From Minisyncoccota bacterium (GTDB taxonomy: Bacteria > Patescibacteriota > Minisyncoccia > Phycocordibacterales > UBA9973), in contig JBAYUP010000001.1 in assembly GCA_041675045.1 (NCBI GenBank), positions 24,094-88,093 on the forward strand: DNA of 64,000 bases. The letters are read 5' to 3'. Positions 1 to 64,000 of this stretch are shown here, in pieces. The position numbers and the translations under genes are program-made. The notes beneath the pieces were generated by a model, which worked only from the letters and a program-made list of their open reading frames with translations, was not told the origin of the DNA and made no database searches. Positions within the stretch are counted from its first letter, which is position 1; every line of letters starts with the position of its first letter.

Positions 1-2
1 AT

Positions 3-245
3 CAACTGATAACGACTGCGAATTTTGCAACGAGCAACAAATTTCTTTCGTGGTATGTTGGTGGCCTCAACTTTCAAAGAGAACACCATCTGTACTACAA
101 GATTTCACATGTTCATTATCCAGAAATAAATGAAGAGATGAAAAAAGTTTGTGACGAGCTTCACCTGCCACAAAACGAATACCCGACACTTATTTCTGCA
201 ATCAAATCGCACATACATTACTTAAAAGTAATGGGCAAACAATAA
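3..245 (+). CDS. C-terminal fragment of a window-truncated protein (frame 3, ends ...HIHYLKVMGKQ*); function not recognised
   Basis: Open frame from the window edge to TAA at 243-245, followed by a strong terminator hairpin. Confidence 0.35.
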   Translation, partial: QLITTANFATSNKFLSWYVGGLNFQREHHLYYKISHVHYPEINEEMKKVCDELHLPQNEYPTLISAIKSHIHYLKVMGKQ

Positions 246-248
246 AAA

Positions 249-286
249 GGAGCCGTTTCTGATACAACAGAATCGGCTCCTTTTTC
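249..286 (+). terminator. Rho-independent terminator (GGAGCCG...CGGCTCC stem with extended TTCTG/CAGAA pairing, then TTTTT)
   Basis: Hairpin plus T-run seen directly in the sequence after the stop at 245. Confidence 0.7.
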
Positions 287-308
287 GAATTGAATAATAT
301 AATAAATA

Positions 309-317
309 TGCTAGTAT
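309..317 (+). promoter_or_regulatory. Extended -10 element TGcTAGTAT, likely promoter of the downstream tRNA-Pro
   Basis: The same TGnTAnnAT pattern recurs before rpsO, pcrA and tRNA-Arg in this window. An AAGGAGG at 318-324 is not followed by a start codon. Confidence 0.35.
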
Positions 318-418
318 AAGGAGGTTATTTCATACTACTGTAGAAATAGTACATCGGGATGTGGTCTGCCTACGGCAGATAAATTCCACGGTAACGTGCC
401 AGTTAAACAATAAAATAT

Positions 419-491
419 CGGGATGTGGTGTAACGGCTAACATGCCTCTTTTGGGAAGAGGTGACTCAGGGTTCGAATCCCTGCATCCCGA
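419..491 (+). tRNA. tRNA-Pro (anticodon TGG), 73 nt, CCA not encoded
   Basis: Manual cloverleaf: acceptor CGGGATG/CATCCCG, anticodon stem CCTCT/AGAGG with loop TTTGGGA, T-arm CAGGG-TTCGAAT-CCCTG. Confidence 0.85.
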
Positions 492-558
492 CAATTTCGC
501 TAACCAATAAAATGGAAATACCTCTTGTTATCTGGTATTATTGAAATACACATAAACC

Positions 559-1911
559 ATGAAAAGCCCTGATTTTCCACAAAAATTCAACCAGAAATCA
601 ATTCGAGAACACCTTGAAGATTTTGATCTAATGGAAATCAAGAATATTCAGACCCCAACGAATACAAAAGAAACTCCAAAGAGCGGAAAAGAGAAGATTT
701 TTGATTTTCTTAAATATAAAAGTCTAAAACTCAAAGAATACTTTGGCCAACTTAATCAAGCTGATTTCAATGAACTCCTAGATATTGATTTCGAAGAGCA
801 ACTACGTGAAAATCTTCCTATTAAAGGAGTGTTTTCTCCAGAAGAAGAATTAGAAATAATAAAAATCTTACCGAGAGAGCTTAAAAGAAGGTCTCTTCAA
901 ACTTTTAAAGAAAAATTAGCACGCCAGCGTGAAGCGTTGGGTACTTTACGTGTTTTTATTGAGCGAAGCATAGAATTTAATCATGATGTTCCAAGGGAAA
1001 AACTTATGGGATTGATTGAAAAGTTTAGTTCATACTACGGTTTTGATGATAACCAAAGAAAAATTTCAGAAAAACTTATCGATGGATACTACGAAAAACG
1101 CAAAGAGGTCTTGGCAATCCGCAAGCAGTTTCCTGATGACTATGAACTAATACGCAAACTCTCTGGAGTAAATCTTGGAAAAGAGGAGAAGTTAAACATC
1201 TCTGTTGGTCCAATGTCGATAGACATCGATACAGGGGAATTCAATTCTGGACAATTATATAAAAGAACAAATAGTCCAATCGCGCTTCGGTATGGTGGAT
1301 TTGCTTCTGAATCAGTAAATGGTATTTACTTTACCGTTCTTAATCGAAATGCATTTAATAGAGAGCCGAAATGGTATGGTGGTTCCAATGGTGAAAAAAT
1401 AGTGAAACATGAACAAGAGCATGAAAAAAATAAACTTTTTCAAGATATATTTAGAATAAAATTACATCGTCCAACTTTGTGGCTTAATGTTTATAAATCA
1501 GAAGAAGATTTAGAAAATAAAGAAATAATTCTGAAGGAGTTTCTGTCCGACAGTAGAGTAGTGGCACTTGAAAGAGCGAAAGATGAAATTACTGCTTCGT
1601 TGGTTGATATGGGATTACCAAAGCTTCAACAAAATCTATCGTGGCTATTTCTTGATAAAAGAAATGACTCCTATGATTACCTGGCTTACTTGCGAAACAA
1701 AGAAGAATTTAAAGATAATGCATTGTACCAAGAAACTGTCGAGAAAATGCTTGTACAGGAATATAGAGAAATAATTGAAAAAGCTGTAAATGCCTACGCA
1801 GAATTAGTAAATCAAGGTAAATATTCAATCCAAGAAGCAACAGCCCTCCTGACAGATAAACCACTAGAAACCTGGCCAAAAACAATCAAGAGATTCTTAG
1901 AATACAAATAA
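559..1911 (+). CDS. Hypothetical protein (450 aa), soluble, Lys/Glu-rich, no recognisable domain
   Basis: Long ORF from the six-frame track, ATG at 559; no family recognised by eye. Confidence 0.6.
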   Translation: MKSPDFPQKFNQKSIREHLEDFDLMEIKNIQTPTNTKETPKSGKEKIFDFLKYKSLKLKEYFGQLNQADFNELLDIDFEEQLRENLPIKGVFSPEEELEIIKILPRELKRRSLQTFKEKLARQREALGTLRVFIERSIEFNHDVPREKLMGLIEKFSSYYGFDDNQRKISEKLIDGYYEKRKEVLAIRKQFPDDYELIRKLSGVNLGKEEKLNISVGPMSIDIDTGEFNSGQLYKRTNSPIALRYGGFASESVNGIYFTVLNRNAFNREPKWYGGSNGEKIVKHEQEHEKNKLFQDIFRIKLHRPTLWLNVYKSEEDLENKEIILKEFLSDSRVVALERAKDEITASLVDMGLPKLQQNLSWLFLDKRNDSYDYLAYLRNKEEFKDNALYQETVEKMLVQEYREIIEKAVNAYAELVNQGKYSIQEATALLTDKPLETWPKTIKRFLEYK

Positions 1912-1980
1912 AAGTCTAGAAACTTGATTTTAAAAGCTTTTTTCTATAGAATCATCTATAACCATCAAACAGTTATTTAT

Positions 1981-2208
1981 ATGAGAACGTTAACCCCCAT
2001 CGAAAGAAGTTTGTTTGAGCGTGCAAAAGAGCTCAAACAAGACTTAACAGAAGACGCCTTTGTCACAGCAAGAGATGCAGCCCTAATGAGAGCCAATCCA
2101 ACGACCCAACATTTTGGGACATTAAATTCTCTTTTACTGAACTCAACATCTCCATCTGAGATGAGAAGCTTAATGGAGCAACAAGATGTTCATGACAACA
2201 TGGGGTAA
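1981..2208 (+). CDS. Small hypothetical protein (75 aa, start moved to internal Met MRTLTPIERSL...)
   Basis: Short ORF between the 450-aa gene and tRNA-Gly; weak support. Confidence 0.25.
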   Translation: MRTLTPIERSLFERAKELKQDLTEDAFVTARDAALMRANPTTQHFGTLNSLLLNSTSPSEMRSLMEQQDVHDNMG

Positions 2209-2243
2209 TTGAATTACGATGAGGATTCTTCCTCATCACCCTT

Positions 2244-2314
2244 GCGGGATTAGTTAAATGGTATAACTCTAGTTTTCCAAACTAGTGTCAGGAGTTCGAT
2301 TCTCCTATCCCGCA
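2244..2314 (+). tRNA. tRNA-Gly (anticodon TCC), 71 nt, CCA not encoded
   Basis: Manual cloverleaf: acceptor GCGGGAT/ATCCCGC, anticodon stem CTAGT/ACTAG with loop TTTCCAA, T-arm AGGAG-TTCGATT-CTCCT. The six-frame ORFs 2285..2479(+) and 2288..2515(-) overlap it and are spurious. Confidence 0.85.
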
Positions 2315-2327
2315 CAAAATGAAAAAG

Positions 2328-2350
2328 GCGACATTCGTGTCGTTTTTTTC
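2328..2350 (+). terminator. Terminator after tRNA-Gly(TCC): GCGACA-UUCG-TGTCG stem with UUCG tetraloop, then TTTTTTT
   Basis: Seen directly in the sequence. Confidence 0.7.
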
Positions 2351-2394
2351 ATTTCTATTCGCGGGATAACGAGTGAATTGCTTCACTCGTGTAG

Positions 2395-2507
2395 GAGAAT
2401 CGAAAAGCTTTTCGTTAATTGTGAGGGATATTATCCCGAACAAGTCGAAAAGGTGTACTGGTCCTGTAAGGACCGATAAGCGTACTCGCGGTCTCCTATC
2501 CCGCACT
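2395..2507. repeat. tRNA-derived repeat unit 1: starts with GGAGAATCGAAAAGC (reverse complement of the T-arm 3' half) and ends with TCTCCTATCCCGCAC (exact copy of the tRNA-Gly 3' end)
   Basis: The 15-bp direct repeat TCTCCTATCCCGCAC is at 2301-2315 and 2493-2507. GGAGAATCGAAAAGC is at 2395-2409 and 2561-2575. Internal hairpins GGGATA-T-TATCCC and GGTCC-TGTAA-GGACC. Confidence 0.6.
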
Positions 2508-2560
2508 ACAAGCAAATGAACCTAATACGAGAGTATTGGGTGATTTTGCTTGTCGCGGAG

Positions 2561-2693
2561 GAGGAGAATCGAAAAGCGCAACAGGGACCCAAACTGAAAG
2601 CTTGGGATGTGAGCTTGGGTCGCAAACACTTTGTATTTTATGAGTAAAACGAAATAAAATACTTACTGATTCATGACCGATTCTCCTATCCCC
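2561..2693. repeat. tRNA-derived repeat unit 2: GGAGAATCG ... CGATTCTCC 9-bp terminal inverted repeat around ~115 bp, ending in TATCCCC (acceptor 3' fragment)
   Basis: Second copy of the GGAGAATCGAAAAGC and TTCTCCTATCCC motifs; internal hairpin GACCCAA...TTGGGTC. Confidence 0.55.
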
Positions 2694-3183
2694 TTTCTTT
2701 TAATTGTCTCACATCTTCCAAATCAACTTGGCGAGCAAGTTTACTTTTATAAGATATTAATGAATCAATATCCTCCACGACCACTTTTTTACCATATACA
2801 TCAATCTGTACAGTGTTATTAAATTGAGCTGAGCACAATACCCATTTTCTTGTGAGTTGATTAAAGATTTTTACGTCTGCTTCAGCAATATCAATTTCTT
2901 GCCCCTCATAATTTAAAGTTAATAACTCAAGATCCCAATTTTCATCTTTATATCTCTTTGGGCCGAAAATAATATATTCTCTTGTCTCTTCAGCAATACA
3001 GGGAATATCTTTTGCCATAACAACAATATCTATGTCTGCTAATTCACGATTAACTCCATAAATTCGCGCGGCAAAACCACCCGAAATTTTGTAATTTATT
3101 TTGTTTTTTTCAAGAATATTAATAATCCACAAAAATGCCTTTTCGGTATTTCTCATAAGAAAAAAGATTACTTCTCTACTCAA
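2686..3183 (-). CDS. Nucleotidyltransferase-fold protein (Pol-beta superfamily, small Lnu/ANT-like; 165 aa)
   Basis: hG[GS]x9-13 DxD signature (ISGGFAARIYGVNRELADIDIVV) and a size typical of minimal nucleotidyltransferases. Substrate unknown. Confidence 0.5.
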   Translation of the reverse strand: MSREVIFFLMRNTEKAFLWIINILEKNKINYKISGGFAARIYGVNRELADIDIVVMAKDIPCIAEETREYIIFGPKRYKDENWDLELLTLNYEGQEIDIAEADVKIFNQLTRKWVLCSAQFNNTVQIDVYGKKVVVEDIDSLISYKSKLARQVDLEDVRQLKERG

Positions 3184-3613
3184 ACCTCACAGGAACACTA
3201 ACTGATTTATCAAATTTTGCTTCTCCTGACGGATTATCCTTTTTAAAGATTAAAGTTCCCTTTTTAACACCTGTCGGAATGGTAAATACTAGCTCCCCTT
3301 CAAATGACACAAAATCAGTTGTCATCCACTCCCCTTGCGCAGTTATGTATTTCTCTACAATACGATTCCCCTTCTCATCTACTAACTCTACAGGCGCACT
3401 TGCCTCAAAAAACCAATTTCCACGAGCCTTACCAGAAAGTTTTAATGGACTTGTTATTATTTGATCTGCTTGGGGATTATTTATAACAATATCCTTATTT
3501 TCTTGGGTATTTTGTATTTGCGTCGGTGCTTCACCTTGTTTAACATACAAAAAGACTGCAAAAACAACCAAACAAAGGATAAAAATAGAAATACAAAATC
3601 GTTTAATTGTCAT
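3176..3613 (-). CDS. Secreted or membrane-anchored Gmad2-type immunoglobulin-like domain protein
   Basis: N-terminal hydrophobic segment followed by a G.ARGNWFFEASAP...VELVDEKG pattern typical of Gmad2 (GerM-associated) Ig-like domains. Start moved to the internal ATG at 3613. Confidence 0.5.
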   Translation of the reverse strand: MTIKRFCISIFILCLVVFAVFLYVKQGEAPTQIQNTQENKDIVINNPQADQIITSPLKLSGKARGNWFFEASAPVELVDEKGNRIVEKYITAQGEWMTTDFVSFEGELVFTIPTGVKKGTLIFKKDNPSGEAKFDKSVSVPVRFE

Positions 3614-3633
3614 ATGTATAAATAATAACACTT

Positions 3634-4035
3634 TTAGAGAATAATGTGTGGAATCACAACAACCTTTGATTTTCTCTGAAATAGATCAATGTAAACCAAA
3701 AGGACATCAAATTGCCATTCCCTGTTCCCTGTTCGATTATGAATGAGGTATGTTTCAACTATTCTCTTTAGTCGTCCAAGTTTTGAGGGGTGCATATTTT
3801 CTTCCGGTCTAAATGTTTCCCGTGTAACAGTATTATTCACCCCAAAAGTATGGGAAACAGATTTTACTTCGATAAAATAAAGTTTTTTATTCTTTTCAGC
3901 AATAATATCTATTTCTCCCCATTTTCTTGTATAATTTCGTTCAAGAATATTAAAACCTTTCTTTGTAAGAAAAATAGAAGCAACATCCTCACCCAACTTC
4001 CCTATTTTTTGAGAGTTTGAGGTAAAAACTTTCAT
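3634..4035 (-). CDS. yraN: YraN family protein (UPF0102, predicted endonuclease)
   Basis: GEDVAS.FL...GF.ILERN.R...GEIDIIA......FIEVK motif matches UPF0102/YraN; a TAGGAT Shine-Dalgarno lies 6 nt before the ATG. Confidence 0.8.
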   Translation of the reverse strand: MKVFTSNSQKIGKLGEDVASIFLTKKGFNILERNYTRKWGEIDIIAEKNKKLYFIEVKSVSHTFGVNNTVTRETFRPEENMHPSKLGRLKRIVETYLIHNRTGNREWQFDVLLVYIDLFQRKSKVVVIPHIIL

Positions 4036-4070
4036 AATATCCTAATTGTTACACATGTAACCTGTAAAAT

Positions 4071-4108
4071 AAATAGCCAATCGTTTCACGTGAAACGATT
4101 GGCTATTT
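4071..4108. promoter_or_regulatory. Perfect 17-bp-arm palindrome AAATAGCCAATCGTTTC-ACGT-GAAACGATTGGCTATTT upstream of yraN
   Basis: Seen directly in the sequence; it sits in a promoter region rather than after a gene end, so an operator or cruciform is more likely than a terminator. Confidence 0.3.
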
Positions 4109-4395
4109 ATCAGACATAAAATATGTTTTATTATGATGTCTTTCTAAAAATATGCTTATTCTATAAGGGTAGATTACAAATACAGGACTCTTGGTTTATT
4201 CTATATGCGGACAAAAATATCTGTCTTTTATTAACAATAGACACATCTTTATCCACAGATTGTTGATTTTAAAGGGTTTTGCCTGTGCATAAAAGACTGA
4301 TAAAGGGCAGAGATTAAACATTAAGAATCGGCCACAATTACGAGGGGGATAAGAGAATCGGTCAACGATTCTCCGCTTACGCGCATCTCTACCAA

Positions 4396-4430
4396 TAAAA
4401 AAGAGCAATCAGACGGATTGCTCTTTTTTA
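4396..4430 (-). terminator. Terminator for the minus-strand tRNA-Gly(GCC): AAAAAAGAGCAATC-AGACG-GATTGCTCTTTTTT
   Basis: Perfect 14-bp stem flanked by A and T runs; usable in both directions. Confidence 0.7.
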
Positions 4431-4434
4431 TTGG

Positions 4435-4505
4435 TGCGGGATAGGAGAATCGAACTCCTGTCTCATCCTTGGCAAGGACGTGTTCTACCACTAAACCAAT
4501 CCCGC
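4435..4505 (-). tRNA. tRNA-Gly (anticodon GCC), 71 nt, CCA not encoded
   Basis: Minus-strand cloverleaf: acceptor GCGGGAT, anticodon stem CGTCC/GGATG (one G-U) with loop TTGCCAA, T-arm AGGAG-TTCGATT-CTCCT identical to tRNA-Gly(TCC). Confidence 0.85.
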
Positions 4506-4622
4506 ATTTGTTTATAAAATTTTAATAAACATAAGAATTATTATAAGCATTTTTTTGTGAAATTGCAATGAGGCAAAACATCAAGCAAAATAGGGAATAT
4601 TTTTTACAAATGAGTAAAATAG

Positions 4623-4631
4623 TGCTAGAAT
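4623..4631 (+). promoter_or_regulatory. Extended -10 TGcTAGAAT, promoter for the tRNA-Arg and cca unit
   Basis: TGnTAGAAT lies 22 nt upstream of tRNA-Arg. Confidence 0.4.
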
Positions 4632-4653
4632 CAATAAGTTATAAATTAACCAT

Positions 4654-4725
4654 GCACCCATGGTGAAATGGATATCACGACGGTCTTCGGAACCGTTATT
4701 GGGGGTTCGAATCCCTCTGGGTGCA
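4654..4725 (+). tRNA. tRNA-Arg (anticodon TCG), 72 nt, CCA not encoded
   Basis: Acceptor GCACCCA/TGGGTGC, D-stem GTGA/TCAC, anticodon stem ACGGT/ACCGT with loop CTTCGGA, T-arm GGGGG-TTCGAAT-CCCTC. The six-frame ORF start at 4660 lies inside this tRNA. Confidence 0.8.
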
Positions 4726-4737
4726 CAAAAAAACCAA

Positions 4738-6297
4738 ATGAGTAAGAATATCTCTATAGATAACTCAAAAATTCCTCATTATGTTACACATGTAACAGAA
4801 ATCCTCGAAAAGGCAGGTTTCGAGGTCTTTCTTGTTGGGGGATGTGTGCGAGATCTAATTATGAATAGAGAGCCTAAAGATTGGGATCTTACCACAAACG
4901 CTCTCCCAGAACAGATAATTACACTTTTTGAAAAAACCGTCTATGAAAACACCTTTGGAACAGTAGGTGTTTGTGTTCCCATTGTTTCAGGTGAAACAAT
5001 GGGTGATGTTACACCCGCCGACGCTAAAGTTTTGGCGGGCAGGTATGAAACAAAAGAAAGTGTTACACGGGAAACATATCACATTATTGAGGTTACTCCA
5101 TATAGAATTGAAGCAAAATATAGTGATTTCAGGCACCCAGATGAAGTAAAATTCAGCAAAAACATAGAAGATGACCTAAAAAGACGTGACTTTACTATAA
5201 ATGCTTTGGCTTTTAGCAATAAAGGACAAATTCTTGACCTTTATAAAGGACAAGAGGATATAAAAGACAAAGTTATTAGAGCGGTGGGGAATCCAGTAGA
5301 ACGATTTCAAGAAGATGCACTTCGTATGCTTCGGGCAGTTCGATTTGCTTCGCAACTTAATTTTGCGATTGAATATGACACCTTACAAGCAATTGTGGAT
5401 AACTCTGATTTATTGAAAAATATTTCAGCAGAAAGAATCCGTGATGAATTTGTAAAAATTATTGAATCAGAAAATGCTTCTATGGGAGTTGGAATGCTCT
5501 CAAAATTGGGATTACTAAAATATATTATTCCTGAACTCGAAGAGGGAATTGGGTGCGAACAAGGCGGTGCACATATTTATGATGTATTCGAACACTGTTT
5601 GCACGCACTTGATCATGCAACTCGTAAAAATTTCGCGACCGAGATACGTCTTTCTGCGCTCTTCCATGACATTGGTAAGCCACGTACACGTAGAAAAGGG
5701 GAGAAGAAAGCATATACATTCTATGGCCACGAGGTTATTGGCGCACGTATGGTTCAGAAAATAATGGATCGTTTGAAATTCCCACGCAAAACAACCGACC
5801 TCGTCGTCTCTATGGTACGAAATCATATGTTTTTCTCTGATACGGAACAAATTACTCTTTCAGCTGTTCGTCGTATTATTCAAAAAGTAGGGAAGGAGCA
5901 TATATGGGAATTGATGGATATTCGAGAATGCGACCGCGTAGGAATGAAAAAAGCCGAAGCACCATATCGTCTCCGAAAATACCATGCCATGATTGATGAA
6001 GTTCTGCGTGACCCAATCTCTGTCGGGCAACTCGCCCTCGACGGGGAAGTGATGATTAAAGAATTGGGAATTAAACCAAGTCCACGCATGGGATGGATAC
6101 TTCATGCGCTTCTCGAAGAAGTTCTCGATGACCCAACAAAAAATGTACGAACATATCTCGATATTCGTACACAAGAACTCAATGATTTATCAGATGATGC
6201 ACTGAAACTACTTGGAGAAAAAGCAAAAATTGCAAAAGAAGAATTAGAGGAAGAAGAAATTGCCAAAGTTCATAAAAAACATGGTGTACAGAAATAA
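4738..6297 (+). CDS. cca: CCA-adding tRNA nucleotidyltransferase (poly(A) polymerase-type head domain plus C-terminal HD domain)
   Basis: GGCVRDLIMNREPKDWDLTT head-domain motif and HD motif HALDHA...LFHDIGK. Start moved to the ATG at 4738 because 4660 lies inside tRNA-Arg. A PcnB-like poly(A) polymerase cannot be fully excluded. Confidence 0.8.
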   Translation: MSKNISIDNSKIPHYVTHVTEILEKAGFEVFLVGGCVRDLIMNREPKDWDLTTNALPEQIITLFEKTVYENTFGTVGVCVPIVSGETMGDVTPADAKVLAGRYETKESVTRETYHIIEVTPYRIEAKYSDFRHPDEVKFSKNIEDDLKRRDFTINALAFSNKGQILDLYKGQEDIKDKVIRAVGNPVERFQEDALRMLRAVRFASQLNFAIEYDTLQAIVDNSDLLKNISAERIRDEFVKIIESENASMGVGMLSKLGLLKYIIPELEEGIGCEQGGAHIYDVFEHCLHALDHATRKNFATEIRLSALFHDIGKPRTRRKGEKKAYTFYGHEVIGARMVQKIMDRLKFPRKTTDLVVSMVRNHMFFSDTEQITLSAVRRIIQKVGKEHIWELMDIRECDRVGMKKAEAPYRLRKYHAMIDEVLRDPISVGQLALDGEVMIKELGIKPSPRMGWILHALLEEVLDDPTKNVRTYLDIRTQELNDLSDDALKLLGEKAKIAKEELEEEEIAKVHKKHGVQK

Positions 6298-6300
6298 AAA

Positions 6301-6337
6301 GACCGGCCCTGCTCTGCAGTCCGGTTTTTTTATTTCT
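6301..6337. terminator. Putative terminator after cca (ACCGG...CCGGT stem, then TTTTTTT)
   Basis: Short stem plus T-run; moderate. Confidence 0.45.
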
Positions 6338-6349
6338 GTTTTGGTAATC

Positions 6350-6595
6350 TCAACATTTAAGCTGTTTAAATCTTTTCTTTGTTTCATCATGCACCAACAA
6401 GGATACAATCAGGAACAATACAGCAACACCGAACCAAACTTTTGATGCCATGGGCTGGTTTGGGTCAGAAGAAATGCTTCCAAAAATAAAACTCTTAGGA
6501 GAAAGCATCGCTGAATAAATAGCTGAGACACTGCTAATCACAGTGGACACGATGACACCAAGTATCATCAGTGCAAGTGTAATGTACTTTTTCAT
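6350..6595 (-). CDS. Small membrane protein (81 aa, two predicted transmembrane helices)
   Basis: Two hydrophobic stretches; no family recognised. Confidence 0.4.
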   Translation of the reverse strand: MKKYITLALMILGVIVSTVISSVSAIYSAMLSPKSFIFGSISSDPNQPMASKVWFGVAVLFLIVSLLVHDETKKRFKQLKC

Positions 6596-6661
6596 TCATA
6601 ATGGGATTTGTTAAATACATTATACCATAATAAATCTATACACGCAAGTTAAAAAATATCC

Positions 6662-7429
6662 TTACATCTCAAGAACAATAGGGCAGTGATCCGACCCAAA
6701 ATAATCCGAGAGAATTTTAGTACCTTGTATCTTTTTAGTTACATCAGGCGATACGAAGAAGTAGTCGATACGCCATCCAACATTGCGGTCGCGCGCACGA
6801 GTTTTCTGATCCCAATAGGTATACGCATCTTTCTTGCTAGGGTAGAAGTGACGAAAAACATCAACATACCCTGCACCAACAACTTCGTCCATCCACGCAC
6901 GTTCAACAGGAAGGAACCCAGTATTTTCTTCATTCTCTTTTGGTCGAGCGAGGTCTATCGCTTCATGAGCAGTATTCACATCACCACAAAAAATAACTTT
7001 GTATTTTTGTTTTCGTAATTTTTGGATGAAGGCAAGGAATGAATCATAAAACTCTAATTTGTATTTTAGTCGCTCTGGGCCACCTCCACCATTCGGAAAA
7101 TAACAGTTGATGAGTACAAAGTCAGCATAGTAGACGACAAGTGTCCGCCCTTCGTCATCAAACTTCTTGATGCCGATACCATATTCAACTTTTTTGGGCT
7201 CAATTTTTGAATATATCCCAACACCACTGTATCCCTTTTTTATTTTTGAATGAGAAAAATATGAATGATATCCTTTTACGTTCCGAACATCCTCTGGTAA
7301 TTGTTCGGGTTCAACTTTCGTTTCCTGTAAGCAAAGAATATCTGGTTTATATTTTGTAAAAAGGGGAGTGAAGAATCCTTGTTTTGCAGTCGCACGGAGG
7401 CCGTTTGTATTCCAAGAAATAATACGCAT
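6662..7429 (-). CDS. xth: Exodeoxyribonuclease III (AP endonuclease)
   Basis: MRIISWNTNGLRA...LCLQETK...GDVNTAHEAIDL...SDHCPIVLE are hallmark ExoIII/APE1 motifs. Confidence 0.9.
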   Translation of the reverse strand: MRIISWNTNGLRATAKQGFFTPLFTKYKPDILCLQETKVEPEQLPEDVRNVKGYHSYFSHSKIKKGYSGVGIYSKIEPKKVEYGIGIKKFDDEGRTLVVYYADFVLINCYFPNGGGGPERLKYKLEFYDSFLAFIQKLRKQKYKVIFCGDVNTAHEAIDLARPKENEENTGFLPVERAWMDEVVGAGYVDVFRHFYPSKKDAYTYWDQKTRARDRNVGWRIDYFFVSPDVTKKIQGTKILSDYFGSDHCPIVLEM

Positions 7430-7486
7430 AAAATTTAGTAAAAGTTAAAAAAATAAATAGAATAAATTTATATTACTTGATGCTCG

Positions 7487-7535
7487 CCCCGTAGGAAGTG
7501 AAATGTGCATTCGACATTACACTTTCCTACTGGGG
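7487..7535. repeat. Hairpin repeat copy 1: CCCCGTAGGAAGTG ... CACTTTCCTACTGGGG with a nested inner hairpin
   Basis: An imperfect long hairpin. A second copy with the same CCCC..AGGAA / TTCCTAC.GGGG arms is at 7902-7951. Confidence 0.45.
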
Positions 7536-7584
7536 TTCCAAGAAATAATTTTCATATATATAGAATATCATACCATCGGCAATG

Positions 7585-7613
7585 TTGACGAAACAAATAA
7601 TATATTATAGAAT
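7585..7613 (+). promoter_or_regulatory. Sigma70-like promoter TTGACG - 17 nt - TAGAAT
   Basis: Near-consensus -35 and -10 hexamers with a 17-nt spacer, about 25 nt upstream of the small ORF at 7639. Confidence 0.5.
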
Positions 7614-7638
7614 AATCTCAAACTAAAAACCCTTTGGC

Positions 7639-7821
7639 ATGAACAAGGCAAAGAAAAGTAGGAAAATTTCCTGGTTGAGTGCATCAAAAATTCATCCGTT
7701 TATCCTCGATTCTGAATATGACATACATAGTATGACTAATAGGGAACTGGATCTATTTATGATGTCGCTCACATGGTCAGCAAAAAATATCGGCGGTAAG
7801 CTGGTAGAATCAAACAATTAA
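7639..7821 (+). CDS. Small hypothetical protein (60 aa)
   Basis: It lies between a near-consensus promoter and a clean terminator, so it is a real transcription unit; whether it codes for a protein is uncertain. Confidence 0.35.
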   Translation: MNKAKKSRKISWLSASKIHPFILDSEYDIHSMTNRELDLFMMSLTWSAKNIGGKLVESNN

Positions 7822-7841
7822 CTGTATCTAAATACTCAGAA

Positions 7842-7870
7842 GGCGCTTTCTTTTCAGAAAGCGCCTTTTA
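7842..7870 (+). terminator. Terminator GGCGCTTTC-TTTTCA-GAAAGCGCC then TTTT
   Basis: Perfect 9-bp stem plus T-run. Confidence 0.7.
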
Positions 7871-7884
7871 ATTTAATTTTTGTT

Positions 7885-7999
7885 GTGAAATTTCTTATGT
7901 ACCCCACAGGAAATAAATACTCACTGCGAGCCCTCGTGATTTCCTACGGGGCAAGCATCTCTTAATTTACTTTTCACGACCGTGAAATTTCTTATGTAC
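7885..7999. repeat. 18-bp direct repeat GTGAAATTTCTTATGTAC (7885-7902 and 7982-7999) flanking hairpin copy 2 and the xer stop codon
   Basis: The second copy encodes the C-terminus of the recombinase (..VHKKFHG..). The first copy is a non-coding duplicate about 80 bp downstream, with further imperfect similarity extending about 12 more bp. Confidence 0.6.
7902..7951. repeat. Hairpin repeat copy 2: CCCCACAGGAAAT ... ATTTCCTACGGGG with nested CGAG-CCC-TCG
   Basis: Same architecture as the copy at 7487-7535. Confidence 0.45.
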
Positions 8000-8905
8000 A
8001 TCTCGTAACTGACTGTCGGTTACGTGCGTATATATTTGCGTTGTTGTGATATTCGCATGTCCGAGCATCATCTGTACCGAACGAATATCAGCACCATTTG
8101 AAAGCAAATCAGTGGCAAACGAGTGGCGAATAACGTGAGGTGTAACCTTTTTTGAAATACCAGCTTTTGTCGCATAATATTTAACGATTCGTTCAATCGA
8201 GCGGGGAGTGAGACGACCTGTCCCACCTGCACCATTACGTGAATACTGAATAAAGAGTGGCTCTGCTAAATCTTTGCGCGCTTTTAAATATGTACGAATA
8301 GCATCTTTTGCTGAAGGCGAGAGAAATACCACACGCACTTTTTCTCCTTTACCACGAATAGAAAACTCATCTTTTGATAAATCAAGATCACGATTAAGTG
8401 AGCATAATTCCGACAAACGAAGGCCTGTCGAGAAAAATAATTCGAGTATCGCCTTGTCACGAAGTGTTTTGAGTCCCTGTTCTGGCTTCACGTCATTTGT
8501 ATTAGGAGCAGAGAGAAGTCGACCAAGCTCATCACTTGAAATTAAATCAAGCGAACGCTCTTTGACTTTGGCTAAATCGATACGATCAGCGGGGAGGGAC
8601 TTGATCTCTCTCTTCATAAGATATTTGAGGAATGAACGAAGTGCAATGAGATGGTAGTTTTGGGTATTTTTCTTGAGCGTGGCTGATTGTTGTCCGCGAA
8701 CTTTCACTCCCGGTTGGCGATTCAAATGCAAACGAAATTCTCGAATCACATCATCGGTAATTTCCTTTGGGTCAATTACTTTGGAAAAGCTGAAAAAACG
8801 CGAAAGATAATAATCGTAATTAACTACGGTTTTTAAACTATTACCTTTCTCGATTTCTACATGCTCAAGAAATTCTCGTTTTAATTGTTCTATTTTTGAT
8901 GCCAT
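7967..8905 (-). CDS. xerC: Tyrosine recombinase, XerC/XerD family
   Basis: C-terminal catalytic region HVIRHSFATDLL...GADIRSVQMMLGHANITTTQIYTHV (HxxR and the Tyr nucleophile) and an N-terminal core-binding domain typical of Xer. Confidence 0.85.
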   Translation of the reverse strand: MASKIEQLKREFLEHVEIEKGNSLKTVVNYDYYLSRFFSFSKVIDPKEITDDVIREFRLHLNRQPGVKVRGQQSATLKKNTQNYHLIALRSFLKYLMKREIKSLPADRIDLAKVKERSLDLISSDELGRLLSAPNTNDVKPEQGLKTLRDKAILELFFSTGLRLSELCSLNRDLDLSKDEFSIRGKGEKVRVVFLSPSAKDAIRTYLKARKDLAEPLFIQYSRNGAGGTGRLTPRSIERIVKYYATKAGISKKVTPHVIRHSFATDLLSNGADIRSVQMMLGHANITTTQIYTHVTDSQLRDVHKKFHGREK

Positions 8906-8992
8906 AGATTCTTGTGTCGCACAATAATTATACCATTATTGTATACCCATTTACATAAGCGTATACTTGTAGATGAAAGGAGACTGCTCATT

Positions 8993-9382
8993 ATGAAATT
9001 CATGTTTTTGTTACTGTCATTTTTTTACACACAGGCTGTGTCTGCCCAGAAAACGTATCTTATTCCTCGGAGTTATACCAATTTTCATGAATACAAAATA
9101 AATCAATCACTCTATCGTGTTATGCAAACACAGTGCGGTGATAAATTGTTTTATTTTGATTCTGAAAATTCATGCTGGGAACATATTACTCTTACGGTAT
9201 GTGATACCTCTGGGTGCACAGAGGAACCAATACGCATTGGGGACTTAGATGTAGAAGGGAAGATACTGACGATCCACTACCACTATAATTGGATAGGGTT
9301 CGTACAATATATTTACCTCAATCCGCAAGGTACCCCTGACTGGCGAATGACAGCAAACCAAGAAGATTGGCAAAGATATTAA
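8993..9382 (+). CDS. Secreted hypothetical protein (signal peptide MKFMFLLLSFFYTQAVSA, Cys-containing)
   Basis: Start moved to the ATG at 8993, preceded by AAAGGAG. Signal-peptide-like N-terminus. Confidence 0.5.
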   Translation: MKFMFLLLSFFYTQAVSAQKTYLIPRSYTNFHEYKINQSLYRVMQTQCGDKLFYFDSENSCWEHITLTVCDTSGCTEEPIRIGDLDVEGKILTIHYHYNWIGFVQYIYLNPQGTPDWRMTANQEDWQRY

Positions 9383-9437
9383 TACAATCCGTATCTTTGC
9401 CAATTTTGCTTCACTTTCACGCCATAGGATAGGGGGC

Positions 9438-9466
9438 TTGCATTTTTTAGCAATATGTGCTAGTAT
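9438..9466 (+). promoter_or_regulatory. rpsO promoter: TTGCAT - 17 nt - TGcTAGTAT (extended -10), ending 9 nt before the ATG
   Basis: Spacing places the transcription start within 1-3 nt of the rpsO start codon, i.e. a leaderless or near-leaderless mRNA. Confidence 0.6.
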
Positions 9467-9475
9467 ATATAGGCA

Positions 9476-9739
9476 ATGTTAACAACAAAGAAAAAGAACA
9501 ATATTATAAAAAAGCACCAGTTGCACGATAAAGACACAGGAAGTCCTGATGTTCAGATTGCTATTTTGAGCAAACGAATCGATGAACTTGCAACTCACTT
9601 GAAGACACACAAGAAAGATAATCACTCTCGTCGCGGTCTCATCAAAATGGTTGCCGATCGCCGAGGCCATCTCAAGCATCTCGAAAAGACAGACACGAAG
9701 CGTCACGCAGTAGCAACAAAAAATATTAAAGATAAGTAA
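9476..9739 (+). CDS. rpsO: 30S ribosomal protein S15
   Basis: TGSPDVQIAILSKRIDELATHLKTHKKDNHSRRGL matches the S15 signature; the rpsO-pnp neighbourhood is conserved. Confidence 0.9.
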   Translation: MLTTKKKNNIIKKHQLHDKDTGSPDVQIAILSKRIDELATHLKTHKKDNHSRRGLIKMVADRRGHLKHLEKTDTKRHAVATKNIKDK

Positions 9740-9740
9740 T

Positions 9741-9780
9741 CAAAACGTTCTGACCTTATTCTGGTCAGAACGTTTTGATT
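9741..9780 (+). terminator. Terminator CAAAACGTTCTGACC-loop-GGTCAGAACGTTTTG
   Basis: Perfect 15-bp stem immediately after the rpsO stop. Confidence 0.7.
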
Positions 9781-9900
9781 TATACTTCTCGATCTTTGCC
9801 CTATTGGAATACTATAAGATACAGTATACTTGCAAAGGAAAGACATTTTATAAAATAGTTCCGCCACTTTTTTATTTGAGCGGATAGACACAATAATAAT

Positions 9901-10404
9901 ATGATTATAAAACATAAAGAACAACGCGTGGGGGTTTTTATCGATACATCGAATCTCTACCACAGTGCGAAAAATTTATACAAAAGAAAAGTAAACTTCG
10001 GACAAGTTTTAAAAGATGCTGTCGCTGGACGCAAACTCGTCCGTGCAATCGCCTACGTGATTACATCAGAGGGTGGGGAAGAGAAGAATTTTTTTGATGC
10101 CCTTACGAAACTCGGCATCGAAACAAAAACAAAAGAATTACAAATATTCTCTGGTGGAGCAAAGAAGGGGGACTGGGATGTCGGCATTGCGGTTGATGCT
10201 ATGAAGATGGCTCCAAAACTCGATGCAATTATTCTTGTCGCAGGAGATGGTGATTTTATCCCACTCGTAGAATACCTACAAAACACATCAGGCATCCAAG
10301 TCGAAGTTGTTTCATTCGGTAAATCATCATCAATGAAATTAAAAGAAGCCGCCGATGATTTCCTCGACCTCTCAGCAAGTCCACAGAAATATTTAATGAG
10401 ATAA
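9901..10404 (+). CDS. NYN domain (LabA-like, PIN-related) protein
   Basis: VGVFIDTSNLYHS...LVAGDGDFIPLVEYLQ...GIQVEVVSF is the typical NYN/LabA arrangement. Confidence 0.75.
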   Translation: MIIKHKEQRVGVFIDTSNLYHSAKNLYKRKVNFGQVLKDAVAGRKLVRAIAYVITSEGGEEKNFFDALTKLGIETKTKELQIFSGGAKKGDWDVGIAVDAMKMAPKLDAIILVAGDGDFIPLVEYLQNTSGIQVEVVSFGKSSSMKLKEAADDFLDLSASPQKYLMR

Positions 10405-10414
10405 ACATCCAACT

Positions 10415-10446
10415 AAACCGCACCCATTTACAAATGGGTGCGGTTT
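10415..10446 (+). terminator. Hairpin AAACCGCACCCATTT...AAATGGGTGCGGTTT after the NYN gene
   Basis: Perfect 15-bp stem with only a weak T-run. Confidence 0.5.
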
Positions 10447-10548
10447 GCTATGCTCTAGATATTACACGTAATCGGGTTATTCTCTGGACGGTTAGCGTTG
10501 AAACAAAAGTTTCAAAACTAGGGTCTGGAGATTAGCTCACATGGAAGT

Positions 10549-12675
10549 ATGCACAAGAAAGAATACGAAGTAGAAATCGGTGGTAAGAAAATTACCGCGC
10601 TTTTCAGTGATTTAGCAGACCAAGCAAATGGGTCGGTTATTTTGAAGTCAGAGGGAACCGTAGTTATGGCAACCGCAGTAATCTCAAAAGACGGGAAATC
10701 AAATCCAGGATTTTTTAATCTCACAGTAGAATATTTAGAAAAATTTTACGCTGCGGGTAAAATTCTCGGTAGTCAATTTAATCGTCGCGAGGGCAGGCCA
10801 TCTGACCAAGCAATTCTCGCTGCCCGAATGATTGACCGCACGATTCGTCCACTCTTTGACCATCACATCAAAAACGCCGTGCAGGTAATCGTCACCGTCA
10901 TCGCAATCGGCGATGCTGACCCAAAAACACTCGGCATCAATGCTACCTCACTCGCACTCCACGTGTCAGACATTCCATGGAACGGACCAATTGGTGCGGT
11001 TCATGTTAGTACAACGAAAGAAGACTCGGTTGTCACGATCAATCGCTATGTGCCAAGTGATGACGAACCAGTCTACACACTCGATCTTCTTGTGTGCGGA
11101 AAAGAACACACAATCAATATGATTGAGGCGATGGCCTTTGAGTACGGGAATGAAGTAATGGGGGAATGTTTCGAGAAGGCAGTCGTTGAAATTACAAAGT
11201 GGGAAACATTTGAAAAAATGATCGCAGGAGAAATCGGAAAAGCAAAACTTTCATTCCCTCGCCCAACTGCACCAGAAGAAATCAAAAGTCTCTTCGCAGA
11301 AAAAATCGCACCACTTCTCGATGCAAAATTAATCTCACCTGAAAGTAAGAAAGCAACTAGGGATGCAGAAACACTGTGGAATGCAATCCTTGAAGAAAAA
11401 TATGGTGACGATAAAGAAGCACTCTATGTCGGACAAGACCACATGCACCACTACCTCGACCATTCATTCCACAAAGCTGCTCTTGAAAAAGAAATGCGCG
11501 CTGATGGACGAGCCCTCGATGAAGTTCGGATGTTATACGCACAAGCTGGAGATATCTCTGATGTGTTACACGGTTCTGGAATCTTCTATCGAGGAGAAAC
11601 TCACGTGCTCTCTGTGCTCGCACTTGCAGGACCTGATGCGATGCACACCATTGATGGAATTGAATTCGCAGCAAAGAAACGATTCATGCATCACTACAAT
11701 TTCCCTCCATACTCAAGTGGTGAAACAGGTCGTGTCGGTGGAATCAATCGTCGCGAAATGGGGCATGGCTTTCTCGTTGAGAAAGCACTCACACCAGTTA
11801 TTCCAGAGAAATCATTGTTCCCATACACAATCCGTGTTGTGTCTGAATCAGTTGCATCGAACGGCTCGACATCTCAGGCATCTATCTGTGCCTCAACTAT
11901 CGCACTCATGGATGGTGGTGTGCCGATTACAAATCCTGTAGCTGGTATCTCTATCGGTGCAATGATTGATAGTGAAAATAAAAATAACTACAAACTCCTC
12001 ACTGACATTCAAGGACCAGAAGATCATTTTGGTGATATGGATTTCAAAATCGCTGGAACAAAAAACGGAATCACTGCTATTCAACTCGATGTAAAAGTTG
12101 ATGGTATCCCAACACAGATACTAAAGGAGGCTCTCGTCCGCGCTGAAAAAGCACGAATGAAAATCCTTGAAACAATCACAAAAGAAATAGCTGTTCCACG
12201 AGCTGACATATCGCCACGTGCTCCAAAGATTCTTGTAACTAAAATTAAGAAGGATCAAATCGGTATGGTCATCGGCCCTGGTGGTAAAAATATCAATGCT
12301 ATTCGCGAAGCAACGGGAACAGAAATTACTATCGAAGAAGATGGAACAATTTTTGTTACTGGCACAAACGGTGGTGCTGAAAAAGCTGTCTCAATTATCG
12401 AAGAAATGACTCACGAATATTCAATCGGAGACACTGCGACAGGTGAGGTTGTGAAACTGATGGACTTCGGCGCATTCGTACGGATAGGCAACAATACAGA
12501 GGGACTCGTGCATGTGTCAGAGATTGCCCCATTCCGTGTTGAAAAAGTTTCTGATATCCTTAAAGAAGGAGATCGTGTTCCCGTCAAAATAATTAAAGTT
12601 GACGAACGTGGACGACTTAACCTTTCTATCAAAGAAGCTGATCAAAACTTCTTTAAACCAAAAACTGATAAATAA
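10549..12675 (+). CDS. pnp: Polynucleotide phosphorylase (PNPase)
   Basis: 708 aa with two RNase PH-like halves, and KH and S1 domains at the C-terminus (S1: GEVVKLMDFGAFVRIGNNTEGLVHVSEIA). Conserved rpsO-pnp synteny. Confidence 0.95.
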   Translation: MHKKEYEVEIGGKKITALFSDLADQANGSVILKSEGTVVMATAVISKDGKSNPGFFNLTVEYLEKFYAAGKILGSQFNRREGRPSDQAILAARMIDRTIRPLFDHHIKNAVQVIVTVIAIGDADPKTLGINATSLALHVSDIPWNGPIGAVHVSTTKEDSVVTINRYVPSDDEPVYTLDLLVCGKEHTINMIEAMAFEYGNEVMGECFEKAVVEITKWETFEKMIAGEIGKAKLSFPRPTAPEEIKSLFAEKIAPLLDAKLISPESKKATRDAETLWNAILEEKYGDDKEALYVGQDHMHHYLDHSFHKAALEKEMRADGRALDEVRMLYAQAGDISDVLHGSGIFYRGETHVLSVLALAGPDAMHTIDGIEFAAKKRFMHHYNFPPYSSGETGRVGGINRREMGHGFLVEKALTPVIPEKSLFPYTIRVVSESVASNGSTSQASICASTIALMDGGVPITNPVAGISIGAMIDSENKNNYKLLTDIQGPEDHFGDMDFKIAGTKNGITAIQLDVKVDGIPTQILKEALVRAEKARMKILETITKEIAVPRADISPRAPKILVTKIKKDQIGMVIGPGGKNINAIREATGTEITIEEDGTIFVTGTNGGAEKAVSIIEEMTHEYSIGDTATGEVVKLMDFGAFVRIGNNTEGLVHVSEIAPFRVEKVSDILKEGDRVPVKIIKVDERGRLNLSIKEADQNFFKPKTDK

Positions 12676-12681
12676 CAATGT

Positions 12682-12801
12682 ATCCCGTTAGAGACCGCGG
12701 TCACGGTCTTAATACCACGGGTACAAATAAGACATTAACACAATAACTACAATGCGCAGGTATTTCACATGAATGTGATCGCGACCTGCCTCTAACGGGA
12801 T
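12682..12801 (+). promoter_or_regulatory. Inverted-repeat leader element, copy A: 5' arm ATCCCGTTAGAG (12682-12693), 3' arm CTCTAACGGGAT (12790-12801); the ATG at 12800 overlaps the 3' arm
   Basis: Perfect 12-bp inverted repeat around ~96 bp. The arms extend imperfectly (ACCGCGGTC ... GATCGCGACCTGC). Three further copies are in this window. Confidence 0.7.
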
Positions 12802-13714
12802 GGACGAAAAAACACCACAACAAAGTACCGAGCATGGCACCCCAGGAATACGAACATACGGAAGTGATATGGCTGATGCGATTCGTACAAATGAAGCGTC
12901 GGTAATTAAAATCGCACTTGCCGAACAAAAGAAAAGAGAGAGGGAAGCACTCACCCAAGTAGCCCAAGGAACAAAAACATCACGAGTGTTTCTCACACTC
13001 GGTGGCCTCATGTTTATTGTAGCTGCGATTCTTGGTGTTTCATTTGTTGTGCAACAAAAAACAAAAAAATCACTCCCCCAGGAAATCATAAGAAATCTTC
13101 CGGCGATTGTTTCATACGATGAAACACTATTTGCAGATGTTACTCCTATCACAGGAAGAGCAACAGTAGCCGATGGTATTAATAAAGAAATCTCGGATCA
13201 AACAAAGATAGGGTCTATACGGTCACTCTTCCTCACAAAACTTGTAAGTGGCACACCGAAAGTAATCACCATACAGGAATTGATTGGATTACTCGAAATG
13301 CGAATTCCTGAATCACTCCTTTCCTCATTGGCGCAAACATACATGATAGGAACATACGCACTTCCTGAAACCGATGAAACAGGCAAGCTCTACGGCAAAC
13401 AACATCTCTTTCTTTTGTTCCAAACAACTAACTACAATCAAACATACGCATCATTACTTGAATGGGAGAAGACAATGCTCGATGATATGTTCCTTCTTTT
13501 CAAAATTGATATTTCTGATAGAAAAATATTCGAAACACAATTTAAGGACACACTCATAGCAAACAAAGATGCTCGTGTTCTTGAAAAACCAAACGGTACT
13601 CCGGTCCTCTACTACATGTTCCTTGATAAAGAGACGTTTATCATAACCGATACAAAGGAAGCATTAAGAGAAATAGGATTACGATTAATCACTAAAAATA
13701 CGAAACCTCTCTAA
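12800..13714 (+). CDS. Hypothetical bitopic membrane protein (304 aa, one transmembrane helix then an extracytoplasmic domain)
   Basis: ORF begins right at the end of leader element A; hydrophobic segment LTLGGLMFIVAAILGVSFVV. Confidence 0.6.
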   Translation: MDEKTPQQSTEHGTPGIRTYGSDMADAIRTNEASVIKIALAEQKKREREALTQVAQGTKTSRVFLTLGGLMFIVAAILGVSFVVQQKTKKSLPQEIIRNLPAIVSYDETLFADVTPITGRATVADGINKEISDQTKIGSIRSLFLTKLVSGTPKVITIQELIGLLEMRIPESLLSSLAQTYMIGTYALPETDETGKLYGKQHLFLLFQTTNYNQTYASLLEWEKTMLDDMFLLFKIDISDRKIFETQFKDTLIANKDARVLEKPNGTPVLYYMFLDKETFIITDTKEALREIGLRLITKNTKPL

Positions 13715-13748
13715 TTGCAAAAGAGGTCGTGAATGATACAATACAGCT

Positions 13749-14099
13749 ATGAATACAGATACATACAAAAACAAATTACAAGAAGAGAAGAATTTACTTG
13801 AATCAGAGCTAACTCGCCTTGGACATTTCGACAAGAAATCTGAAGACTGGGAAGCGACCCCAAGTGAACAAATATTCCCAGAAGCAGATGAAAATGATCG
13901 TTCAGACCGCGCTGAAGATTTTGAAGAACGGACAGCGGTATTGAATACACTTGAAATACGATTAAACGACGTCAAAACTGCCCTCGGAAAAATTGACGCG
14001 GGAACATACGGAACATGTGAGAAATGTGGAAATCAGATTGAAGCCGACCGTCTCGAAGCAAATGGAGCGGCACGCACATGCAAAGCATGTATGGAATAA
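13749..14099 (+). CDS. DksA/TraR family C4-type zinc-finger protein
   Basis: C-terminal CEKCGNQIEADRLEANGAARTCKAC four-Cys motif with a coiled-coil N-terminus. Confidence 0.8.
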   Translation: MNTDTYKNKLQEEKNLLESELTRLGHFDKKSEDWEATPSEQIFPEADENDRSDRAEDFEERTAVLNTLEIRLNDVKTALGKIDAGTYGTCEKCGNQIEADRLEANGAARTCKACME

Positions 14100-14113
14100 A
14101 AGAGAGCGCTAAT

Positions 14114-14147
14114 AAAAAATCTCCCTATGGGAGATTTTTTATTTTTG
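14114..14147 (+). terminator. Terminator AAAATCTCCC-TAT-GGGAGATTTT then T-run
   Basis: Seen directly in the sequence. Confidence 0.65.
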
Positions 14148-14160
14148 ATATACTTTCCGT

Positions 14161-15729
14161 ATGTCATTCGCACGAATATATTCGGCGCAAACACATCTCT
14201 TAAAAGGGAAGATTGTTACTGTTGAAGTCGACATCACTCCAAACACACTTCACGCATTCACACTTGTCGGATTACCCGACAAGGCTGTCGATGAATCGAA
14301 AGATCGCATGAGTTCAGCTCTCAAGAATTCCGGCTTTCCATCTCCTAAAAATCAAAATCAAAAAATTGTTATCTCCCTCTCACCGGCGGATTTAAAAAAG
14401 GAAGGTCCGTATTTTGATTTAGCAATTGCACTTGCATATTTACTCTCATCAGGTGACATCGAATTTGATCCCGAAGGAAAAGTTTTTCTTGGTGAACTTT
14501 CTCTCAATGGTGAACTCCGTCCAATTAAAGGTGCACTTCCACTTGTCCAAGAAGCGAAGCGTGCCGGATTCAAAGAAATATTTTTACCATACGAAAACAA
14601 AGACGAAGCAGGCCTCATTGAGGGCATCACAATTTACGGAGCAAGAACACTCACCGAAGTTGTGAATCATATTTGTCTTCCAAAGAAAAATAAAAAAGGT
14701 GAAGTCATCGAACCAGAGAAACCGAAACTTACACCAACACCTCGCACGCACATTGCGCGCGGAGAAAAAATTCATGCGATTGATTTTTCAGATATTCGCG
14801 GACAAGAGGGTGCCAAACGTGGACTCTTGATTGCTGCTTCCGGAGGACACAATATCGCAATGTCAGGACCACCTGGCACTGGCAAGACGATGCTTGCTCG
14901 AGTATTCTCACACATTCTTCCTCCACTCTCTGATGAAGATATTTTAGAAGTTACTGGTATTCATTCTGTAGTTGGATTACTCGATGAGGGACTTGTCACT
15001 GAACCACCATTTCGTGCACCGCATCACACTGCAAGTTATGTATCACTCATCGGCGGAGGAGCAAACATCAAGCCGGGAGAAGTCACCCTCGCACACAAAG
15101 GAGTTCTCTTCCTCGATGAATTCCCAGAATTTGAAAAGCGTGTCCTTGAATCACTGCGCCAACCACTTGAAGATAATATAGTTTCTGTTTCGCGCGCGAA
15201 AGGTTCTGCAATTTTCCCTTCGAATTTTATTCTCGTTGCTGCCATGAATCCGTGTCCCTGCGGTAACAAGGGAAATAAGATGAAAGAATGCATTTGCAAA
15301 CCAATTGATTTAGATAGATATGCTCGTAAACTCTCTGGTCCGATTATGGATCGTATTGATATTTGGGTTACTGTCGGCGCAGTTGATTATGAAAAACTTT
15401 CTGAAGATAAACAAGAGGGTGAGAAGACAGAAATGCTAAAAGAAAAAGTGAAAAGTGCTCGGGTAATTCAAACAAAACGCTTCAAACAAGCCACACGAAA
15501 AATCACAAGCAATAGTGAAATGAATGTAAAAGAGTTAAACACGTTTGCTCCACTAACGCCCGAATTAAAACAGCTACTCAATCAAAGCGCTGAACGATTA
15601 CAACTATCGGCACGTGCATACCATCGAACAATTAAACTCGCTCGTACTATCGCTGACCTTGAGGGAAGTGAACACATCACCGCACCTCATATCCTCGAAG
15701 CATTACAATACAGACCTCGAACTAATTAG
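14161..15729 (+). CDS. comM: ComM/YifB family Mg-chelatase-like AAA+ ATPase (competence protein ComM)
   Basis: N-terminal Lon-protease-like S5 fold (MSFARIYSAQ..LKG.IVTVEVDI..), Walker A GPPGTGKT, a Cys cluster, and a size of 522 aa. Confidence 0.9.
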   Translation: MSFARIYSAQTHLLKGKIVTVEVDITPNTLHAFTLVGLPDKAVDESKDRMSSALKNSGFPSPKNQNQKIVISLSPADLKKEGPYFDLAIALAYLLSSGDIEFDPEGKVFLGELSLNGELRPIKGALPLVQEAKRAGFKEIFLPYENKDEAGLIEGITIYGARTLTEVVNHICLPKKNKKGEVIEPEKPKLTPTPRTHIARGEKIHAIDFSDIRGQEGAKRGLLIAASGGHNIAMSGPPGTGKTMLARVFSHILPPLSDEDILEVTGIHSVVGLLDEGLVTEPPFRAPHHTASYVSLIGGGANIKPGEVTLAHKGVLFLDEFPEFEKRVLESLRQPLEDNIVSVSRAKGSAIFPSNFILVAAMNPCPCGNKGNKMKECICKPIDLDRYARKLSGPIMDRIDIWVTVGAVDYEKLSEDKQEGEKTEMLKEKVKSARVIQTKRFKQATRKITSNSEMNVKELNTFAPLTPELKQLLNQSAERLQLSARAYHRTIKLARTIADLEGSEHITAPHILEALQYRPRTN

Positions 15730-16514
15730 ATTATCTTTTCTAAACGTTTTGCTTCAGCCCAGGCAAGTTCGTAGATTTTTTTCATTGCATCGGCAATTTC
15801 ACTAGACTCAATGATGATACCTAGTTTCTCACGCCATGAGGCAATCATAACTTTATTATCATAGATATTTATTTCAGGAGAAAAGTAGAATTTATCCGCC
15901 GGAACGAATGCACTTTGCCGAGCTTCATCCTTATCATGGATACTGCGCTCTATTCCTATTTCCGTTTTAGGAATAATTGCTCGAATTTCTATGCCAGCAC
16001 TTGCCCGACGTTTATAGTATTTAGGGAAATAGTTAGGAAGCGCGGCATGCATGTCATCTACTGTCGCATATGCCCGAATAGGTTCATGTGAAGTAAGTGT
16101 ATCTTCATATACTTCTACTAATCCTTCTGTTCCCTCATAGAATCGCACGCGGGGACGACCAGCAAGATTGTGCATGGATTTAAGTTCAGGAATAAGTGAT
16201 TCTGCTTTTTTTAATGCTTCATGTTTATGCCTGATATCTTCAGCAATAAATTTTTCAATATTTTCGGGAGATTCTGCGCTATATTCTTGTTTTGGCTCTT
16301 TCCCTGAAATAGAGACGAGCCCTTTTGCAGAGAGGGAATCAAGGATATCATAGCCAGTTGTACGATTTATATTAGCGCTTCGGGATATCTGAGAAACGGT
16401 TCCTCGACCAATGGAAAGAAGGGCAAGATACACTCCTGCCTCTTTCTCTGAAAGACCTATCTCTATAAGTGCCTGTTCAAGCTTTATATGCTCTTGGTTC
16501 TTGTTATTTTTCAC
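15726..16514 (-). CDS. TrmB family transcriptional regulator
   Basis: N-terminal TrmB-type helix-turn-helix (IGLSEKEAGVYLALLSIGRGTVSQISRSANINRTTGYDILDSLSAKGLV). Confidence 0.8.
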   Translation of the reverse strand: MKNNKNQEHIKLEQALIEIGLSEKEAGVYLALLSIGRGTVSQISRSANINRTTGYDILDSLSAKGLVSISGKEPKQEYSAESPENIEKFIAEDIRHKHEALKKAESLIPELKSMHNLAGRPRVRFYEGTEGLVEVYEDTLTSHEPIRAYATVDDMHAALPNYFPKYYKRRASAGIEIRAIIPKTEIGIERSIHDKDEARQSAFVPADKFYFSPEINIYDNKVMIASWREKLGIIIESSEIADAMKKIYELAWAEAKRLEKII

Positions 16515-16629
16515 CTAATAAGTATATATTATGGTCGGTATTTGTGTCAATTACTTTCCACAATTATTATTAGTAGTATTTACATACTATATTTTAATAG
16601 TAATTTTTATATATTTATGACGATATTTA

Positions 16630-16657
16630 TTGACAAAGTTATAAGATTTACTATAAT
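16630..16657 (+). promoter_or_regulatory. Near-consensus sigma70 promoter TTGACA - 16 nt - TATAAT
   Basis: In the AT-rich divergent region between the TrmB gene and the Cys-rich gene. Confidence 0.55.
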
Positions 16658-16748
16658 GAATCTCACGGGATAAATATAGGTTATTAATTTATGACTATTC
16701 TTATATCAAGAGCACCACTTCTTTTTTAGCACTATTAAATAACAAATT

Positions 16749-18434
16749 ATGACAAAAGAAAATTGTAGAACATGTACCAAAGAGTTTGAAATACGAGACG
16801 AGGACCTTGTGTTTTATGAACAAGTAAAAAGCCCATCGCCATTATATTGCCCGGATTGTCGCATGATGCGACGATTGGCATTTCGTAACGAACGCACACT
16901 TTATAAAAGAGCGTGTGATATTTGTAAAACAAATGGCGTCTCATTGTATCCAGATGGAACCCCGTTTCCAGTATATTGTCATAAGTGCTGGTGGAGTGAT
17001 AAATGGGATCCAAAAGATTTTGCAATGGACTACGATCCATCTCGTCCGTTTTTTGATCAATTCAAGGAACTTCAAAACAAGGTTCCTCGTATTGCACTTT
17101 TGGTAATTGATTCTCTCCGGTGTGATTACACAAACAATGCGGGAGAAAATAAAGATTGCTATCTAATCTTCGCTGCCGAAAATAATGAGGACTCTGCATA
17201 TTCCCGACTTATTATGAAATGTAAGAGTGTGTTTGATTGTGCCTTTGTGTACGATTCTGAACTTTGTTATGAATGTATTGATTGTAGAAATTGTTTCAAG
17301 TGTATGTATAGCGAACAATGCCAGTCATCGAGTGATCTTTATTTCTGTTATAACATGCGTGACTCGCAAAATTGTATTCTCTGTACCAATGGTCGCCATA
17401 TTTCAAATTCCATTTTGAATACTAAATATTCAAAGGAAGAATTTGAAAAGAAAAAAGCAGAAATATTTTCAAGCTACGAGAATATTGAGCAGGCAAAGAA
17501 ACAATTTGAAGAATTAAAATCACAATCAATCGTCAAATATGCATTCCAAACGAAGTGTCATAACGTAACAGGTGATTATATGTATAACTGCTATGATGGT
17601 ATACGACTTTTTGATGTATCTAATTCAAAAAATTGCTCTTATCTAGCTGATTCAGAAGATCCAATTGATTCGATGGATTGTAATAACTTCTACTTTAAGC
17701 CCGAATTCCAATACGACATGATGGGTGTACTTGGGGGATCAAAAAATAAACACGGATTTTATGTTATGTATTCAAATGAATGTGAATACTGTGACAGTTG
17801 TTATCACTCCACGAGTTTATTTGGATGTATTAGATTAAACAAAGCTAGTTATTCAATTCTCAATAAACAGTATACAAAAGACGAATACGAAAAATTGAAA
17901 ACTGAAATTATTGAATCAATGAAACAAGACGGAACCTATGGTCAATTTTTCCCCCCGGAAATGTCTCCATTCGGATTTAATGAGACATTGGGTAAAGAAT
18001 ATTTCCCAATTACTCGTGATGAGGCAATTAAAAAAGGATTTCGCTGGCAAGAACAAACAAGTGGAACCTTCGGCAAAGAAACAATAGCAGAAAAAAATGT
18101 GCCAAATACTTCAGGGAAAATATCTGACACGATTCTTTCGGAAATTTTCGCCTGCAATGAGTGTGGTAAAAATTTCCGACTTACTCAGATGGAAATTGAA
18201 TTTTATACACGCATGGGTCTCCCAATACCGCATAAAGATTTTGAATGCCGACATCAAAATCGGATGGGTAAGAGAAATCCACGAAAACTTTGGAGTCGTT
18301 CGTGCATGTGCAAACATGAAAACCACATCAATCATGAAAATAAATCATGCAAGGGAAATTTTGAGACAAGTTATAGTCCAGAAAGAAAAGAAGTTGTGTA
18401 TTGTGAACAATGTTATCAACAGGAAATTTCTTAA
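16749..18434 (+). CDS. Cysteine-rich protein (561 aa, about 50 Cys in repeated CxxC and CxC arrangements), family unknown
   Basis: CRTC, CPDC, CDIC, CHKC, then the dense block CYECIDCRNCFKCMYSEQC...CILCTNG, then ECEYCDSCYH, CNECGKN, CMCKHENH...CEQC. No radical-SAM CxxxCxxC motif was seen. Confidence 0.6.
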   Translation: MTKENCRTCTKEFEIRDEDLVFYEQVKSPSPLYCPDCRMMRRLAFRNERTLYKRACDICKTNGVSLYPDGTPFPVYCHKCWWSDKWDPKDFAMDYDPSRPFFDQFKELQNKVPRIALLVIDSLRCDYTNNAGENKDCYLIFAAENNEDSAYSRLIMKCKSVFDCAFVYDSELCYECIDCRNCFKCMYSEQCQSSSDLYFCYNMRDSQNCILCTNGRHISNSILNTKYSKEEFEKKKAEIFSSYENIEQAKKQFEELKSQSIVKYAFQTKCHNVTGDYMYNCYDGIRLFDVSNSKNCSYLADSEDPIDSMDCNNFYFKPEFQYDMMGVLGGSKNKHGFYVMYSNECEYCDSCYHSTSLFGCIRLNKASYSILNKQYTKDEYEKLKTEIIESMKQDGTYGQFFPPEMSPFGFNETLGKEYFPITRDEAIKKGFRWQEQTSGTFGKETIAEKNVPNTSGKISDTILSEIFACNECGKNFRLTQMEIEFYTRMGLPIPHKDFECRHQNRMGKRNPRKLWSRSCMCKHENHINHENKSCKGNFETSYSPERKEVVYCEQCYQQEIS

Positions 18435-18469
18435 ATAAAAAAACCCTCCATGATGGAGGGTTTTTTTTG
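18435..18469. terminator. Bidirectional terminator AAAAAAACCCTCCAT-G-ATGGAGGGTTTTTTTT
   Basis: Lies between the convergent genes 16749..18434(+) and 18476..18859(-). Confidence 0.75.
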
Positions 18470-18475
18470 TATATT

Positions 18476-18859
18476 TTATTTATTATAGAGTGCGCGGATT
18501 TTGCTACCTGCGATTCCATCAGCGACTAATCCTTGAGCTTTCTGGAATTCTTTAAGTGCATCGAGAGTTACCGCACCGAATCGTCCTGTTGCCTTACTGT
18601 TTGCGAGTGCTTTGGCAGCGGGTCCGGTATTTTTCTTTATGAGAAATTTCTGTAACGCAAGAACATCGTTCCCCGTCATTCCCATTTTTAAATTACGAAC
18701 AGTTGCTTTCTTTTTTGTTGTTTTTGGTTTTGGAGAATGGGGGGCAGTGTTCAGAGTAATTAATGGTGGATTTGTAATTAATCTCTCTGCTGAAACGCCG
18801 AACGGAATTCCTATAATTAAAGAAAAAACTATAAAGAATGTAATATTTTTTTTAGTCAT
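18476..18859 (-). CDS. Secreted peptidoglycan-binding domain protein (PG_binding_1-like)
   Basis: Signal peptide, then the pattern MGMTGNDVLALQKFL...GRFGAVTLDALKEFQKAQGLVADGIAG. Confidence 0.7.
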   Translation of the reverse strand: MTKKNITFFIVFSLIIGIPFGVSAERLITNPPLITLNTAPHSPKPKTTKKKATVRNLKMGMTGNDVLALQKFLIKKNTGPAAKALANSKATGRFGAVTLDALKEFQKAQGLVADGIAGSKIRALYNK

Positions 18860-20054
18860 TGCCTAATCCTCGAGTGTTAACTTTTAAATTACGATATGGG
18901 TGCTTTGCTCCACGGACCTCAAAGTGAACGTGAGGGCCAGTAGATTTACCAGTTGATCCAACATATCCAATGATTTCTCCTTGTTTCACTTCTTGACCAT
19001 TCTTAACAGCAACTTTTGTCATGTGACCAAAGAGCCCCTGCGCGCCATTATCAAAATTTTGTACAACATACTTTCCATATCCACCGTTGTATCCGGCATC
19101 GCGAGCAATAAGGATTACACCGTCGCGTGGAGCATAAATCGGTGTCCCGATTGGAGCAGCGAGGTCACTACCGTTTGCGCCATGGATTTTTTGAGAGATG
19201 CGACCAACGCCATTAGGTAAAATCCAAATATACCCTTCTAGATTTGCAGCGTCTGGCGTTATATTTTCTTCGTCATCTTTTGTGGTATCAACTGTCGGTG
19301 AAGTATTTGTCTGTACAGGCGCAGTTTCAACAATAGGTTCTGTCTTTTGAACTTGCACAACTACTTCCTCCTTCTTTGGTTCTTCAACTTTCGGAGCAAT
19401 AATCTCTTCTTTCTTAGGGGCAGGAGCTTCTTTTTTGGCAATTTCGCCACCTGGCACAACAATCACATCACCAATCTGCAAATCAGATGCTTTAGTAATA
19501 CTGTTGTATTCAGCGATATCGGCTTTGTCTGCACTGTACTTCTTGGCAATACTTTCAAGAGTGTCACCTTTTTTGACAGTGTGAGCAACGCCTTTAATAG
19601 GCAAAATGGCCAATGTTTGACCCACTTTCAAAAGATCTTTACCTGTTAAATCAGCATTTGAAGAAATAATAGTATTCTTTGAAACATTGAATTTCTTGGC
19701 AATACCATCCAAAGTATCGCCCTTTTTAACTGTATATGCCGTAATCGGAGCAGATGATGCGTACTTTTGGATATCAAAATTAACTCCGAGAGCACTATTA
19801 ACTGAAAGTAGTCCTTCTTCGTCTTCAATAATACCGACAATTGGCTCATCTTTGAGATTCTTTGTATCAGGATTCACCGATGAAGATGATTCAAGGAGGG
19901 CCATTGTTTGAGAATTCTTTGTTGTAAGGTTTTCTTCAGAGGCCTGAGTTTCTTGCCCAAAAAGATTGAGTAGCCCAGAGAAAAATCCAGCATGGGCTTG
20001 ATTTGGAGTAAATGATATGACGGAAAGGGCAAAAACGAACAAAGAGACCTTCAT
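18852..20054 (-). CDS. Secreted LysM-LysM-M23 family metallopeptidase (cell-wall hydrolase)
   Basis: Two LysM repeats (YTVKKGDTLDGIAKKF.., HTVKKGDTLESIAKKY..) and an M23 core (...HGANGSDLAAP..GYNGGYGKYVV..HVHFEV). Start moved to the Met in front of the signal peptide MKVSLFVFALSV; the longer frame reaches 20147. Confidence 0.85.
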   Translation of the reverse strand: MKVSLFVFALSVISFTPNQAHAGFFSGLLNLFGQETQASEENLTTKNSQTMALLESSSSVNPDTKNLKDEPIVGIIEDEEGLLSVNSALGVNFDIQKYASSAPITAYTVKKGDTLDGIAKKFNVSKNTIISSNADLTGKDLLKVGQTLAILPIKGVAHTVKKGDTLESIAKKYSADKADIAEYNSITKASDLQIGDVIVVPGGEIAKKEAPAPKKEEIIAPKVEEPKKEEVVVQVQKTEPIVETAPVQTNTSPTVDTTKDDEENITPDAANLEGYIWILPNGVGRISQKIHGANGSDLAAPIGTPIYAPRDGVILIARDAGYNGGYGKYVVQNFDNGAQGLFGHMTKVAVKNGQEVKQGEIIGYVGSTGKSTGPHVHFEVRGAKHPYRNLKVNTRGLGND

Positions 20055-20298
20055 AGGGAAGGACTTAAGAAATAACGATATTTTCATCAAAGGACTTTTT
20101 CCCAAACGAGAAGAGCCGTTCGAATCTTTAGAGTTTTTTAAATGCATAATGAGGTGGGATGAGCGGAATTGCTGTAAAATAAGGGGATTTTTGAGTTTCG
20201 GGGTAGGGAATCGTGGTTACGAGGGTCCCATCTATAAAGCGTAGCCCATGGGGGAATATTAGTCAATAGAGTAATGCACACGATATACACAGGCCCCA

Positions 20299-20333
20299 CC
20301 CCCTGGCAAAAATGGGGCATTTTTGCCAGGGGG
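20299..20333. promoter_or_regulatory. Perfect 35-bp palindrome CCCCCTGGCAAAAATG-GGG-CATTTTTGCCAGGGGG in a divergent promoter region
   Basis: 16-bp perfect arms with GC-rich ends in an AT-rich intergenic region, about 28 bp upstream of the ATG at 20361. Not at any gene end, so an operator or cruciform is more likely than a terminator. Confidence 0.4.
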
Positions 20334-20360
20334 CTATATTTATTGTATTATTTAATCATA

Positions 20361-22733
20361 ATGAAACTCGAAAGAAGAAATTGGGATACATCGGAAATAA
20401 TTAAACCCCTTGAAGAACACGCAGTGTTCATAAAAAGTCTTCTTGATATAGATGACGTCCCTCCAAAAGAGAAAAAAGGTCACATACAATTAGATGATTT
20501 CAATAAAAGAATTGTAAATGCCATTATAGAAGAGGGGATAAAGGGTAATTTGGATAAAGCTCAAAAAATCCTCGAACAAAAACTGAAGGTTGAAGAAGCA
20601 AATGGGGGTAAAAATAAACTACCCGAAAAAGTAGTATCTGAAATTATCCCAACAATCAAAGACTACTTTGAGGAAAATAATGAAAAAATCAAACAAGACC
20701 TTTCAGCCCCTGAAAAGAAACAACCCTTAGCTGAGAAGCTCAAAAATATCGACTCAACAACAAAGGCTCCTGACATACAAAATAGTGTTCAGGTATCCCC
20801 TAGAGAAGTAAAAGAAGTCCGGAAATCAGGCAATTTAAAGGAGACAGGGCGAATTGATTTCTTAGATCAAATTGTCCCTCAAGAAATAGGGGAAAATCTG
20901 CCCAAATCCGAGATACCAACAGGAAAAACCTCCGAAGGGGTAATTAGTGTTGTTACAGATAAAAACGGTGGAATTAAATTACATACAAATGAAGCTGTAA
21001 AAAGTATTAAAAATAAAGAAATTAAGGGTGGCTCAGTCATTATTCTTCCAGAGAAAAATGAGAATATTATTATTGACCATATCACTAAAGAAGGAGGTAA
21101 GAATTTTATTTATTTTCATACCACAACCCCCAAAGGAGACTATAAACTAAGTGATGTAATGGAAAGCGATGCATTTGCTGAAAAGATTAGAAAAGATGAG
21201 GGATATATCAAAAGATCTCTTTTAAAAATAAATCCTGAAGACAATTCAAATATCTCAGAAAACCCACCTGAAAAAGAAGTTAGTGATATAATAAAACCAT
21301 CTATGGAAAAAAATATTCCTAACAACTCTCCAGAATCGAATAAATTTTCAGCACTAGAAAAAGAAGCTGAAAAAATAAAATTACAGTATACAAATGAACT
21401 CAAGCGTGAATTTAAAAATAACCACAACGATCCTGTCGTTAAGGCCTTTGATGAGAATCCTGATTTATGGATACGTGCAGAAATTGCAAACAGAATCTTT
21501 CGCCTTGAAAAATCAATTAAAAAAGCAAAGACAGGCACAGAACGACAGGTACTACAAAACAGAATTATTTCATTAGAAGAAAAAATTCCTCCTATTGAAT
21601 ATGTATTAAAAAAAGATGCCTTAAAAGAAATAAAAGGTGGTGACGTACTTTTGATTACTGAAAATGGTAATACTGTTGAATATAAAATTATCTCGATAGA
21701 CACTGAAAAAGTGCGTTTCCAGAAAGAAGGTCAAACATTGATAAGCTTTCTCTCGCCCAAGGCAATGGAGAATTTTCTCCTTGACCCAGCAGTTTCATTT
21801 ATAAATGAAAGAACTCGGCAGTCTTCTGATGCCAAAAAAGAAAAGGAGGGGGAAGCTAACATGAGTAAAGTTTCAGAAAATGCCAGCATTGGACCAAATG
21901 AAAACACTGAATCAAAAGATGCAACACGCGATGAAGCCATAATGCAGAACAATTATGAGCAAAGATCGGCAGAATATGAACGCCGACTAGAAGAAAATGA
22001 CAGGCAACAAATAGAAATTTCTAATCAACTACGCGAAACAGGCAAACAAGAATCTTCCCCAGAAAAATCAATAATTCGAGATAATTTATGGAAACGATTG
22101 AATCAATTAGTGCAGGAAGAAGAAGAAATAACAGAAGAATGGATTGCTGAGGATAAAAAACAAAAACCTTTCGCCTATTTTGTTGCCAATCAGGTAGATA
22201 AATTTATGTTAGAACATCTGACTCACAAAGGAGCAACATCACTCGATTTACGTTTTTTGAAAGATGACTCAGAAGAAAACTTTGAGTGTATCTCGCAATT
22301 CCCAATACGTGATTCAGGAGAAAACAATGAATATTATGCTGAGTATTTTGAATATAACATAGCTGGTTTTAGAAAAACCCTTGAAGACATAGATGTGATT
22401 CGAACAAAGGATGGATTCGACATACACAGCAATAACACAAGGTACATGATTACTGGACCTGATGGAACGCATGAAATTAATATTAAAGGATACGATGAGG
22501 CAACGCGCATTTATAAAGAAGCGACAAAGAAATATTTACAAAAAATGAGACGAGAGTTTGAATCTTCTCCTGAAAACCAAGAAAATATACAAACCGATTC
22601 AACCACTGAAGACAAAAAACCTGAAGAAAATAAAGAAACGGAAGAAGAAAAAATCGCGAGAGTAGTACGTGAGATAGACGAAGAGTACACTCGAAAAAAG
22701 AAGGAAATAATTGAATCATTTCTCAAAAAATAA
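20361..22733 (+). CDS. Large hypothetical protein (790 aa), highly charged Lys/Glu-rich, coiled-coil-like, no signal peptide
   Basis: Start moved to the ATG at 20361 (MKLERRNWD) downstream of the palindrome. No recognisable domain. Confidence 0.6.
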   Translation: MKLERRNWDTSEIIKPLEEHAVFIKSLLDIDDVPPKEKKGHIQLDDFNKRIVNAIIEEGIKGNLDKAQKILEQKLKVEEANGGKNKLPEKVVSEIIPTIKDYFEENNEKIKQDLSAPEKKQPLAEKLKNIDSTTKAPDIQNSVQVSPREVKEVRKSGNLKETGRIDFLDQIVPQEIGENLPKSEIPTGKTSEGVISVVTDKNGGIKLHTNEAVKSIKNKEIKGGSVIILPEKNENIIIDHITKEGGKNFIYFHTTTPKGDYKLSDVMESDAFAEKIRKDEGYIKRSLLKINPEDNSNISENPPEKEVSDIIKPSMEKNIPNNSPESNKFSALEKEAEKIKLQYTNELKREFKNNHNDPVVKAFDENPDLWIRAEIANRIFRLEKSIKKAKTGTERQVLQNRIISLEEKIPPIEYVLKKDALKEIKGGDVLLITENGNTVEYKIISIDTEKVRFQKEGQTLISFLSPKAMENFLLDPAVSFINERTRQSSDAKKEKEGEANMSKVSENASIGPNENTESKDATRDEAIMQNNYEQRSAEYERRLEENDRQQIEISNQLRETGKQESSPEKSIIRDNLWKRLNQLVQEEEEITEEWIAEDKKQKPFAYFVANQVDKFMLEHLTHKGATSLDLRFLKDDSEENFECISQFPIRDSGENNEYYAEYFEYNIAGFRKTLEDIDVIRTKDGFDIHSNNTRYMITGPDGTHEINIKGYDEATRIYKEATKKYLQKMRREFESSPENQENIQTDSTTEDKKPEENKETEEEKIARVVREIDEEYTRKKKEIIESFLKK

Positions 22734-22773
22734 TATAAGGAAGCGTGCATCTTCACTGTAGTAAATGGTATTG

Positions 22774-22802
22774 ACAAAAGGCAATAAGTATGCTAGTCTT
22801 TA
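22774..22802 (+). promoter_or_regulatory. Candidate promoter TTGACA - 17 nt - TAGTCT (with TGc)
   Basis: Weak -10; positioned about 28 nt upstream of the ATG at 22830. Confidence 0.3.
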
Positions 22803-22829
22803 GTTAAACAAATTTTAAATACCATACAC

Positions 22830-23504
22830 ATGAAAAAAATCCTTATTTTCTTGATGGTTTCTATCGTAACCACAAGTATTTTCGGCCAGAGAGGGCAATA
22901 CCCTGTTCCCTCTGTAACTCCTGACACACTTCAACCTGCTGCTCCCAAAAGAGATTATGTAGGCGAAGCAAACAAGTACACAGATGAAGCTATAAAAACT
23001 GCCATCTGGGAAACTAAAAAATCCCTGATGGAGTCCAACAAGCGGGTGCTGCAATCTCTTAAAGACTCCATGGCTAAAGCAAACAAAGCAAACATGGCAG
23101 TGATGGAAGACATCGGAAAACTAAGAATTCAGACAGCCGATGAAGTATCTGGAATTGAATACCGGATGTCGGGTAAAATCAAAAATGTTGCCAAAGATGT
23201 ACAGAATACTCAAAAAAGTATTACAACACTTGATAAGTCCTTAAATACAACAAAAAAGGACTTTGCCAAAAAAGATTCACTTACTCGTGTTGCACTTGCA
23301 AAACAAAGCAACAAAACGGATTCAGCATTTAATGCAATCAACGCCATTACAAAAATGCAAAATGGTATTCAAGAGTCAATCACCAATCAGGGAGAACGAA
23401 TGAACTCTTGGGGACTCGGACTGACATTAGGAATGATTGCGATAGTACTGCTTGGCTTAGGTGTATGGAGAAGAGTTGGTGCGCATTTACCACAGAAAGG
23501 ATAA
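22830..23504 (+). CDS. Secreted coiled-coil protein with a C-terminal transmembrane anchor (224 aa)
   Basis: Signal peptide MKKILIFLMVSIVTTSIFG, heptad-like central region, C-terminal hydrophobic LGLTLGMIAIVLLGLGVW. Confidence 0.55.
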   Translation: MKKILIFLMVSIVTTSIFGQRGQYPVPSVTPDTLQPAAPKRDYVGEANKYTDEAIKTAIWETKKSLMESNKRVLQSLKDSMAKANKANMAVMEDIGKLRIQTADEVSGIEYRMSGKIKNVAKDVQNTQKSITTLDKSLNTTKKDFAKKDSLTRVALAKQSNKTDSAFNAINAITKMQNGIQESITNQGERMNSWGLGLTLGMIAIVLLGLGVWRRVGAHLPQKG

Positions 23505-23526
23505 GTGCTACTAAAATTTATGTTTA

Positions 23527-23566
23527 TCAGCTGGAACAAGATTTATTCTGTTCCAGCTGATTTTCG
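23527..23566 (+). terminator. Terminator TCAGCTGGAACA-loop-TGTTCCAGCTGA then TTTTCGTTT
   Basis: Perfect 12-bp stem. Confidence 0.7.
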
Positions 23567-23635
23567 TTTATAGACAATGTATAGGTATATTAGTATAATA
23601 CTAAAACAGATAATCTATATATTTTAAAAAGATTT

Positions 23636-24100
23636 ATGACTCAAGAAACACTCCAAAATACATCAATCAAAGATGCTTTCGACGCACTTGATGCGGAAAT
23701 GCAAAAAAAATTAACTGAAAAATTAAAAACAGAGGGTGTTTCAGATGGTACTATTGAAAAAGTAAAGACTGATCTATCAGAAAAATATACCCACAATAGA
23801 CAAATGGAGGAAGTGCGAAGTGCACTTCATGAAGAGTACGACAAAAAAACACACCACACAAAAGAGGAAATTGCACAATATCACTATATTCAGGACTTAA
23901 AGAGAATTGAAAAGATTAGAGAAGAATTCCCACTTCTTGAGGAAAAACAAAAAAGAACACCAATATGGCGTATTGGCGAAATTATGCGAATAAAAAAACA
24001 AAGAAAGGAAATGGTAAATTTGTATACGAAACTCACGCGAGCCGTCAGGAAATATGAGCTCAAAAAAAATGAAGCTGATTTATTCAACAAAAAACACTAA
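23636..24100 (+). CDS. Hypothetical charged protein (154 aa)
   Basis: ORF only; lies directly upstream of the 1443-aa gene. Confidence 0.5.
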   Translation: MTQETLQNTSIKDAFDALDAEMQKKLTEKLKTEGVSDGTIEKVKTDLSEKYTHNRQMEEVRSALHEEYDKKTHHTKEEIAQYHYIQDLKRIEKIREEFPLLEEKQKRTPIWRIGEIMRIKKQRKEMVNLYTKLTRAVRKYELKKNEADLFNKKH

Positions 24101-24109
24101 TTACAATAT

Positions 24110-27100
24110 ATGCCATCTCCACTAGAAGAACTGAAAAGTAATCCTGAACACCGTTCTGCAAAAGAACAGGAACTTAAGCAATCAATTGAAAGTGATTCAT
24201 ATCACGAAGATACTTTAGCAAAAGTAAGGCAATTAGATATTTCAGATGAACTAAAAAAGAAAGATGAGATAAAATTTAAAACAACCAAAGAAGAACTCGA
24301 TAAATCTTTCAAAAAGGGTACCCTTGTTGATGAGAATACACTTAAAAGAGTGTTTGAGAGAATTCATCTTGATGAAAAAGATGTTGAGAAAGTTCCTGAA
24401 TTAAACAATCTTAACGAAGAACAGGCGGTACTTGTAGCAGAGCTTGCATCACAAGATATTCTTGCAAACGTAAAGAAACTTGGCCAAGAACGATTTGAAA
24501 AAGAAAATAAAATAGATTTTTCTTTAAATCCAAAAAAGTGGAGCCCCTCAGTTATTACAAAGACATGGAATAAAGCTTGGAAATCTATTTCCATAAGTAA
24601 GTCAGAGAAAGCGGTACTAAGAGACGTCCAACATGGACAAATTAAACCCGATACTGAAGTCATAAAAAGACTTGTAAAAAAAATAACAGACAATGATTTA
24701 AAAGTTATCAAGAAAGAAGGTAAGTCTGTTATCGAATTTATAGAAGCCACAAATAGCTCTGAAAAAAATAAAAAAATATTCGATTCATATAATGCAATTG
24801 CTAATGAATTTTCTCGCATGCCTGATGCATGGAGGAATGAAAAAGCAGCAAAAAGTACAGACAGAGCCTTCAAAACAGAAAACCATAAAAAATATAATAT
24901 TCTTAAAGATAGATATGCCGAGGCAACAAAGAGTGTCGTAAACGCAAAAACAGAAGAGTACAAAAAACAAGGCCTCGATGAAAAAGAAGCTGCAAAAAAA
25001 GCATCGATTGAAATGAATCGAGCAGGGCTGAAGGTAAGCATGCTTCAATTTGAAAACACAAACCCTGATGCTATTGCTGAACTTGATAGAATTAAAAATG
25101 AAAGCAGTTGGGGGCGTCTTTTGTGGAATAAAGAAACCTCATGGAGAAGCATATATGTAATTAGTGGAATTACTGCACGTAGCGTAGCCACAACAACTCT
25201 TGGTGCAATGACAGGACCACTTGTTGCCTCAATTATTGGAGGAGCACGGGCATTAAGAAAAGCAAACCAAAAAATAAATACCGCGTTTCTAGAGGGACGC
25301 CAAATGAAGTCATTTGTAGAAATGACTTCCGAAGAAAGAATCAAACTACGTGGAGGTCTTACTTATGACGAAAATGGAGATATTAAAAAAGATGAAAAAG
25401 GATTTGTTGTTCTAGGATCAGAAGGGAAAGGACTTCTTGATAACAAGAACGAGAAGAAAGGATTTCTCTCAAAAGCACTGGATGGAAAAGATGTGAACAC
25501 TAGAGAAGTAGCTTCATTTATTGATGCAGATAGTCAAATTAACCGACTAACAAATCTAAAAAATAAACTTGAAAGCCAAGAATATCTAGAAAAGGCAAAG
25601 AGAACAAAAAGATACGAAGGAGATGATGGAGATTTAGCAATAAAAGAAGACCTCCTTTTTCAGATTCGTAATCGTATTGATTATATTGATCAAAAACACA
25701 AAGCGGGTCTTATTAACTATGGTACAAAAGACCCTGCGGGTGAAAACTATGAACTCTTAAAATTGATGGGTGAACTTGAGTTATACACTGCCCCAGATCT
25801 AACAATTGCCCCTGATGGAGAAACAGAGATTGAAAAAGTAGCACGTCTAACGTTAAACAAGAGAATAGAAAACCATAATAATTTACTAGGGAAAATTGTT
25901 AAAGAACACGAAGAACGTTTTGCGGAAAAACGAACAGACTTTGCAACAAGTGAAATGCTCCGCGGAGCAACGATTGGTGCAACCTACTCATTAATAGGAT
26001 TAAAAATACATGACTGGTTCAGCGAAGCACCAACTGTAACTCAAGAAATAGAGAATACAAATGAAGTAACTACACCTAGTGATACTCCAAACACAACAAC
26101 ACCCGCCACAACTCCTGTTACTTCAGAAAAAACGCCACCACAATGGGGTAGCAATAAAACAGAAAATCCTGCTCCAGCATTCGAGCCAATCAAAACAGTT
26201 GGAGAAATCCACAAGCCAATCGAAGTACAACTCTCAAGCAAAGGTTCTATTCAAACATTCCTCGACCTTAAAGAAAAACTTCGCCTCGAATACGGCAAAG
26301 ACCTCGCTCATGCACCAGCGAGTGTTCAACACATCATGAATACGAACGCGACAAAACTCGCCGAGGAATTCAACATGTACAACCCGACTGATGTTGATGA
26401 GAGTATGATGGCACCGGCAGGTTCAAAATTCATCATTGATGAAAAAGGAAACTTCTCATACCAAGAGTTGGGTGCAAAAGATGCAACCATCCTTGAAGAG
26501 GGAACATCTGCAAAAGGAACTGGTGAATATAAAGGCAAGATGTTTGATTACGACAAAGCAAAAACTCTCAAGGTTGAAACAGCACAGAACGTGGGTACTT
26601 CGACACCAGAAACACCTCAAACAAATACAGCTAATATCCCATCACAAACAGCAGAAACAGGGGCACCCACACAGGGACTTCACCAGAACATTGATGAGAT
26701 ATTCCCATCTGATCAAGAGGTGCGAGATGGTATTGCCAGAGACCACTTCCGTTCACTTGTTAATTCGCATTATGAAAACATCCAAGGTGAAGCATGGAAG
26801 AACCTACCTCAGGCAGATAAAAATGCTGAAGTTTGGATGGGGGAAAAATTTGGAAAAGTTAATGTTGGGCAAAAAGCAGATGGAACGCCTACTATTGGAG
26901 ACTTCATTGAACCATCTCAAAATCTCGGCATCGACTTAAAATCAGTACCAGTCGCTGAGGCAATCAAGACAAATGCAACTGTTGCTTCAGGAATCGCTGA
27001 TCTCCAAAAGATTGCCCGTGCGCAATTAGGGTACGACATGGTAATCGATAAAAATGAATCTACTTCGAGTTACATTCATAGAGTTTTCACCGCACTTGAA

Positions 27101-28441
27101 TCTGCATCCCAAGAACAACCTGAGGCCCCAGCATTAGAAGAGGAAATAAATCGCATGGGTAGACCAGGGAAAATCCTACCGGGTGACTATATGGCAGACC
27201 AATCCCAAGAAGAATACATGGGCGAGACATCTGTAAATCAAACAGAAGTGTCAGCATCTACTTCTTCAGAAGCAAATCCGGCAGGTGAAGATGGTGGACT
27301 AGGAAGAGCAGAGAAGGGTCCTGGTAATGGAAAAGTATACATAGAGACACAAGAGGAGCCTAAAAATCCAATCAAATGGGAAAAGTATCGCGACCATAAA
27401 ATAATAACCGCTGATGATGTAAAAGGACGAAATGAAGTCATTGGTATTTCGCCAAACACAAACGACAGAGGGGTCACCTATCGTGATTGGAATCGTACGT
27501 TCGATAACCAAATCGTTGATCCAGAAGCTGACAATGTAAAATTTGGTTCATACAACCAATACGAAACAGAGCGAGAACTCCAGCTTCTTTTCGGTAAAGG
27601 TGAAAAAGTAGGCAATGAAGTACACATGACATATTTCCGCCATCAACCCGAATGGAAAACAGTTAGCAAAATTCCAGCCCGATACTTTTATAATGAAATC
27701 TTTGGTATGGAATATTTGAGCCATTACCCAAGAGAAATTTCTGATGCACAACTCAAAATACTCAAGGATGCGGGACTCATTAGAGAAGTTAATTTTGCAG
27801 ATCCAACAACAGGCACAGTGACACAATTAAAACAATTTACTCACCACGCAGAACTCGCTCGTCTTGCACAAGCATACAGACATATCAACCCAGACGAAGC
27901 ACAGCCATATCCAAATGAAACAATCGAAGACTACGTAGGTCGCCTTATGAAGAAAGTTCACCAAACACAGGATGGCTCATTCTTTGCACGCAAGCACGAT
28001 ATTAATTTTGATGAAGCAGGACAGAGCATGCAACAGCAAGCCCCAACACAACAAATGCCAGTCTATACTCCAGACAACCCTGGAATAATTTCGCCAACAC
28101 GCGGAATTTATAATACGGGAGGATCTTCACCTTCATACGGACCAAGTAATTATGGCCCATCCTACTACGGCCCACAGGGTAATTATAATCCTCAGTATGG
28201 TCCTCAGGGATTCAATACGGGATCGACACGAGGTGATGTGATTGTTGGAGGAGTAGGTGTAGCGCAAGTAGCACTCAATGAAGGAGTGAACGCAATAAAT
28301 GGAAATACTCAGACCGGCGGAGGAAAACGTATCCTCAACTCAGCAGTGCAAACAGGAGTCCAGATTGGAGTAAATGGAATCATGCGACAAATATTTGGAA
28401 ATGGAGGGGGATACTATGGCGGTGGTTCAAATTGGCAATAA
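24110..28441 (+). CDS. Giant hypothetical protein (1443 aa) with one central transmembrane segment and a C-terminal Gly/Tyr/Asn/Gln-rich low-complexity tail
   Basis: TM-like SIYVISGITARSVATTTLGAMTGPLVASIIGGA. Tail YGPSNYGPSYYGPQGNYNPQYGPQGF...GGGYYGGGSNWQ. Confidence 0.7.
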   Translation: MPSPLEELKSNPEHRSAKEQELKQSIESDSYHEDTLAKVRQLDISDELKKKDEIKFKTTKEELDKSFKKGTLVDENTLKRVFERIHLDEKDVEKVPELNNLNEEQAVLVAELASQDILANVKKLGQERFEKENKIDFSLNPKKWSPSVITKTWNKAWKSISISKSEKAVLRDVQHGQIKPDTEVIKRLVKKITDNDLKVIKKEGKSVIEFIEATNSSEKNKKIFDSYNAIANEFSRMPDAWRNEKAAKSTDRAFKTENHKKYNILKDRYAEATKSVVNAKTEEYKKQGLDEKEAAKKASIEMNRAGLKVSMLQFENTNPDAIAELDRIKNESSWGRLLWNKETSWRSIYVISGITARSVATTTLGAMTGPLVASIIGGARALRKANQKINTAFLEGRQMKSFVEMTSEERIKLRGGLTYDENGDIKKDEKGFVVLGSEGKGLLDNKNEKKGFLSKALDGKDVNTREVASFIDADSQINRLTNLKNKLESQEYLEKAKRTKRYEGDDGDLAIKEDLLFQIRNRIDYIDQKHKAGLINYGTKDPAGENYELLKLMGELELYTAPDLTIAPDGETEIEKVARLTLNKRIENHNNLLGKIVKEHEERFAEKRTDFATSEMLRGATIGATYSLIGLKIHDWFSEAPTVTQEIENTNEVTTPSDTPNTTTPATTPVTSEKTPPQWGSNKTENPAPAFEPIKTVGEIHKPIEVQLSSKGSIQTFLDLKEKLRLEYGKDLAHAPASVQHIMNTNATKLAEEFNMYNPTDVDESMMAPAGSKFIIDEKGNFSYQELGAKDATILEEGTSAKGTGEYKGKMFDYDKAKTLKVETAQNVGTSTPETPQTNTANIPSQTAETGAPTQGLHQNIDEIFPSDQEVRDGIARDHFRSLVNSHYENIQGEAWKNLPQADKNAEVWMGEKFGKVNVGQKADGTPTIGDFIEPSQNLGIDLKSVPVAEAIKTNATVASGIADLQKIARAQLGYDMVIDKNESTSSYIHRVFTALESASQEQPEAPALEEEINRMGRPGKILPGDYMADQSQEEYMGETSVNQTEVSASTSSEANPAGEDGGLGRAEKGPGNGKVYIETQEEPKNPIKWEKYRDHKIITADDVKGRNEVIGISPNTNDRGVTYRDWNRTFDNQIVDPEADNVKFGSYNQYETERELQLLFGKGEKVGNEVHMTYFRHQPEWKTVSKIPARYFYNEIFGMEYLSHYPREISDAQLKILKDAGLIREVNFADPTTGTVTQLKQFTHHAELARLAQAYRHINPDEAQPYPNETIEDYVGRLMKKVHQTQDGSFFARKHDINFDEAGQSMQQQAPTQQMPVYTPDNPGIISPTRGIYNTGGSSPSYGPSNYGPSYYGPQGNYNPQYGPQGFNTGSTRGDVIVGGVGVAQVALNEGVNAINGNTQTGGGKRILNSAVQTGVQIGVNGIMRQIFGNGGGYYGGGSNWQ

Positions 28442-28764
28442 TTATTTATCTTTATAAAAATATGTTTGATAGAATACACAAAATTGTTCTCTCTGCACTT
28501 GGAATCGCCTCACACACAGAAGCGGAACAAAAAAAGGTTCTTGAAAAAATAGGCCCGATGCTCTATCAGGCAATTATGACGCGTACGCTTCTCGAAATGG
28601 AAGAAGAGGACAAGAATACATTTACAGAAATGATGTCCAAAAATCCGAGCCCTGAAATTATGTTTACCTTTCTCACAGAAGCCTGCCCAGAAATAGATGA
28701 TATTGCAAAAGAAGAGGCAGCTCGAGCACGGGAAGAACATAAAAATATCTTAGCTGTCGCATAG
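28432..28764 (+). CDS. Small hypothetical protein (110 aa or shorter), overlaps the end of the giant gene
   Basis: ORF only; an alternative start lies at about 28462. Confidence 0.35.
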   Translation: MAIIIYLYKNMFDRIHKIVLSALGIASHTEAEQKKVLEKIGPMLYQAIMTRTLLEMEEEDKNTFTEMMSKNPSPEIMFTFLTEACPEIDDIAKEEAARAREEHKNILAVA

Positions 28765-28775
28765 ACACATAAAAA

Positions 28776-28803
28776 ACCGCAGGACAAGCCATGCGGTTTT
28801 TTG
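28776..28803. terminator. Bidirectional terminator ACCGCA-loop-TGCGGT with T-runs on both strands
   Basis: Lies between convergent genes. Confidence 0.6.
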
Positions 28804-28828
28804 TTGAATAAAAAGAGCGAGCGATGAA

Positions 28829-29437
28829 TTACTTTACTCCGCGAGCGTTTTTGAAGCTCGGAGGAATTTTTTCTTTCACCATTTGAAGGGTAGCATTTGC
28901 TTTCCCGTCAATAAAATAAGCTTTGGTCCCATTCTTGCAATTAAGATACAAAAAGGTTCCATCTGGAGTTAGAGCTAAAGGAAAATCTGCGATAATACCG
29001 GGAGTAAAAGGCTGAGTGTTAATTTGGTAACCGGTTAATTCATACGTTTTTGTTTCTACATCAAGAGTAAAACAAAGAACGGGAATACTGTCGCCAGCAT
29101 CAAACTTAACCCACACGTTGTCACCATCCAACCCAATAATTTGTCCATACACATCAGATCCAATGGTGAAGTGAGCAAAATTACCTTCCTGTAAACGATT
29201 TTCCTTAAAGGAAACAATGTTTGTCTTTGCTGGTGGAGCGATAAGCTCAACCTGCTTTGACACACGGAATCCAGCACCAAGGGCTTTCAATTCTGCGTCT
29301 GTAAATTTATCGCGATAGTCCTTAATAAAGTCCTCTACGATAAAGTCTCTGGAAACACTTTTGCTGTGACCAGTGCGATACGATCGGCAAGATATGCAAA
29401 ACGTGCATATCACTGCCAAAATGATGATATTTTTCAT
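28829..29437 (-). CDS. Putative lipoprotein (202 aa)
   Basis: Signal peptide ending in a lipobox-like ...FCISC; mature region rich in beta structure. Confidence 0.55.
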   Translation of the reverse strand: MKNIIILAVICTFCISCRSYRTGHSKSVSRDFIVEDFIKDYRDKFTDAELKALGAGFRVSKQVELIAPPAKTNIVSFKENRLQEGNFAHFTIGSDVYGQIIGLDGDNVWVKFDAGDSIPVLCFTLDVETKTYELTGYQINTQPFTPGIIADFPLALTPDGTFLYLNCKNGTKAYFIDGKANATLQMVKEKIPPSFKNARGVK

Positions 29438-29518
29438 TTACTTATAATTTTTTCGAATTTTGTAATATTATATACCTTTTTTGTCTTTTTGTCAAGGTCA
29501 AAAGACCTTGTAAAACCG

Positions 29519-29527
29519 TGCTATTAT
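29519..29527 (+). promoter_or_regulatory. Extended -10 TGcTATTAT ending 8 nt before the pcrA ATG (leaderless-type promoter)
   Basis: Preceded by the hairpin CAAGGTC-AAAA-GACCTTG at 29494-29511. Confidence 0.45.
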
Positions 29528-29535
29528 AGGGTGAT

Positions 29536-31467
29536 ATGGACTATTTAGAATCTTTAAATAACAAGCAAAAAGAGGCAGTTTTATACACCGATGGTCCACT
29601 TCTCATAGTTGCGGGGGCAGGGGCAGGAAAAACCAAGACAATTACTCACCGAATTATCCATCTTATCCACCAAGGAGTCGCCCCAGAATCAATACTCGCA
29701 GTAACCTTTACAAATAAAGCGTCAAAAGAAATGCGAGAACGGGTGCTCGCTCTTCTCGACAAGCCAATCCACGGCGGGCCAGTCTATGGAATGGGTAAGG
29801 GGATTCCATTTGTTTCAACTTTTCACTCGCTCGGTGTGAATATCATTAAAGAACACGCGCACCTCTTAGGCCTAACCAAACACTTCGCAATTGCAGATGA
29901 ACACGATGCGCTCGTTATCATCAAAGATGCGATGAAGGCACGCGACATCGACCCGAAACAATATGAACCGCGAAAAATAAAAAGTATTATTTCAAAAGCA
30001 AAAGGAGACTTTGTTACTGTTGATGCATTCAGTGCGAGCGTCTCAAGCGCACTACAATCAGTTGTTGCGACAATCTGGCGTGAATACGAGCGCGCACTCA
30101 AAGCTGAAAAAGCACTCGATTTTGATGACCTTCTTCTTGAAACAGTTATTCTTCTAAAAAAATATCCAGAGATAAAACATGCATACCAAGAACGGTGGAA
30201 ATATATCCACATCGATGAGTATCAAGATACCAATGAAGTCCAATATGAGCTCGTGAAATTACTCGTAAACAAGAATGAGAATCTCTGTGTTGTTGGTGAC
30301 ACTGATCAAAATATTTATAGTTGGCGTGGTGCAAATATCAAGAACATGCTCCACTTTGAAAAAGATTACCCTAATGCAAAAATAATTCTACTTGAGCAAA
30401 ACTACCGCTCAACAAAAAATATTATCGAAGCAGCAAATAGTATCATTGAGAAAAATCAGTACCGTGTGCCAAAAAATCTTTTCACAGAAAATGCCATTGG
30501 GGAACATATCACAATATATGAAGCGTACGACGAATCTCATGAGGCCGAATTTGTTGCTGATACAATCACAGAACTCCTTCGTGAAAATGATGTTGAGGAT
30601 ATTGCGATTCTCTATCGTGCGAACTTCCAATCACGTGCCCTCGAAGAAGCATTACTCGCAAAACAAATTCCGTATCAAGTGCTTGGTGTAAAATTCTTTG
30701 AACGAAAAGAAATCAAAGATGTGCTTTCCTATATCCGTGCATCGCTCAATCGTGAGAGTTTGTCTGATATTAAACGTATTATCAATATCCCAGCGCGTGG
30801 TATTGGCAAAGTAACCCTTGTAAAGCTTTTTGCAAATCAATTCTCTGATTTACCAGCAGGCATGCAAAACAAAATATCATTATTCTATAAGCTTTTAGAT
30901 GATATTAATGAATATTCGATTACTCATCTTCCGTCAGAGATAATTAAATACGTCATCGATAAAAGTGGACTAGAACAAGAACTTACACACGGCACAACAG
31001 ACGAACAGGAGCGCCTAGAAAACATAAAAGAGTTAGTAACACTTGCGACAAAATACGACACGATGCCACAAGGCGACGGTCTCGAAAAATTACTCGAAGA
31101 TGCATCTCTTGCAAGCGATCAAGATTCACTTATTCACGAAAAGAGAAATGGTGTTCGATTAATGACCGTACACGCATCAAAAGGACTTGAATTTAAATAT
31201 GTATTCATCACAGGACTTGAGCAGGATTTATTCCCGCACTCACGTGGTGGGTCAAAAAAAGAAGACCAAGAAGAAGAGCGTCGACTTTTCTATGTAGCTC
31301 TTACGAGAGCAGAACATAAATTGTATATCTCATACGCACAACTTCGGACTATCTTTGGAATGAAACAAGTAACAACGCCGAGTGAATTTCTGGCAGATAT
31401 TCCTGACCATCTCACAGAATTCGAACAAGGTCGCGCACGTAACGGAGAACGAATCGTCTACATTTAA
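29536..31467 (+). CDS. pcrA: ATP-dependent DNA helicase, UvrD/PcrA/Rep family (SF1)
   Basis: Motif I AGAGAGKTKTITHRI, motif II IHIDEYQDTN, motifs III-VI present (VGDTDQNIYSWRGA, ...VHASKGLEF.., LFYVALTRA). Confidence 0.9.
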   Translation: MDYLESLNNKQKEAVLYTDGPLLIVAGAGAGKTKTITHRIIHLIHQGVAPESILAVTFTNKASKEMRERVLALLDKPIHGGPVYGMGKGIPFVSTFHSLGVNIIKEHAHLLGLTKHFAIADEHDALVIIKDAMKARDIDPKQYEPRKIKSIISKAKGDFVTVDAFSASVSSALQSVVATIWREYERALKAEKALDFDDLLLETVILLKKYPEIKHAYQERWKYIHIDEYQDTNEVQYELVKLLVNKNENLCVVGDTDQNIYSWRGANIKNMLHFEKDYPNAKIILLEQNYRSTKNIIEAANSIIEKNQYRVPKNLFTENAIGEHITIYEAYDESHEAEFVADTITELLRENDVEDIAILYRANFQSRALEEALLAKQIPYQVLGVKFFERKEIKDVLSYIRASLNRESLSDIKRIINIPARGIGKVTLVKLFANQFSDLPAGMQNKISLFYKLLDDINEYSITHLPSEIIKYVIDKSGLEQELTHGTTDEQERLENIKELVTLATKYDTMPQGDGLEKLLEDASLASDQDSLIHEKRNGVRLMTVHASKGLEFKYVFITGLEQDLFPHSRGGSKKEDQEEERRLFYVALTRAEHKLYISYAQLRTIFGMKQVTTPSEFLADIPDHLTEFEQGRARNGERIVYI

Positions 31468-31469
31468 TT

Positions 31470-32339
31470 ATGAACCATCGAGCAAAAAAATCTTTTGAGC
31501 TAAAACCATTTCAAAAAAGAAATGGTTCGCCCGAACTTTCTTTTAGAAAAAAGAAAGCTTTAGGGCAAAATTTTCTTAAATCAAAAGAAGCTCTTTTGAT
31601 GATGTGTAGTGCTGGAGATGTAGGGGAGAACGACACGATTGTTGAAATTGGTCCCGGTAAAGGAGCACTAACAGAAAAGGTACTTGAACGAGCGGACAAG
31701 GTGATTGCTGTTGAAAAAGACCGTGACCTTATTCCGATTCTGTCGGAACGATTTGATGCTGAACTCATAGAGGAAAAATTGTTACTTGTAGAAGAGGATA
31801 TCCTTACATTCAATCCTAAAAGCCACGGATTAAAAGCTCGTGGATATAAAATTATTGCAAACATTCCTTACAACATAACGGGTGCGATTATCAAACGATT
31901 TCTTTCTGAAACAATTCAGCCGGAGCGAATGGTGCTTTTGGTTCAGAAAGAGGTAGCGGAACGAATCGTCGCCCGTGACGGCAAAGAAAGTATCCTGTCG
32001 CTTTCAGTTAAGGCATATGGTACACCGACATATAAAATGAAAGTAGGGAAGCGATTTTTCTCACCAGCACCAAAGGTGGATTCAGCTATTATTGCAATAA
32101 CATCGATAAATAAAGACAATTTTAAAAACACACACGACGAGGAGTGGTTTTTTACCATAATAAAAGCTGGTTTTGCCCATAAACGGAAAGTTCTCCGCAA
32201 AAATCTTGAAGAAGTTGCTCTGCTTTCTGATATTGATAAGGCCTTTGCAAACCTTGAAATTGATGAGCGGACACGTGCCGAGGACATCAATTTTCCTACA
32301 TGGCTCGAACTAGCCAAACTTCTCAACAAAAACATATAG
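31470..32339 (+). CDS. rsmA: 16S rRNA (adenine1518/1519-N6)-dimethyltransferase RsmA/KsgA
   Basis: GQNFL motif, SAM-binding VEIGPGKGALT, and the NIPYNIT motif. Confidence 0.9.
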   Translation: MNHRAKKSFELKPFQKRNGSPELSFRKKKALGQNFLKSKEALLMMCSAGDVGENDTIVEIGPGKGALTEKVLERADKVIAVEKDRDLIPILSERFDAELIEEKLLLVEEDILTFNPKSHGLKARGYKIIANIPYNITGAIIKRFLSETIQPERMVLLVQKEVAERIVARDGKESILSLSVKAYGTPTYKMKVGKRFFSPAPKVDSAIIAITSINKDNFKNTHDEEWFFTIIKAGFAHKRKVLRKNLEEVALLSDIDKAFANLEIDERTRAEDINFPTWLELAKLLNKNI

Positions 32340-32372
32340 GATAATCGAAATGGAAATTGTATACTATATGGT

Positions 32373-32822
32373 ATGAAGCATATTTTCCCTCTTTTTTCAC
32401 TTTTGTTTTCTTTTTTTATATTAATAATTACCCCAGCCAATACTCAAGCGGCAACACCTTCGCTATCTAAAAGCTTTGGGGGGAGAGTGTATCTCGCACC
32501 TATCCCAGGGATTACATGCAATGGAGCGGGAAGACTCATGCTTCTCAGTAGTAATGCGAACTCGATTTTAAGTACCGTTGGGTCACAAGGATCGATGAGC
32601 TCATCTGAAGCAAAGGGATTTGTTAAAAATCTTCATGGGGCACTACCAATATATGCGAGTAACCCACAAAAATCGCCAACGCCAGGCGGACAAATTCTAG
32701 GAAGAAAAAGTATTATCCCTGACATGCAAACATGCTACATACCAACTCCGGCAGGCCCTGTGTATATCCCTATACTAAAGACAGCTCCACTCACTAATTC
32801 AAATTACCAAGTTTCGCGTTAA
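32373..32822 (+). CDS. Secreted hypothetical protein (149 aa); first gene of the T4SS-like cluster
   Basis: Signal peptide MKHIFPLFSLLFSFFILIITPANTQA. An extended -10-like TGTATACTAT ends 8 nt before the ATG. Confidence 0.5.
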   Translation: MKHIFPLFSLLFSFFILIITPANTQAATPSLSKSFGGRVYLAPIPGITCNGAGRLMLLSSNANSILSTVGSQGSMSSSEAKGFVKNLHGALPIYASNPQKSPTPGGQILGRKSIIPDMQTCYIPTPAGPVYIPILKTAPLTNSNYQVSR

Positions 32823-32827
32823 TCTGT

Positions 32828-33721
32828 ATGCGTTTAAAAATTAAACGAGAATATCTACCGAGTGACGAATTCATAGCGAGAATTATTATTCTCGCGGTTG
32901 TTATTGGAATTCTCGTTGGACTCTATTATCTTGGTGGTTTTGTTATTAAGAAAATAAAAACGAGACAGTCAAAAGTAAACATCGCTGAACTTGTGACAAA
33001 AGACTCTAATAGAAATGATATCCCTGATTGGGAAGAATCATTGTGGGGACTCGATCCCACAAAAAATGGGGCGAAAAATAAAGAAATCATCACAGAAAAA
33101 AAGAAAGCCCTCGCGGAAGGTATTGATGGTGCAGGGAAGCCACTTACAGAAAGCGATAAAATGGCACGAGAGTTCTTTGCCCTTGTAACGTCTCTTCAAG
33201 AAAGTGGTAATTTAAATGAGGAATCCATTGGCCTTATTGCAGATGCTATTAGTGAAAAAGCTGTGGCAATACCAATCCCTAATATCTACACAAGTGATTC
33301 AATCAAAACAACGGCTACAAATTTAACATCAATAAAGACCTTCTATACTGCATTTAAAAAACTGGGGACAGCATACAATGACAGGGATATTGGAGAAGAG
33401 CTTATTTTTATCGCTCAAGGTGCCGATAACAATGACACTCAAGCTCTCTATGCAGCAAAAACAATCGCACAATCATACAAATCATTCGCCGAAGAACTAG
33501 TAAGAATCCCAGCAGTACCAACATCTCTTGCAAATCTTGTTGTTGAATTAGCGAATAATTACTACAAAACAGGTGCTTCAATAGAAGAAATGACGAAACT
33601 TGCCGACGATGAACTCGCTGGAATGAGAGGCCTCGTAAACTACAACCAATATTCAATAGCACTTGTTAAAAACCTAGAAACAATGAGAACTTTTTTCATC
33701 AGAAATGGTATACTAAAATAA
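32828..33721 (+). CDS. Membrane-anchored hypothetical protein (297 aa)
   Basis: N-terminal transmembrane helix IARIIILAVVIGILVGLYYLGGFVI. Confidence 0.5.
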   Translation: MRLKIKREYLPSDEFIARIIILAVVIGILVGLYYLGGFVIKKIKTRQSKVNIAELVTKDSNRNDIPDWEESLWGLDPTKNGAKNKEIITEKKKALAEGIDGAGKPLTESDKMAREFFALVTSLQESGNLNEESIGLIADAISEKAVAIPIPNIYTSDSIKTTATNLTSIKTFYTAFKKLGTAYNDRDIGEELIFIAQGADNNDTQALYAAKTIAQSYKSFAEELVRIPAVPTSLANLVVELANNYYKTGASIEEMTKLADDELAGMRGLVNYNQYSIALVKNLETMRTFFIRNGILK

Positions 33722-33728
33722 CATTAGC

Positions 33729-36500
33729 ATGAGAAAACACTTTGCCCACAACATCAAAGCATCGTTCACACTATGCACTCTAGTTGTTTTATTTCTCAAT
33801 ATCTCAATCGTGGAAGGAGCAACAGAAGCAGTGGATCCTCGAAAGGGAATTTATGTTGATGATTCATCTTTGTACAGAGCAAATTCAAAAAATATTGCTG
33901 ACTCAGGATTATTTACGACAGTCCCTGGGTGTAACAATATTGGAAATAAAGTACAGAAATCTATTGGTGGTATCTTAAACAACGACCCGACGAGTTTCGT
34001 GACTCTTGCTGATTCTATTGGAGACCTTACAGGAGATAATGTTACCACACAAGATATGGCAGCGAATTCTGCACTTAAGGATATTCTTAATTCTACAAAA
34101 GAAGACCAATTCCGTAGTGAATGTATGGACGGCATTGGATACCAACTCGCAAAAAAACAACTTGCGAGTATTACAAACAAAATTATCAGCGGGGCAGTAG
34201 TTGGAAATAATGGTGATTCAATGTTTAAAGATGAATCATCACTCCTAGAGAGTATTCAAAATAAAGAAATTTCACGCGTAGCAAAAACATTCGGCACATC
34301 TACAGACACGAATGCCTATCCATTTGGAAAAGAATATTCACGTGGACTCATCACTTCTACACGAGCCCAAAATAATTTTGAGGAATCAATGAAATCAGAT
34401 CTTTCTCAATATGGTGGAATACAGGGAGCTTCTAAAAATTTTAATTGGGATAAGTGGATGAATATTACTCAGAATGTTCAGAATAATTATCTCGGACACA
34501 CTGTTGCTGTCAGTCAGCATCTTACAGATTCAATAAATCAAAAAACTCAAGTCCAACGTGATGAATTAAATCAAAACAGTGGTTTTCTCTCACAAAAAAA
34601 ATGTGTTGAGTATTATCCTTCGACATCAAGTGGCACTATTGCCCCTGGAGGTGGGACATACAATACAGGACAAGGTGCATGTAAAAGATGGCAAGTGCTC
34701 ACACCAGGAAGTATTATTGCACAACAACTATTTGCTGTAGTGACTTCTCCTATTCGCCAACTCGAACTTGCTGATGGTGTCAACGAAACATTAAGTGGAG
34801 TATTCAATAAACTTGTTAATAAACTCGGGCTTCAGGGGTTATTCGGTGTTTCCTCATTTGCAACACGACAGGGTAGCTACACCGTAGGGGGAGATAGTAT
34901 TAGTTCATCATTCGGCTCATCAACTGGATTTGGTTTTGGATCAAGTTTCGGTAGCAGTACAGGTGACGGTGATGCAATTATCTCAGTCAACAGAGGTAAT
35001 GGATGGTACGAAGGAGATGAACCGTTTGACCTCACAAAAGACCTCGGCAACACCTACCTTCGTGAAAAACCAAAATACCTTGGCACATGGAACGCCTCAA
35101 CAAACAAGACAACCCCAACAGCAGAATCAGGAGAAGAAGCTACATCTCTTGCGCCAGGGATTGGAATAAAAAACACATATTATGTTGTCTCAACTGGAGG
35201 TAATACTGAAATAAACATCCCCGAAACTTGTTTTCCTGTTTTGTACGCAGACGGATCAACATCACAATGCTGGAAGCGAGGGAATATCCTTATTTTTGAT
35301 GGGGAAAGATGGCTCAAAGCTCATTATTTTAACGGGAGAAACGATGGTAGTGGATTCAAGGTAATCCCAGGCGAAAACGGAGAAGCAGAAAGTACTCTTG
35401 TTGATTTACTCAAAAGCCCACGACTTAAAATAATCGACAAAAAAGGTGTCATTCAGACACAGTACGATTATCTAAAGGCGATTAAAGCATCAATGCGAGA
35501 ATTACCTAATATCATGCCAGCTCTTGGTGAACTTGATTATTGCATTCCAGGACCAAACCCAAGCTGGTACGAGAGTGCGGAACTGGCGGGGGAAGCACTT
35601 AGTGGATACATTAGCAAGATACAAATTGACCCGAACACTCTTCAGATTATTGGCCCACCACCTGCACAATACAAAACACAATATTTTGGCTCGAAGCCAT
35701 GGAAACAATTAAATCCAAAGAAATTTGAAACACTCTTTCAAAACTATTTCGGTGTTGACCCTAATCAATTTGCCTCAACATTCATGAACTCAATTATGAG
35801 CACCACAGCTAGTGGTAATACTGGATTCAGTGGTAACATTGTGGGCGACATTGTAGGGGGACTTTTAGGAACTAATAATAGTAGCGGGCCAAGTCCATCA
35901 GAAATTGCATTTCAACAGGCATACGCAGAAGCACAAGAAATCCTTGAAGCAGAAAAAGAAGCAGCAATTACAATTATTGGAAATCAATTACAATCATACA
36001 AAGGAGCATCAGACGCAATCTATGGACAGGGTGGTGTTATGACAACAGAGCTTCTCATCAACCCCGACACAGAAGAAGCAACAGAAAATCCAAACTATCT
36101 CCCAATGGCGCAAGCAGGCATGGCACTTACGAGAGATATTCGTCTCTATGATGTAAATATTGATGAGGCAACACAAGACTACAAAGACCTCATTGATGAG
36201 AGTGTTGCAAATATTTACAAACTTAATCTTATTAAAACGAAAGTTGATAAGATTGTAAAAGCAGCTCAAGCACGTCGCTCAAAAGAACTTCCTGCTAACA
36301 CAATCCCAGACGATTGTTTGATGTATGAACAAATTAGTTATATTAATGGAGGGATAACAACAGGCGACCTAAACACAATAAATGGCGACTTAAGTGGTGG
36401 TGGAACAGGAGGAGGAGTCACAGGTGTGGGAGGTGGGGTAATTTATACTAATGGAACAGGAGGGGTAACAGGAGCTGGGGCTGGAGTAGGAGGACAATAA
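33729..36500 (+). CDS. Large secreted hypothetical protein (923 aa) with a Gly-rich C-terminal tail
   Basis: Signal peptide. C-terminus GGGTGGGVTGVGGGVIYTNGTGGVTGAGAGVGGQ. Confidence 0.6.
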   Translation: MRKHFAHNIKASFTLCTLVVLFLNISIVEGATEAVDPRKGIYVDDSSLYRANSKNIADSGLFTTVPGCNNIGNKVQKSIGGILNNDPTSFVTLADSIGDLTGDNVTTQDMAANSALKDILNSTKEDQFRSECMDGIGYQLAKKQLASITNKIISGAVVGNNGDSMFKDESSLLESIQNKEISRVAKTFGTSTDTNAYPFGKEYSRGLITSTRAQNNFEESMKSDLSQYGGIQGASKNFNWDKWMNITQNVQNNYLGHTVAVSQHLTDSINQKTQVQRDELNQNSGFLSQKKCVEYYPSTSSGTIAPGGGTYNTGQGACKRWQVLTPGSIIAQQLFAVVTSPIRQLELADGVNETLSGVFNKLVNKLGLQGLFGVSSFATRQGSYTVGGDSISSSFGSSTGFGFGSSFGSSTGDGDAIISVNRGNGWYEGDEPFDLTKDLGNTYLREKPKYLGTWNASTNKTTPTAESGEEATSLAPGIGIKNTYYVVSTGGNTEINIPETCFPVLYADGSTSQCWKRGNILIFDGERWLKAHYFNGRNDGSGFKVIPGENGEAESTLVDLLKSPRLKIIDKKGVIQTQYDYLKAIKASMRELPNIMPALGELDYCIPGPNPSWYESAELAGEALSGYISKIQIDPNTLQIIGPPPAQYKTQYFGSKPWKQLNPKKFETLFQNYFGVDPNQFASTFMNSIMSTTASGNTGFSGNIVGDIVGGLLGTNNSSGPSPSEIAFQQAYAEAQEILEAEKEAAITIIGNQLQSYKGASDAIYGQGGVMTTELLINPDTEEATENPNYLPMAQAGMALTRDIRLYDVNIDEATQDYKDLIDESVANIYKLNLIKTKVDKIVKAAQARRSKELPANTIPDDCLMYEQISYINGGITTGDLNTINGDLSGGGTGGGVTGVGGGVIYTNGTGGVTGAGAGVGGQ

Positions 36501-36501
36501 A

Positions 36502-38001
36502 ATGGAAACAAATTCACACAAAAGAAGTAGGGCATTTATTATAACGTTCATCGCGGTTATTATTCTTTTAATTGTTGGGTACTTCCTTCTCTTCAAAGAT
36601 GGTGGTGTGTTTAGCACAAAGGGAACTTCAAGTGAACAAAAGAGCTTCTTTCCCCTCCTTGGTTCATCAAAGAAAAAAGCAGAGAAAGTTGAAACTCCAA
36701 CTGCACCAGATGGAACACCAATCAACACAGAGACAACAGTCGACGGCGCAGTGCCACTTTTTAATCCAGTCCCTGGCCCAAACGGAAAAGAACCACGTGT
36801 AACTCTCTCTGCAACACCAAAAATCCTTGATGCAAAAGGCGGAAATGTAAAACTAACATGGAAAGGAGAGAATGTGTCCTCATGTATCCCGAGTTGGACA
36901 GGTAAGCGAATTGCTCAAACAAGCGGAACATCAAACGAACTCACTGTTAAGAAAACGAGACTATTTTCAATTGCATGTACAAACGGAATCACAACAACAG
37001 GAGCCACTGTTCAGGTATCTGTAGTGGGATCTTCAACGCTTGGTATCGCACTTTTTGCGAATCCAGATGTTCTCGATAGCGCCGGAAAAGTAAAACTCTC
37101 ATGGACAAGTAATAATTCAGTCAAAGCATGTACTCCGAGTTGGACTAATCGAAAAAATGACTCTGAGGGAGATGCGACAGTCACGGTGAATGAATCAAAA
37201 ACATTTTCAATCAACTGTACTGACGGCACAACATTTGAAATTGCCGAAGTTGATGTCATTGTCACAGAATTTTACTCAAACATTAGAGAATGTAATGACG
37301 GACTTGATAACGATGGAGACAAAACAACAGATATGGCCGACTCAAGCTGTCATACTGATTTTGATGCTACAAACGAGGCAACGTACAACCCTCGAATTAG
37401 TCCTGAATCAAGATCTCCAGTATCTCAAGCAGACGACCATTGTAAAGCACTCGATGAAAACCCTCTGAAGTTTACTGACGCAGAAAAAAGAGAGCTCGAC
37501 AAACTCCTCCGTCAATTCTACAGAGTGGCACCTAAACTCAAGACACAAGATGATGTCCTTGCTGAATATGGGGCTCGGGAAGGATATATTGATTTATACA
37601 AAGAAGCGCGAGACCTCACTCAGCAATGTTTTGGACAACGTTATCCTGTAGAGAATAATGTAAACAGGGTTGCTGTTGGTGCGACACCAAACTACACTGG
37701 CCCACAAGAAACAAAAACAAATCCATACTACCAGCCAGCAGGAATCATAAATTCACCAACATATATTACTGAGGCCTACCAAGATTCCAAGTTTAAAAAA
37801 TGGGAAAACAAGGTTATCCAACTTCACTTAGATGCTATTGCAAAACTAGATGTGAAAATCATAAATGCGACGACAAATTCCAAAAAGGCACTCTTTACTG
37901 CACTTCGTAATTATGAACAAAACAAACTTAATAACTTCACAGACCTTGCACGACGAAGAAATGAGTTCATCCGCATTCAAGAAATTCTCCAAATTTGGTA
38001 G
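36502..38001 (+). CDS. Membrane-anchored protein with tandem Ig-like Cys-pair repeats (499 aa)
   Basis: N-terminal transmembrane helix, two ~100-aa repeats (..KLTWKGENVSSCIPSW.. / ..KLSWTSNNSVKACTPSW..), and a Cys-rich C-terminal domain. Confidence 0.6.
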   Translation: METNSHKRSRAFIITFIAVIILLIVGYFLLFKDGGVFSTKGTSSEQKSFFPLLGSSKKKAEKVETPTAPDGTPINTETTVDGAVPLFNPVPGPNGKEPRVTLSATPKILDAKGGNVKLTWKGENVSSCIPSWTGKRIAQTSGTSNELTVKKTRLFSIACTNGITTTGATVQVSVVGSSTLGIALFANPDVLDSAGKVKLSWTSNNSVKACTPSWTNRKNDSEGDATVTVNESKTFSINCTDGTTFEIAEVDVIVTEFYSNIRECNDGLDNDGDKTTDMADSSCHTDFDATNEATYNPRISPESRSPVSQADDHCKALDENPLKFTDAEKRELDKLLRQFYRVAPKLKTQDDVLAEYGAREGYIDLYKEARDLTQQCFGQRYPVENNVNRVAVGATPNYTGPQETKTNPYYQPAGIINSPTYITEAYQDSKFKKWENKVIQLHLDAIAKLDVKIINATTNSKKALFTALRNYEQNKLNNFTDLARRRNEFIRIQEILQIW

Positions 38002-38047
38002 TTTTCCTCTGCAAGAAGGATGAAAAGGGGATTTCTTATTTAAAAAT

Positions 38048-38056
38048 TGGTATAAT
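38048..38056 (+). promoter_or_regulatory. Extended -10 TGGTATAAT immediately upstream of leader element B
   Basis: It ends 10 nt before the 5' arm of the inverted repeat, so a transcript would begin about at the arm. Confidence 0.45.
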
Positions 38057-38066
38057 AATCGAGTGA

Positions 38067-38216
38067 ATCCCGTTAGAGATTTTTTATGTCATATATGTAA
38101 CGGGAGGTGCATTAGCATACTTATTAAAATTATTGTATTTATTTAAAATGTATACGCCCCATGCAAAAATTGGATAATTTTAGAAAAAAAAACGATGGGG
38201 CTATCTCTAACGGGAT
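38067..38216 (+). promoter_or_regulatory. Inverted-repeat leader element, copy B: 5' arm ATCCCGTTAGAGAT (38067-38080), 3' arm ATCTCTAACGGGAT (38203-38216); the ATG at 38215 overlaps the 3' arm
   Basis: Perfect 14-bp inverted repeat around ~122 bp of AT-rich sequence. An internal partial arm GTAACGGGAGG lies at 38097-38107. Confidence 0.7.
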
Positions 38217-41142
38217 GAAGAAAATTCTACCGTATATATTTTTTATTGCGATATGTGTGAACATATTCACGCCTTTTTCTGCCATCCAATCAACTCCTCT
38301 CGTTGCTGAGGCAGCTCTTGATACAACCCTTGCTGGATATCAAAATGCATTCAACAAAATTAAAAGTGGTGTCACCCTAAATCAATCAGCAGTAACGTCA
38401 GCTGGTGGGATTATTGCTGATTTTCATATTGTTCTTGATACAGGATTAGCGTTGGGGGCAAACACAGAAGATATATATAATCACGTAGAAGCTCAAGGTA
38501 GAAATTTTGGAATCGGAGACACCGGCACTAATTTATACAGCACAAATGCTTTTGTTCTTGTTGTGAAAGACGCACTAACTGGACAAGTGGGTTTTGTGGA
38601 CGTCACACCTCGACTAATGATTGATGGTTCAAATAAAAGCTTGGCGGACAAAAGACCAAATGGGCCAGTCCGAAGCGAAACGGATGTAAGTATCAGCACA
38701 AGTCAATTCCCCCAGCTTACTCCTGGTAAAGACTACACCGCGACACTTTACTACCAAGCAGCTGGTGGAATAGGAAGTGGAGAGGGTAAAGGATATGGTG
38801 AATCAATACCAGGGTTATCTTCAAACAAAGACTACTTTGCAATTACCAGCCCGACCCCCTTCAAGACAGCAACCCCAACAAGTGGTGGCGGGACAGGAGT
38901 TGAAGGAACGCTCGGTACTGGTAAATCGACAGTAGTTGATTCCCAGGCTTCTCTTGATCCAATGCCAGGGTGTTCGATACTCGGAATGGGAGACGAGAAT
39001 GGATCAATTGTTGGATGCGCAGCTCAAATAATATATTACGTTATCTTTGTTCCAACATCATATCTCTTTGCGCTTGCCGGTCAATTTTTCGACTGGACAT
39101 TTGCATACTCTATTAGCGATGAATCATATCGAATTCCTTTTGTTGTTCAGGGGTGGGGAATCCTCCGTGATTTCGTTAACATGTTCTTTATCTTTGTTTT
39201 GCTCTATATTGCATTTCGTACAATACTCGGTGTTCATGGTGCAAAAACAAAAGACTTAATTATAAATGTCATCATTATTGGTCTTTTAATAAACTTTAGT
39301 TTATTTACAACACAAGTTATTGTTGATGCTTCAAATATTTTAGCGAGAGTATTCTATAGCGATGATGCCATTAGACTTACAGAGGGTCAGAATCGTGGAG
39401 CACTTGATGCAGCAGGAACAACAGCGGGTCCAAATGGGGAAATCCAATTATCTGCTGCCCTCATAGATAAGGTCAACCCCCAAAATCTTATCTTAAATTC
39501 AAAAAAGGTTAATGACTTCGGAACAACAGGAAATGATGTCGCCCAAAATAATAACGAAGATAGCGCAAACAGCATTGGAGCTGGGTCATTTATCTTAATC
39601 ACTATCCTTGCTATCGCTATTAATATCGTTGGCCTAATAACATTCCTCTCTGTTGGACTTATTTTCGTTGCTCGCGTAATCGGACTTTGGTTTGCGATGA
39701 TTTTTGCACCTATTGCATTCTTTAGTTATACCGTGCCGAGTCTAGCGAATAACAAAATATTTGGCATCCATCACTGGATTGAAGAGCTTTTAAAAATGGC
39801 ATTCTTGGCACCAATATTTATATTCTTCTTGTATCTTATCTTGCAATTCCTTGAGGGTCTTAATTTTATAAACCAAGGAGACCAAACAGGGGTGAAGTGG
39901 GTTATCGCTATCGTTGTACCGTTTATTTTCATAATGGTTCTTTTGCAACAAGCAAAAAGTATCGCACAAAAACTCTCAGGGGAACTCGGACAAAGAATTA
40001 CAGGGGCGCTCTCCACTGTTGGTGGTGTTGGACTTGGACTTGCAACAGGTGGCGCTGCCCTTGCAATGAGAGGGTCAGTTGGTAGAATCATGAATAAGCT
40101 AAACACAAATGACACACTAAATAATTGGGCCTCTGGAAAAACAGCGAGTGGTAAGGCAATGAGCGGAGGGCTAGGCTCATGGGCACTTCAAAGAGCGGCT
40201 ATTCTAGGAAAGAAAACTACTACTGCGGGAGCTAAGGGAAGTTTTGATTTCCGACAAACAGGATTAGCTGGTGGTATGTCTGGTGCACTTGGTGTCGATA
40301 TGGGCAAATACACAAACTATGTCGGACTTGGGACAAAAAGTGGGCTTGGCGGATATGCAAATGCACAGGCAAAAAAGATTGAGAAAGAAGAAACATTTGC
40401 AAAAAGTCTGGGATACGACCACGCAAAAGATCATGCCTTACAAGAAAAAATTGATGCTCGTAAAAAAGCAATTACTGATGCTGAAAAAATTCGTGATATG
40501 GCAAAAGCAACACTTACTGCAGATCCAAATAATGCTGAATCCAAAAAATCTTACGCGACAGCTTTGGCAAATGTTACCGCACTTAAATCTGGAGGCATGT
40601 ATGTAAATGATGCTGGAATTAAGCTAAACATAAAAGAAAGTCTCGCTGATTTTGAAAAAGCACAGGCAACTAACAAAACTGGTCGTGAACGAGAATTTTA
40701 TCTCTATAAACGACGACAATCTGGAAAAATCTACAACGAGAGTCATGGATTAAAACGTGACAGTGAAGATAACATAACTTCATTTGGCCACCCAGTATCA
40801 AGTGGAGCACAAGCAGGTAAACAATTTGCCAAGGAATTTGTTGAAGGATTTGGAAAAGGAGCAGTTGCAGGTGGTGCTGTGGGTATGTGGGCTGGACCCG
40901 CAGGTGCAGTAGCAGGTGCTGGTGCTGGTGGATTATTTATGGCAGTTCGAAATGTAGTTAATTACAGTGGAACAACCAATAGAAAGATTGGAGAAGCCCA
41001 CAATCCAAAACCAGGAAAATTTGAAGATTCTTATAAGCCAGGTTCAGCGCCGGCTCCGTCTGGGGGACACGACGATCACGGAGCTGGGCATGACGATCAT
41101 GGGGGAGGACACGACGATCACGGAGGTGGAGGGCATCACTAA
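38215..41142 (+). CDS. Large polytopic membrane protein (975 aa): signal peptide, soluble N-domain, at least 8 transmembrane helices, Gly/Ala-rich and His-rich C-terminus; candidate VirB6/TrbL/PrgH-like channel subunit
   Basis: Topology and position upstream of the VirB3-like and VirB4 genes. Start moved to the ATG at 38215 (MKKILPYIFFIAI signal peptide) because the six-frame start at 38161 lies inside the leader element. Assignment by synteny and topology only. Confidence 0.5.
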   Translation: MKKILPYIFFIAICVNIFTPFSAIQSTPLVAEAALDTTLAGYQNAFNKIKSGVTLNQSAVTSAGGIIADFHIVLDTGLALGANTEDIYNHVEAQGRNFGIGDTGTNLYSTNAFVLVVKDALTGQVGFVDVTPRLMIDGSNKSLADKRPNGPVRSETDVSISTSQFPQLTPGKDYTATLYYQAAGGIGSGEGKGYGESIPGLSSNKDYFAITSPTPFKTATPTSGGGTGVEGTLGTGKSTVVDSQASLDPMPGCSILGMGDENGSIVGCAAQIIYYVIFVPTSYLFALAGQFFDWTFAYSISDESYRIPFVVQGWGILRDFVNMFFIFVLLYIAFRTILGVHGAKTKDLIINVIIIGLLINFSLFTTQVIVDASNILARVFYSDDAIRLTEGQNRGALDAAGTTAGPNGEIQLSAALIDKVNPQNLILNSKKVNDFGTTGNDVAQNNNEDSANSIGAGSFILITILAIAINIVGLITFLSVGLIFVARVIGLWFAMIFAPIAFFSYTVPSLANNKIFGIHHWIEELLKMAFLAPIFIFFLYLILQFLEGLNFINQGDQTGVKWVIAIVVPFIFIMVLLQQAKSIAQKLSGELGQRITGALSTVGGVGLGLATGGAALAMRGSVGRIMNKLNTNDTLNNWASGKTASGKAMSGGLGSWALQRAAILGKKTTTAGAKGSFDFRQTGLAGGMSGALGVDMGKYTNYVGLGTKSGLGGYANAQAKKIEKEETFAKSLGYDHAKDHALQEKIDARKKAITDAEKIRDMAKATLTADPNNAESKKSYATALANVTALKSGGMYVNDAGIKLNIKESLADFEKAQATNKTGREREFYLYKRRQSGKIYNESHGLKRDSEDNITSFGHPVSSGAQAGKQFAKEFVEGFGKGAVAGGAVGMWAGPAGAVAGAGAGGLFMAVRNVVNYSGTTNRKIGEAHNPKPGKFEDSYKPGSAPAPSGGHDDHGAGHDDHGGGHDDHGGGGHH
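41064..41139 (+). repeat. Tandem 21-bp coding repeat (CACGACGATCACGGAGNTGGG x3) encoding GHDDHGx repeats at the C-terminus of the VirB6-like protein
   Basis: Seen directly in the sequence: ...GGHDDHGAGHDDHGGGHDDHGGGGHH*. Confidence 0.7.
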
Positions 41143-41153
41143 AAAAATAAATT

Positions 41154-41939
41154 ATGGAACAACAAGAAGAAATAAAAAAAGCAATACAAGAAAGATTTGA
41201 AAACCTGCAACCAGAAATACAGGATGCAATTATGTCATCAAATTACGAAAAAGAACTTTATGACATAAGTCAAAAATATAAACTCAACATTGAACAAATG
41301 GGTCAACTTGAGCTAAATACAACTCTCGTTATGCTTGGGAACACTCATCCAGATGAATATGTAGATGAACTTGTTACTGATTTAAAAATAAAAAAAGAAG
41401 ATGCTCTAGCTATTTCAAATGACGTAAATGAACGCATTATGAAAAATATTCGTGAAATTTTAAAAAAAAACTTTGAAAAAGAAGATGAGGAGGAGAGTGC
41501 TTCTAAGGAAGTACCCGTACCACCTCAAAACCCCATTCTTCCGACAGAAGCAACCGTAAAAACGGAAACTGCATTAAAAACAAACCTCACCACCCCACTC
41601 CCAAAAACCCAATCAGGGATTCTTGCCAATGCTGGTATTGAAATGATGGAAGATATGAAAACAAATACAAAAGATGGCGAAGACATTTCAAAAAAAGAGG
41701 GTGGGGTTCTCTCAGAATCAGGAATTAATGTAATTGATGATGCTCCTCGTCCTTCATCACATGTATTCGCAAGTAATATGACCCGCAAAAATACCCTTGA
41801 TGGTATAGAAAACCCAACAAGAACAAACCCAAATATTGCGATGGAAAAACTTCAAAATCCAACAACAAGTACCCAATCGACAACAAACTACTCAATCCCT
41901 AGAATGAGTGGTGACCAGTATCGCGAGCCAATTGAATAA
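41154..41939 (+). CDS. Hypothetical soluble protein (261 aa), acidic and Thr/Pro-rich in the C-terminal half
   Basis: ORF within the T4SS-like cluster. Confidence 0.5.
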   Translation: MEQQEEIKKAIQERFENLQPEIQDAIMSSNYEKELYDISQKYKLNIEQMGQLELNTTLVMLGNTHPDEYVDELVTDLKIKKEDALAISNDVNERIMKNIREILKKNFEKEDEEESASKEVPVPPQNPILPTEATVKTETALKTNLTTPLPKTQSGILANAGIEMMEDMKTNTKDGEDISKKEGGVLSESGINVIDDAPRPSSHVFASNMTRKNTLDGIENPTRTNPNIAMEKLQNPTTSTQSTTNYSIPRMSGDQYREPIE

Positions 41940-41959
41940 ACGCGTGATACAATAGATAC

Positions 41960-42370
41960 ATGCAATTCAAAGTTCCACAATTCATAGATATTGAGGACAA
42001 ACTCTTTGGACCATTTACCTTCCGTCAGTTTGCCTATCTGGCAGGTGGCGCTGGGATGATATTTGTTCTCTATAAAGTCCTTCCATTTTGGATTGCTGTT
42101 ATTTTGATAATTCCCGTTGCTGGACTTGCACTTGCACTTACATTTTATAGAATCAACAACAAGCCTTTTATTTATTACTTACAAGCAGGTATTTCCTACG
42201 CTATCGGAGATAAATTATATGTATGGAAACAACGACTTGTAAAACCAACACTCAAAAAAGAAGAGCCCACTCCGACACCAAAAACAAATACCGTACCGAT
42301 GATGTCTGGAAGTAAACTTTCCGACCTTGCATGGAGTTTAGATGTAGAAACGAAAGAAAATAAAGAATAA
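41960..42370 (+). CDS. Small two-transmembrane-helix protein, VirB3/PrgI-like candidate
   Basis: 136 aa, two hydrophobic helices (FAYLAGGAGMIFVLYKVLPFWIAVILIIPVAGLALALTF), immediately upstream of VirB4 as in the conserved VirB3-VirB4 pair. Confidence 0.45.
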   Translation: MQFKVPQFIDIEDKLFGPFTFRQFAYLAGGAGMIFVLYKVLPFWIAVILIIPVAGLALALTFYRINNKPFIYYLQAGISYAIGDKLYVWKQRLVKPTLKKEEPTPTPKTNTVPMMSGSKLSDLAWSLDVETKENKE

Positions 42371-42451
42371 AAATGTTATACTTTATACTGTATCATTCAT
42401 CCATAATTAGTAACCTGCCTACCGGCAGGTAGGTTCGTAATTATTTTTCCT

Positions 42452-43090
42452 ATGGCACTAGACGCTCGAGCTACACAAGAATTTGTTCCAATCAAAGAAG
42501 TTCGCGATGGAATCATCGTCTTAAAAGACGGGGGACTGCGAGCTGTTTTGATTGCTTCTTCAATCAATCTATCTCTTAAATCATCAGACGAGCAAGTAGC
42601 GATCATTAATCAATTCCAGAATTTCTTAAACGGACTTGATTTCCCGACACAAATTGTTATTCAGTCACGACGTCTTGATATCCGACCATACCTATTGTTA
42701 CTTGAAAATCGCATCAAAGAACAGGTTGAGCCCCTTATAAAAATTCAAACTCGAGAATATATCAGTTTTATTCGTTCTTTTACAGACGAAGTAAACATCA
42801 TGACAAAAACATTCTTCGTTGTAGTGCCCTATACTCCAACAATCTTAAATACAGGGGGTGGGATAATCGACGGATTACTTGGTGGCAATAAACAGAAAAA
42901 TACTGGCAAACAAGGAGATGTCGCAGATTTTGAAGAAAAGAGATCTCAGCTTGATCAACGTGTTAACGTTATCACTGGTGGTCTTGGTGGTCTTGGTATT
43001 CGTAGTTCACAACTTAAAACAGAAGAGGTTGTTGAGTTATTCTACAAAACATTTAATCCTGGTGACATAAGTCAGGGTATTCAATTATAG
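42452..43090 (+). CDS. VirB4/TrbE/CagE family ATPase, N-terminal domain encoded as a separate ORF (212 aa)
   Basis: N-terminal pattern FVPIKEVRDGIIVLKDGGLRAVLIASSINLSLKS matches the characteristic VirB4 N-terminus (..DGSl.avl.v.G..f.l). Stop TAG at 43088-43090, followed by leader element C. Confidence 0.6.
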   Translation: MALDARATQEFVPIKEVRDGIIVLKDGGLRAVLIASSINLSLKSSDEQVAIINQFQNFLNGLDFPTQIVIQSRRLDIRPYLLLLENRIKEQVEPLIKIQTREYISFIRSFTDEVNIMTKTFFVVVPYTPTILNTGGGIIDGLLGGNKQKNTGKQGDVADFEEKRSQLDQRVNVITGGLGGLGIRSSQLKTEEVVELFYKTFNPGDISQGIQL

Positions 43091-43098
43091 GTATATGA

Positions 43099-43222
43099 AT
43101 CCCGTTAGAAGTCGCGAACGCGTTATAATATAATGGATAGAAGTAATATGAAAATAAACCCAACAATTAAAAAAATAATTTCAGTAAGCTGCGAAAAGAT
43201 CGCGCTCTACTTCTAACGGGAT
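43099..43222 (+). promoter_or_regulatory. Inverted-repeat leader element, copy C: 5' arm ATCCCGTTAGAAGT (43099-43112), 3' arm ACTTCTAACGGGAT (43209-43222); the ATG at 43221 overlaps the 3' arm
   Basis: Perfect 14-bp inverted repeat around ~96 bp, sitting exactly between the two VirB4 ORFs. TATAAT at 43124-43129 inside the element. Confidence 0.7.
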
Positions 43223-45062
43223 GAATATATTTTCATCATTTTTTGGCAAAAAAGAAACACAAACAACAGGACAATCTGGCCCGGCTGTTATGCCGGTACT
43301 TCCAACCGAAATCTACCGCGCAGCAACACTAGAACTGCAGGATATTATTGCACCTTCAGCTCTTCAAATTACGCCGAAGGCACTCAACCTGGGAGATAAA
43401 ATCACACGAACATTTTTCGTGATTTCCTATCCAAGATTTTTAACAGATAATTGGTTTTCACCAATTGTTAACCTTGATAAAGTTTTTGATGTATCAATTA
43501 ATATTCATCCTATTGAAACAGGGGATATTCTTCGCTCATTCCAGAAAAAGGTTGCTGAAGTACAAAGTCAAATTTCAATACGTGAATCAAAAGGTCTCGT
43601 TCGTGATCCAATGCTTGATACTGCATATCGCGATCTTGAAGCGCTTCGTGATAGCTTGATGCAAGCCCAAGAAAAAATGTTTGATGTTGGGTTATACATC
43701 ACCGTTTACGCCGACAATGATTCTGATTTATTTAAAATTGAAAGTGAAATCAAGTCATTACTCGAATCAAAGCTTGTTTATTTGAAACCAGCACTCTTCC
43801 AGCAAGGGGAGGCATTTAAAAGTGTTATTCCGCTCGGCATGGATATTCTTGGTATCCATCAAAAACTTAACACGGAGCCACTTTCAAGCTTGTTCCCATT
43901 TGTATCATTCGACCTTACTTCAGATAAAGGTATTTTGTATGGAGTAAATCGCCACAACTCAAGTTTGATTATTTTCGACCGCTTTTCACTTCCGAACTAT
44001 AATTCTATTACTTTTGCGACATCTGGTGCTGGTAAATCATATGCAACAAAACTTGAAGTTATCCGAACACTTATGTTTGATACTGAAGTAATTGTTATTG
44101 ACCCAGAACGCGAATATGAATATCTAGCTGAAGCAATGGGCGGAAGATATTTCAACATTGCTCTTTCTTCTGATCACCATATCAATCCATTTGATTTACC
44201 TATCCCAAGTCCTGATGAGACAGGAGCGGATGTGCTTCGCTCAAATACCATTAACCTTGTCGGACTATTCCGTATCATGCTTGGTGGGCTCACCCCAGAA
44301 GAAGATTCAATCATCGACCGTGCCATTACTGAAACATACGCGATGAAGGACATTACACCTAATTCCAACTTTGCAAACATTGAACCACCACTTCTTACTG
44401 ATTTTGAAATGGTTCTTGCTGGCATGGAGGGAAGTGAGTCAGTTATTCAACGTCTTGCGAAATACACTCGTGGGTCATGGTCATCATTCCTTAACCAGCC
44501 ATCAAACGTAGATATTAATAGAAAATTTGTTGTTTTCTCGGTACGCGATATGGAAGACGAACTGAAACCAGTGGCAATGTATATCGTAACTCACTATATC
44601 TGGAACGCTGTTCGCAAAAACATTAAAAAACGTCTCCTTGTGGTAGATGAGGCATGGTGGATGATGAAATCAGAAGACACTGCGTCGTTCCTTTATTCAA
44701 TCGCAAAACGAGGCCGAAAATATTACCTTGGACTTGCTACCATCACTCAAGACGTGGGTGACTTCATGAAAAGCCCGTATGGTATCCCGATTGTTACAAA
44801 CTCATCAATCCAGCTTCTACTAAAACAATCCCCATCAACAGTTGATACCCTCCAAAAAACCTTTAATTTAACAGACGAAGAGAAATACCTCCTCTTGGAA
44901 GCAAATGTAGGAGAGGGAATATTCTTTGCTGGTTTGAAACACGTAGCTGTTAAAACAGTTGCCTCATATACCGAAGATCAGATTATTACCTCTGACCCAT
45001 CTCAAATCCTAGCAATCAAAAAAGCTCGAGATGAACTCATTGCCTCTGGTGGTGTAAAATAG
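43221..45062 (+). CDS. VirB4/TrbE/CagE family type IV secretion ATPase, central and C-terminal ATPase portion (613 aa)
   Basis: Walker A FATSGAGKSYATK, Walker B LLVVDEAWWMM, conserved ..GLATITQD.. region. Together with 42452..43090 it totals 825 aa, the normal VirB4 length. Confidence 0.85.
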   Translation: MNIFSSFFGKKETQTTGQSGPAVMPVLPTEIYRAATLELQDIIAPSALQITPKALNLGDKITRTFFVISYPRFLTDNWFSPIVNLDKVFDVSINIHPIETGDILRSFQKKVAEVQSQISIRESKGLVRDPMLDTAYRDLEALRDSLMQAQEKMFDVGLYITVYADNDSDLFKIESEIKSLLESKLVYLKPALFQQGEAFKSVIPLGMDILGIHQKLNTEPLSSLFPFVSFDLTSDKGILYGVNRHNSSLIIFDRFSLPNYNSITFATSGAGKSYATKLEVIRTLMFDTEVIVIDPEREYEYLAEAMGGRYFNIALSSDHHINPFDLPIPSPDETGADVLRSNTINLVGLFRIMLGGLTPEEDSIIDRAITETYAMKDITPNSNFANIEPPLLTDFEMVLAGMEGSESVIQRLAKYTRGSWSSFLNQPSNVDINRKFVVFSVRDMEDELKPVAMYIVTHYIWNAVRKNIKKRLLVVDEAWWMMKSEDTASFLYSIAKRGRKYYLGLATITQDVGDFMKSPYGIPIVTNSSIQLLLKQSPSTVDTLQKTFNLTDEEKYLLLEANVGEGIFFAGLKHVAVKTVASYTEDQIITSDPSQILAIKKARDELIASGGVK

Positions 45063-45090
45063 TAATACGCTCATTGTTTCCACCTCGTAA

Positions 45091-46101
45091 TTGTCATATA
45101 ATAAAAGGGTGAATACTCGCATTCTCGGAATACAGAATATCATCTTCGGACTTTTATTTGTCTGTGTGTTTTTTGGACTACAGGTACACGCTGAAGATAT
45201 CGCAAGTGCGGATATTGAGGTAAACGTAACGCCACAAAACCCTGAACCGTACCAAGACGTTACTGTTGATGTAGCAAGCTTTGCTACTGATATGAATACT
45301 GCATATATAGAATGGCTTGATGCGGGGAAAATTGTTCTCTCTGGAACAGGAAGGACAGCATACACAACAAAAACAGGTGGGCCAGATAGTCCTACAAACA
45401 TAACAGTCAGCGTAACTCCAGCAGGCGGGGGAGGAAAGGTTACAAAAAAGATTACTATTTACTCTTCGGATATTGAAGTATTCTGGGAAGCCATTGATGG
45501 ATATACTCCGCCATTTTACAGAGGAAAGTCTTTTTCTTCATCAGAAGGTAGAGTAAAAGTTGTTGCAATACCGAACACGACGACAGGAAAAGGAAAGACG
45601 GGAAACATTGCATACTCATGGAGAGAAAACGATACGGCCGTACCAAGTGCGGGTGGATACAAAAAAGATTCTTTTATATATCAAAACGATGTAATAAACT
45701 CAAGCGACTCAATCTCAGTAAGTGCATCATCGACTGACGGACTATACAACGCATCAAAAACTATTTCAATTCCCGTTGTAAAACCACAAATAATTTTCTA
45801 TAAAAAATCACCGAACACTGGGACAGAATATAGCCAAGCACTCTTTAATGAAAGTTCTCTTACTAATGAAGTAACGACCATCGTCGCAGAGCCTTACTTT
45901 TTGAACATACGAGGAGCAAGGTCTTCAGTGTACAACCATGACTGGGAAATAAACGGGGAAGCCGTTTCAACTCCATCACGATCACGCGAATTAACCATCA
46001 AAACAGAATCACAAGGTGGGTATGCAACAATTCGTCTCACCATAGAGGGGATTGATTCACTTTTCCAAAAAATAACTAATACTCTTAAAATAAATCTATG
46101 A
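45091..46101 (+). CDS. Secreted hypothetical protein with beta-rich Ig-like repeats (336 aa)
   Basis: Signal peptide IFGLLFVCVFFGLQVHA; repetitive beta-strand-like segments. Confidence 0.55.
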   Translation: MSYNKRVNTRILGIQNIIFGLLFVCVFFGLQVHAEDIASADIEVNVTPQNPEPYQDVTVDVASFATDMNTAYIEWLDAGKIVLSGTGRTAYTTKTGGPDSPTNITVSVTPAGGGGKVTKKITIYSSDIEVFWEAIDGYTPPFYRGKSFSSSEGRVKVVAIPNTTTGKGKTGNIAYSWRENDTAVPSAGGYKKDSFIYQNDVINSSDSISVSASSTDGLYNASKTISIPVVKPQIIFYKKSPNTGTEYSQALFNESSLTNEVTTIVAEPYFLNIRGARSSVYNHDWEINGEAVSTPSRSRELTIKTESQGGYATIRLTIEGIDSLFQKITNTLKINL

Positions 46102-47315
46102 GAAAAAAATACGTTATAAAAGTTGCACAGGTGCTCGTTCTCTTCTTGTGTGTAATACAATTCACGGGAATCACCACAGAACACGCAGGTGCTGCGGGGA
46201 AGTGGTATTACCAAAACCCATTTGCAACTGATGGTAAAACGTACTTCGGTCCATACGATACAAAAGAAGCGTGTGTTAATGGAGCAAAAGGTACATCATT
46301 TGTAAATTCATGTGTAGAAGATACAGGGAATATTCCTGCATCAAAAATACATTTTGTAGGAGTTCCAAATGATGGAACAACAGGAACACGTACATACACT
46401 CCACCCTCTTCAGATACAGACTACAAGCTCATAAGCCCTCAAACAGAGACCCCTGTATATAAAAAAACGTATCGATTACTTGCTCCAATTGGAGACCTAA
46501 CATGTATTGAGAATGGGGAGGGTGAGTCAAATCCTGGGTGTGTTACTGGAAATGTAGGTACTTATCTAAATATTATTTTTAGAATCGCCATTGGACTCGC
46601 AGCTGCTCTCGCAGTAGTGATGATTGTTGTATATTCTATTGCTTATATGGGCAATGAATCAGTTTTTGGCAAGAACGAAGCCAAAAGCAATATCCTCTCA
46701 TCAATCGGTGGACTTCTCATCGCACTTGGTGCATACGCCCTTCTCGCAAGCATTAATCCGGATCTCGTGGGAACAAGTGGAGCAACAATAGATCAAGTAG
46801 AAGCACAAGTAAGCCCCGATCAACCTCAAGTAGTTGGAAGTGGCGGAAAATATGTTGGTACTAATTATGTAAAAGGCCAGAGTTGGCCATCAGACAGTGT
46901 TGACCGTTTAACACTTTCCTCACTTGGTATTAATGTTAGTACTCCACCATGTACAACCGTCGGGCAAACAGGGTGTACAACGGTATTTCAACTTAATACT
47001 GCATTTGTCTCAAAGTTAAAAAATAACTGTAAAAATTGTGATATTGTCATCACCGAGGGAACAGGATTCTGGAAACATGCCGCAAGTACCAAGAAAATAC
47101 ACTATCCCGGGGGATGGACTGTTGACCTAAGAAAAACAACAACCTTGACTAATTACATACACAGCTTGCCTAAAGTACATAAAGCAAAATGGTTCAAAGG
47201 GGCAGGAGCAAACTGTTACTCAACTAGAGATGGACTTGGTATTATTGAAGAAGAAGACCATTTCCACGCATTTAGTTTGACGGGTCAATGTAACGCAAAT
47301 AAACAAGGAATGTAA
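46098..47315 (+). CDS. Membrane protein with a signal peptide, a Cys-pair N-domain, a two-helix hydrophobic hairpin and a Cys-pair C-domain (405 aa); possible VirB2/TrbC-pilin-like or VirB8-like component
   Basis: Central hairpin LNIIFRIAIGLAAALAVVMIVVYSIAYM ... ILSSIGGLLIALGAYALLASI resembles a pilin-type two-helix core. The assignment is speculative. Confidence 0.45.
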   Translation: MRKKYVIKVAQVLVLFLCVIQFTGITTEHAGAAGKWYYQNPFATDGKTYFGPYDTKEACVNGAKGTSFVNSCVEDTGNIPASKIHFVGVPNDGTTGTRTYTPPSSDTDYKLISPQTETPVYKKTYRLLAPIGDLTCIENGEGESNPGCVTGNVGTYLNIIFRIAIGLAAALAVVMIVVYSIAYMGNESVFGKNEAKSNILSSIGGLLIALGAYALLASINPDLVGTSGATIDQVEAQVSPDQPQVVGSGGKYVGTNYVKGQSWPSDSVDRLTLSSLGINVSTPPCTTVGQTGCTTVFQLNTAFVSKLKNNCKNCDIVITEGTGFWKHAASTKKIHYPGGWTVDLRKTTTLTNYIHSLPKVHKAKWFKGAGANCYSTRDGLGIIEEEDHFHAFSLTGQCNANKQGM

Positions 47316-47316
47316 T

Positions 47317-48579
47317 ATGCCACGAAAAACCCTTATCATTTTTATAATAGCTTTTATCCTCGCTGGACTTATTGGCTGGGGTGTATATTCATACCTGACA
47401 GCTCCAACACAAACAGTGGGCACAGAAGAATCTGGTACAGGGGGATTCCTATCTTTTCTTAACCCATTCGCAAAAGACAGCTCTCAAACAGGAAATGGAA
47501 GTGATTTACTTGGGGGTGGAAACGGCACCCAAGAAACATCATCTCCATTCAGAAAGATTACCGAGTTCGCAGTTGCTGGAGGAATATTTCTTAATGACAC
47601 ACGAAGTGTTGCTATACCTGAAACAATAGATGCCTCTGGTACAGTGATTCCCCAAACTGAAACATTTGAAGTTGCGCCATCGCTTCGATATGTTGATAAA
47701 ACAACAGGACATATTAACCAAATGTATCTTGATACAAAAATCGCCGGCAAAATTTCAAACGTAACAATTCCCGCAATTCATGAAGTAATCTTCGGCAATA
47801 ACGCCCGCACGGCTATTTATAGATACCTTGATCAAGATGGAGCAACTATCAACAGTTTTATGGCGACACTGGGAGCAGAAGCAGGGGAATTCCTCCAAGA
47901 TAATATCGTGGATATAAGCATCTCTCCTGATGGAACAAAAATATTCTACCTTGTAAAAGATTCATCTGGAATTAAAGGATTTATTCGAGGATTTGAAGAA
48001 ACAAAAACAACACAGATATGGACATCATCATATAGTGAATGGGTTTCCCAATGGGCAACACCAAATACTATCTTTCTCACAACAAAATCATCAGGATATA
48101 TTGACGGTGCAGTGTTTTCTCTTGATGTGACAAAAGGAACATTTAAAAAAATCCTAGGAGGCGTACGAGGGCTCACCACACTCGTTGACCCAACAGGCAC
48201 ACGATTGCTTTATGGAGTTAACACTGACCTTGGAATGAAAATGGGAATACTAAACATCACAGAAAAAACAGTTGTTGACCTCAACGTAAATGGCTTACCA
48301 GAAAAATGTTTGTGGAATAAGAGTGGTACAAATTTTTATTGTGCAGTACCAGAGTCAATGACGGGGGGAGTATATCCTGACGTATGGTACCAAGGCGTAG
48401 CATCATTTAATGATCGTTTTATAAAGGGTAACGCCTTCTCTGGAGAACTCATTTATTTTGCTGATTCAAACAACGACACTCTTGTAGACGCAACAAAACT
48501 TTCTTTTGATATAAGCGAAAAAACACTCTTCTTCATAAACAAAAAGGACTCCACATTGTGGGCCCTTTTGGTTGAGTAA
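47317..48579 (+). CDS. N-terminally anchored periplasmic protein with beta-propeller-like repeats (420 aa)
   Basis: Transmembrane helix LIIFIIAFILAGLIGWGVYSYL; repeated ..DGTK.FY.. and ..DG.. strand motifs reminiscent of TolB-like propellers. Confidence 0.5.
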   Translation: MPRKTLIIFIIAFILAGLIGWGVYSYLTAPTQTVGTEESGTGGFLSFLNPFAKDSSQTGNGSDLLGGGNGTQETSSPFRKITEFAVAGGIFLNDTRSVAIPETIDASGTVIPQTETFEVAPSLRYVDKTTGHINQMYLDTKIAGKISNVTIPAIHEVIFGNNARTAIYRYLDQDGATINSFMATLGAEAGEFLQDNIVDISISPDGTKIFYLVKDSSGIKGFIRGFEETKTTQIWTSSYSEWVSQWATPNTIFLTTKSSGYIDGAVFSLDVTKGTFKKILGGVRGLTTLVDPTGTRLLYGVNTDLGMKMGILNITEKTVVDLNVNGLPEKCLWNKSGTNFYCAVPESMTGGVYPDVWYQGVASFNDRFIKGNAFSGELIYFADSNNDTLVDATKLSFDISEKTLFFINKKDSTLWALLVE

Positions 48580-48587
48580 TTTAAATT

Positions 48588-49052
48588 TTATTCTCCAATA
48601 TATTTGATAACTACTTTTCGATTCGGACCATACCCTTCGGACTCAGTCTTGATATCTTTTGCGTTTTCAAGGAAGAGGTGAACGATTCTTCGTTCATGAG
48701 CTGGCATTGGGTCAATTTCAATATTGCTTTTAAAATATCGGGCTCGTTCAGCCATCATGTGAGCAACTGTCTTTAGATTATCAAATTGTTTTTTCTGATA
48801 CCCATTCACATCAACAAAAAGTTTCGCAGTTGATTCTTCTTCTCCACCATTTGTTTTCTCAAGAATCTTTCGAACAAGATAATTAAGGGAACGAAGAGTC
48901 TCACCATCACGACCAATAATAAATCGAGAATCAGGAGTAGTAATCATACACCAAAGCATACCGTTTTCTTCAGAAAATTCGCATGATGAAAGCTCACACG
49001 CTGTGTGACGGAAAATATCTTCAATAACCGTTTGGATTGCTTTCTCATTCAT
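48588..49052 (-). CDS. jag: Jag/KhpB-like RNA-binding protein (KH plus R3H domains)
   Basis: KH motif IIGRDGETLRSLNYLV and R3H motif ..ERRIVH..., adjacent to yidC as in the conserved oriC-region cluster. Confidence 0.8.
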   Translation of the reverse strand: MNEKAIQTVIEDIFRHTACELSSCEFSEENGMLWCMITTPDSRFIIGRDGETLRSLNYLVRKILEKTNGGEEESTAKLFVDVNGYQKKQFDNLKTVAHMMAERARYFKSNIEIDPMPAHERRIVHLFLENAKDIKTESEGYGPNRKVVIKYIGE

Positions 49053-49058
49053 ACTAAT

Positions 49059-49790
49059 TTATGCCAATGTACGGCGAACGTGCCATTCCTGAATAATAGT
49101 GAATATATTACTGATAATCCAATAAAGCGCAATAGCAGCTGAGATTTGGTAGGCGATAAAGGCAACAAACACTGGTAATACATACCGCACATTTAATTGC
49201 ATACTATCAGCAAGCTGTTCTTGGAATGTCTTTGGTTCTTCCTGGGCCTGCTCAGTTACAACCTCAACCTTCTTTGGTTTCAAAGGAGCCGCGAGTTTAC
49301 CCTGGATAAACTGTGAGATACCAGCCAATAGCGCAAAAACAATGCTCTTGCCATGCAAATCAACCAAACCGAGGAAATGTGTATTTATGTTTTCTGGAGC
49401 ACTAATAAATGAATAGAGTGGTGTAACATCAAATGATAGTCCTTTATAAAAAACATAATACAGTGCAAAAATAACTGGTAGTTGAAGCAAAATAACAAGA
49501 CATCCTGAAAAAGGATTTACGTTGTATTTTTTATATAATTCAAAGGTTTTTTTCGCTTGTTCTTCTTTATTTGGGAATTCCTTTTTGAGCGCTTTTAATT
49601 CTGGCTCAATACGCTTCATTAAAACCTGACTACGTATAGACTTTTTTGTTAAAGGGGAGAGTAAAAACTTAATAAAAATTGTTAAAATAATAATAGCAAA
49701 ACCAATATCTCCAAATGTAACCTTATCTACAATAAAAATAAGAGTATTGTAGATTGGCTCATAGAAAAATGTATTCCATAGTGATGACAT
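49059..49790 (-). CDS. yidC: Membrane protein insertase YidC (short Oxa1-type form)
   Basis: 243 aa with 5 transmembrane helices, the conserved ..NPFSGCLVILLQLPVIFALY.. core, and synteny with yidD-rnpA-rpmH. Confidence 0.85.
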   Translation of the reverse strand: MSSLWNTFFYEPIYNTLIFIVDKVTFGDIGFAIIILTIFIKFLLSPLTKKSIRSQVLMKRIEPELKALKKEFPNKEEQAKKTFELYKKYNVNPFSGCLVILLQLPVIFALYYVFYKGLSFDVTPLYSFISAPENINTHFLGLVDLHGKSIVFALLAGISQFIQGKLAAPLKPKKVEVVTEQAQEEPKTFQEQLADSMQLNVRYVLPVFVAFIAYQISAAIALYWIISNIFTIIQEWHVRRTLA

Positions 49791-49860
49791 TTTTTCATTG
49801 TATAGTAAAAAACCCCTTAAAGAAAGGGTTGATTTTATTTAAATCCATTGTCATCGCTTG

Positions 49861-50067
49861 CTACAAGAGGGGATCAAAACGATTTTTCTGCCAAGGGTGG
49901 CAACGAAAAATTCTTCGTATACTCAAAGCAAATCCTTTTAAAAATCCATATTTTATAAAGGCTTCTTTGGAATACTCAGAACATGTGGGGATAAAAACAC
50001 ACGCAGAGTGCGCCCTTGAAGGAGTTTTTTGATATAGAGTTATTAGAAAAATAGCTATATTTTTCAT
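49861..50067 (-). CDS. yidD: Membrane protein insertion efficiency factor YidD
   Basis: CVFIPTCSEYSKEAFIKYG....RIFRCHPW..G.DPL matches the YidD signature (C..PSCSEY...RCHP..GG.DP). Confidence 0.8.
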   Translation of the reverse strand: MKNIAIFLITLYQKTPSRAHSACVFIPTCSEYSKEAFIKYGFLKGFALSIRRIFRCHPWQKNRFDPLL

Positions 50068-50070
50068 CGG

Positions 50071-50400
50071 TTATTTCACAAAATGAGCTTTTTGAAGGAG
50101 ATTAGTAATTTCTTTTGTTATTTCAGAGAAATCTACGGTTTTGGCCTCTTTTTTAAAGAAAAAAATACCAGAAAGAGAAGGGAGGGTGATGTTTTTACGA
50201 AGCGCATTATAACCTTTTCTTCGAAGGCTATTCCGGTCATGCGCCTTTTTAAAAACGGCTTTTGGCACAACACATGCATAACGCGGGCCAGCATTATCAG
50301 CCAAAAAACGAAAAGAAAAAAGCGGGGAATGGACTGTTTTTCCGTCTTTCATAATAGACATAAACACATCCTTGGTAACCCGCTTTTTCTTTTGGAGCAT
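50071..50400 (-). CDS. rnpA: Ribonuclease P protein component RnpA
   Basis: 109 aa, basic, with the RNR-like motif ..HDRNSLRRKGYNALR... Start moved to the ATG at 50400; the longer six-frame ORF to 50493 overlaps rpmH out of frame. Confidence 0.8.
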   Translation of the reverse strand: MLQKKKRVTKDVFMSIMKDGKTVHSPLFSFRFLADNAGPRYACVVPKAVFKKAHDRNSLRRKGYNALRKNITLPSLSGIFFFKKEAKTVDFSEITKEITNLLQKAHFVK

Positions 50401-50413
50401 TGATTTATATAGT

Positions 50414-50554
50414 TTATTTAGCGATTGAGACCTTTTTTCGACCCTTTGCTCTCCGTCGAGCAGTAACCTTTCGGCCACCAGGAGTCTTGGCACGAGAAAG
50501 AAAACCGTGTGTTTTCGCTCGTTTTCGCTTGTTTGGATTATATGTTTGAGACAT
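50414..50554 (-). CDS. rpmH: 50S ribosomal protein L34
   Basis: The hand translation [46 protein letters not shown] is an unmistakable L34. It is 46 aa, below the 60-aa cut-off of the ORF track. Confidence 0.9.
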
Positions 50555-50727
50555 ACGAAGAATATATACTATAATCGCTTATTATGCAATGCTTTTCAGC
50601 TAATTCTATTATCCACAGGTTATAAACAGGGTAATCCAGATGTTTGATTACAGGGACTTTTTAAATCAGAGTATACTGTAGTGTACAAAAGAAATTTTAG
50701 AAAATTATCACTTAACATACTAACAGG
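50555..50727. promoter_or_regulatory. oriC-region intergenic between rpmH and dnaA, with a perfect DnaA box TTATCCACA at 50609-50617
   Basis: Consensus 9-mer seen directly. A degenerate box lies nearby (GGTAATCCAGA). The rpmH-dnaA intergenic is a classic oriC location. Confidence 0.6.
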
Positions 50728-52080
50728 ATGAACACAAAAGAACTTTGGAATAACTGCCTTTCTGAAATTGAAACAAGTATTTCAAAAGCAAACTTTACAA
50801 CATGGTTTAAAAACACCTCTATCGCAAAAGAAGATGGGGGAATACTCTACATCGGTGTTCCAAATGAGTTCGTTAAAGATTGGTTATACAACAAGTTTCA
50901 TAAACTTATTTTAAAAACCCTCATGAATTATGAAGAGGGAGTTCGTGGTATTGAATATGTAATTCATAAACATGATGGAAAAGAAAGATCAACAGAAAAC
51001 GATGTCTCCAAAATTGTTCTTGGTCTAAACAAAGAATTACCATTAAACGACCTCTATACAAACAAAGACGATAACCTTAACCCTAAATACAACTTTAATT
51101 CATTTATTGTTGGGCCGTTTAACGAGCTTGCATACGCTGTTGCACAAGCAATTATTACTAACCCTGGCACAAGTTACAACCCATTTTTTGTATATGGGGG
51201 AACAGGGCTTGGTAAAACACACATGATTCAAGCGATTGGAAACACAATCAAAGTAAAACATCCATCAAAAAAAATATATTATGTGAGTCTGGAAAAATTC
51301 ACCATTGACTATGTTAATTCAATCCAAAACAAAAACCCAAACTCATTCAAAGAAAAATATAGAAAATACGATGCAATCATTATAGATGATATTCAGTTCA
51401 TTACAGGAAAAGACAAAACACAAGAAGAATTGTTTCATCTTTTTAATATTTTCTATGAAAACAATAAGCAAATTATCTTTTCATCTGATAAACACCCTAA
51501 TTTTATTCAAGGATTAGAAGAGCGCCTCCAGTCACGATTTGCATCAGGTATGACCGTACAAATAACTGAACCAGACTATGAATCAAGAATAGCTATAATT
51601 AAAGCTAAGTTTGAACAAACAAACTGTTTAATAGAACAAGAGGTCATTGAATATCTCGCGGAAGCCCTTGAAGGAAATATCCGAGAATTAGAGGGAAGTC
51701 TTAATTCTGTTGTAATGCAATCACAACTAAAAAACAAAGCGCTCTCTATTACAGAAGTAAAAACACTTATAAAAAATAACATTAAACCGAAGAAAACTGT
51801 TGCAATTAAAGATGTTGTTGTTGTAATTGCTGAATATTACAATATTCCAGAAAGTGTTATTTATGAAAAAACTCGCCGAAAAGAGATTGTTCATGCACGT
51901 CAGGTTGCAATGTATATCCTCCGTGAAGACTTTAACATCTCGTATCCACTGATTGGTCAGAAAATGGGTGGTAGAGACCACACAACAGTAATTCATTCCC
52001 ATCTGAAGATAAAAGACGACCTCAAAACAGACCCTTCACTTCTTCAAGAAATCGAAAAAATTAGAATTTTGTTTAAATAG
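50728..52080 (+). CDS. dnaA: Chromosomal replication initiator DnaA
   Basis: AAA+ Walker A GGTGLGKTHMIQAIGN, Walker B IIDDIQF, and a C-terminal DNA-binding domain (..HTTVIHSHLKIKDDL..). Confidence 0.95.
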   Translation: MNTKELWNNCLSEIETSISKANFTTWFKNTSIAKEDGGILYIGVPNEFVKDWLYNKFHKLILKTLMNYEEGVRGIEYVIHKHDGKERSTENDVSKIVLGLNKELPLNDLYTNKDDNLNPKYNFNSFIVGPFNELAYAVAQAIITNPGTSYNPFFVYGGTGLGKTHMIQAIGNTIKVKHPSKKIYYVSLEKFTIDYVNSIQNKNPNSFKEKYRKYDAIIIDDIQFITGKDKTQEELFHLFNIFYENNKQIIFSSDKHPNFIQGLEERLQSRFASGMTVQITEPDYESRIAIIKAKFEQTNCLIEQEVIEYLAEALEGNIRELEGSLNSVVMQSQLKNKALSITEVKTLIKNNIKPKKTVAIKDVVVVIAEYYNIPESVIYEKTRRKEIVHARQVAMYILREDFNISYPLIGQKMGGRDHTTVIHSHLKIKDDLKTDPSLLQEIEKIRILFK

Positions 52081-52292
52081 AAAAAGTGCCTGTGGAAAAA
52101 GAAAGAATTATATGTGAATAAATTGTTTATAAGCTCTCAAGAAAAAGATATCCATGAGTAATCCACAAACAACTTATTTTAAGTTTTACATAATGACCCA
52201 AAACAGCTTACAAAATAACAACCAAAAGTAATCCACATATCCCCAGGACTAATAGTAGTAATAATGTATTTAATAAATAATAATAAACATAT
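52081..52292. promoter_or_regulatory. dnaA-dnaN intergenic with DnaA-box-like 9-mers (TAATCCACA at 52159-52167 and 52229-52237; TGTGGAAAA at 52091-52099) and an AT-rich putative unwinding stretch at 52255-52290
   Basis: One-mismatch boxes on both strands plus AATAATGTATTTAATAAATAATAATAAACATAT directly before dnaN. Confidence 0.55.
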
Positions 52293-53390
52293 ATGAAAGT
52301 AGAATGCTCCATAGAAAAAATAAAATCAGCACTCACACTCGTTGAACGCCTCACTGGTAAAAATTTAACTCTTCCTGTTTTAGGTTCTGTTCTTTGGGTT
52401 GCTACTGACAAGGTATTAAAATTAAGATCAACAAACCTTAGTATTGGTATAGAAGTTCGCATACCTGCAAAAATAGAGAAAGAAGGCATCGTTGCTATTC
52501 GAGGGGATGTTCTTTCTTCACTCTTCTCAATTTTTTCTGGTGATTCAAAATCAACATTCGAGTTAGTAAATGACAATCTTCTTGTTAAAACAAAAACAAG
52601 TACTATTTTATTAAAAAGTATTCCACATGATGATTTCCCAACTATTCCACTTCTTTCTGGGGAAGACATTACACTACCAGCACATAAAATAATTGAAGGA
52701 ATGCGGTCTGTTGTGTATGCTGCTTCTGTTTCAGAAGTTAAACCCGAAATTGGGAGTGTATATATTTATCCAGAAGATGATACTCTTGTTTTTGTTTCAA
52801 CAGATTCGTTTCGTTTAGCAGAGAAAAAAATAAAAATAAAACAAAAGCTTTCTTTTGATGGGATACTCATTCCACTTAAGAATGCAGTTGAAATTATAAA
52901 AGTTTTTGACCATATTGAAGATGATGTTGTTGTTACTCTTCAGAAAAATCAAATATCATTTACAACAGAAAACATATACCTAACCTCTCGAGTTGTTGAT
53001 GGTGCCTTCCCTGATTACAAACAAATAATTCCTAAAAAATCTACAACAAAAGCAACAATCTTGAAACAAGACTTTATTTCATCTCTTAAGATTTCGAATA
53101 TTTTTTCAGATAAGTTTAATCAAATAACAATAACGGTTGATCCTGAAGAAAAAGTTTTTGAAGTAGAGGCAAAAAATACTGATATTGGGGAAAATACAAC
53201 CTTTGTTGCGGGGTCGTTTTCTGGAGAATCAGTTTCAGCTAATTTTAATTATCGCTATATTGTGGATTGTTTCCCTTCGCTTTCTGGGGATAGTATTGCT
53301 CTTGAATTAAACGGCAGTAATAAACCAATGATAATTCGTCCAGTGGGGGATGTTTCTTTTATGTATCTTGTAATGCCAATGAATAGATAA
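52293..53390 (+). CDS. dnaN: DNA polymerase III beta sliding clamp
   Basis: 365 aa with a three-domain clamp pattern; N-terminus MKVECSIEKIKSALTLVERLTGKNLTLPVLGSVL is typical. Confidence 0.9.
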   Translation: MKVECSIEKIKSALTLVERLTGKNLTLPVLGSVLWVATDKVLKLRSTNLSIGIEVRIPAKIEKEGIVAIRGDVLSSLFSIFSGDSKSTFELVNDNLLVKTKTSTILLKSIPHDDFPTIPLLSGEDITLPAHKIIEGMRSVVYAASVSEVKPEIGSVYIYPEDDTLVFVSTDSFRLAEKKIKIKQKLSFDGILIPLKNAVEIIKVFDHIEDDVVVTLQKNQISFTTENIYLTSRVVDGAFPDYKQIIPKKSTTKATILKQDFISSLKISNIFSDKFNQITITVDPEEKVFEVEAKNTDIGENTTFVAGSFSGESVSANFNYRYIVDCFPSLSGDSIALELNGSNKPMIIRPVGDVSFMYLVMPMNR

Positions 53391-53397
53391 AATTCAA

Positions 53398-53664
53398 ATG
53401 GATTATGAACATATAACACAATTTCTCTCAAAGTTTAAAAAATTTCTCTCTGATGATGAGGACGTAAAAAAACGTATCGCCACAGTGATAAGTAAACATA
53501 TTTCTTTTGAGATTGATCCAAAAATAATAAAGCTACACAAAACAACAATTTCTATTTTAGGGTCACCAACACTCAGAAATGAAATTTTTATACACGAACA
53601 AGGTATTCTTTCTGATATAAAAGAAATAGTACCAGAGCGAGTATTTTTAAAAATTTCACGCTAG
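53398..53664 (+). CDS. Small protein (88 aa), possibly DUF721/DciA-like
   Basis: Position directly after dnaN and the pattern ..KLHKTTISILGSPTLRNEIFIHEQGILSDIKEI resemble DUF721 proteins. Weak. Confidence 0.35.
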   Translation: MDYEHITQFLSKFKKFLSDDEDVKKRIATVISKHISFEIDPKIIKLHKTTISILGSPTLRNEIFIHEQGILSDIKEIVPERVFLKISR

Positions 53665-56180
53665 TTATTTTCTACAAAAAATTGTATAGAGGCCTCTCCT
53701 TTGTTTCCAAGACTATCATACCCAATAACTTTAATGGTGTTTGTTTGCCCAAGAGAAGATATTGAACTTGGTGTGAATGAAAACACATACGGCTCGTTTT
53801 TAATTGAGGTTATATATGTATTGTTTACAAAAACATCTATTTTTTTAATAGAGCTTTTACTTTGAGAAAGGATAGACACAGAAATTGTCTGGTTCTTTTT
53901 ATAGACTTCATTTGTTACTCCAGAAATAGTAAATGTTGGACGAGAACTTTCTGTGTGAATTGTGTCGTACCCCACTGGGATATGTGATGTTGTTATTGTT
54001 GGGTATCTATTTTTATTTGAAGCCCACCAGTTTTGCACACCATTTTCCCAGCTCGCATATTGGGAATCCTTTTGGGGGTTTGTTGGTTTAGGTCCAAGAG
54101 GGTTGTCTTTGTTTATCCAATGAAGAATAGTGTGAACATTCGTAACTGATGTTTCTTGTCTCATATCAACAGGAGTGAATTCAGTTGCTAGTTTGCCAGA
54201 AACTTTATCTGTGACGAATGTTTCTCCTCCTTGCCAGAATCCACGTAGAATTGGGGGTAAAGACTGGTCTATTGGGTCTGGGGCATCAAATGATTCACGA
54301 GGAAGATTCTTTAGCGCAGCAGAGATAACTCCATTCCAAATTGGACCAGCAAGGGCCGCACCACCTTTTTTCATTGGTGTATTGTCATTATTACCAACCC
54401 AAACACCAACAGCGACTGAAGGGGTGTATCCGATTGTCCACGCGTCCTTGTTGTTGTTTGTGGTTCCTGTTTTAACCGCAACTTCGTGGCCTGGAACAAC
54501 AAGAGGTGAATTCGCTCCAAATGTGGGTGTTCGTGCGGTGTTATCAGAAAGGATGTCAGAAAGAATTCTTGTAATATTTGGTTCAAGTACCTGGTATGAC
54601 CTGTCCTCTGCTTGTTCAAGGATGTTTCCATTTCCATCTTCAACAGAGAGTACTGCTTGGTAGGGATTACGCACACCATTATTTGCAAATACACTATATA
54701 CAGATGTCATATCTAAGAGTGTAGTTTCTCCACCTCCAATCACCAACGATAGCCCGTATCGGTCGGGTTCATTGAGACTTGATATTCCAAGGTCGTGCGC
54801 TAGTTTAATAGAATCTTTTACTCCAACAAGATAAAGTGTTTTTACTGCAATAACGTTGATTGATTGAGCAAGGGCATTTTTAAGTGTCATTGGTCCACGA
54901 AACGCATCGTCATAATTATCTGGCATATAACACTCGGCATTTTTGACGAGAGGTTTGCCATTTGGACTACAGGATGGGTTGAACTCTGTTTTTACATCAA
55001 AGAGTGTTGTATTGGCGGTGTAGCCCTTTTTAAATGCCTCTGCGTAGACGATTGGCTTGAATGATGAACCTGGTTGGCGAAGTGCGGTTGCCACATTAAA
55101 GTTTCCATCGATTGTTTTATCAAAATAATCACGAGACCCAATCATTGATAAAATCTGACCTGTTTTTGGATCAATAACAACAACAGCCGCATTTTCCCCG
55201 TTCCAATTTGTTTCATTTTGTTTTGCATTTGCAAGGGTAATTTCCTCGGCTTTCTTTTGAAGTTCGTAATCAATTGTAGTAACAACTTTTAGTCCGCCAA
55301 CATCAAGTGCTTCTGGGCCATATTTTTTCTCTAAGTAATCTTTTACAAAGAAAACAAAATGAGGAGCTGCGATGTGTGTTGGTTGCGCTGGCATGAAGGT
55401 GACTTTTTCAAGTAACGCATTTTTATATTCATCTTCAGTAATAAACTTAAGATCCACCATTCTTTTTAGGACAAGATTTTTACGTTCCTCAAGTCTCTCT
55501 CTGTTTTTCCCATATGGTGAATAATATGTCGGACCATTTGGAATTGCCGCCATATATGCTGATTCGGCGAGTGTCATGTCGAGAGGTTCTTTTCCAAAGA
55601 ATGCTTTTGATGCTTCTTCAATTCCGTAAATATTGCCACCGTACGGAGCTTCATTTAAATAGAGAGCAAGAATATCATCTTTGCTCATAACTTTTTCGAG
55701 TTTAACGGCGAGTATCCACTCTTTAATTTTTCTCGTGACAGAGCGCTTACTTGTGAGAAGGGTATTTTTTATGAGCTGTTGAGTGATTGTTGATCCACCT
55801 TGTACACGCTTACCTGTGATTTTCGCCCACACTGTTGCACGAATAATAGAGGTAATACGGATACCTTTGTGTTTGTAGAATTCAGAGTCTTCAATTGCTA
55901 CTGTCGCGTTTTTAATATTTGTTCCCATTTCTTCATAGGGGACAATTGTACGCTTAATATCCTGATGAACATCATAAAGTAAGATTGTTCCAGTGCGGTC
56001 ATATATTTTTGTAGAACTTTGAACTTTTCGTTCAGTGAATGATTTGAAGTCAGGGAGTCTCAAAAGGGAAATCCAAATAATAAAAATACCAGCAAACAGA
56101 ATCGCGGTGCCAACTATCAATAATATCCAGCTTTCGCGGGAGTGTTGTTTAAAATACGTGAGATATTTATGCATATACAA
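53661..56180 (-). CDS. Class A penicillin-binding protein (PBP1A: glycosyltransferase 51 plus transpeptidase) with a C-terminal extension
   Basis: GT51 motifs EDSEFYKHKGI and RQGGSTITQQLIKN; transpeptidase SxxK (..SSFKP..), SxN and KTGT motifs; N-terminal transmembrane anchor. Confidence 0.9.
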   Translation of the reverse strand: MYMHKYLTYFKQHSRESWILLIVGTAILFAGIFIIWISLLRLPDFKSFTERKVQSSTKIYDRTGTILLYDVHQDIKRTIVPYEEMGTNIKNATVAIEDSEFYKHKGIRITSIIRATVWAKITGKRVQGGSTITQQLIKNTLLTSKRSVTRKIKEWILAVKLEKVMSKDDILALYLNEAPYGGNIYGIEEASKAFFGKEPLDMTLAESAYMAAIPNGPTYYSPYGKNRERLEERKNLVLKRMVDLKFITEDEYKNALLEKVTFMPAQPTHIAAPHFVFFVKDYLEKKYGPEALDVGGLKVVTTIDYELQKKAEEITLANAKQNETNWNGENAAVVVIDPKTGQILSMIGSRDYFDKTIDGNFNVATALRQPGSSFKPIVYAEAFKKGYTANTTLFDVKTEFNPSCSPNGKPLVKNAECYMPDNYDDAFRGPMTLKNALAQSINVIAVKTLYLVGVKDSIKLAHDLGISSLNEPDRYGLSLVIGGGETTLLDMTSVYSVFANNGVRNPYQAVLSVEDGNGNILEQAEDRSYQVLEPNITRILSDILSDNTARTPTFGANSPLVVPGHEVAVKTGTTNNNKDAWTIGYTPSVAVGVWVGNNDNTPMKKGGAALAGPIWNGVISAALKNLPRESFDAPDPIDQSLPPILRGFWQGGETFVTDKVSGKLATEFTPVDMRQETSVTNVHTILHWINKDNPLGPKPTNPQKDSQYASWENGVQNWWASNKNRYPTITTSHIPVGYDTIHTESSRPTFTISGVTNEVYKKNQTISVSILSQSKSSIKKIDVFVNNTYITSIKNEPYVFSFTPSSISSLGQTNTIKVIGYDSLGNKGEASIQFFVENN

Positions 56181-56236
56181 TATATGATACCATAGCGTTT
56201 GTCTGTGCGGACAAAGATTTTTAATTATGATAAAGT

Positions 56237-57436
56237 ATGACTATGACAGAAGAAGATATACTACAAGACATAGTAACGCGCGGGGTTGCCAATATATACC
56301 CATCAAAGGGTTTTGTCGAGGCAAAAATACGTCGTGGCGAGAAGCTTACCATCTACCTTGGTATTGACCCAACGGGGCCTACTCTCCATTTAGGTAACGC
56401 CATTCCCATGAAAAAGCTCGCTGATTTCCAAAAGGCTGGCCACAAGGTAATTCTCCTTATGGGTGATTTTACCGCAATGATTGGTGACCCTACAGACAAA
56501 TCATCGGCTCGGGTACAGTTAACACACAAACAGGTTCTAGCTAACCTTAAAAATTACAAGAAACAAGCATCAAAACTTCTTTCTTTCTCAGGTAGAAATA
56601 AAGCAGAAATAAAATTTAATTCAAAATGGCTTGGCAAAATGAATTTTGCTGATGTTCTTTCTCTTGCTTCTCAAATGACGGTTCAACAAATGCTTGAACG
56701 CGATATGTTTGAACGACGTATCGAAGAAGGGAAACCAATTTTTATTCATGAATTTATGTATCCTCTGATGCAAGGATATGATTCTGTTGCAATGAATGTT
56801 GATGGGGAAGTTGGGGGCAATGACCAAACATTCAACATGCTCTGTGGTCGGGATCTTTTGAAATCAATGAAGAATAAAGAAAAGTTTGTTCTCACATTGA
56901 AACTTCTCGAAGACAGTACTGGTAAAAAAATGGGTAAAACTGAAGGGAACATGGTGGCACTTTCTGATACCCCCGAAGAAATGTATGGGAAGGTGATGAG
57001 CTGGTCTGACGGAATGATCATTCCTGGTTTTGAATTATGTACAAATGTTCCACTATCTGAAATTTTGGAAATATCTAAATCTCTCGAATCAAATTCAGTG
57101 AATCCGCGTGACATAAAAATGAAACTCGCTCGGACGTTGGTCGCCTTATATCACACTGAAGCAAAGGCCCAGAGTGCCGAAGAAAATTTTATCTCTACCT
57201 TTCAGAAACATGAAATACCAAGTGACATGATTGAGATAAAGATTCACGAAGGGGACCTCTTGGCAGATGTGTGCGTCACTCATAATGTAGTGAAATCAAA
57301 AACTGAATTTAATCGCTTTGTGGAAAATGGTGCGATTACCGATCTCCAGAAAAATGAAAAAATAAATGACCCTAAAATACGGGCCACAAAAACAGAATAT
57401 AAAATAGGAAAAACACGATTTATTCGTCTTGTATAA
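56237..57436 (+). CDS. tyrS: Tyrosine--tRNA ligase
   Basis: HIGH-type motif (..PTGPTLHLGN), KMSKS-type KMGKT, the ..FQKAGHKVILLMGDFTAMIGDPT pattern specific to TyrRS, and a C-terminal S4-like domain. Confidence 0.9.
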   Translation: MTMTEEDILQDIVTRGVANIYPSKGFVEAKIRRGEKLTIYLGIDPTGPTLHLGNAIPMKKLADFQKAGHKVILLMGDFTAMIGDPTDKSSARVQLTHKQVLANLKNYKKQASKLLSFSGRNKAEIKFNSKWLGKMNFADVLSLASQMTVQQMLERDMFERRIEEGKPIFIHEFMYPLMQGYDSVAMNVDGEVGGNDQTFNMLCGRDLLKSMKNKEKFVLTLKLLEDSTGKKMGKTEGNMVALSDTPEEMYGKVMSWSDGMIIPGFELCTNVPLSEILEISKSLESNSVNPRDIKMKLARTLVALYHTEAKAQSAEENFISTFQKHEIPSDMIEIKIHEGDLLADVCVTHNVVKSKTEFNRFVENGAITDLQKNEKINDPKIRATKTEYKIGKTRFIRLV

Positions 57437-57476
57437 CAAAACTCTCCTCGAGATATCTCGAGGAGAGTTTTGTTAT
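57437..57476. terminator. Bidirectional terminator CAAAACTCTCCTCGAG-ATAT-CTCGAGGAGAGTTTTG
   Basis: Perfect 16-bp stem between tyrS(+) and the minus-strand genes. Confidence 0.8.
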
Positions 57477-57658
57477 AGGTAGTCAGCGGTGCTTCCATCG
57501 AGACCAGCAAATTCTTCTGCAAGGTCATCATCTTCACCCGCAAAGACATCTTCTTCTGGGTCGTCTTCGAGAGCATCATCTCCCACATCACTTATGAGAT
57601 CTAATTCTTCTTCAGCGTCTAATTCAACACCTTTTATTTCTTCGTCGTCGTAGCTCAT
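57473..57658 (-). CDS. Small, extremely acidic hypothetical protein (61 aa, about 50% Asp/Glu)
   Basis: ORF only; its stop codon lies inside the terminator stem. Could be a real acidic protein or a chance ORF. Confidence 0.3.
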   Translation of the reverse strand: MSYDDEEIKGVELDAEEELDLISDVGDDALEDDPEEDVFAGEDDDLAEEFAGLDGSTADYL

Positions 57659-57758
57659 ATATTCTCTAAAACTATGAATGTAAAATTATTATAATAAATT
57701 ATTTGTAGCAAAATATTATTTTCTTTGCAATATCTAAAAAAGTACTTAAAACAAAGGG

Positions 57759-58241
57759 TTATTTTGTAAATCTTTCGCACGCAAGACACGTAAGCCCAAT
57801 AGCGATGGCATCAAGCTCATCATCAGAGCGAATTTGTTTTTCTATTTGTATAAGTTTTGGAACCATGTTCATAACCATTTGTTTATCTGCCTTACCGTAT
57901 CCAGTTACTGCGACCTTGATTTGCGGTGGTGTGTATTCGAAAATATCAAGACCATTACGTGATGCACTATAGATGATAACTCCACGTGCTTCAGATACTC
58001 CCATGACTGTCTTTTGATTGCTAGTAAAATAAAGTTTTTCGATGGCGAGTGCTACAGGGGTGTACTCTTGTATGATACGTTCTACTTCGGTACCAATTTG
58101 AGTGAGTCGCTCAGGGAAGGGAATCTTGGCTGATGTCTTAAAGCATTCTGAAAAAACTAGTATATCTTTTTGTTTCGGTTGGCGTTCGATAACTGCAACA
58201 CCAACACGTTCAAACCCAGGATCAATTGCAAGAAGTTTCAT
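57759..58241 (-). CDS. ruvC: Crossover junction endodeoxyribonuclease RuvC
   Basis: MKLLAIDPGFERVGVAV.. start and catalytic acidic residues in a ~160-aa frame. Confidence 0.9.
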   Translation of the reverse strand: MKLLAIDPGFERVGVAVIERQPKQKDILVFSECFKTSAKIPFPERLTQIGTEVERIIQEYTPVALAIEKLYFTSNQKTVMGVSEARGVIIYSASRNGLDIFEYTPPQIKVAVTGYGKADKQMVMNMVPKLIQIEKQIRSDDELDAIAIGLTCLACERFTK

Positions 58242-58330
58242 AAAACCATTATAACAAAAGGGGATGTCGATAATACTTGACTTTATAGACTATATAATGT
58301 ATAATACCCTGAAATATAAAGCATGAAAGA

Positions 58331-58804
58331 ATGAAAAAAATTATTATGTTGCTGATGCTTTCAAGTTTGATTGCGTCAGGAGCTTTTGCTCAAACTTCTT
58401 CCTGTGATACTTTGGTAAAAAACGGGAAAATTCTTGAAGCTACCTTTTTACAAAGGGTTGATTCTACGAAAGCACTTTTTAAGAATGATGCGACAGTAAT
58501 TGAACTTCGGATTCCAAGTCTCGCTAAAAACGAAAGTGGAAGAATTGTGTATGTTCGTGAAATTATAACTTACGTATCGTTTCATGATACCGTAATCGAA
58601 ATGAAGGGATATAAATTTATCGCGATAAAACATCCAATTGCAAACCCTATGGACGTATCAGCATGGTATTGGAAATCAGAATGGGAAAAAAAGCAAAAAG
58701 AAGAACAAGAGTTACTTCGATACATCACAAATCCTTCTTCATCTTACCCTCCTACGCCTTACTATTATTGTCCACCAAAAGGAGTTTCTATTGGAAACAA
58801 TTAA
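58331..58804 (+). CDS. Secreted hypothetical protein (157 aa)
   Basis: Signal peptide MKKIIMLLMLSSLIASGAFAQ. Confidence 0.5.
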   Translation: MKKIIMLLMLSSLIASGAFAQTSSCDTLVKNGKILEATFLQRVDSTKALFKNDATVIELRIPSLAKNESGRIVYVREIITYVSFHDTVIEMKGYKFIAIKHPIANPMDVSAWYWKSEWEKKQKEEQELLRYITNPSSSYPPTPYYYCPPKGVSIGNN

Positions 58805-58818
58805 ATTGCACTAAAAAA

Positions 58819-58858
58819 GAAAAGCACCGAAGTCACATTTGAATTCAGGTGCTTTTTA
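58819..58858. terminator. Bidirectional terminator (AGCACC...GGTGCT stem with an inner TGAATTCA palindrome), with T-runs on both strands
   Basis: Lies between the convergent 58331..58804(+) and ruvB(-). Confidence 0.6.
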
Positions 58859-59842
58859 TTTTGGGTCAAACCCTAAATGTTCATATCCTTTATTTGTGAC
58901 AGTTCGTCCACGAGGGCCACGTTCTAAGAGTCCAAGTTGAATGAGGTACGGCTCAATAACTTCTTCAATGGTTGCCTCTTCTTCACTTGTGGCAGCCGCG
59001 ATTGTTTTCAGTCCCACTGGCCCGCCATTAAATTTTTCGATGATTACATGGAGCACTCGACGGTCTGATGCAGAAAGTCCAAGTTCGTCTATCTCAAGAA
59101 GTGCGAGAGCTTTTTTTACTGATTCTTTGGTGAGTGGTGTTTTGTGGACCTGTGCGTAATCACGACAACGCTTTAAGAAATAGTTTGCAGTACGTGGAGT
59201 AAAGCGTGCACGAGAAGCAATTTCTTCAAGTGCGTGGTCTTCAATCTCTACGCCAAGAATTTGAGCCGAGCGAGCGAGAATTTTTTTGATTTCATCGTGT
59301 GTATAAAATTCAAGACGAAACACACCCCCAGAGAATCGTGATCGAAGGGGGGAGGAGAGAAGTGCAATTCGTGTTGTTGCTGCGATGAGGGTAAACGGTG
59401 GAAGTTCTAATTGTATTGTACGTGCAGATGGTCCCTTGCCGATAATAATATCGAGCACACCACTCTCCATAGCAGGGTAGAGAACCTCTTCTACCATTTT
59501 ATTAAGACGATGAATCTCGTCGATAAAGACAATATCTCCCGGAGCTAAGTTTGTCAGGATTGAAGCAAGGTCTCCAACTTTTTCGATTGCTGGGCCAGAG
59601 GTTATTTTGATTTGCCGACGAGTTTCGTGGGCGATAAGGTGGGCGAGAGTTGTTTTTCCTAGTCCTGGGGGACCGTAAAATAATATATGTTCAGCAGGGT
59701 GGGCACGTTCTTCTGCTGCCGTGAGGAGGATTTTGAGGTTTGCTTTGATATTTTCCTGTCCAATATATTCATCCCAAATGTTTGGACGCAATGTTTGGTC
59801 GAGGAAGCCCTCGTCTTTGGTTGTAGGTGTGGTACTTGACAT
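58856..59842 (-). CDS. ruvB: Holliday junction branch-migration ATPase RuvB
   Basis: Walker A GPPGLGKTTLA, Walker B FIDEIHRL, sensor motifs, and a winged-helix C-terminus. Confidence 0.95.
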   Translation of the reverse strand: MSSTTPTTKDEGFLDQTLRPNIWDEYIGQENIKANLKILLTAAEERAHPAEHILFYGPPGLGKTTLAHLIAHETRRQIKITSGPAIEKVGDLASILTNLAPGDIVFIDEIHRLNKMVEEVLYPAMESGVLDIIIGKGPSARTIQLELPPFTLIAATTRIALLSSPLRSRFSGGVFRLEFYTHDEIKKILARSAQILGVEIEDHALEEIASRARFTPRTANYFLKRCRDYAQVHKTPLTKESVKKALALLEIDELGLSASDRRVLHVIIEKFNGGPVGLKTIAAATSEEEATIEEVIEPYLIQLGLLERGPRGRTVTNKGYEHLGFDPK

Positions 59843-59864
59843 TATTATTTGTATATGCTATACT
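59836..59864 (+). promoter_or_regulatory. Consensus sigma70 promoter TTGACA - 17 nt - TGcTATACT on the plus strand, overlapping the ruvB start codon divergently
   Basis: Perfect -35, 17-nt spacer and extended -10. Predicted transcription start at about 59871, pointing into an ORF-free region. Confidence 0.55.
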
Positions 59865-59870
59865 TCCTCC

Positions 59871-60246
59871 AGAAATTACATACAGTTCAATTATAGCATC
59901 AAGCGCGAAGAGGACATAAATCTCTAAGCAATCGGCCACGTGCTCTATATGCGTGCGTAGGACGCCCTGGTTTCTATTTATATTTACTGGGACTATCCTG
60001 TAATCGTATATTACTTTAGTTACGCATGTTCCTAAAGGATTGTTTAGAGATTTATGTTCTCTTTTAAAGGAAAGAACGGTCCCATCCCGGTTTGATTTGT
60101 TGTTTTACCGGAATAATTATTTAGCCATAATGACTGTTAGCAAAACTTTCCTTACTTCACCATATTCTGTGTGGGGGTTTGATGAATCGTGAAGAAAAGC
60201 AGAACAGGCCTCGCAACTTCGGTTGCGGGGCTTCTTTATTTTTTAT
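59871..60246 (+). ncRNA. Candidate non-coding RNA (~375 nt) defined by the consensus promoter and a UUCG-tetraloop terminator; class not identified
   Basis: No ORF longer than about 13 codons starts downstream of the promoter. Hairpins inside include CCGGTTTGATTTGTTGTTTTACCGG. An AGGAAAG motif is present, but no convincing RNase P P4, tmRNA tag or SRP domain IV match was found by eye. Confidence 0.4.
60208..60246. terminator. Terminator CCTCGCAAC-UUCG-GTTGCGGGG then CTTCTTTATTTTTT
   Basis: 9-bp stem with one G-U pair, a UUCG tetraloop and a U-rich tail on the plus strand. It could also serve pilB on the minus strand. Confidence 0.7.
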
Positions 60247-60266
60247 AAAAAGAGAGTGAGAAGAGA

Positions 60267-61967
60267 TTACTCCTCATAAAAATCAACCACACTACCGACT
60301 TCGTCGTAGGAGGTGATACCTTTTAGGATTTTGACGATGCCGTCTTCGCGCATGTCGAGGTATCCTTGGTGTGAAGCAATTTCTTTGATTTCTCGTTCAC
60401 TCGGATTGTTAGGAATTATTTTTTCAATATCAGCTGTTTTTATAATTGCTTCGAATACTCCAATTCGTCCTTTGTATCCTGTGTTATTACACTCACCACA
60501 ACCGACAGCCCCATATATTTTTAGGGAAGCATTTGTATCAACTCCATATTTTGAAAAATCTTTATTGTGAGCTATTGCGTTATCAGTTATTTTTTTGATT
60601 ATTTTAATTTGTTCTTCTGTGGCTGGGATTTCTTTTCTACAGTTGAGACAAAGTTTTCGAACAAGACGCTGGGCAATAGAAAGAGAGAGTGCTGATACCA
60701 ATATCTTTGGATTAACATCAAGATCAATCAAGCGCGGGATAACACCTGCTGCGTTGTTTGTGTGAAGTGTCGAGAAAACCAAGTGACCAGTGAGTGCGGA
60801 TTCAACTGCGATTTTTGCTGTTTCGCTATCACGAACTTCTCCCACCATGATCACATCAGGGTCTTGGCGGAGCGATGAACGCAAACCCTCGAGGAATGTA
60901 TACCCCTTCTCACTTTCTGTTTGTGTTTGGGTTATTCCTGGTAAGTGGTATTCAATAGGGTCTTCGATTGTGATTATTTTTATTTCAGGAGAATATATTT
61001 TCTGTAAGAACGAGTAGAGGGTTGTTGTTTTACCACTTCCTGTTGGACCAGTAAGGAGAATCATACCATTCGGCTTTTTAATCTCACGCATAAAAACTTC
61101 AAACAAAGATGGTTCAATACCAAGATCCTCAATCTTTACACGAATTGATTTCGGATTAAGAATACGCATAACGATAGACTCTCCGTATGCACCAGGAATA
61201 AGTGAGACACGCAAACTGATTTCCTCTTCGTCGAGGAATATACTAAAGCGCCCATCTTGAGCAACTGCCGAAGCAGTGATTTTGAGACCTGCTAAAAGTT
61301 TGATTCGAGAATTTAGGAATTTATGAATCGCTGGTGGTATCTCCATGATTTCATGTAGGATTCCATCGAGACGAAATCGTAACCGAACGGTATTTTCTTC
61401 TGGTTCAAAGTGTAGGTCAGAGGCGTTGATAGCAATGGCTCCAGCCAGTGCTATTTCGAGAATATGTGAAGTTGTGTGCGTTGCGTCTTGTTCAGCACGT
61501 TCAATAGCTTTTTTAATATCATCGATATTTTTAATATCCTTCATGATGTCTTTTAATGCAGAGCCAGAGACAGAGATAGCACCTGCTCGTGATTCAGATG
61601 CGTATGAAAGCTCGGTGTAGCGTTCCCATGCTTTCGCCAAGCTCGTGCCCGATGCCATGTAAAAGTGGGGGATGTATCCATGTTCAGTGAAATACTTTTT
61701 TAATTCAACGAGTGTTTCTGCGTGTGGAGCACGTACGGCAATATGTAAATCTTTACCAGTGAGTTTAAATGGTGCAATTCCGAGTGCCTCAGCTTCTTTT
61801 TGGGGGATAGAACGAAGAGCTTCGTTCTCGATAGGGATATTTGCGAGATTTATTGGTTGAACATCATACTTCGCTTCAGCGAGAATTTGCACCAAGTCCT
61901 CCTCTTCTTGTCTTTTGAAGTCATCGAGGTCTTTTTGTTGTTTCTCGTCATTAAAATGAATGGTCAT
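60267..61967 (-). CDS. pilB: GspE/PilB family secretion ATPase (type IV pilus assembly ATPase PilB-like)
   Basis: Walker A LLTGPTGSGKTTTLYS, Asp box, Walker B ..VIMVGEVRD.., His box ..GHLVFSTLHTN.., C-terminal tetracysteine CLNC...CGEC, and an N-terminal GspE_N-like domain. Confidence 0.9.
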   Translation of the reverse strand: MTIHFNDEKQQKDLDDFKRQEEEDLVQILAEAKYDVQPINLANIPIENEALRSIPQKEAEALGIAPFKLTGKDLHIAVRAPHAETLVELKKYFTEHGYIPHFYMASGTSLAKAWERYTELSYASESRAGAISVSGSALKDIMKDIKNIDDIKKAIERAEQDATHTTSHILEIALAGAIAINASDLHFEPEENTVRLRFRLDGILHEIMEIPPAIHKFLNSRIKLLAGLKITASAVAQDGRFSIFLDEEEISLRVSLIPGAYGESIVMRILNPKSIRVKIEDLGIEPSLFEVFMREIKKPNGMILLTGPTGSGKTTTLYSFLQKIYSPEIKIITIEDPIEYHLPGITQTQTESEKGYTFLEGLRSSLRQDPDVIMVGEVRDSETAKIAVESALTGHLVFSTLHTNNAAGVIPRLIDLDVNPKILVSALSLSIAQRLVRKLCLNCRKEIPATEEQIKIIKKITDNAIAHNKDFSKYGVDTNASLKIYGAVGCGECNNTGYKGRIGVFEAIIKTADIEKIIPNNPSEREIKEIASHQGYLDMREDGIVKILKGITSYDEVGSVVDFYEE

Positions 61968-62108
61968 CCCGTTTAGAAGCAGGTCGCGGTCAATAGAGCG
62001 ACACTACTTAAGTTATGTATAATTTTTGTATTTATATTGAACATTTTTTCTTATTTTTTAACTGCGACCACGCCTGCCTGCCGGCAAAGGCAGGGCTTCT
62101 AACGGGAG
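61965..62108 (-). promoter_or_regulatory. Inverted-repeat leader element, copy D (minus strand): 5' arm CTCCCGTTAGAAG (plus 62096-62108), 3' arm CTTCTAAACGGGAT (plus 61966-61979), abutting the pilB ATG at 61967-61965; a minus-strand TATAAT lies at 62127-62122
   Basis: Same arm sequence as copies A-C, with one extra A in the 3' arm. About 116 bp of interior with the hairpin GCCTGCC...GGCAGGC. GCGACCTG precedes the 3' arm as in copy A. Confidence 0.65.
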
Positions 62109-62152
62109 TCATATAGGCCTTATTATATCTTACCGAGAGGTAAACAAGGTAC

Positions 62153-62181
62153 TTGACATTTGCATCAAAATATGCTAACAT
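62153..62181 (+). promoter_or_regulatory. Promoter TTGACA - 17 nt - TGcTAACAT for the plus-strand gene at 62207, divergent from the pilB leader
   Basis: Consensus -35, 17-nt spacer, extended -10. Confidence 0.5.
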
Positions 62182-62206
62182 AGGGCAAAATCGAAATTGA
62201 CAGAAA

Positions 62207-63079
62207 ATGAAAAAAATAGTTTTAATGATGCTTGTGATCCTAGGTTGGTCACATGCACAGGCGCAAAGGTTACCTGTTTTGAATTACGGACTCTATTCTT
62301 TCGAGGATGTGCGCGACAGTCTTGTTTTTCCAAATACTCCTAAGGCAAAATCATGGAGAAAAGTGGTGATAGCAAACATTAATTCTCAATTAAGGTTAGC
62401 GGGAAGTACTCCTGTTTTAACTGAGAGTAACTTTGCTTCATACATGACACCTACGTATGTATGGGAAGAAGAAAGAACGTGGGATCCAGGAGAGTATGAG
62501 AATTCTGGGTGGAATCCAAGGACTCAAAAAGTAGAAATGTTTTTAAGCACATCTGGTTTTAAGGGGTTTGTTGGGGTTTTCCATTACGATAATATCGCAA
62601 TGGCATTCTACCGAAACACTTGTGTAAATGTACTTAAGGGTCCGTTTTGGCTTGTGCCAAGTATCCCTAAAGCTCCAACTTCTAATCCAATGGCAAAAGC
62701 CGCGGAGAAGGAAAAAGAGGAGAAGGTTACATTTGTAATATTGTCTCAAACTCCATCATGTAATCATGGTGGAATGATGGTGCAAAGAGTTACGGGTGGA
62801 AACTACTTTAGTCTTAATTTGGGGATTAGTGTGGTTAATACACCAAACACAAATTTCAGTGGTCAAAGTGCTCCATTTGTTATTTATCCAACCAGGAAAT
62901 TGCGTCAAGGTGGTCCAGTATGGGCTCCTGGGCACGCAGCAAATTCTGGCAACCCCCAAAACGTACAAGGCTTCAGTGCTTTATTAAATCCCGGCAATCC
63001 AGCAGGAGTTAATGGGGTCCTAAGCCCAAACCCAGTTAATGCTCTTGGTTTTGCTGCAGACCCAAGCAATTATGAGTAG
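62207..63079 (+). CDS. Secreted hypothetical protein (290 aa)
   Basis: Signal peptide MKKIVLMMLVILGWSHAQA. Confidence 0.55.
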   Translation: MKKIVLMMLVILGWSHAQAQRLPVLNYGLYSFEDVRDSLVFPNTPKAKSWRKVVIANINSQLRLAGSTPVLTESNFASYMTPTYVWEEERTWDPGEYENSGWNPRTQKVEMFLSTSGFKGFVGVFHYDNIAMAFYRNTCVNVLKGPFWLVPSIPKAPTSNPMAKAAEKEKEEKVTFVILSQTPSCNHGGMMVQRVTGGNYFSLNLGISVVNTPNTNFSGQSAPFVIYPTRKLRQGGPVWAPGHAANSGNPQNVQGFSALLNPGNPAGVNGVLSPNPVNALGFAADPSNYE

Positions 63080-63209
63080 CTCTTTTTGGTTTTAGTAAAG
63101 AAAGTTTTGGGACGGATTCGTTCGTCCCTTACTTTTTTAAGCTTTTAACGCTTGTCCGTTGAAGGTTTAAAATTGTAAGTTAATAATTTATTAGAATATG
63201 AAAAATTAT

Positions 63210-64000
63210 ATGAAAAAAATAATCAGTGCAGTATTTGGTTTTGCGATTATGTTCGCAGGACAGAGTGTTTTTGCTGCGTCTCCTCTTTGGAACAGTGCTT
63301 CAAATGACTGTCCAACGGTGAACATCGCAAACTACTCAACACAGGTTGGCTATGGCAATCCATGTTGGAATAGTACTTCTGTAAGCGCAAGCGCAGGAGA
63401 CAGTATCAACGTTCGTGTGTATTATCATAATGCAAGTGACTTGCTTGGGTACCCAATCAATGCGACAAATGTTCGTGTTGTGTTGAATGCTTCATCAGGG
63501 TCATCAACGAATCATTCTATCTCAGGTCAGATTGTTTCTGATCAGGGATCAATCCCATTTGGTCCAGTGAATGTGACACTTTCAAGTGCACAGACACTTT
63601 CATTTGGTGGTACTCGTTGGTATCCAAATCAGGGTAGCCAAGCTTCTCTTCCTTTTGGGCAGAGTGGTTCTGAAATTATAAACGGTAACGGTCTTCGTCT
63701 TGGTACTGTTGCTCCTGGATGGTCAACTCAAGGTTCAGTGGTGGTCGCTTTTGCAGTTGGTAACACACAAACTGCAAGTTGTTCAGTATCTATTAATGCA
63801 AATCAGACATCTGTTACATCTGGTAATCCAGCAACACTTTCATGGACTTCAAATAACTGTACTTCTGCGACCATTTCTGGCCCGACAGGAACAATCAGTA
63901 ATTCATTGAATGGTTCACAAGTTGTATATCCTACATCTACATCGACATATACAATTACTGGAAACAATTCAAATGGTGTCTCACAGACACAAAGTGTCAC
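63210..64000 (+). CDS. Secreted hypothetical protein, 5' portion only (continues past the window end)
   Basis: ATG at 63210 (alternative 63198), signal peptide MKKIISAVFGFAIMFAGQSVFA. The frame stays open to position 64000, Ser/Thr/Asn-rich. Confidence 0.5.
   Translation, partial: MKKIISAVFGFAIMFAGQSVFAASPLWNSASNDCPTVNIANYSTQVGYGNPCWNSTSVSASAGDSINVRVYYHNASDLLGYPINATNVRVVLNASSGSSTNHSISGQIVSDQGSIPFGPVNVTLSSAQTLSFGGTRWYPNQGSQASLPFGQSGSEIINGNGLRLGTVAPGWSTQGSVVVAFAVGNTQTASCSVSINANQTSVTSGNPATLSWTSNNCTSATISGPTGTISNSLNGSQVVYPTSTSTYTITGNNSNGVSQTQSV

Follow-up and report, generated by a model that had tools for sequence, protein, structure and literature searches.

A candidate new family of structured small RNA encoded between ruvB and pilB in Paceibacteria

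What is encoded in the gap between ruvB and pilB of an uncultured Nomurabacteria/Paceibacteria bacterium, where an earlier note had placed an orphan transcription unit of about 375 nt on the + strand and read it as a candidate non-coding RNA? Within the 64 kb of genomic DNA that were analysed (hereafter, the window), the promoter and the terminator of that unit are both present, but conservation is limited to a core of 163 nt at 59906-60068 on the + strand. The comparison with relatives proposed at the time found the ruvB-pilB region conserved, with abundant compensatory base changes, and the Rfam scan proposed alongside it matched the core to no known family, so that sequence comparison supports the idea of a non-coding RNA. 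The core probably encodes a stand-alone structured small RNA, not catalogued before, that belongs to Paceibacteria (Nomurabacteria, Zambryskibacteria and their relatives, in the candidate phyla radiation) and would act in trans and be recognised by protein. The novelty lies at the level of the family; stand-alone structured small RNAs in general are well known.

The unit and its signals

The RNA is oriented antisense to both of its neighbours, with ruvB divergent on the upstream side, pilB convergent on the downstream side, and no co-oriented gene downstream. For the full 376-nt unit, folding gives z = -7.0 (+ strand) and z = -4.3 (- strand), and nearly all of this signal comes from the core, which alone reaches z = -7.55. 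The marks of a stand-alone bacterial small RNA were found here, namely a predicted promoter and terminator of its own that are kept across species, and a secondary structure backed by compensatory substitutions. The features of the locus are as follows.

59836-59841, + strand: -35 hexamer TTGACA, overlapping the ruvB start codon on the opposite strand and recurring upstream of the RNA in homologs
59856-59864, + strand: extended -10 TGcTATACT (TG at 59856-57, hexamer at 59859-64), conserved in close relatives
59871-59905, + strand: predicted 5' leader, not conserved in length
59890-59898, - strand: putative extended -10 of the ruvB promoter, TGCTATAAT, facing the RNA promoter
59906-60068, + strand: structured RNA core of 163 nt, scored at 164.5 bits in the window by covariance model R1
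59908-59933, + strand: 5' strand of helix P1, pairing with 60038-60063; its inner half AAUCUCUAAGCAAUC hardly varies, and the G59928·U60043 pair is invariant
59934-59944, + strand: P2, a short hairpin with a variable loop; 3 of 3 pairs covary
59947-60011, + strand: P3, a long arm in which internal loops and helices (AGGACG..UGG / CUG..C-UAUCCU) are conserved and the hairpin at the tip varies
60014-60037, + strand: P4, a hairpin with a variable loop; 8 of 8 pairs covary
60038-60063, + strand: 3' strand of P1, GAUUGUUUAGAGAUUUAUGUUCUCUU, running into a U-tract at 60062-60065
60069-60205, + strand: genome-specific, non-conserved 3' tail with a hairpin at 60087-60111 and a spurious TTG ORF
60206-60246, + strand: intrinsic terminator with a 12-bp stem, UUCG loop and T-tail, probably bidirectional and shared with convergent pilB

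The predicted promoter matches at 11 of 12 positions and adds an extended -10, with a 17-nt spacer from TTGACA to the TATACT side, and this spacing would put the transcription start at about 59871. It had been presented as the best promoter of the window; the site is there, but it ranks third overall, given two 12/12 sites elsewhere (16630-16657 on the + strand and 29495-29467 on the - strand), and is best among those with the TG. Promoter-like sites as a class are not enriched between 55000 and 64000 (20 found versus 22.8 expected), and the RNA promoter carries weight because it is conserved in homologs. The pattern TTGACA-17-TGnTAnnnT recurs upstream of their RNAs, and of 109 distinct upstream regions, 54 reach 11 of 13 or better when read on the RNA strand, where shuffled sequence averages 8.3; only about half of the homologs carry a strong, near-consensus sigma-70 -35/-10 pair within 100 nt. 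Between the -10 and P1 lie 10 to 71 nt, depending on the homolog. The -10 assigned to ruvB reads ATTATAGCA on the + strand and is kept in about 40 homologs, and the two promoters stand face to face in some subclades, including that of the window, and back to back in others.

At the other end, P1 runs into a U-run or is directly followed by a terminator in most homologs, with a T-run of at least 5 at the end of P1 in 66 of 112 and a hairpin equivalent to the terminator 5-40 nt past P1 in many. In the window the terminator hairpin (60206-60233; 7 of the 12 stem pairs are G-C) is followed by CTTTATTTTT and is the top terminator-like site of the region. Since it follows the pilB stop codon (60267, - strand) by only about 20 nt and an A-run precedes its stem, it may also end pilB; the strong UUCG terminator first described is thus real, but it is not specific evidence for a unit on the + strand. 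The tail at 60069-60266, together with the 50-aa TTG-start ORF at 60040-60192, has no similarity in the 322 loci compared, save on the same contig. A CCGG...CCGG hairpin, cited as a sign of stable structure, does exist at 60087-60111 but falls in this non-conserved tail, outside the RNA family. The region had also been said to lack open reading frames, and no ATG ORF and no convincing ORF of any kind is present; TTG and GTG ORFs of 30-68 aa do occur, among them the TTG ORF just mentioned and two GTG ORFs of 30 and 68 aa that enter from the left, all of them unconserved.

Fold, strand and distribution

P1, a helix of 26 bp (or 26-28 bp), closes the core and leads to a four-way junction from which the arms P2, P3 and P4 emerge, and the linkers of 0, 2, 2 and 0 nt make this junction nearly perfect. 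The minimum-free-energy fold of the single sequence reproduces the same four helices. Across 98 model-aligned sequences, compensatory changes are seen at 41 of 51 pairs and 94.2% of cells are paired. A MAFFT alignment, which is not fitted to the model, gives 95.4% of cells paired and compensatory changes at 32 of 51 pairs; none of 500 shuffles reaches the observed support, and controls with the pairing slid along the alignment are 37-55% paired. Within P1, compensatory change occurs at 19 of 26 pairs, chiefly in the outer half. An APC-corrected mutual-information analysis returned the helices plus one additional pair in P3, 59964-59993, which alternates between G:C and A:U, and gave no pseudoknot or loop-loop contact. 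All three terminal loops vary in sequence and length (UUCG, CUUG and others). A long, near-perfect helix such as P1 is normally a substrate of RNase III, so the mature form of the RNA may differ from the core.

The pairing also tells the strand. G·U pairs outnumber A·C pairs by 424 to 39, which places the RNA on the + strand and excludes the ruvB strand. RNAalifold gives -45.6 kcal/mol on the + strand versus -13.1 for the reverse complement, and R1 assigns 71-171 bits to the forward strand and 20-56 to the reverse.

The family was followed in a set of homologs from the clade with at least about 70% RuvB identity. By blastn, the core is the sole conserved part in about 60 of 80 RuvB loci. Covariance model R1 found one copy, at 47-171 bits, in each of the 78 GTDB loci that have sequence upstream of ruvB (78 of 78), and one copy in each of 38 metagenome contigs retrieved by a 17-base RNA pattern alone; none of 120 contigs with the same 17-base pattern in a viral collection, a negative control for the pattern search, was matched. 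The four-armed shape is kept in more than 100 related genomes, and R1 detects a single copy in the 64-kb window, as it does per locus. Several of the homolog contigs derive from the Hainich groundwater wells (H41/H43/H52) and Lac Pavin. A RuvB protein search for distant relatives by synteny returned only proteins of at least 86% identity and did not extend the family.

In 114 of 115 loci the RNA occupies the pilB-ruvB gap, in antisense orientation to the two genes. Its linkage to ruvB is tighter than that to pilB, being kept where pilB is absent or displaced (as in loci L032, L036, L049, L072 and L153). In one locus, L046, the RNA has been relocated away from ruvB and is still intact, with a promoter-like site of its own upstream. 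Where the locus is compact, about 8 nt separate the 3' end of the RNA from the pilB stop codon. In the window, ruvC is close to the locus, and ruvA was not found among the unannotated ORFs.

Known families and alternative readings

No Rfam 15 family covers the core when the whole window is scanned at the gathering score; likewise, none of the 4227 models matches it in 59700-60400 at E up to 10, nor do any match 8 divergent homologs at E up to 5. The only matches are terminator look-alikes such as His_leader and trpB, none of them over the core. At the level that Rfam models can see, these sequence searches exclude 6S RNA, RNase P RNA, tmRNA, SRP RNA and Y RNA. The size had seemed to suit RNase P RNA, tmRNA or a large SRP RNA, a fit that fails for an RNA of about 160 nt, and the family tests agree. 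Bacterial type A/B RNase P RNA has a P4 pseudoknot with CR-I and CR-V sequences and is at least about 270 nt long; the core, at 163 nt, gives no Rfam match and its mutual information contains no long-range pseudoknot. In the case of tmRNA, ARAGORN finds 4 tRNAs in the window, none at the locus, and no tmRNA there, and the Rfam model is unmatched. SRP RNA (4.5S or large) is unmatched in Rfam as well, and its conserved GNRA cap is absent, all three terminal loops being variable. Three short resemblances were dismissed as chance: a Cas9 repeat-like GUUUAGAG and an SRP Alu-like UGUAAU are not conserved across homologs or have the wrong topology, and half the positions of the 8-mer UAUAUUAC, which the window shares with the hairpin ribozyme sequence, belong to a covarying stem, with the 8-mer unconserved across homologs. 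A repeat or miniature transposable element was rejected on the single R1 match in the window and one per locus, and a riboswitch or cis-leader on the absence of a co-oriented downstream gene and the G·U bias against the ruvB strand. The ruvB -35 was also rejected as the cause of the conserved inner P1, which is about 30 nt from the ruvB -10, and the order of the promoters differs between subclades.

Among known RNAs, several share part of this architecture. Y RNAs (bound by Ro60/Rsr; Yrn1/YrlA in bacteria) also have a long helix formed by the ends, with a highly conserved segment, a 3' U-tail and more variable internal modules, and in them the conserved helix is the protein-binding site. Unlike them, the core is unmatched by the models that Rfam 15 holds, lacks a tRNA-like module, is larger than typical, and has ruvB and pilB rather than rsr as neighbours. 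The aptamers of the SAM-I and Mn2+ riboswitches and the natural hairpin ribozyme likewise join four helices by very short linkers and carry conserved internal loops in an arm, but those RNAs are cis-acting or self-cleaving, whereas no co-oriented gene follows the core, no model matches it and nothing points to cleavage. The raiA motif RNA, an orphan structured bacterial RNA that is without established biochemical function, is similar in being multi-stemmed and well covarying, with its own promoter and terminator (predicted in the present case) and a conserved genomic neighbourhood (PMC10861870); it is unrelated in sequence and structure and belongs to Firmicutes and Actinobacteria, while the RNA described here is smaller, has no detected pseudoknot and belongs to the candidate phyla radiation.

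Another likeness is to 6S RNA (SsrS; RF00013 and RF01685; about 160-200 nt), and the RNA could be the 6S RNA of this lineage or its functional analogue, binding the sigma-70 RNA polymerase holoenzyme as a mimic of the open promoter. P1 would then be the downstream closing stem and P3 the apical arm, and the central bubble would enclose the hairpins P2 and P4. Both RNAs have a terminal helix made from their two ends, an apical arm beyond the central region, a strong, constitutive, housekeeping-type promoter (predicted in the present case) and one copy per genome, here in every genome of the clade within the sequence searched, and both are expected to act via protein and not by base pairing. A length of about 160 nt and the two long arms, P1 and P3, flanking a central region might also suit 6S, of which about 150-200 nt with a closing and an apical stem are expected, though P1 is perfectly paired; and free Bacillus 6S-1 RNA has a hairpin on the 3' side of its central bubble (PMC8876501). 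In addition, inner P1 has a sequence-conserved 5' strand that faces G·U wobbles, as would suit a template for product RNA able to outcompete the 3' strand. The suggestion of 6S, which the earlier note had also made, nevertheless turned out negative in model tests on the window and the 8 divergent homologs: neither 6S (RF00013) nor 6S-Flavo (RF01685) is matched, whether at the gathering score, at E up to 10 on 700 nt or in the homologs. Moreover, the defining traits of 6S RNAs are a central bubble that is mostly unstructured, with an open 5' side as the template for the product RNA, and imperfect arms (PMC8876501), whereas here both sides are covarying hairpins (P2, 3/3; P4, 8/8) joined by linkers of 0/2/2/0 nt into a tight four-way junction, and P1 is a perfect, sequence-conserved helix, unlike the arms of 6S RNA, which are poorly conserved in sequence. 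Either form of this reading, 6S RNA or analogue, is unlikely.

It is quite unlikely, too, that the role of the locus is local, as a convergent antisense unit serving to shield ruvB from pilB read-through, or to regulate either gene through transcriptional interference or through duplexes with read-through mRNA. The position between the two genes, antisense to both in 114 of 115 loci, speaks for such a role, as do the compact loci, in which the short distance to the pilB stop codon would make read-through fully complementary, and the facing promoters of the RNA and ruvB in the window's subclade. But interference or antisense action needs no four-way junction, no 41 covarying pairs and no strand-specific G·U pairs, the promoter geometry is inconsistent between subclades, strong terminators separate the RNA from pilB in many loci, and the RNA that moved elsewhere in L046 is still intact. 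Nonetheless, the near-absolute linkage to ruvB could mean that there is a local role which the preferred reading, a trans-acting RNA recognised by protein, does not capture.

Four-way-junction aptamers with conserved internal loops are common (SAM-I, the Mn2+ riboswitch, NiCo), and the U-run directly after P1 and convergent pilB downstream would allow a ligand-sensing aptamer to govern termination of its own transcript and, through it, antisense transcription into pilB. This is very improbable, given that a 26-bp P1 is far too stable for ligand dependence, that a conserved alternative anti-terminator pairing and a co-oriented downstream gene are both absent, and that the riboswitches in Rfam are unmatched. 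The near-perfect junction, with its 0/2/2/0-nt linkers, would also permit an RNA that imitates a Holliday junction, or one linked to Ruv in some other way, and serves as decoy or cofactor for RuvA, RuvB, RuvC or a junction-binding nucleoid protein, which would account for a linkage to ruvB tighter than that to pilB and for ruvC nearby. This is speculative and a long shot: four-way junctions are common in RNAs, A-form RNA arms are unlike B-DNA, and gene order is generally conserved in these small genomes. Hardly credible, and already disfavoured, is a DNA element in place of an RNA (a palindrome or cruciform, a miniature transposable element or a protein operator between the two genes), for although the 26-bp inverted repeat is 92% complementary and both strands fold better than shuffles, the differences between its arms are G·U on one strand only (424 versus 39), the three internal hairpins covary independently, there is a single copy in the window and one per locus, and the reverse strand scores about 100 bits below the forward.

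Proposed mode of action and biological meaning

The preferred reading is that of a stable RNA whose transcription would start at a strong sigma-70 promoter of its own and lead from ruvB toward the 3' end of pilB. In this genome transcription would most likely run to the terminator at 60206-60246, while in most relatives the transcript would end at the U-run closing P1 or at a hairpin immediately downstream. The RNA would then act in trans, recognised by protein, as a ribonucleoprotein scaffold or as a decoy, and neither base pairing of its loops nor cis-regulation is part of the proposed mode. Recognition by protein is preferred over loop pairing because conservation resides in the helices, the junction and the internal loops, while the three terminal loops vary freely. 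A search of the window for trans targets of inner P1 gave no excess, with 4 matches versus 2.95 expected, two of the four being P1 itself. The protein-binding mode is argued by elimination, and a stable, protein-binding RNA is the most likely function that can be drawn from sequence. A literature search found no such RNA described for Patescibacteria, Parcubacteria or Nomurabacteria, and no paper in the library searched describes a structured RNA peculiar to candidate-phyla-radiation bacteria.

The candidate phyla radiation makes up a large share of bacterial diversity, and this RNA would be lineage-wide, single-copy, apparently highly expressed and without a relative in Rfam 15; a covariance model with more than 100 examples is ready for it. 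If the tie to ruvB is functional, it would represent a new kind of RNA involvement in recombination, and if the RNA does mimic a Holliday junction, it would stand to a DNA repair intermediate as 6S RNA stands to the open promoter that it mimics. Should it be a 6S analogue, 6S-type control would reach into the candidate phyla radiation with a new architecture. As a housekeeping ribonucleoprotein RNA, it would be a new component in the minimal cell biology of these reduced epibionts.

Setting and limits of the predicted transcription unit

The genome is Candidatus Nomurabacteria-like (class Paceibacteria, candidate phyla radiation); its RuvB is identical to that on ENA contig ERZ27247358:k141_139993, and the nearest GTDB relatives by RuvB are labelled Nomurabacteria, Paceibacterota or Zambryskibacteria. 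The RNA occupies a gap about 6-10 kb from the replication-origin cluster (dnaA, dnaN, rnpA, yidC, jag), and no ruvA was found among the window ORFs tested.

Features of the ruvB/pilB region
58856-59842, minus strand: ruvB
59836-59864, plus strand: promoter TTGACA-17-TGcTATACT
59906-60068, plus strand: 163-nt RNA core, within the 424-nt ruvB/pilB intergenic gap
60206-60233, plus strand: terminator, a 12-bp stem with UUCG loop, followed by a T-tail
60267-61967, minus strand: pilB-type secretion ATPase

An earlier note had proposed an orphan unit at 59836-60246, with a rightward promoter and a UUCG terminator enclosing a candidate ncRNA; both signals are present, and the call is right in substance, with boundaries corrected to 59906-60068. 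The promoter, taken there as the best in the window, ranks third after two 12/12 sites but leads the extended -10 sites. Those perfect sigma-70 consensus promoters (16630-16657, plus strand; 29495-29467, minus strand) precede a 561-aa ORF and a 202-aa ORF without Pfam match. The supposed absence of ORFs holds for ATG starts; a TTG-start ORF of 50 aa (60040-60192) exists but is unconserved. Elsewhere, the window encodes an ORF of the PrgI/TcpE family (41960-42370), small membrane proteins that form part of type IV secretion or conjugation systems, and an NYN-domain ribonuclease ORF (9901-10404); neighbouring ORFs of 202, 212, 157 and 290 aa and an acidic one of 61 aa lack Pfam matches.

The 376-nt unit folds with z = -7.0, the signal coming almost entirely from its inner segment; in the minimum-free-energy fold, leader and tail pair over 6 bp (about 59897-59904 with about 60178-60186). 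Of the stable interior hairpins noted earlier, CCGG...CCGG exists (60087-60111) but falls in a segment without similarity in relatives. The U-run of the closing helix P1 is weak in this genome (CUCUUUU), and the 137-nt tail between core and strong terminator (60069-60205) matches nothing in the relatives fetched; thus the proposed primary transcript of about 375 nt is plausible here, but family membership is confined to the 163-nt core. The terminator is probably common to both strands, since it lies just past the pilB stop codon. The RNA promoter (-10 at 59859-59864) faces a conserved ruvB extended -10 (TGCTATAAT, minus strand, 59898-59890), so the 5' ends predicted for the two transcripts would have about 12 nt in common, and an 11-nt inverted repeat (59855-59865 / 59889-59899) amounts to these facing promoter boxes. 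The two promoters stand back-to-back in another subclade (e.g. L137, L127 and L153).

Fold, strand and conserved sequence

Conservation of the gap among relatives, which the earlier note had thought worth checking, was found by blastn in about 60 of 80 GTDB RuvB loci, with similarity only over roughly 59908-60064. The segment consists of 104 nt flanked by the two arms of a 26-bp inverted repeat (59908-59933 / 60038-60063). MAFFT alignments of 58-59 homologs (A1 and A2, the latter not fitted to the model) yielded a consensus fold of 51 pairs. Its closing helix P1 meets three arms at a four-way junction with linkers of 0, 2, 2 and 0 nt: P2 is a short hairpin, P3 a long arm containing internal loops, and P4 another hairpin. 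Folding the window sequence by itself reproduces all four helices, at -60.5 kcal/mol and z = -7.55. Standard pairing accounts for 95.4% of cells in A2; column shuffles give 86.1%, and slid partners 37-55%. Both partners have changed in 32 of the 51 pairs, and A2 was not matched by any of 500 shuffles on any of five measures. When 98 sequences were aligned to the model, 41 of the 51 pairs showed compensatory change.

The strand follows from three results: RNAalifold energies of -45.6 kcal/mol for the plus strand against -13.1 for its reverse complement, 424 G·U against 39 A·C cells within pairs, and covariance model scores about 100 bits higher in the plus orientation. The RNA is thus on the plus strand, antisense to ruvB and pilB, and is neither a ruvB leader nor a DNA palindrome.

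The three terminal loops vary in both sequence and length (UUCG, CUUG, others), and covariation is free in the outer half of P1. Near-invariant sequence occurs in the inner half of P1 (AAUCUCUAAGCAAUC / GAUUGUUUAGAGAUU), at the junction (UUAC, AAGGA) and in the middle of P3 (AGGACG...UGG / CUG...C-UAUCCU). Within inner P1, G59928 is invariant and its partner is U in 75 and C in 23 of 98 sequences. Mutual information across homologs added one pair (59964-59993, G:C <-> A:U) and no pseudoknot. Inner P1 was ruled out as a ruvB promoter element, and sites complementary to it show no excess within the window. The most divergent homolog (L081, 3596-3769; 47.5 bits) carries an altered inner P1 with compensated pairing, CUGAAAA/UUUUCAG against CUCUAAG/CUUAGAG elsewhere, which suggests that the family reaches beyond the present sample.

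Distribution and transcription signals

The covariance model, R1, detects the RNA once, and only once, in every GTDB locus with ruvB-upstream sequence (78/78; 47-171 bits), and the 64-kb window holds no further copy. The sample is the clade with RuvB identity of at least about 70%, the RuvB protein search having given close relatives only; E-values are approximate owing to shortened calibration, which leaves bit scores and the viral control unaffected. Metagenome contigs were also scanned with a 17-base RNA-only pattern, avoiding the bias of RuvB-based fetching. Among the pattern matches listed, the RNA is present in 38 of 120 metagenome loci, and each of those 38 that has adequate flank shows ruvB divergent 5' and/or pilB convergent 3'; none of the 120 listed matches on viral contigs, the negative control, scores with R1.

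Linkage to ruvB is closer than to pilB, and holds in loci that lack pilB or have it elsewhere (L032, L036, L049, L072, L153). The sole locus with the RNA not upstream of ruvB is L046 (6868-7041), where it is intact, with its own promoter-like site, and lies downstream of ruvB, at a distance of 1.9 kb and in the same orientation, beside an unrelated divergent gene for a hypothetical membrane protein; this relocation argues that the RNA is an autonomous gene. At L009 (3789-3960) the outer 5' half of P1 is missing, only model positions 15-146 being matched, and a TTGACA...TATACT promoter is joined directly to ...CUCUAAGC; this is either a true deletion variant or an assembly artefact.

Scored against TTGACA-17-TGnTATAAT, the sequence upstream of the RNA, read on the RNA's own strand, reaches at least 11/13 in 54 of 109 distinct homologs (shuffled mean 8.3), with 10-71 nt from the -10 to P1. 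At least five T stand at P1 closure in 66 of 112 homologs, and many have a canonical hairpin terminator a further 5-40 nt on. In compact loci (L019, L061, L013, L048, others) the pilB stop lies about 8 nt from the RNA 3' end without a separate terminator, and any pilB read-through there would be fully antisense to the RNA and would run onward to ruvB.

Known families and candidate roles

In the Rfam scan that the earlier note had proposed as a check, none of the 4227 Rfam 15 models matched the core at gathering score or, on 700 nt, at E up to 10, nor eight divergent homologs at E up to 5, and full-text literature searches returned no such RNA described for these phyla. The suggestion that the size suits RNase P RNA, tmRNA or SRP RNA does not hold, as each fails on size and defining motifs; ARAGORN found no tmRNA. 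The RNA resembles Y RNAs in its conserved terminal helix and U-tail, but has no model match and no rsr neighbour.

Nearest in overall dimensions and lifestyle is 6S RNA, whose defining features, however, are a central bubble that is open and arms that pair imperfectly (PMC8876501); the core instead has a perfectly paired P1 and a four-way junction that is tight and covaries. A 6S-type polymerase decoy is unlikely. A local role as antisense RNA or insulator between pilB and ruvB would suit an RNA lying antisense to both, but sits poorly with the relocated copy, and is rather improbable. A ligand sensor, with no co-oriented gene downstream to control, and a Holliday-junction mimic linked to Ruv proteins, in keeping with the four-way fold and ruvB linkage, are each very improbable, and a DNA-level element at 59906-60068, however long its inverted repeat, is scarcely credible beside the strand-specific folding.

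The analysis shows a structured RNA gene that stands alone, is present in single copy and has conserved signals of its own; that it is a real independent structured RNA is highly probable, and a new RNA family is well supported. It would be a stable RNA that acts in trans and is recognised by a protein. This reading draws on selection for helices, junction and internal loops, not for single-stranded seed regions, on the lack of a downstream gene for the RNA to regulate, and on the long terminal helix with strong promoter, typical of stable housekeeping RNAs. Protein binding in trans, taken singly, is about evenly balanced, and the combined reading, an independent structured RNA that may serve these bacteria in trans as a stable protein-recognised RNA, is modestly favoured.

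Follow-up and report, generated by a model that had tools for sequence, protein, structure and literature searches.

The window, that is, the whole stretch of 64,000 nucleotides of Minisyncoccota bacterium DNA that was analysed, encodes on its minus strand an ORF of 566 amino acids which starts at the ATG at 61967-61965, matches the Pfam T2SSE profile (1.8e-115), includes an MshEN domain and aligns with its orthologues from residue 1 of its N-terminus (MTIHF...). Upstream of this gene, pilB (Table 1), and reading along the minus strand, a TATAAT hexamer (62127-62122) is followed after 13 nt by CTCCCGTTAGAAG (62108-62096) and, after a further 116 nt, by CTTCTAAACGGG, with CTTCTAAACGGGATG leading directly into the start of pilB. 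This layout had been described in a first-pass annotation and was recovered in full, as was a divergent promoter placed in the same intergenic region. The promoter, composed of TTGACA (62153-62158), a 17-nt spacer and a TAACAT hexamer (62176-81) preceded by TG, agrees with the consensus at 10/12 positions and precedes the ATG at 62207. It is also conserved between the corresponding genes at the orthologous pilB loci.

Table 1. Coordinates of the features at the pilB locus and of the further element copies in the window.
Feature	Position	Strand	Basis
pilB CDS (GspE/PilB-family ATPase)	60267..61967	-	ORF call; Pfam T2SSE, MshEN
Element copy D, TCCCGTTAGAAGC ... GCTTCTAAACGGGA, 141 nt	61967..62107	-	missing at orthologous sites
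Copy D 3' arm, 3' strand of helix P1, GCTTCTAAACGGGA, with 1-nt A bulge	61967..61980	-	sequence and fold
Copy D inner helix, 3' strand, GACCGCGACCTGC	61979..61991	-	predicted fold; partner GCAGGCGTGGTC at 62077-62066
26-codon uORF, MTPVRSPAFAGRQAWSQLKNKKKCSI then stop, from the original ATG into copy D	62032..62112	-	translation; family frame statistics
Copy D small inserted hairpin, CCTGCC-TTTGCC-GGCAGG	62077..62094	-	fold
Copy D 5' arm, 5' strand of helix P1, TCCCGTTAGAAGC	62095..62107	-	sequence and fold
ATGAC of the original pilB start, kept as the upstream copy of the target duplication	62108..62112	-	empty sites TATAAT-N9-ATGAC(T/A)
pilB -10 box TATAAT	62122..62127	-	spacing of 7-9 nt kept in all close orthologues
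Divergent promoter, TTGACA-17-(TG)cTAACAT	62153..62181	+	10/12 consensus positions, TG extension
ORF of 290 aa, signal-peptide-like N-terminus, without Pfam family	62207..63079	+	ORF call, Pfam search
Element copy A, type II	12683..12800	+	upstream ATGTA at 12678-12682
Element copy B, atypical interior	38068..38215	+	upstream GTGAA, 6 nt after TATAAT box
Element copy C, type II	43100..43221	+	upstream ATGAA at 43095-43099

The two arms bound an element, here called copy D, whose 3' arm contributes its final base as the A of the pilB ATG. Compared with a perfect complement of the 5' arm, the 3' arm has one additional A, which leaves a 1-nt bulge, and the earlier remark to this effect is confirmed. 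The leader folds at -44.1 kcal/mol (z = -4.3 against shuffles) and belongs to type II, in a sub-type with an additional CCTGCC/GGCAGG hairpin which also occurs in the copy of locus L035 (at 5178). The -10 box lies 9 nt before the original pilB ATG, and the pilB mRNA would thus be leaderless or nearly so. A short upstream ORF (uORF) opens at this original ATG and stops 64 nt upstream of the pilB AUG.

Matches with at most two mismatches to the 5' arm numbered five where 0.84 were expected and those to the 3' arm five where 0.33 were expected, with no shuffle giving five in either case. Copy D and the other copies are members of one family, as had been proposed, and the earlier view that it did not arise by local duplication is borne out. 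Copy A precedes a gene for a 304-aa protein of unknown function (12800-13714, after pnp), copy B one for a 975-aa secreted protein (38215-41142) and copy C one for a VirB4/TraG P-loop ATPase (43221-45062). Together with pilB and tsaE, these constitute the genes associated with the motif on the contig. The 5' arms of copies A, B, C and D are each directly preceded by a start codon and two further nucleotides (ATGTA, GTGAA, ATGAA and ATGAC, respectively), which repeat the start of the gene downstream. The uORFs of all four window copies end early, after 12-27 codons. The repeat of the start codon ahead of each 5' arm had been overlooked in the first-pass annotation. It also bears on gene calling, as the upstream ATG is a relic and starts can be misplaced by gene callers: the ORF listed from 38161 probably has its native start at 38215, and tsaE on the same contig had been extended into an element.

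Absence of the leader upstream of pilB orthologues had been named in the first-pass annotation as one result that would count against its regulatory reading. The element is missing from 11/12 of the closest orthologues (68-79 % identity), which have a single ATGAC 7-9 nt after TATAAT, and from the upstream region of all of the approximately forty more distant orthologues examined. The twelfth close orthologue (L123) carries an unrelated copy of a different sub-type, inserted after ATGA, one base off, so that pilB presents eleven empty and two independently filled sites. As 11/12 orthologous sites are empty, copy D is best read as an insertion into a leaderless pilB. The insertion point falls at +5/+6, and the event duplicated (A)TGAC. 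The pilB loci were fetched irrespective of the element, and all 8-9 copies found on them are located at a start codon. Vertical inheritance at orthologous genes was considered and rejected, as the interiors of elements at such genes (identity 0.50-0.64) are no more alike than those of random pairs (0.58 +/- 0.06). The pilB ATG at 61967-61965 is a start codon rebuilt by insertion, and the pilB leader is a mobile-element copy rather than a regulatory leader conserved at pilus genes. The motif represents the terminal inverted repeats by which an insertion element is bounded. Copy D is best explained as a palindromic, non-autonomous element that was inserted in this lineage specifically, resembles a MITE (miniature inverted-repeat transposable element) or a REPIN, and belongs to a dispersed family.

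Species genomes were scanned for exact arms separated by 97-127 nt and followed by an ATG on the 3' side, which makes the conservation of arms and length partly one of ascertainment. This exact-pattern scan recovered at least 120 loci, which among the matches listed are nearly all from Patescibacteria and are not phylogenetically independent. The shared architecture consists of ATGNN, the element from TCCCGTTAGA to TCTAACGGG, and the ATGNN of the gene. The element, TCCCGTTAGA ... TCTAACGGGA, measures approximately 100-145 nt (roughly 120) and is placed after the ATG of the gene plus 1-3 nt; the length distribution ends at 117 nt through the gap range of the scan, and a tight length is not claimed. 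The final A of the element and the duplicated TG together rebuild an ATG, and the protein is therefore unchanged. Among the matches listed, ATG plus two nucleotides precedes the 5' arm in 106/147 copies, and in 98 of these 106 the two nucleotides are those that follow the main ATG (permutation mean 38, maximum 56), while approximately 15 % of copies are without an upstream ATG. The direct repeat varies in length (TGN, TGNN or TGNNN when the terminal A is counted as part of the element). Tandem and nested copies also occur, including a nested copy with CGAAG flanks. The complete downstream ORFs code for at least 60 amino acids in 124/136 cases among the matches listed (median 233 aa). Twenty of the downstream genes, taken at random, have unrelated functions and are aligned from residue 1 by their Pfam profiles, and housekeeping genes such as topA, ileS, pheT, infC, rplI and rplQ are included among the targets. 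The interior lies in sense orientation in about 110-116 copies and in antisense orientation in about 9-12 (approximately 8 %), the latter at different loci and with intact flanks. Members of the family appear to occur almost only at start codons and to be dispersed through the Patescibacteria. The family is apparently undescribed: no published account was found in the literature on the sequence, on MITE or REPIN, leaderless or inverted-repeat features in candidate phyla radiation bacteria, or on translational bypassing.

The ten terminal nucleotides are identical in all copies, having been fixed by the search, and three further base pairs covary. These pairs, positions 11-13 of helix P1, are Watson-Crick in approximately 95 % of copies, with both pair types near 50:50. 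In type II elements, P1 (14 bp) is followed by a 4-nt 3' bulge and an inner helix P2 of 7 bp, which likewise covaries and for which the family consensus is P2 with an AYCU bulge. Type I elements stack P1 on a hairpin of 7-9 bp one nucleotide off, for which 28 different stems, all with full complementarity, were counted. The folds have z-scores between -2.2 and -5.0. The counts of G-U versus A-C mismatches (13/13 in P1, 7/2 in the type I hairpin and approximately 8/4 in type II) give no clear strand signal. The arms are predicted to form a covarying helix of 13-14 bp which buries the rebuilt AUG. No Shine-Dalgarno sequence was found at functional spacing in the element, positions -13 to -1 of which read YYTCTAACGGG.

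The interior is open in the frame of the uORF in 38/114 copies, versus 14/114 in each of the other two frames (Fisher p = 9e-6). Furthermore, element lengths fall into three phases of 58, 32 and 24 copies, with a bias to the phase in which the 3'-arm UAA serves as the stop (chi-square p = 2e-4), and open uORFs are found in 30/58 copies of this UAA-ending phase versus 1/24 of the in-frame phase. In approximately one third of the family the uORF ends at this UAA, 4 nt before the real AUG (UAA-CGGG-AUG). The frame and phase biases point to translational coupling in about this third of the family. A conserved leader peptide (MxPVR...) was considered and rejected; its residues derive from the arm, its frame shifts with the 4/5/6-nt offset and its middle part is not conserved.

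The observations are probably best explained as a whole by a MITE- or REPIN-like element that inserts at start codons, where the AUG is rebuilt and coupling from the uORF opens the helix. The 13-14 bp helix of the arms, extended to approximately 21 bp by the inner helix (type II) or by the stacked 3' hairpin (type I), would hide the rebuilt AUG. Ribosomes would initiate at the retained original AUG by means of the native initiation signals of the gene, read along a short uORF that enters the element and would thereby melt the helix. Termination would take place within the AU-rich loop in the window copies and, in approximately one third of members, at the 3'-arm UAA located 4 nt ahead of the real AUG, with the real start being exposed or handed over in what would amount to translational coupling. 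Since the window uORFs stop early, coupling there would rest on helix melting only, and since approximately 15 % of copies are without an upstream ATG, the uORF cannot be essential everywhere. By such a rescue the element would neutralise its own damage, and could thus be tolerated in essential genes.

The first-pass annotation had argued for a trans-acting system that recognises the motif across a pilus, competence and T4SS regulon. A trans-acting factor that recognises the arms, be it a transposase, a recombinase or an RNA-binding protein, is plausible. The regulon part of the claim is not supported, as the genes associated with the motif on the contig and elsewhere are functionally unrelated and the orthologous sites are empty. 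If the leader were a conserved cis-regulatory one (a riboswitch, thermosensor or protein-binding site) under a single factor, identical arms at several genes, including pilB and that of the VirB4-like ATPase, and a start codon held in a stable helix would be accommodated, and the identical -13 to -1 regions could in principle permit common control; REP2/CREN upstream of Neisseria pilC1 provides a precedent (PMC3184786). However, the empty sites largely refute this reading, which is also at odds with the incoherent gene functions, the flanking direct repeats, which together with the empty sites denote insertion, an interior that is not conserved among copies and the lack of an Rfam match (only tRNAs at the gathering score, and only a chance snoRNA match over 61900-62200 at E up to 10), and is thus considered very unlikely. 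The tempting pilus/T4SS inference can be removed for this window, and the comparative evidence points to mobility rather than pilus regulation.

The same insertion origin could also be combined with a different rescue, in which RNase III-type processing near the bulge frees the 3' arm and the AUG. RNase III processes bulged hairpins like R1.1 of T7, as well as Correia hairpins. Both interior types produce a composite helix of about two turns (approximately 21 bp), and the viable antisense-oriented copies suggest that the symmetric helix is the essential part. Processing is nevertheless judged unlikely, as it leaves the uORF frame and phase biases unaccounted for and the 13-bp duplex must still dissociate after cleavage. 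An invertible DNA switch, with a recombinase flipping the interior of approximately 95 bp between 13-bp inverted repeats so as to turn the gene on or off, is highly improbable. It would fit the inverted repeats that bracket a short segment beside the start codon, the approximately 8 % of copies with opposite interior orientation and intact flanks, the opposite orientations at the orthologous genes of loci L007 and L084, and the tyrosine recombinase gene in the window (7967-8905). However, the L007 and L084 interiors are not mutual reverse complements, essential housekeeping genes are among the targets, empty sites and target duplications are not properties of such switches, and no positioned promoter was found inside the element on either strand. 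An internal outward promoter that remakes a leaderless mRNA was likewise rejected, with promoter-like hexamers being diffuse on both strands and having no positional peak. Finally, fMet-tRNA could hop from the upstream to the identical downstream AUG in programmed bypassing, for which gene 60 of T4 and the byp elements in Magnusiomyces mitochondria serve as models, leaving the element undecoded. The insertion makes matched ATGNN take-off and landing sites with a compact hairpin between them, and essential genes need efficient expression. This proposal is hardly credible, given a gap of approximately 120 nt that lies far above known hops, the lack of a nascent peptide at the first codon, the open uORFs ending at the 3'-arm UAA, which indicate that the element is decoded, and the approximately 15 % of copies without an upstream ATG.

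With regard to how the proposed start-codon insertions arise, neither a transposase or autonomous element with the same ends, nor arm pairs more than 200 nt apart, nor orphan arms were seen in 1.38 Mb of fetched DNA; a looser search with two mismatches in the arms returned noise only, and viral contigs, as possible phage carriers, had zero matches to the element. A preference for ATG-purine-purine combined with lethality inside genes was rejected as a full account of the start-codon bias, as it predicts approximately 15 % of copies at starts (with crude gene calls) versus more than 90 % observed. Such a preference and purifying selection are nonetheless likely contributors, and a recombinase that binds the conserved arms, being either site-specific or directed at hairpins, may be a further one. 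If homing is mechanistic rather than a matter of survivorship, start codons would have to be recognised by a recombinase or through an RNA-linked process. The broader proposal that the Patescibacteria, and possibly some Omnitrophota, harbour phylum-wide start-homing elements with a built-in rescue (a regenerated ATG and a uORF leading to a UAA 4 nt before the start) is a tentative one and is regarded as somewhat doubtful. In minimal-genome organisms the family tags dozens of gene starts, reveals many of the genes concerned to be leaderless, and offers a natural system for how ribosomes handle a helix of 13-21 bp over a start codon. If the host exploits these helices, translational control would extend genome-wide over approximately 2 % of genes, essential ones included. 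Several Saccharibacteria can now be cultivated and transformed, which makes mobility and the mechanism of coupling or processing testable.

The MITEs of bacteria, among them Correia/NEMIS, ERIC, RUP and bcr1, are non-coding, multi-copy elements of approximately 100-160 bp with inverted ends and target duplications; they vary in presence or absence among relatives, are transcribed as hairpins in mRNAs and in many cases lie 5' of genes (PMC3184786). The present family shares with them the terminal inverted repeats, the flanking target duplication and the single-target empty sites. Unlike it, known MITEs enter intergenic DNA at short targets, for example TA, outside the register of the start codon, which they do not rebuild, and have a known or inferred cognate transposase, whereas none was identified for this family in the 1.38 Mb of DNA or the viral contigs; Correia elements have promoters and an IHF site, while a positioned promoter was not found here. 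The distribution over a phylum also sets the family apart. A closer parallel for the supply of a start codon is found in the REP2/CREN repeats of Neisseria and the IR repeats of Borrelia, which are located directly upstream of many genes and provide their ATG, with REP2 placed before pilC1 (PMC3184786). These carry promoter, RBS and ATG and serve a host-contact regulon, whereas the present elements supply the ATG without a positioned -10/-35 or a Shine-Dalgarno sequence at functional spacing. Furthermore, the Neisseria and Borrelia repeats do not have long-range inverted repeats at their ends to pair with the start codon, and empty-site and target-duplication evidence is not cited for them, while the family has both.

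Integron attC sites resemble the family in their folded hairpin, variable loop, extrahelical bases on one strand and fixed polarity, and the arms (GTTAGAR / YTCTAAC) match 6/7 positions of the attC core, GTTRRRY / RYYYAAC. The order of the boxes differs, being AAC...GTT in attC and GTT...AAC here, and attC sites occur in cassette arrays at gene ends with an IntI integrase, while the family copies are solitary at gene starts and no integrase was linked to them. REPINs, the RAYT-mobilised REP doublets, also have two inverted conserved arms around a variable spacer, form one long hairpin with its pairing kept, and persist over long periods in tens of copies per genome. However, unlike the present elements at start codons, they are extragenic and typically at gene 3' ends. 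Their arms are each a palindrome with GTAG, and they depend on a single-copy RAYT (Y1 HUH) gene. The palindromic elements of Rickettsia (RPE) and the mitochondrial byp elements of Magnusiomyces are likewise selfish palindromes in essential genes of reduced genomes with a gene product that survives, and in byp, as in the family, the insertion-derived repeat gives matched codons. RPEs are translated in-frame within the protein, and byp elements lie inside ORFs, where ribosomes hop over them. Here the element lies at the very start of the gene and leaves the protein as it was, and a separate uORF followed by reinitiation is what the evidence favours.

The gene pilB is preceded by copy D of a palindromic repeat element of approximately 120 nt, which has 13-bp terminal inverted arms (the 5' and 3' arms) and occurs as four copies (A-D) in the window. 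On the minus strand (62127-61965), TATAAT, aaggcctat, ATGAC, TCCCGTTAGAAGC, 116 nt, GCTTCTAAACGGG and ATG follow one another, as the first-pass annotation described, with the ATG after GCTTCTAAACGGG forming the start of a 566-aa GspE/PilB ATPase ORF. One additional A in the copy D 3' arm relative to the 5' arm complement, and a divergent plus-strand promoter (TTGACA at 62153, 17-nt spacer, TAACAT at 62181, TG extension; 10/12 consensus positions), were likewise recovered, the arm motif count in the window exceeds that in every shuffle, and the divergent promoter is kept in the intergenic regions of the closest pilB orthologues. Copy D belongs to a sub-type, defined by an additional CCTGCC...GGCAGG hairpin immediately inside its 5' arm (window 62077-62094), that also occurs in an unrelated MAG (L035, 5178-5310). 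The window corresponds, in reverse complement, to the 90-kb ENA metagenome contig ERZ27247358 k141_139993.

Eighty pilB loci were taken from metagenomes without regard to the motif. The site is empty in 11/12 of the closest orthologues (68-79% identity; for example gaTATAATaagacctatATGACTATC in L122), with one ATGAC situated 7-9 nt downstream of a conserved TATAAT. These empty sites indicate that pilB is here leaderless or near-leaderless, and that copy D was inserted recently, at +5/+6. In the only filled site among the twelve (L123), the element follows ATGA rather than ATGAC and has a different interior (type I hairpin), which makes it an insertion independent of copy D, and arms within 260 nt were found in none of roughly 40 more distant orthologues. 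The motif is missing upstream of all but one of the twelve closest orthologues, an outcome that the first-pass annotation itself had named as refuting its reading; copy D is an insertion with target duplication, through which the start codon is regenerated.

Copies of the element in the window and the reading frame from the retained upstream ATG (uORF) of copy D
Feature	Position in window	Strand	Description	Fold z
Copy A	12683-12800		ends in ATG of long ORF	-4.2
Copy B	38068-38215		ends in ATG of long ORF	-2.2
Copy C	43100-43221		ends in ATG of long ORF	-5.0
Copy D	62107-61967	minus	ends in ATG of long ORF (pilB)	-4.3
Copy D uORF	62112-62032	minus	26 codons	

Alignment of the four copies revealed that a separate start codon and two further bases stand directly before each 5' arm (ATGTA, GTGAA, ATGAA and ATGAC in A to D, respectively), a feature absent from the first-pass annotation. 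Species-representative genomes were scanned for TCCCGTTAGA-N97-127-TCTAACGGGATG, for which approximately two chance matches are expected, and at least 120 loci match. Among the matches listed, ATG+NN precedes the 5' arm in 106/147 copies, ATG+N in nine and ATG+NNN in five, and in 98 of these 106 copies NN is identical to the dinucleotide that follows the downstream ATG (permutation mean 38, maximum 56). Pairs of an upstream GTG or CTG with a downstream ATG (copy B, L022, L028, L046 and L088) fit an element ending in A with a duplicated TGNN. Relative to the gene, the interior runs in the sense direction in about 110-116 copies among the matches listed and in the antisense direction in about 9-12, the latter with the ATGNN repeat intact. 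A conserved leader peptide (M-x-P-V-R) was considered and dropped, as the comparative data show these bases to be the gene's original start codon, duplicated by insertion.

The matches listed derive from Saccharibacteria, many Parcubacteria/Paceibacterota lineages, Kerfeldbacteria and Kazan, with a few in MAGs labelled Omnitrophota (L019, L073), Gammaproteobacteria (L041, L048) or Phycisphaerae (L102). The Omnitrophota copies have their own extension (AGACC/GGTCT, AGAACC/GGTTCT) of P1, the helix of the two arms, and copies in MAGs with these labels may mean either that the element is truly more widespread or that contigs were mis-binned. Across 1.38 Mb of fetched DNA, arms are nearly always paired, 100-140 nt apart, and neither orphan arms nor IS-sized arm pairs were found. 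A 32-nt mini-copy (arms and a 6-nt loop), flanked by a CGAAG duplication, is nested in another copy in L041 (2087-2234). Tandem copies (L054, 5472-5713; L010, 5898-6281; L012; L073) have one ATGAA junction common to both members, forming a palindrome of 13-bp arm, short spacer and 13-bp arm. As leads only, these abutted inverted arms with a 4-6 nt spacer could be likened to a recombinase core site, and the bulged hairpin to folded attC sites. A 312-aa tyrosine recombinase (Phage_integrase and SAM-like N-terminal domains; window 7967-8905, minus strand) lies 4 kb away from copy A and is probably a housekeeping enzyme of the Xer type.

Across the 426 kb of independently sampled pilB loci, each of the 8-9 elements is located exactly at some gene's start codon. 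Among the matches listed, 124/136 complete downstream ORFs are at least 60 aa long (median 233), most of the remaining twelve belonging to the leading copy of a tandem pair. A random set of twenty downstream proteins consists of PheT, L17, L9, IF-3, IleRS, a class II aaRS, TopA, SecD, PBP2, TsaE, a DsbA-like protein, Pol III delta', EamA, a solute-binding protein, a polysaccharide flippase, SIMPL, a peptidoglycan-binding protein and three without family, and their profiles align from residue 1. This sample, together with tsaE on the same contig, lacks the functional coherence expected of the trans-acting regulon of pilus and T4SS-like genes previously proposed; the feature is real and was accurately described, but the regulon reading is not supported. 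The family is dispersed across the phylum.

The tsaE copy, a fifth and degenerate one, lies just past the window end (L001, a locus on this contig, 879-997; window coordinates ~65240-65358). Its upstream flank is GGGGGACTTG|TCCCG instead of ATGNN, ACTTG is also the flank in L014, L018 and L078, and the public TsaE gene call runs 33 nt into the element. At window 38161-38217, a mechanical ORF list begins a 993-aa protein at 38161, within copy B; its native start is probably 38215, where the signal-peptide-like MKKILPYIFF begins. Start-codon annotation can be misled by element copies. The dnaA start (window 50718-50730) is preceded by ACTAACAGGATG, which agrees with the 3' arm TCTAACGGGATG at 10/12 positions; no 5' arm was found for it, and the likeness is probably chance. 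The grouping of dnaA and dnaN (window 50728-53390, plus strand) with the RNase P protein gene beyond (L001 15837-15970) suggests a chromosomal origin region, and cumulative GC skew rises monotonically over the window, without inflection at dnaA/dnaN.

Among the matches listed, AA, AG or GA follows the ATG in 81% of copies, compared to ~34% of background ORFs, and the second base after ATG pairs with the U of AUG in 146/153. A -10 box occurs 6 nt before the upstream ATG in 19% of copies (11.5% of background ORFs) and at 6-9 nt in 43% (30%); many targets, though not all, are thus leaderless genes. In 914 element-free ORFs of at least 150 aa from fetched Patescibacteria loci, a TAnnnT box is most frequent exactly 6 nt ahead of ATG (11.5%), and leaderless mRNAs thus appear common in these bacteria generally. 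A need for ATG-purine-purine combined with lethality of intragenic insertion was rejected as the full cause, since it predicts ~15% of surviving copies at true starts (on crude gene calls) whereas more than 90% are observed there; the start-codon specificity is real beyond these two factors.

P1 comprises 13 bp and an N2:U pair. Among the matches listed its positions 11-13 covary (AT 81/GC 63; AT 78/GC 59; TA 72/CG 67; ~95% Watson-Crick), and the covarying helix contains the AUG. Type II interiors (A, C and D) have, past a 4-nt 3' bulge (AYCU), a P2 of 7 bp, likewise covarying (alignment A2). In type I interiors the P1 3' strand is preceded, at a distance of one nucleotide, by a hairpin (ACGG-stem-loop-stem-CC), with 28 distinct complementary stems in 43/55 type I copies among the matches listed (simple ungapped stem). 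Both types would thus form a composite helix of ~21 bp, and the mismatch asymmetry fits either RNA or DNA as the molecule that folds. At 20-40 nt, ~40% of sense copies among the matches listed carry an internal (C)GGGA, whose complement is rare; this motif could pair transiently with the 5' arm as an alternative hairpin. Within the element, no positioned promoter was found.

There is moderate support for a model in which translation beginning at the original start would open this helix and be coupled to the real start: ribosomes would start at the retained AUG, uORF translation would unwind the helix, and reinitiation would follow at the rebuilt AUG. A frame and phase bias is expected from such read-through and reinitiation. 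Among the 114 matches listed with a 5-nt offset, which are not independent copies, the interior is stop-free in the uORF frame in 38, compared to 14 and 14 in the other frames (Fisher p = 9e-6), and length phases are distributed 58/32/24 (chi-square p = 2e-4), favouring a uORF that meets UAA in the 3' arm (UAA-CGGG-AUG). Open uORFs number 30/58 in this phase, 7/32 in the UGA-overlap phase and 1/24 in the in-frame phase among the matches listed; open read-through in the latter, which would add an N-terminal extension, is rare, a depletion not significant alone. The uORF peptides have only arm-encoded ends in common, and stops occur early in two-thirds of the family, all four window copies among them. 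RNase III-type processing, which occurs for Correia elements, could act on the roughly 21-bp helix as an alternative, or in addition, to translational opening.

The element has no match in Rfam, and no description was found in the searchable literature; to our knowledge it is undescribed, and it is more general than a regulon motif. The nearest kinds are bacterial MITEs (Correia/NEMIS, ERIC, RUP), REPINs, Rickettsia RPE elements and mitochondrial byp elements, as well as the start-supplying Neisseria REP2/CREN and Borrelia IR repeats (PMC3184786). In none of these are start-codon-phased insertion, start-codon regeneration and phylum-wide spread combined, as they are in this element.
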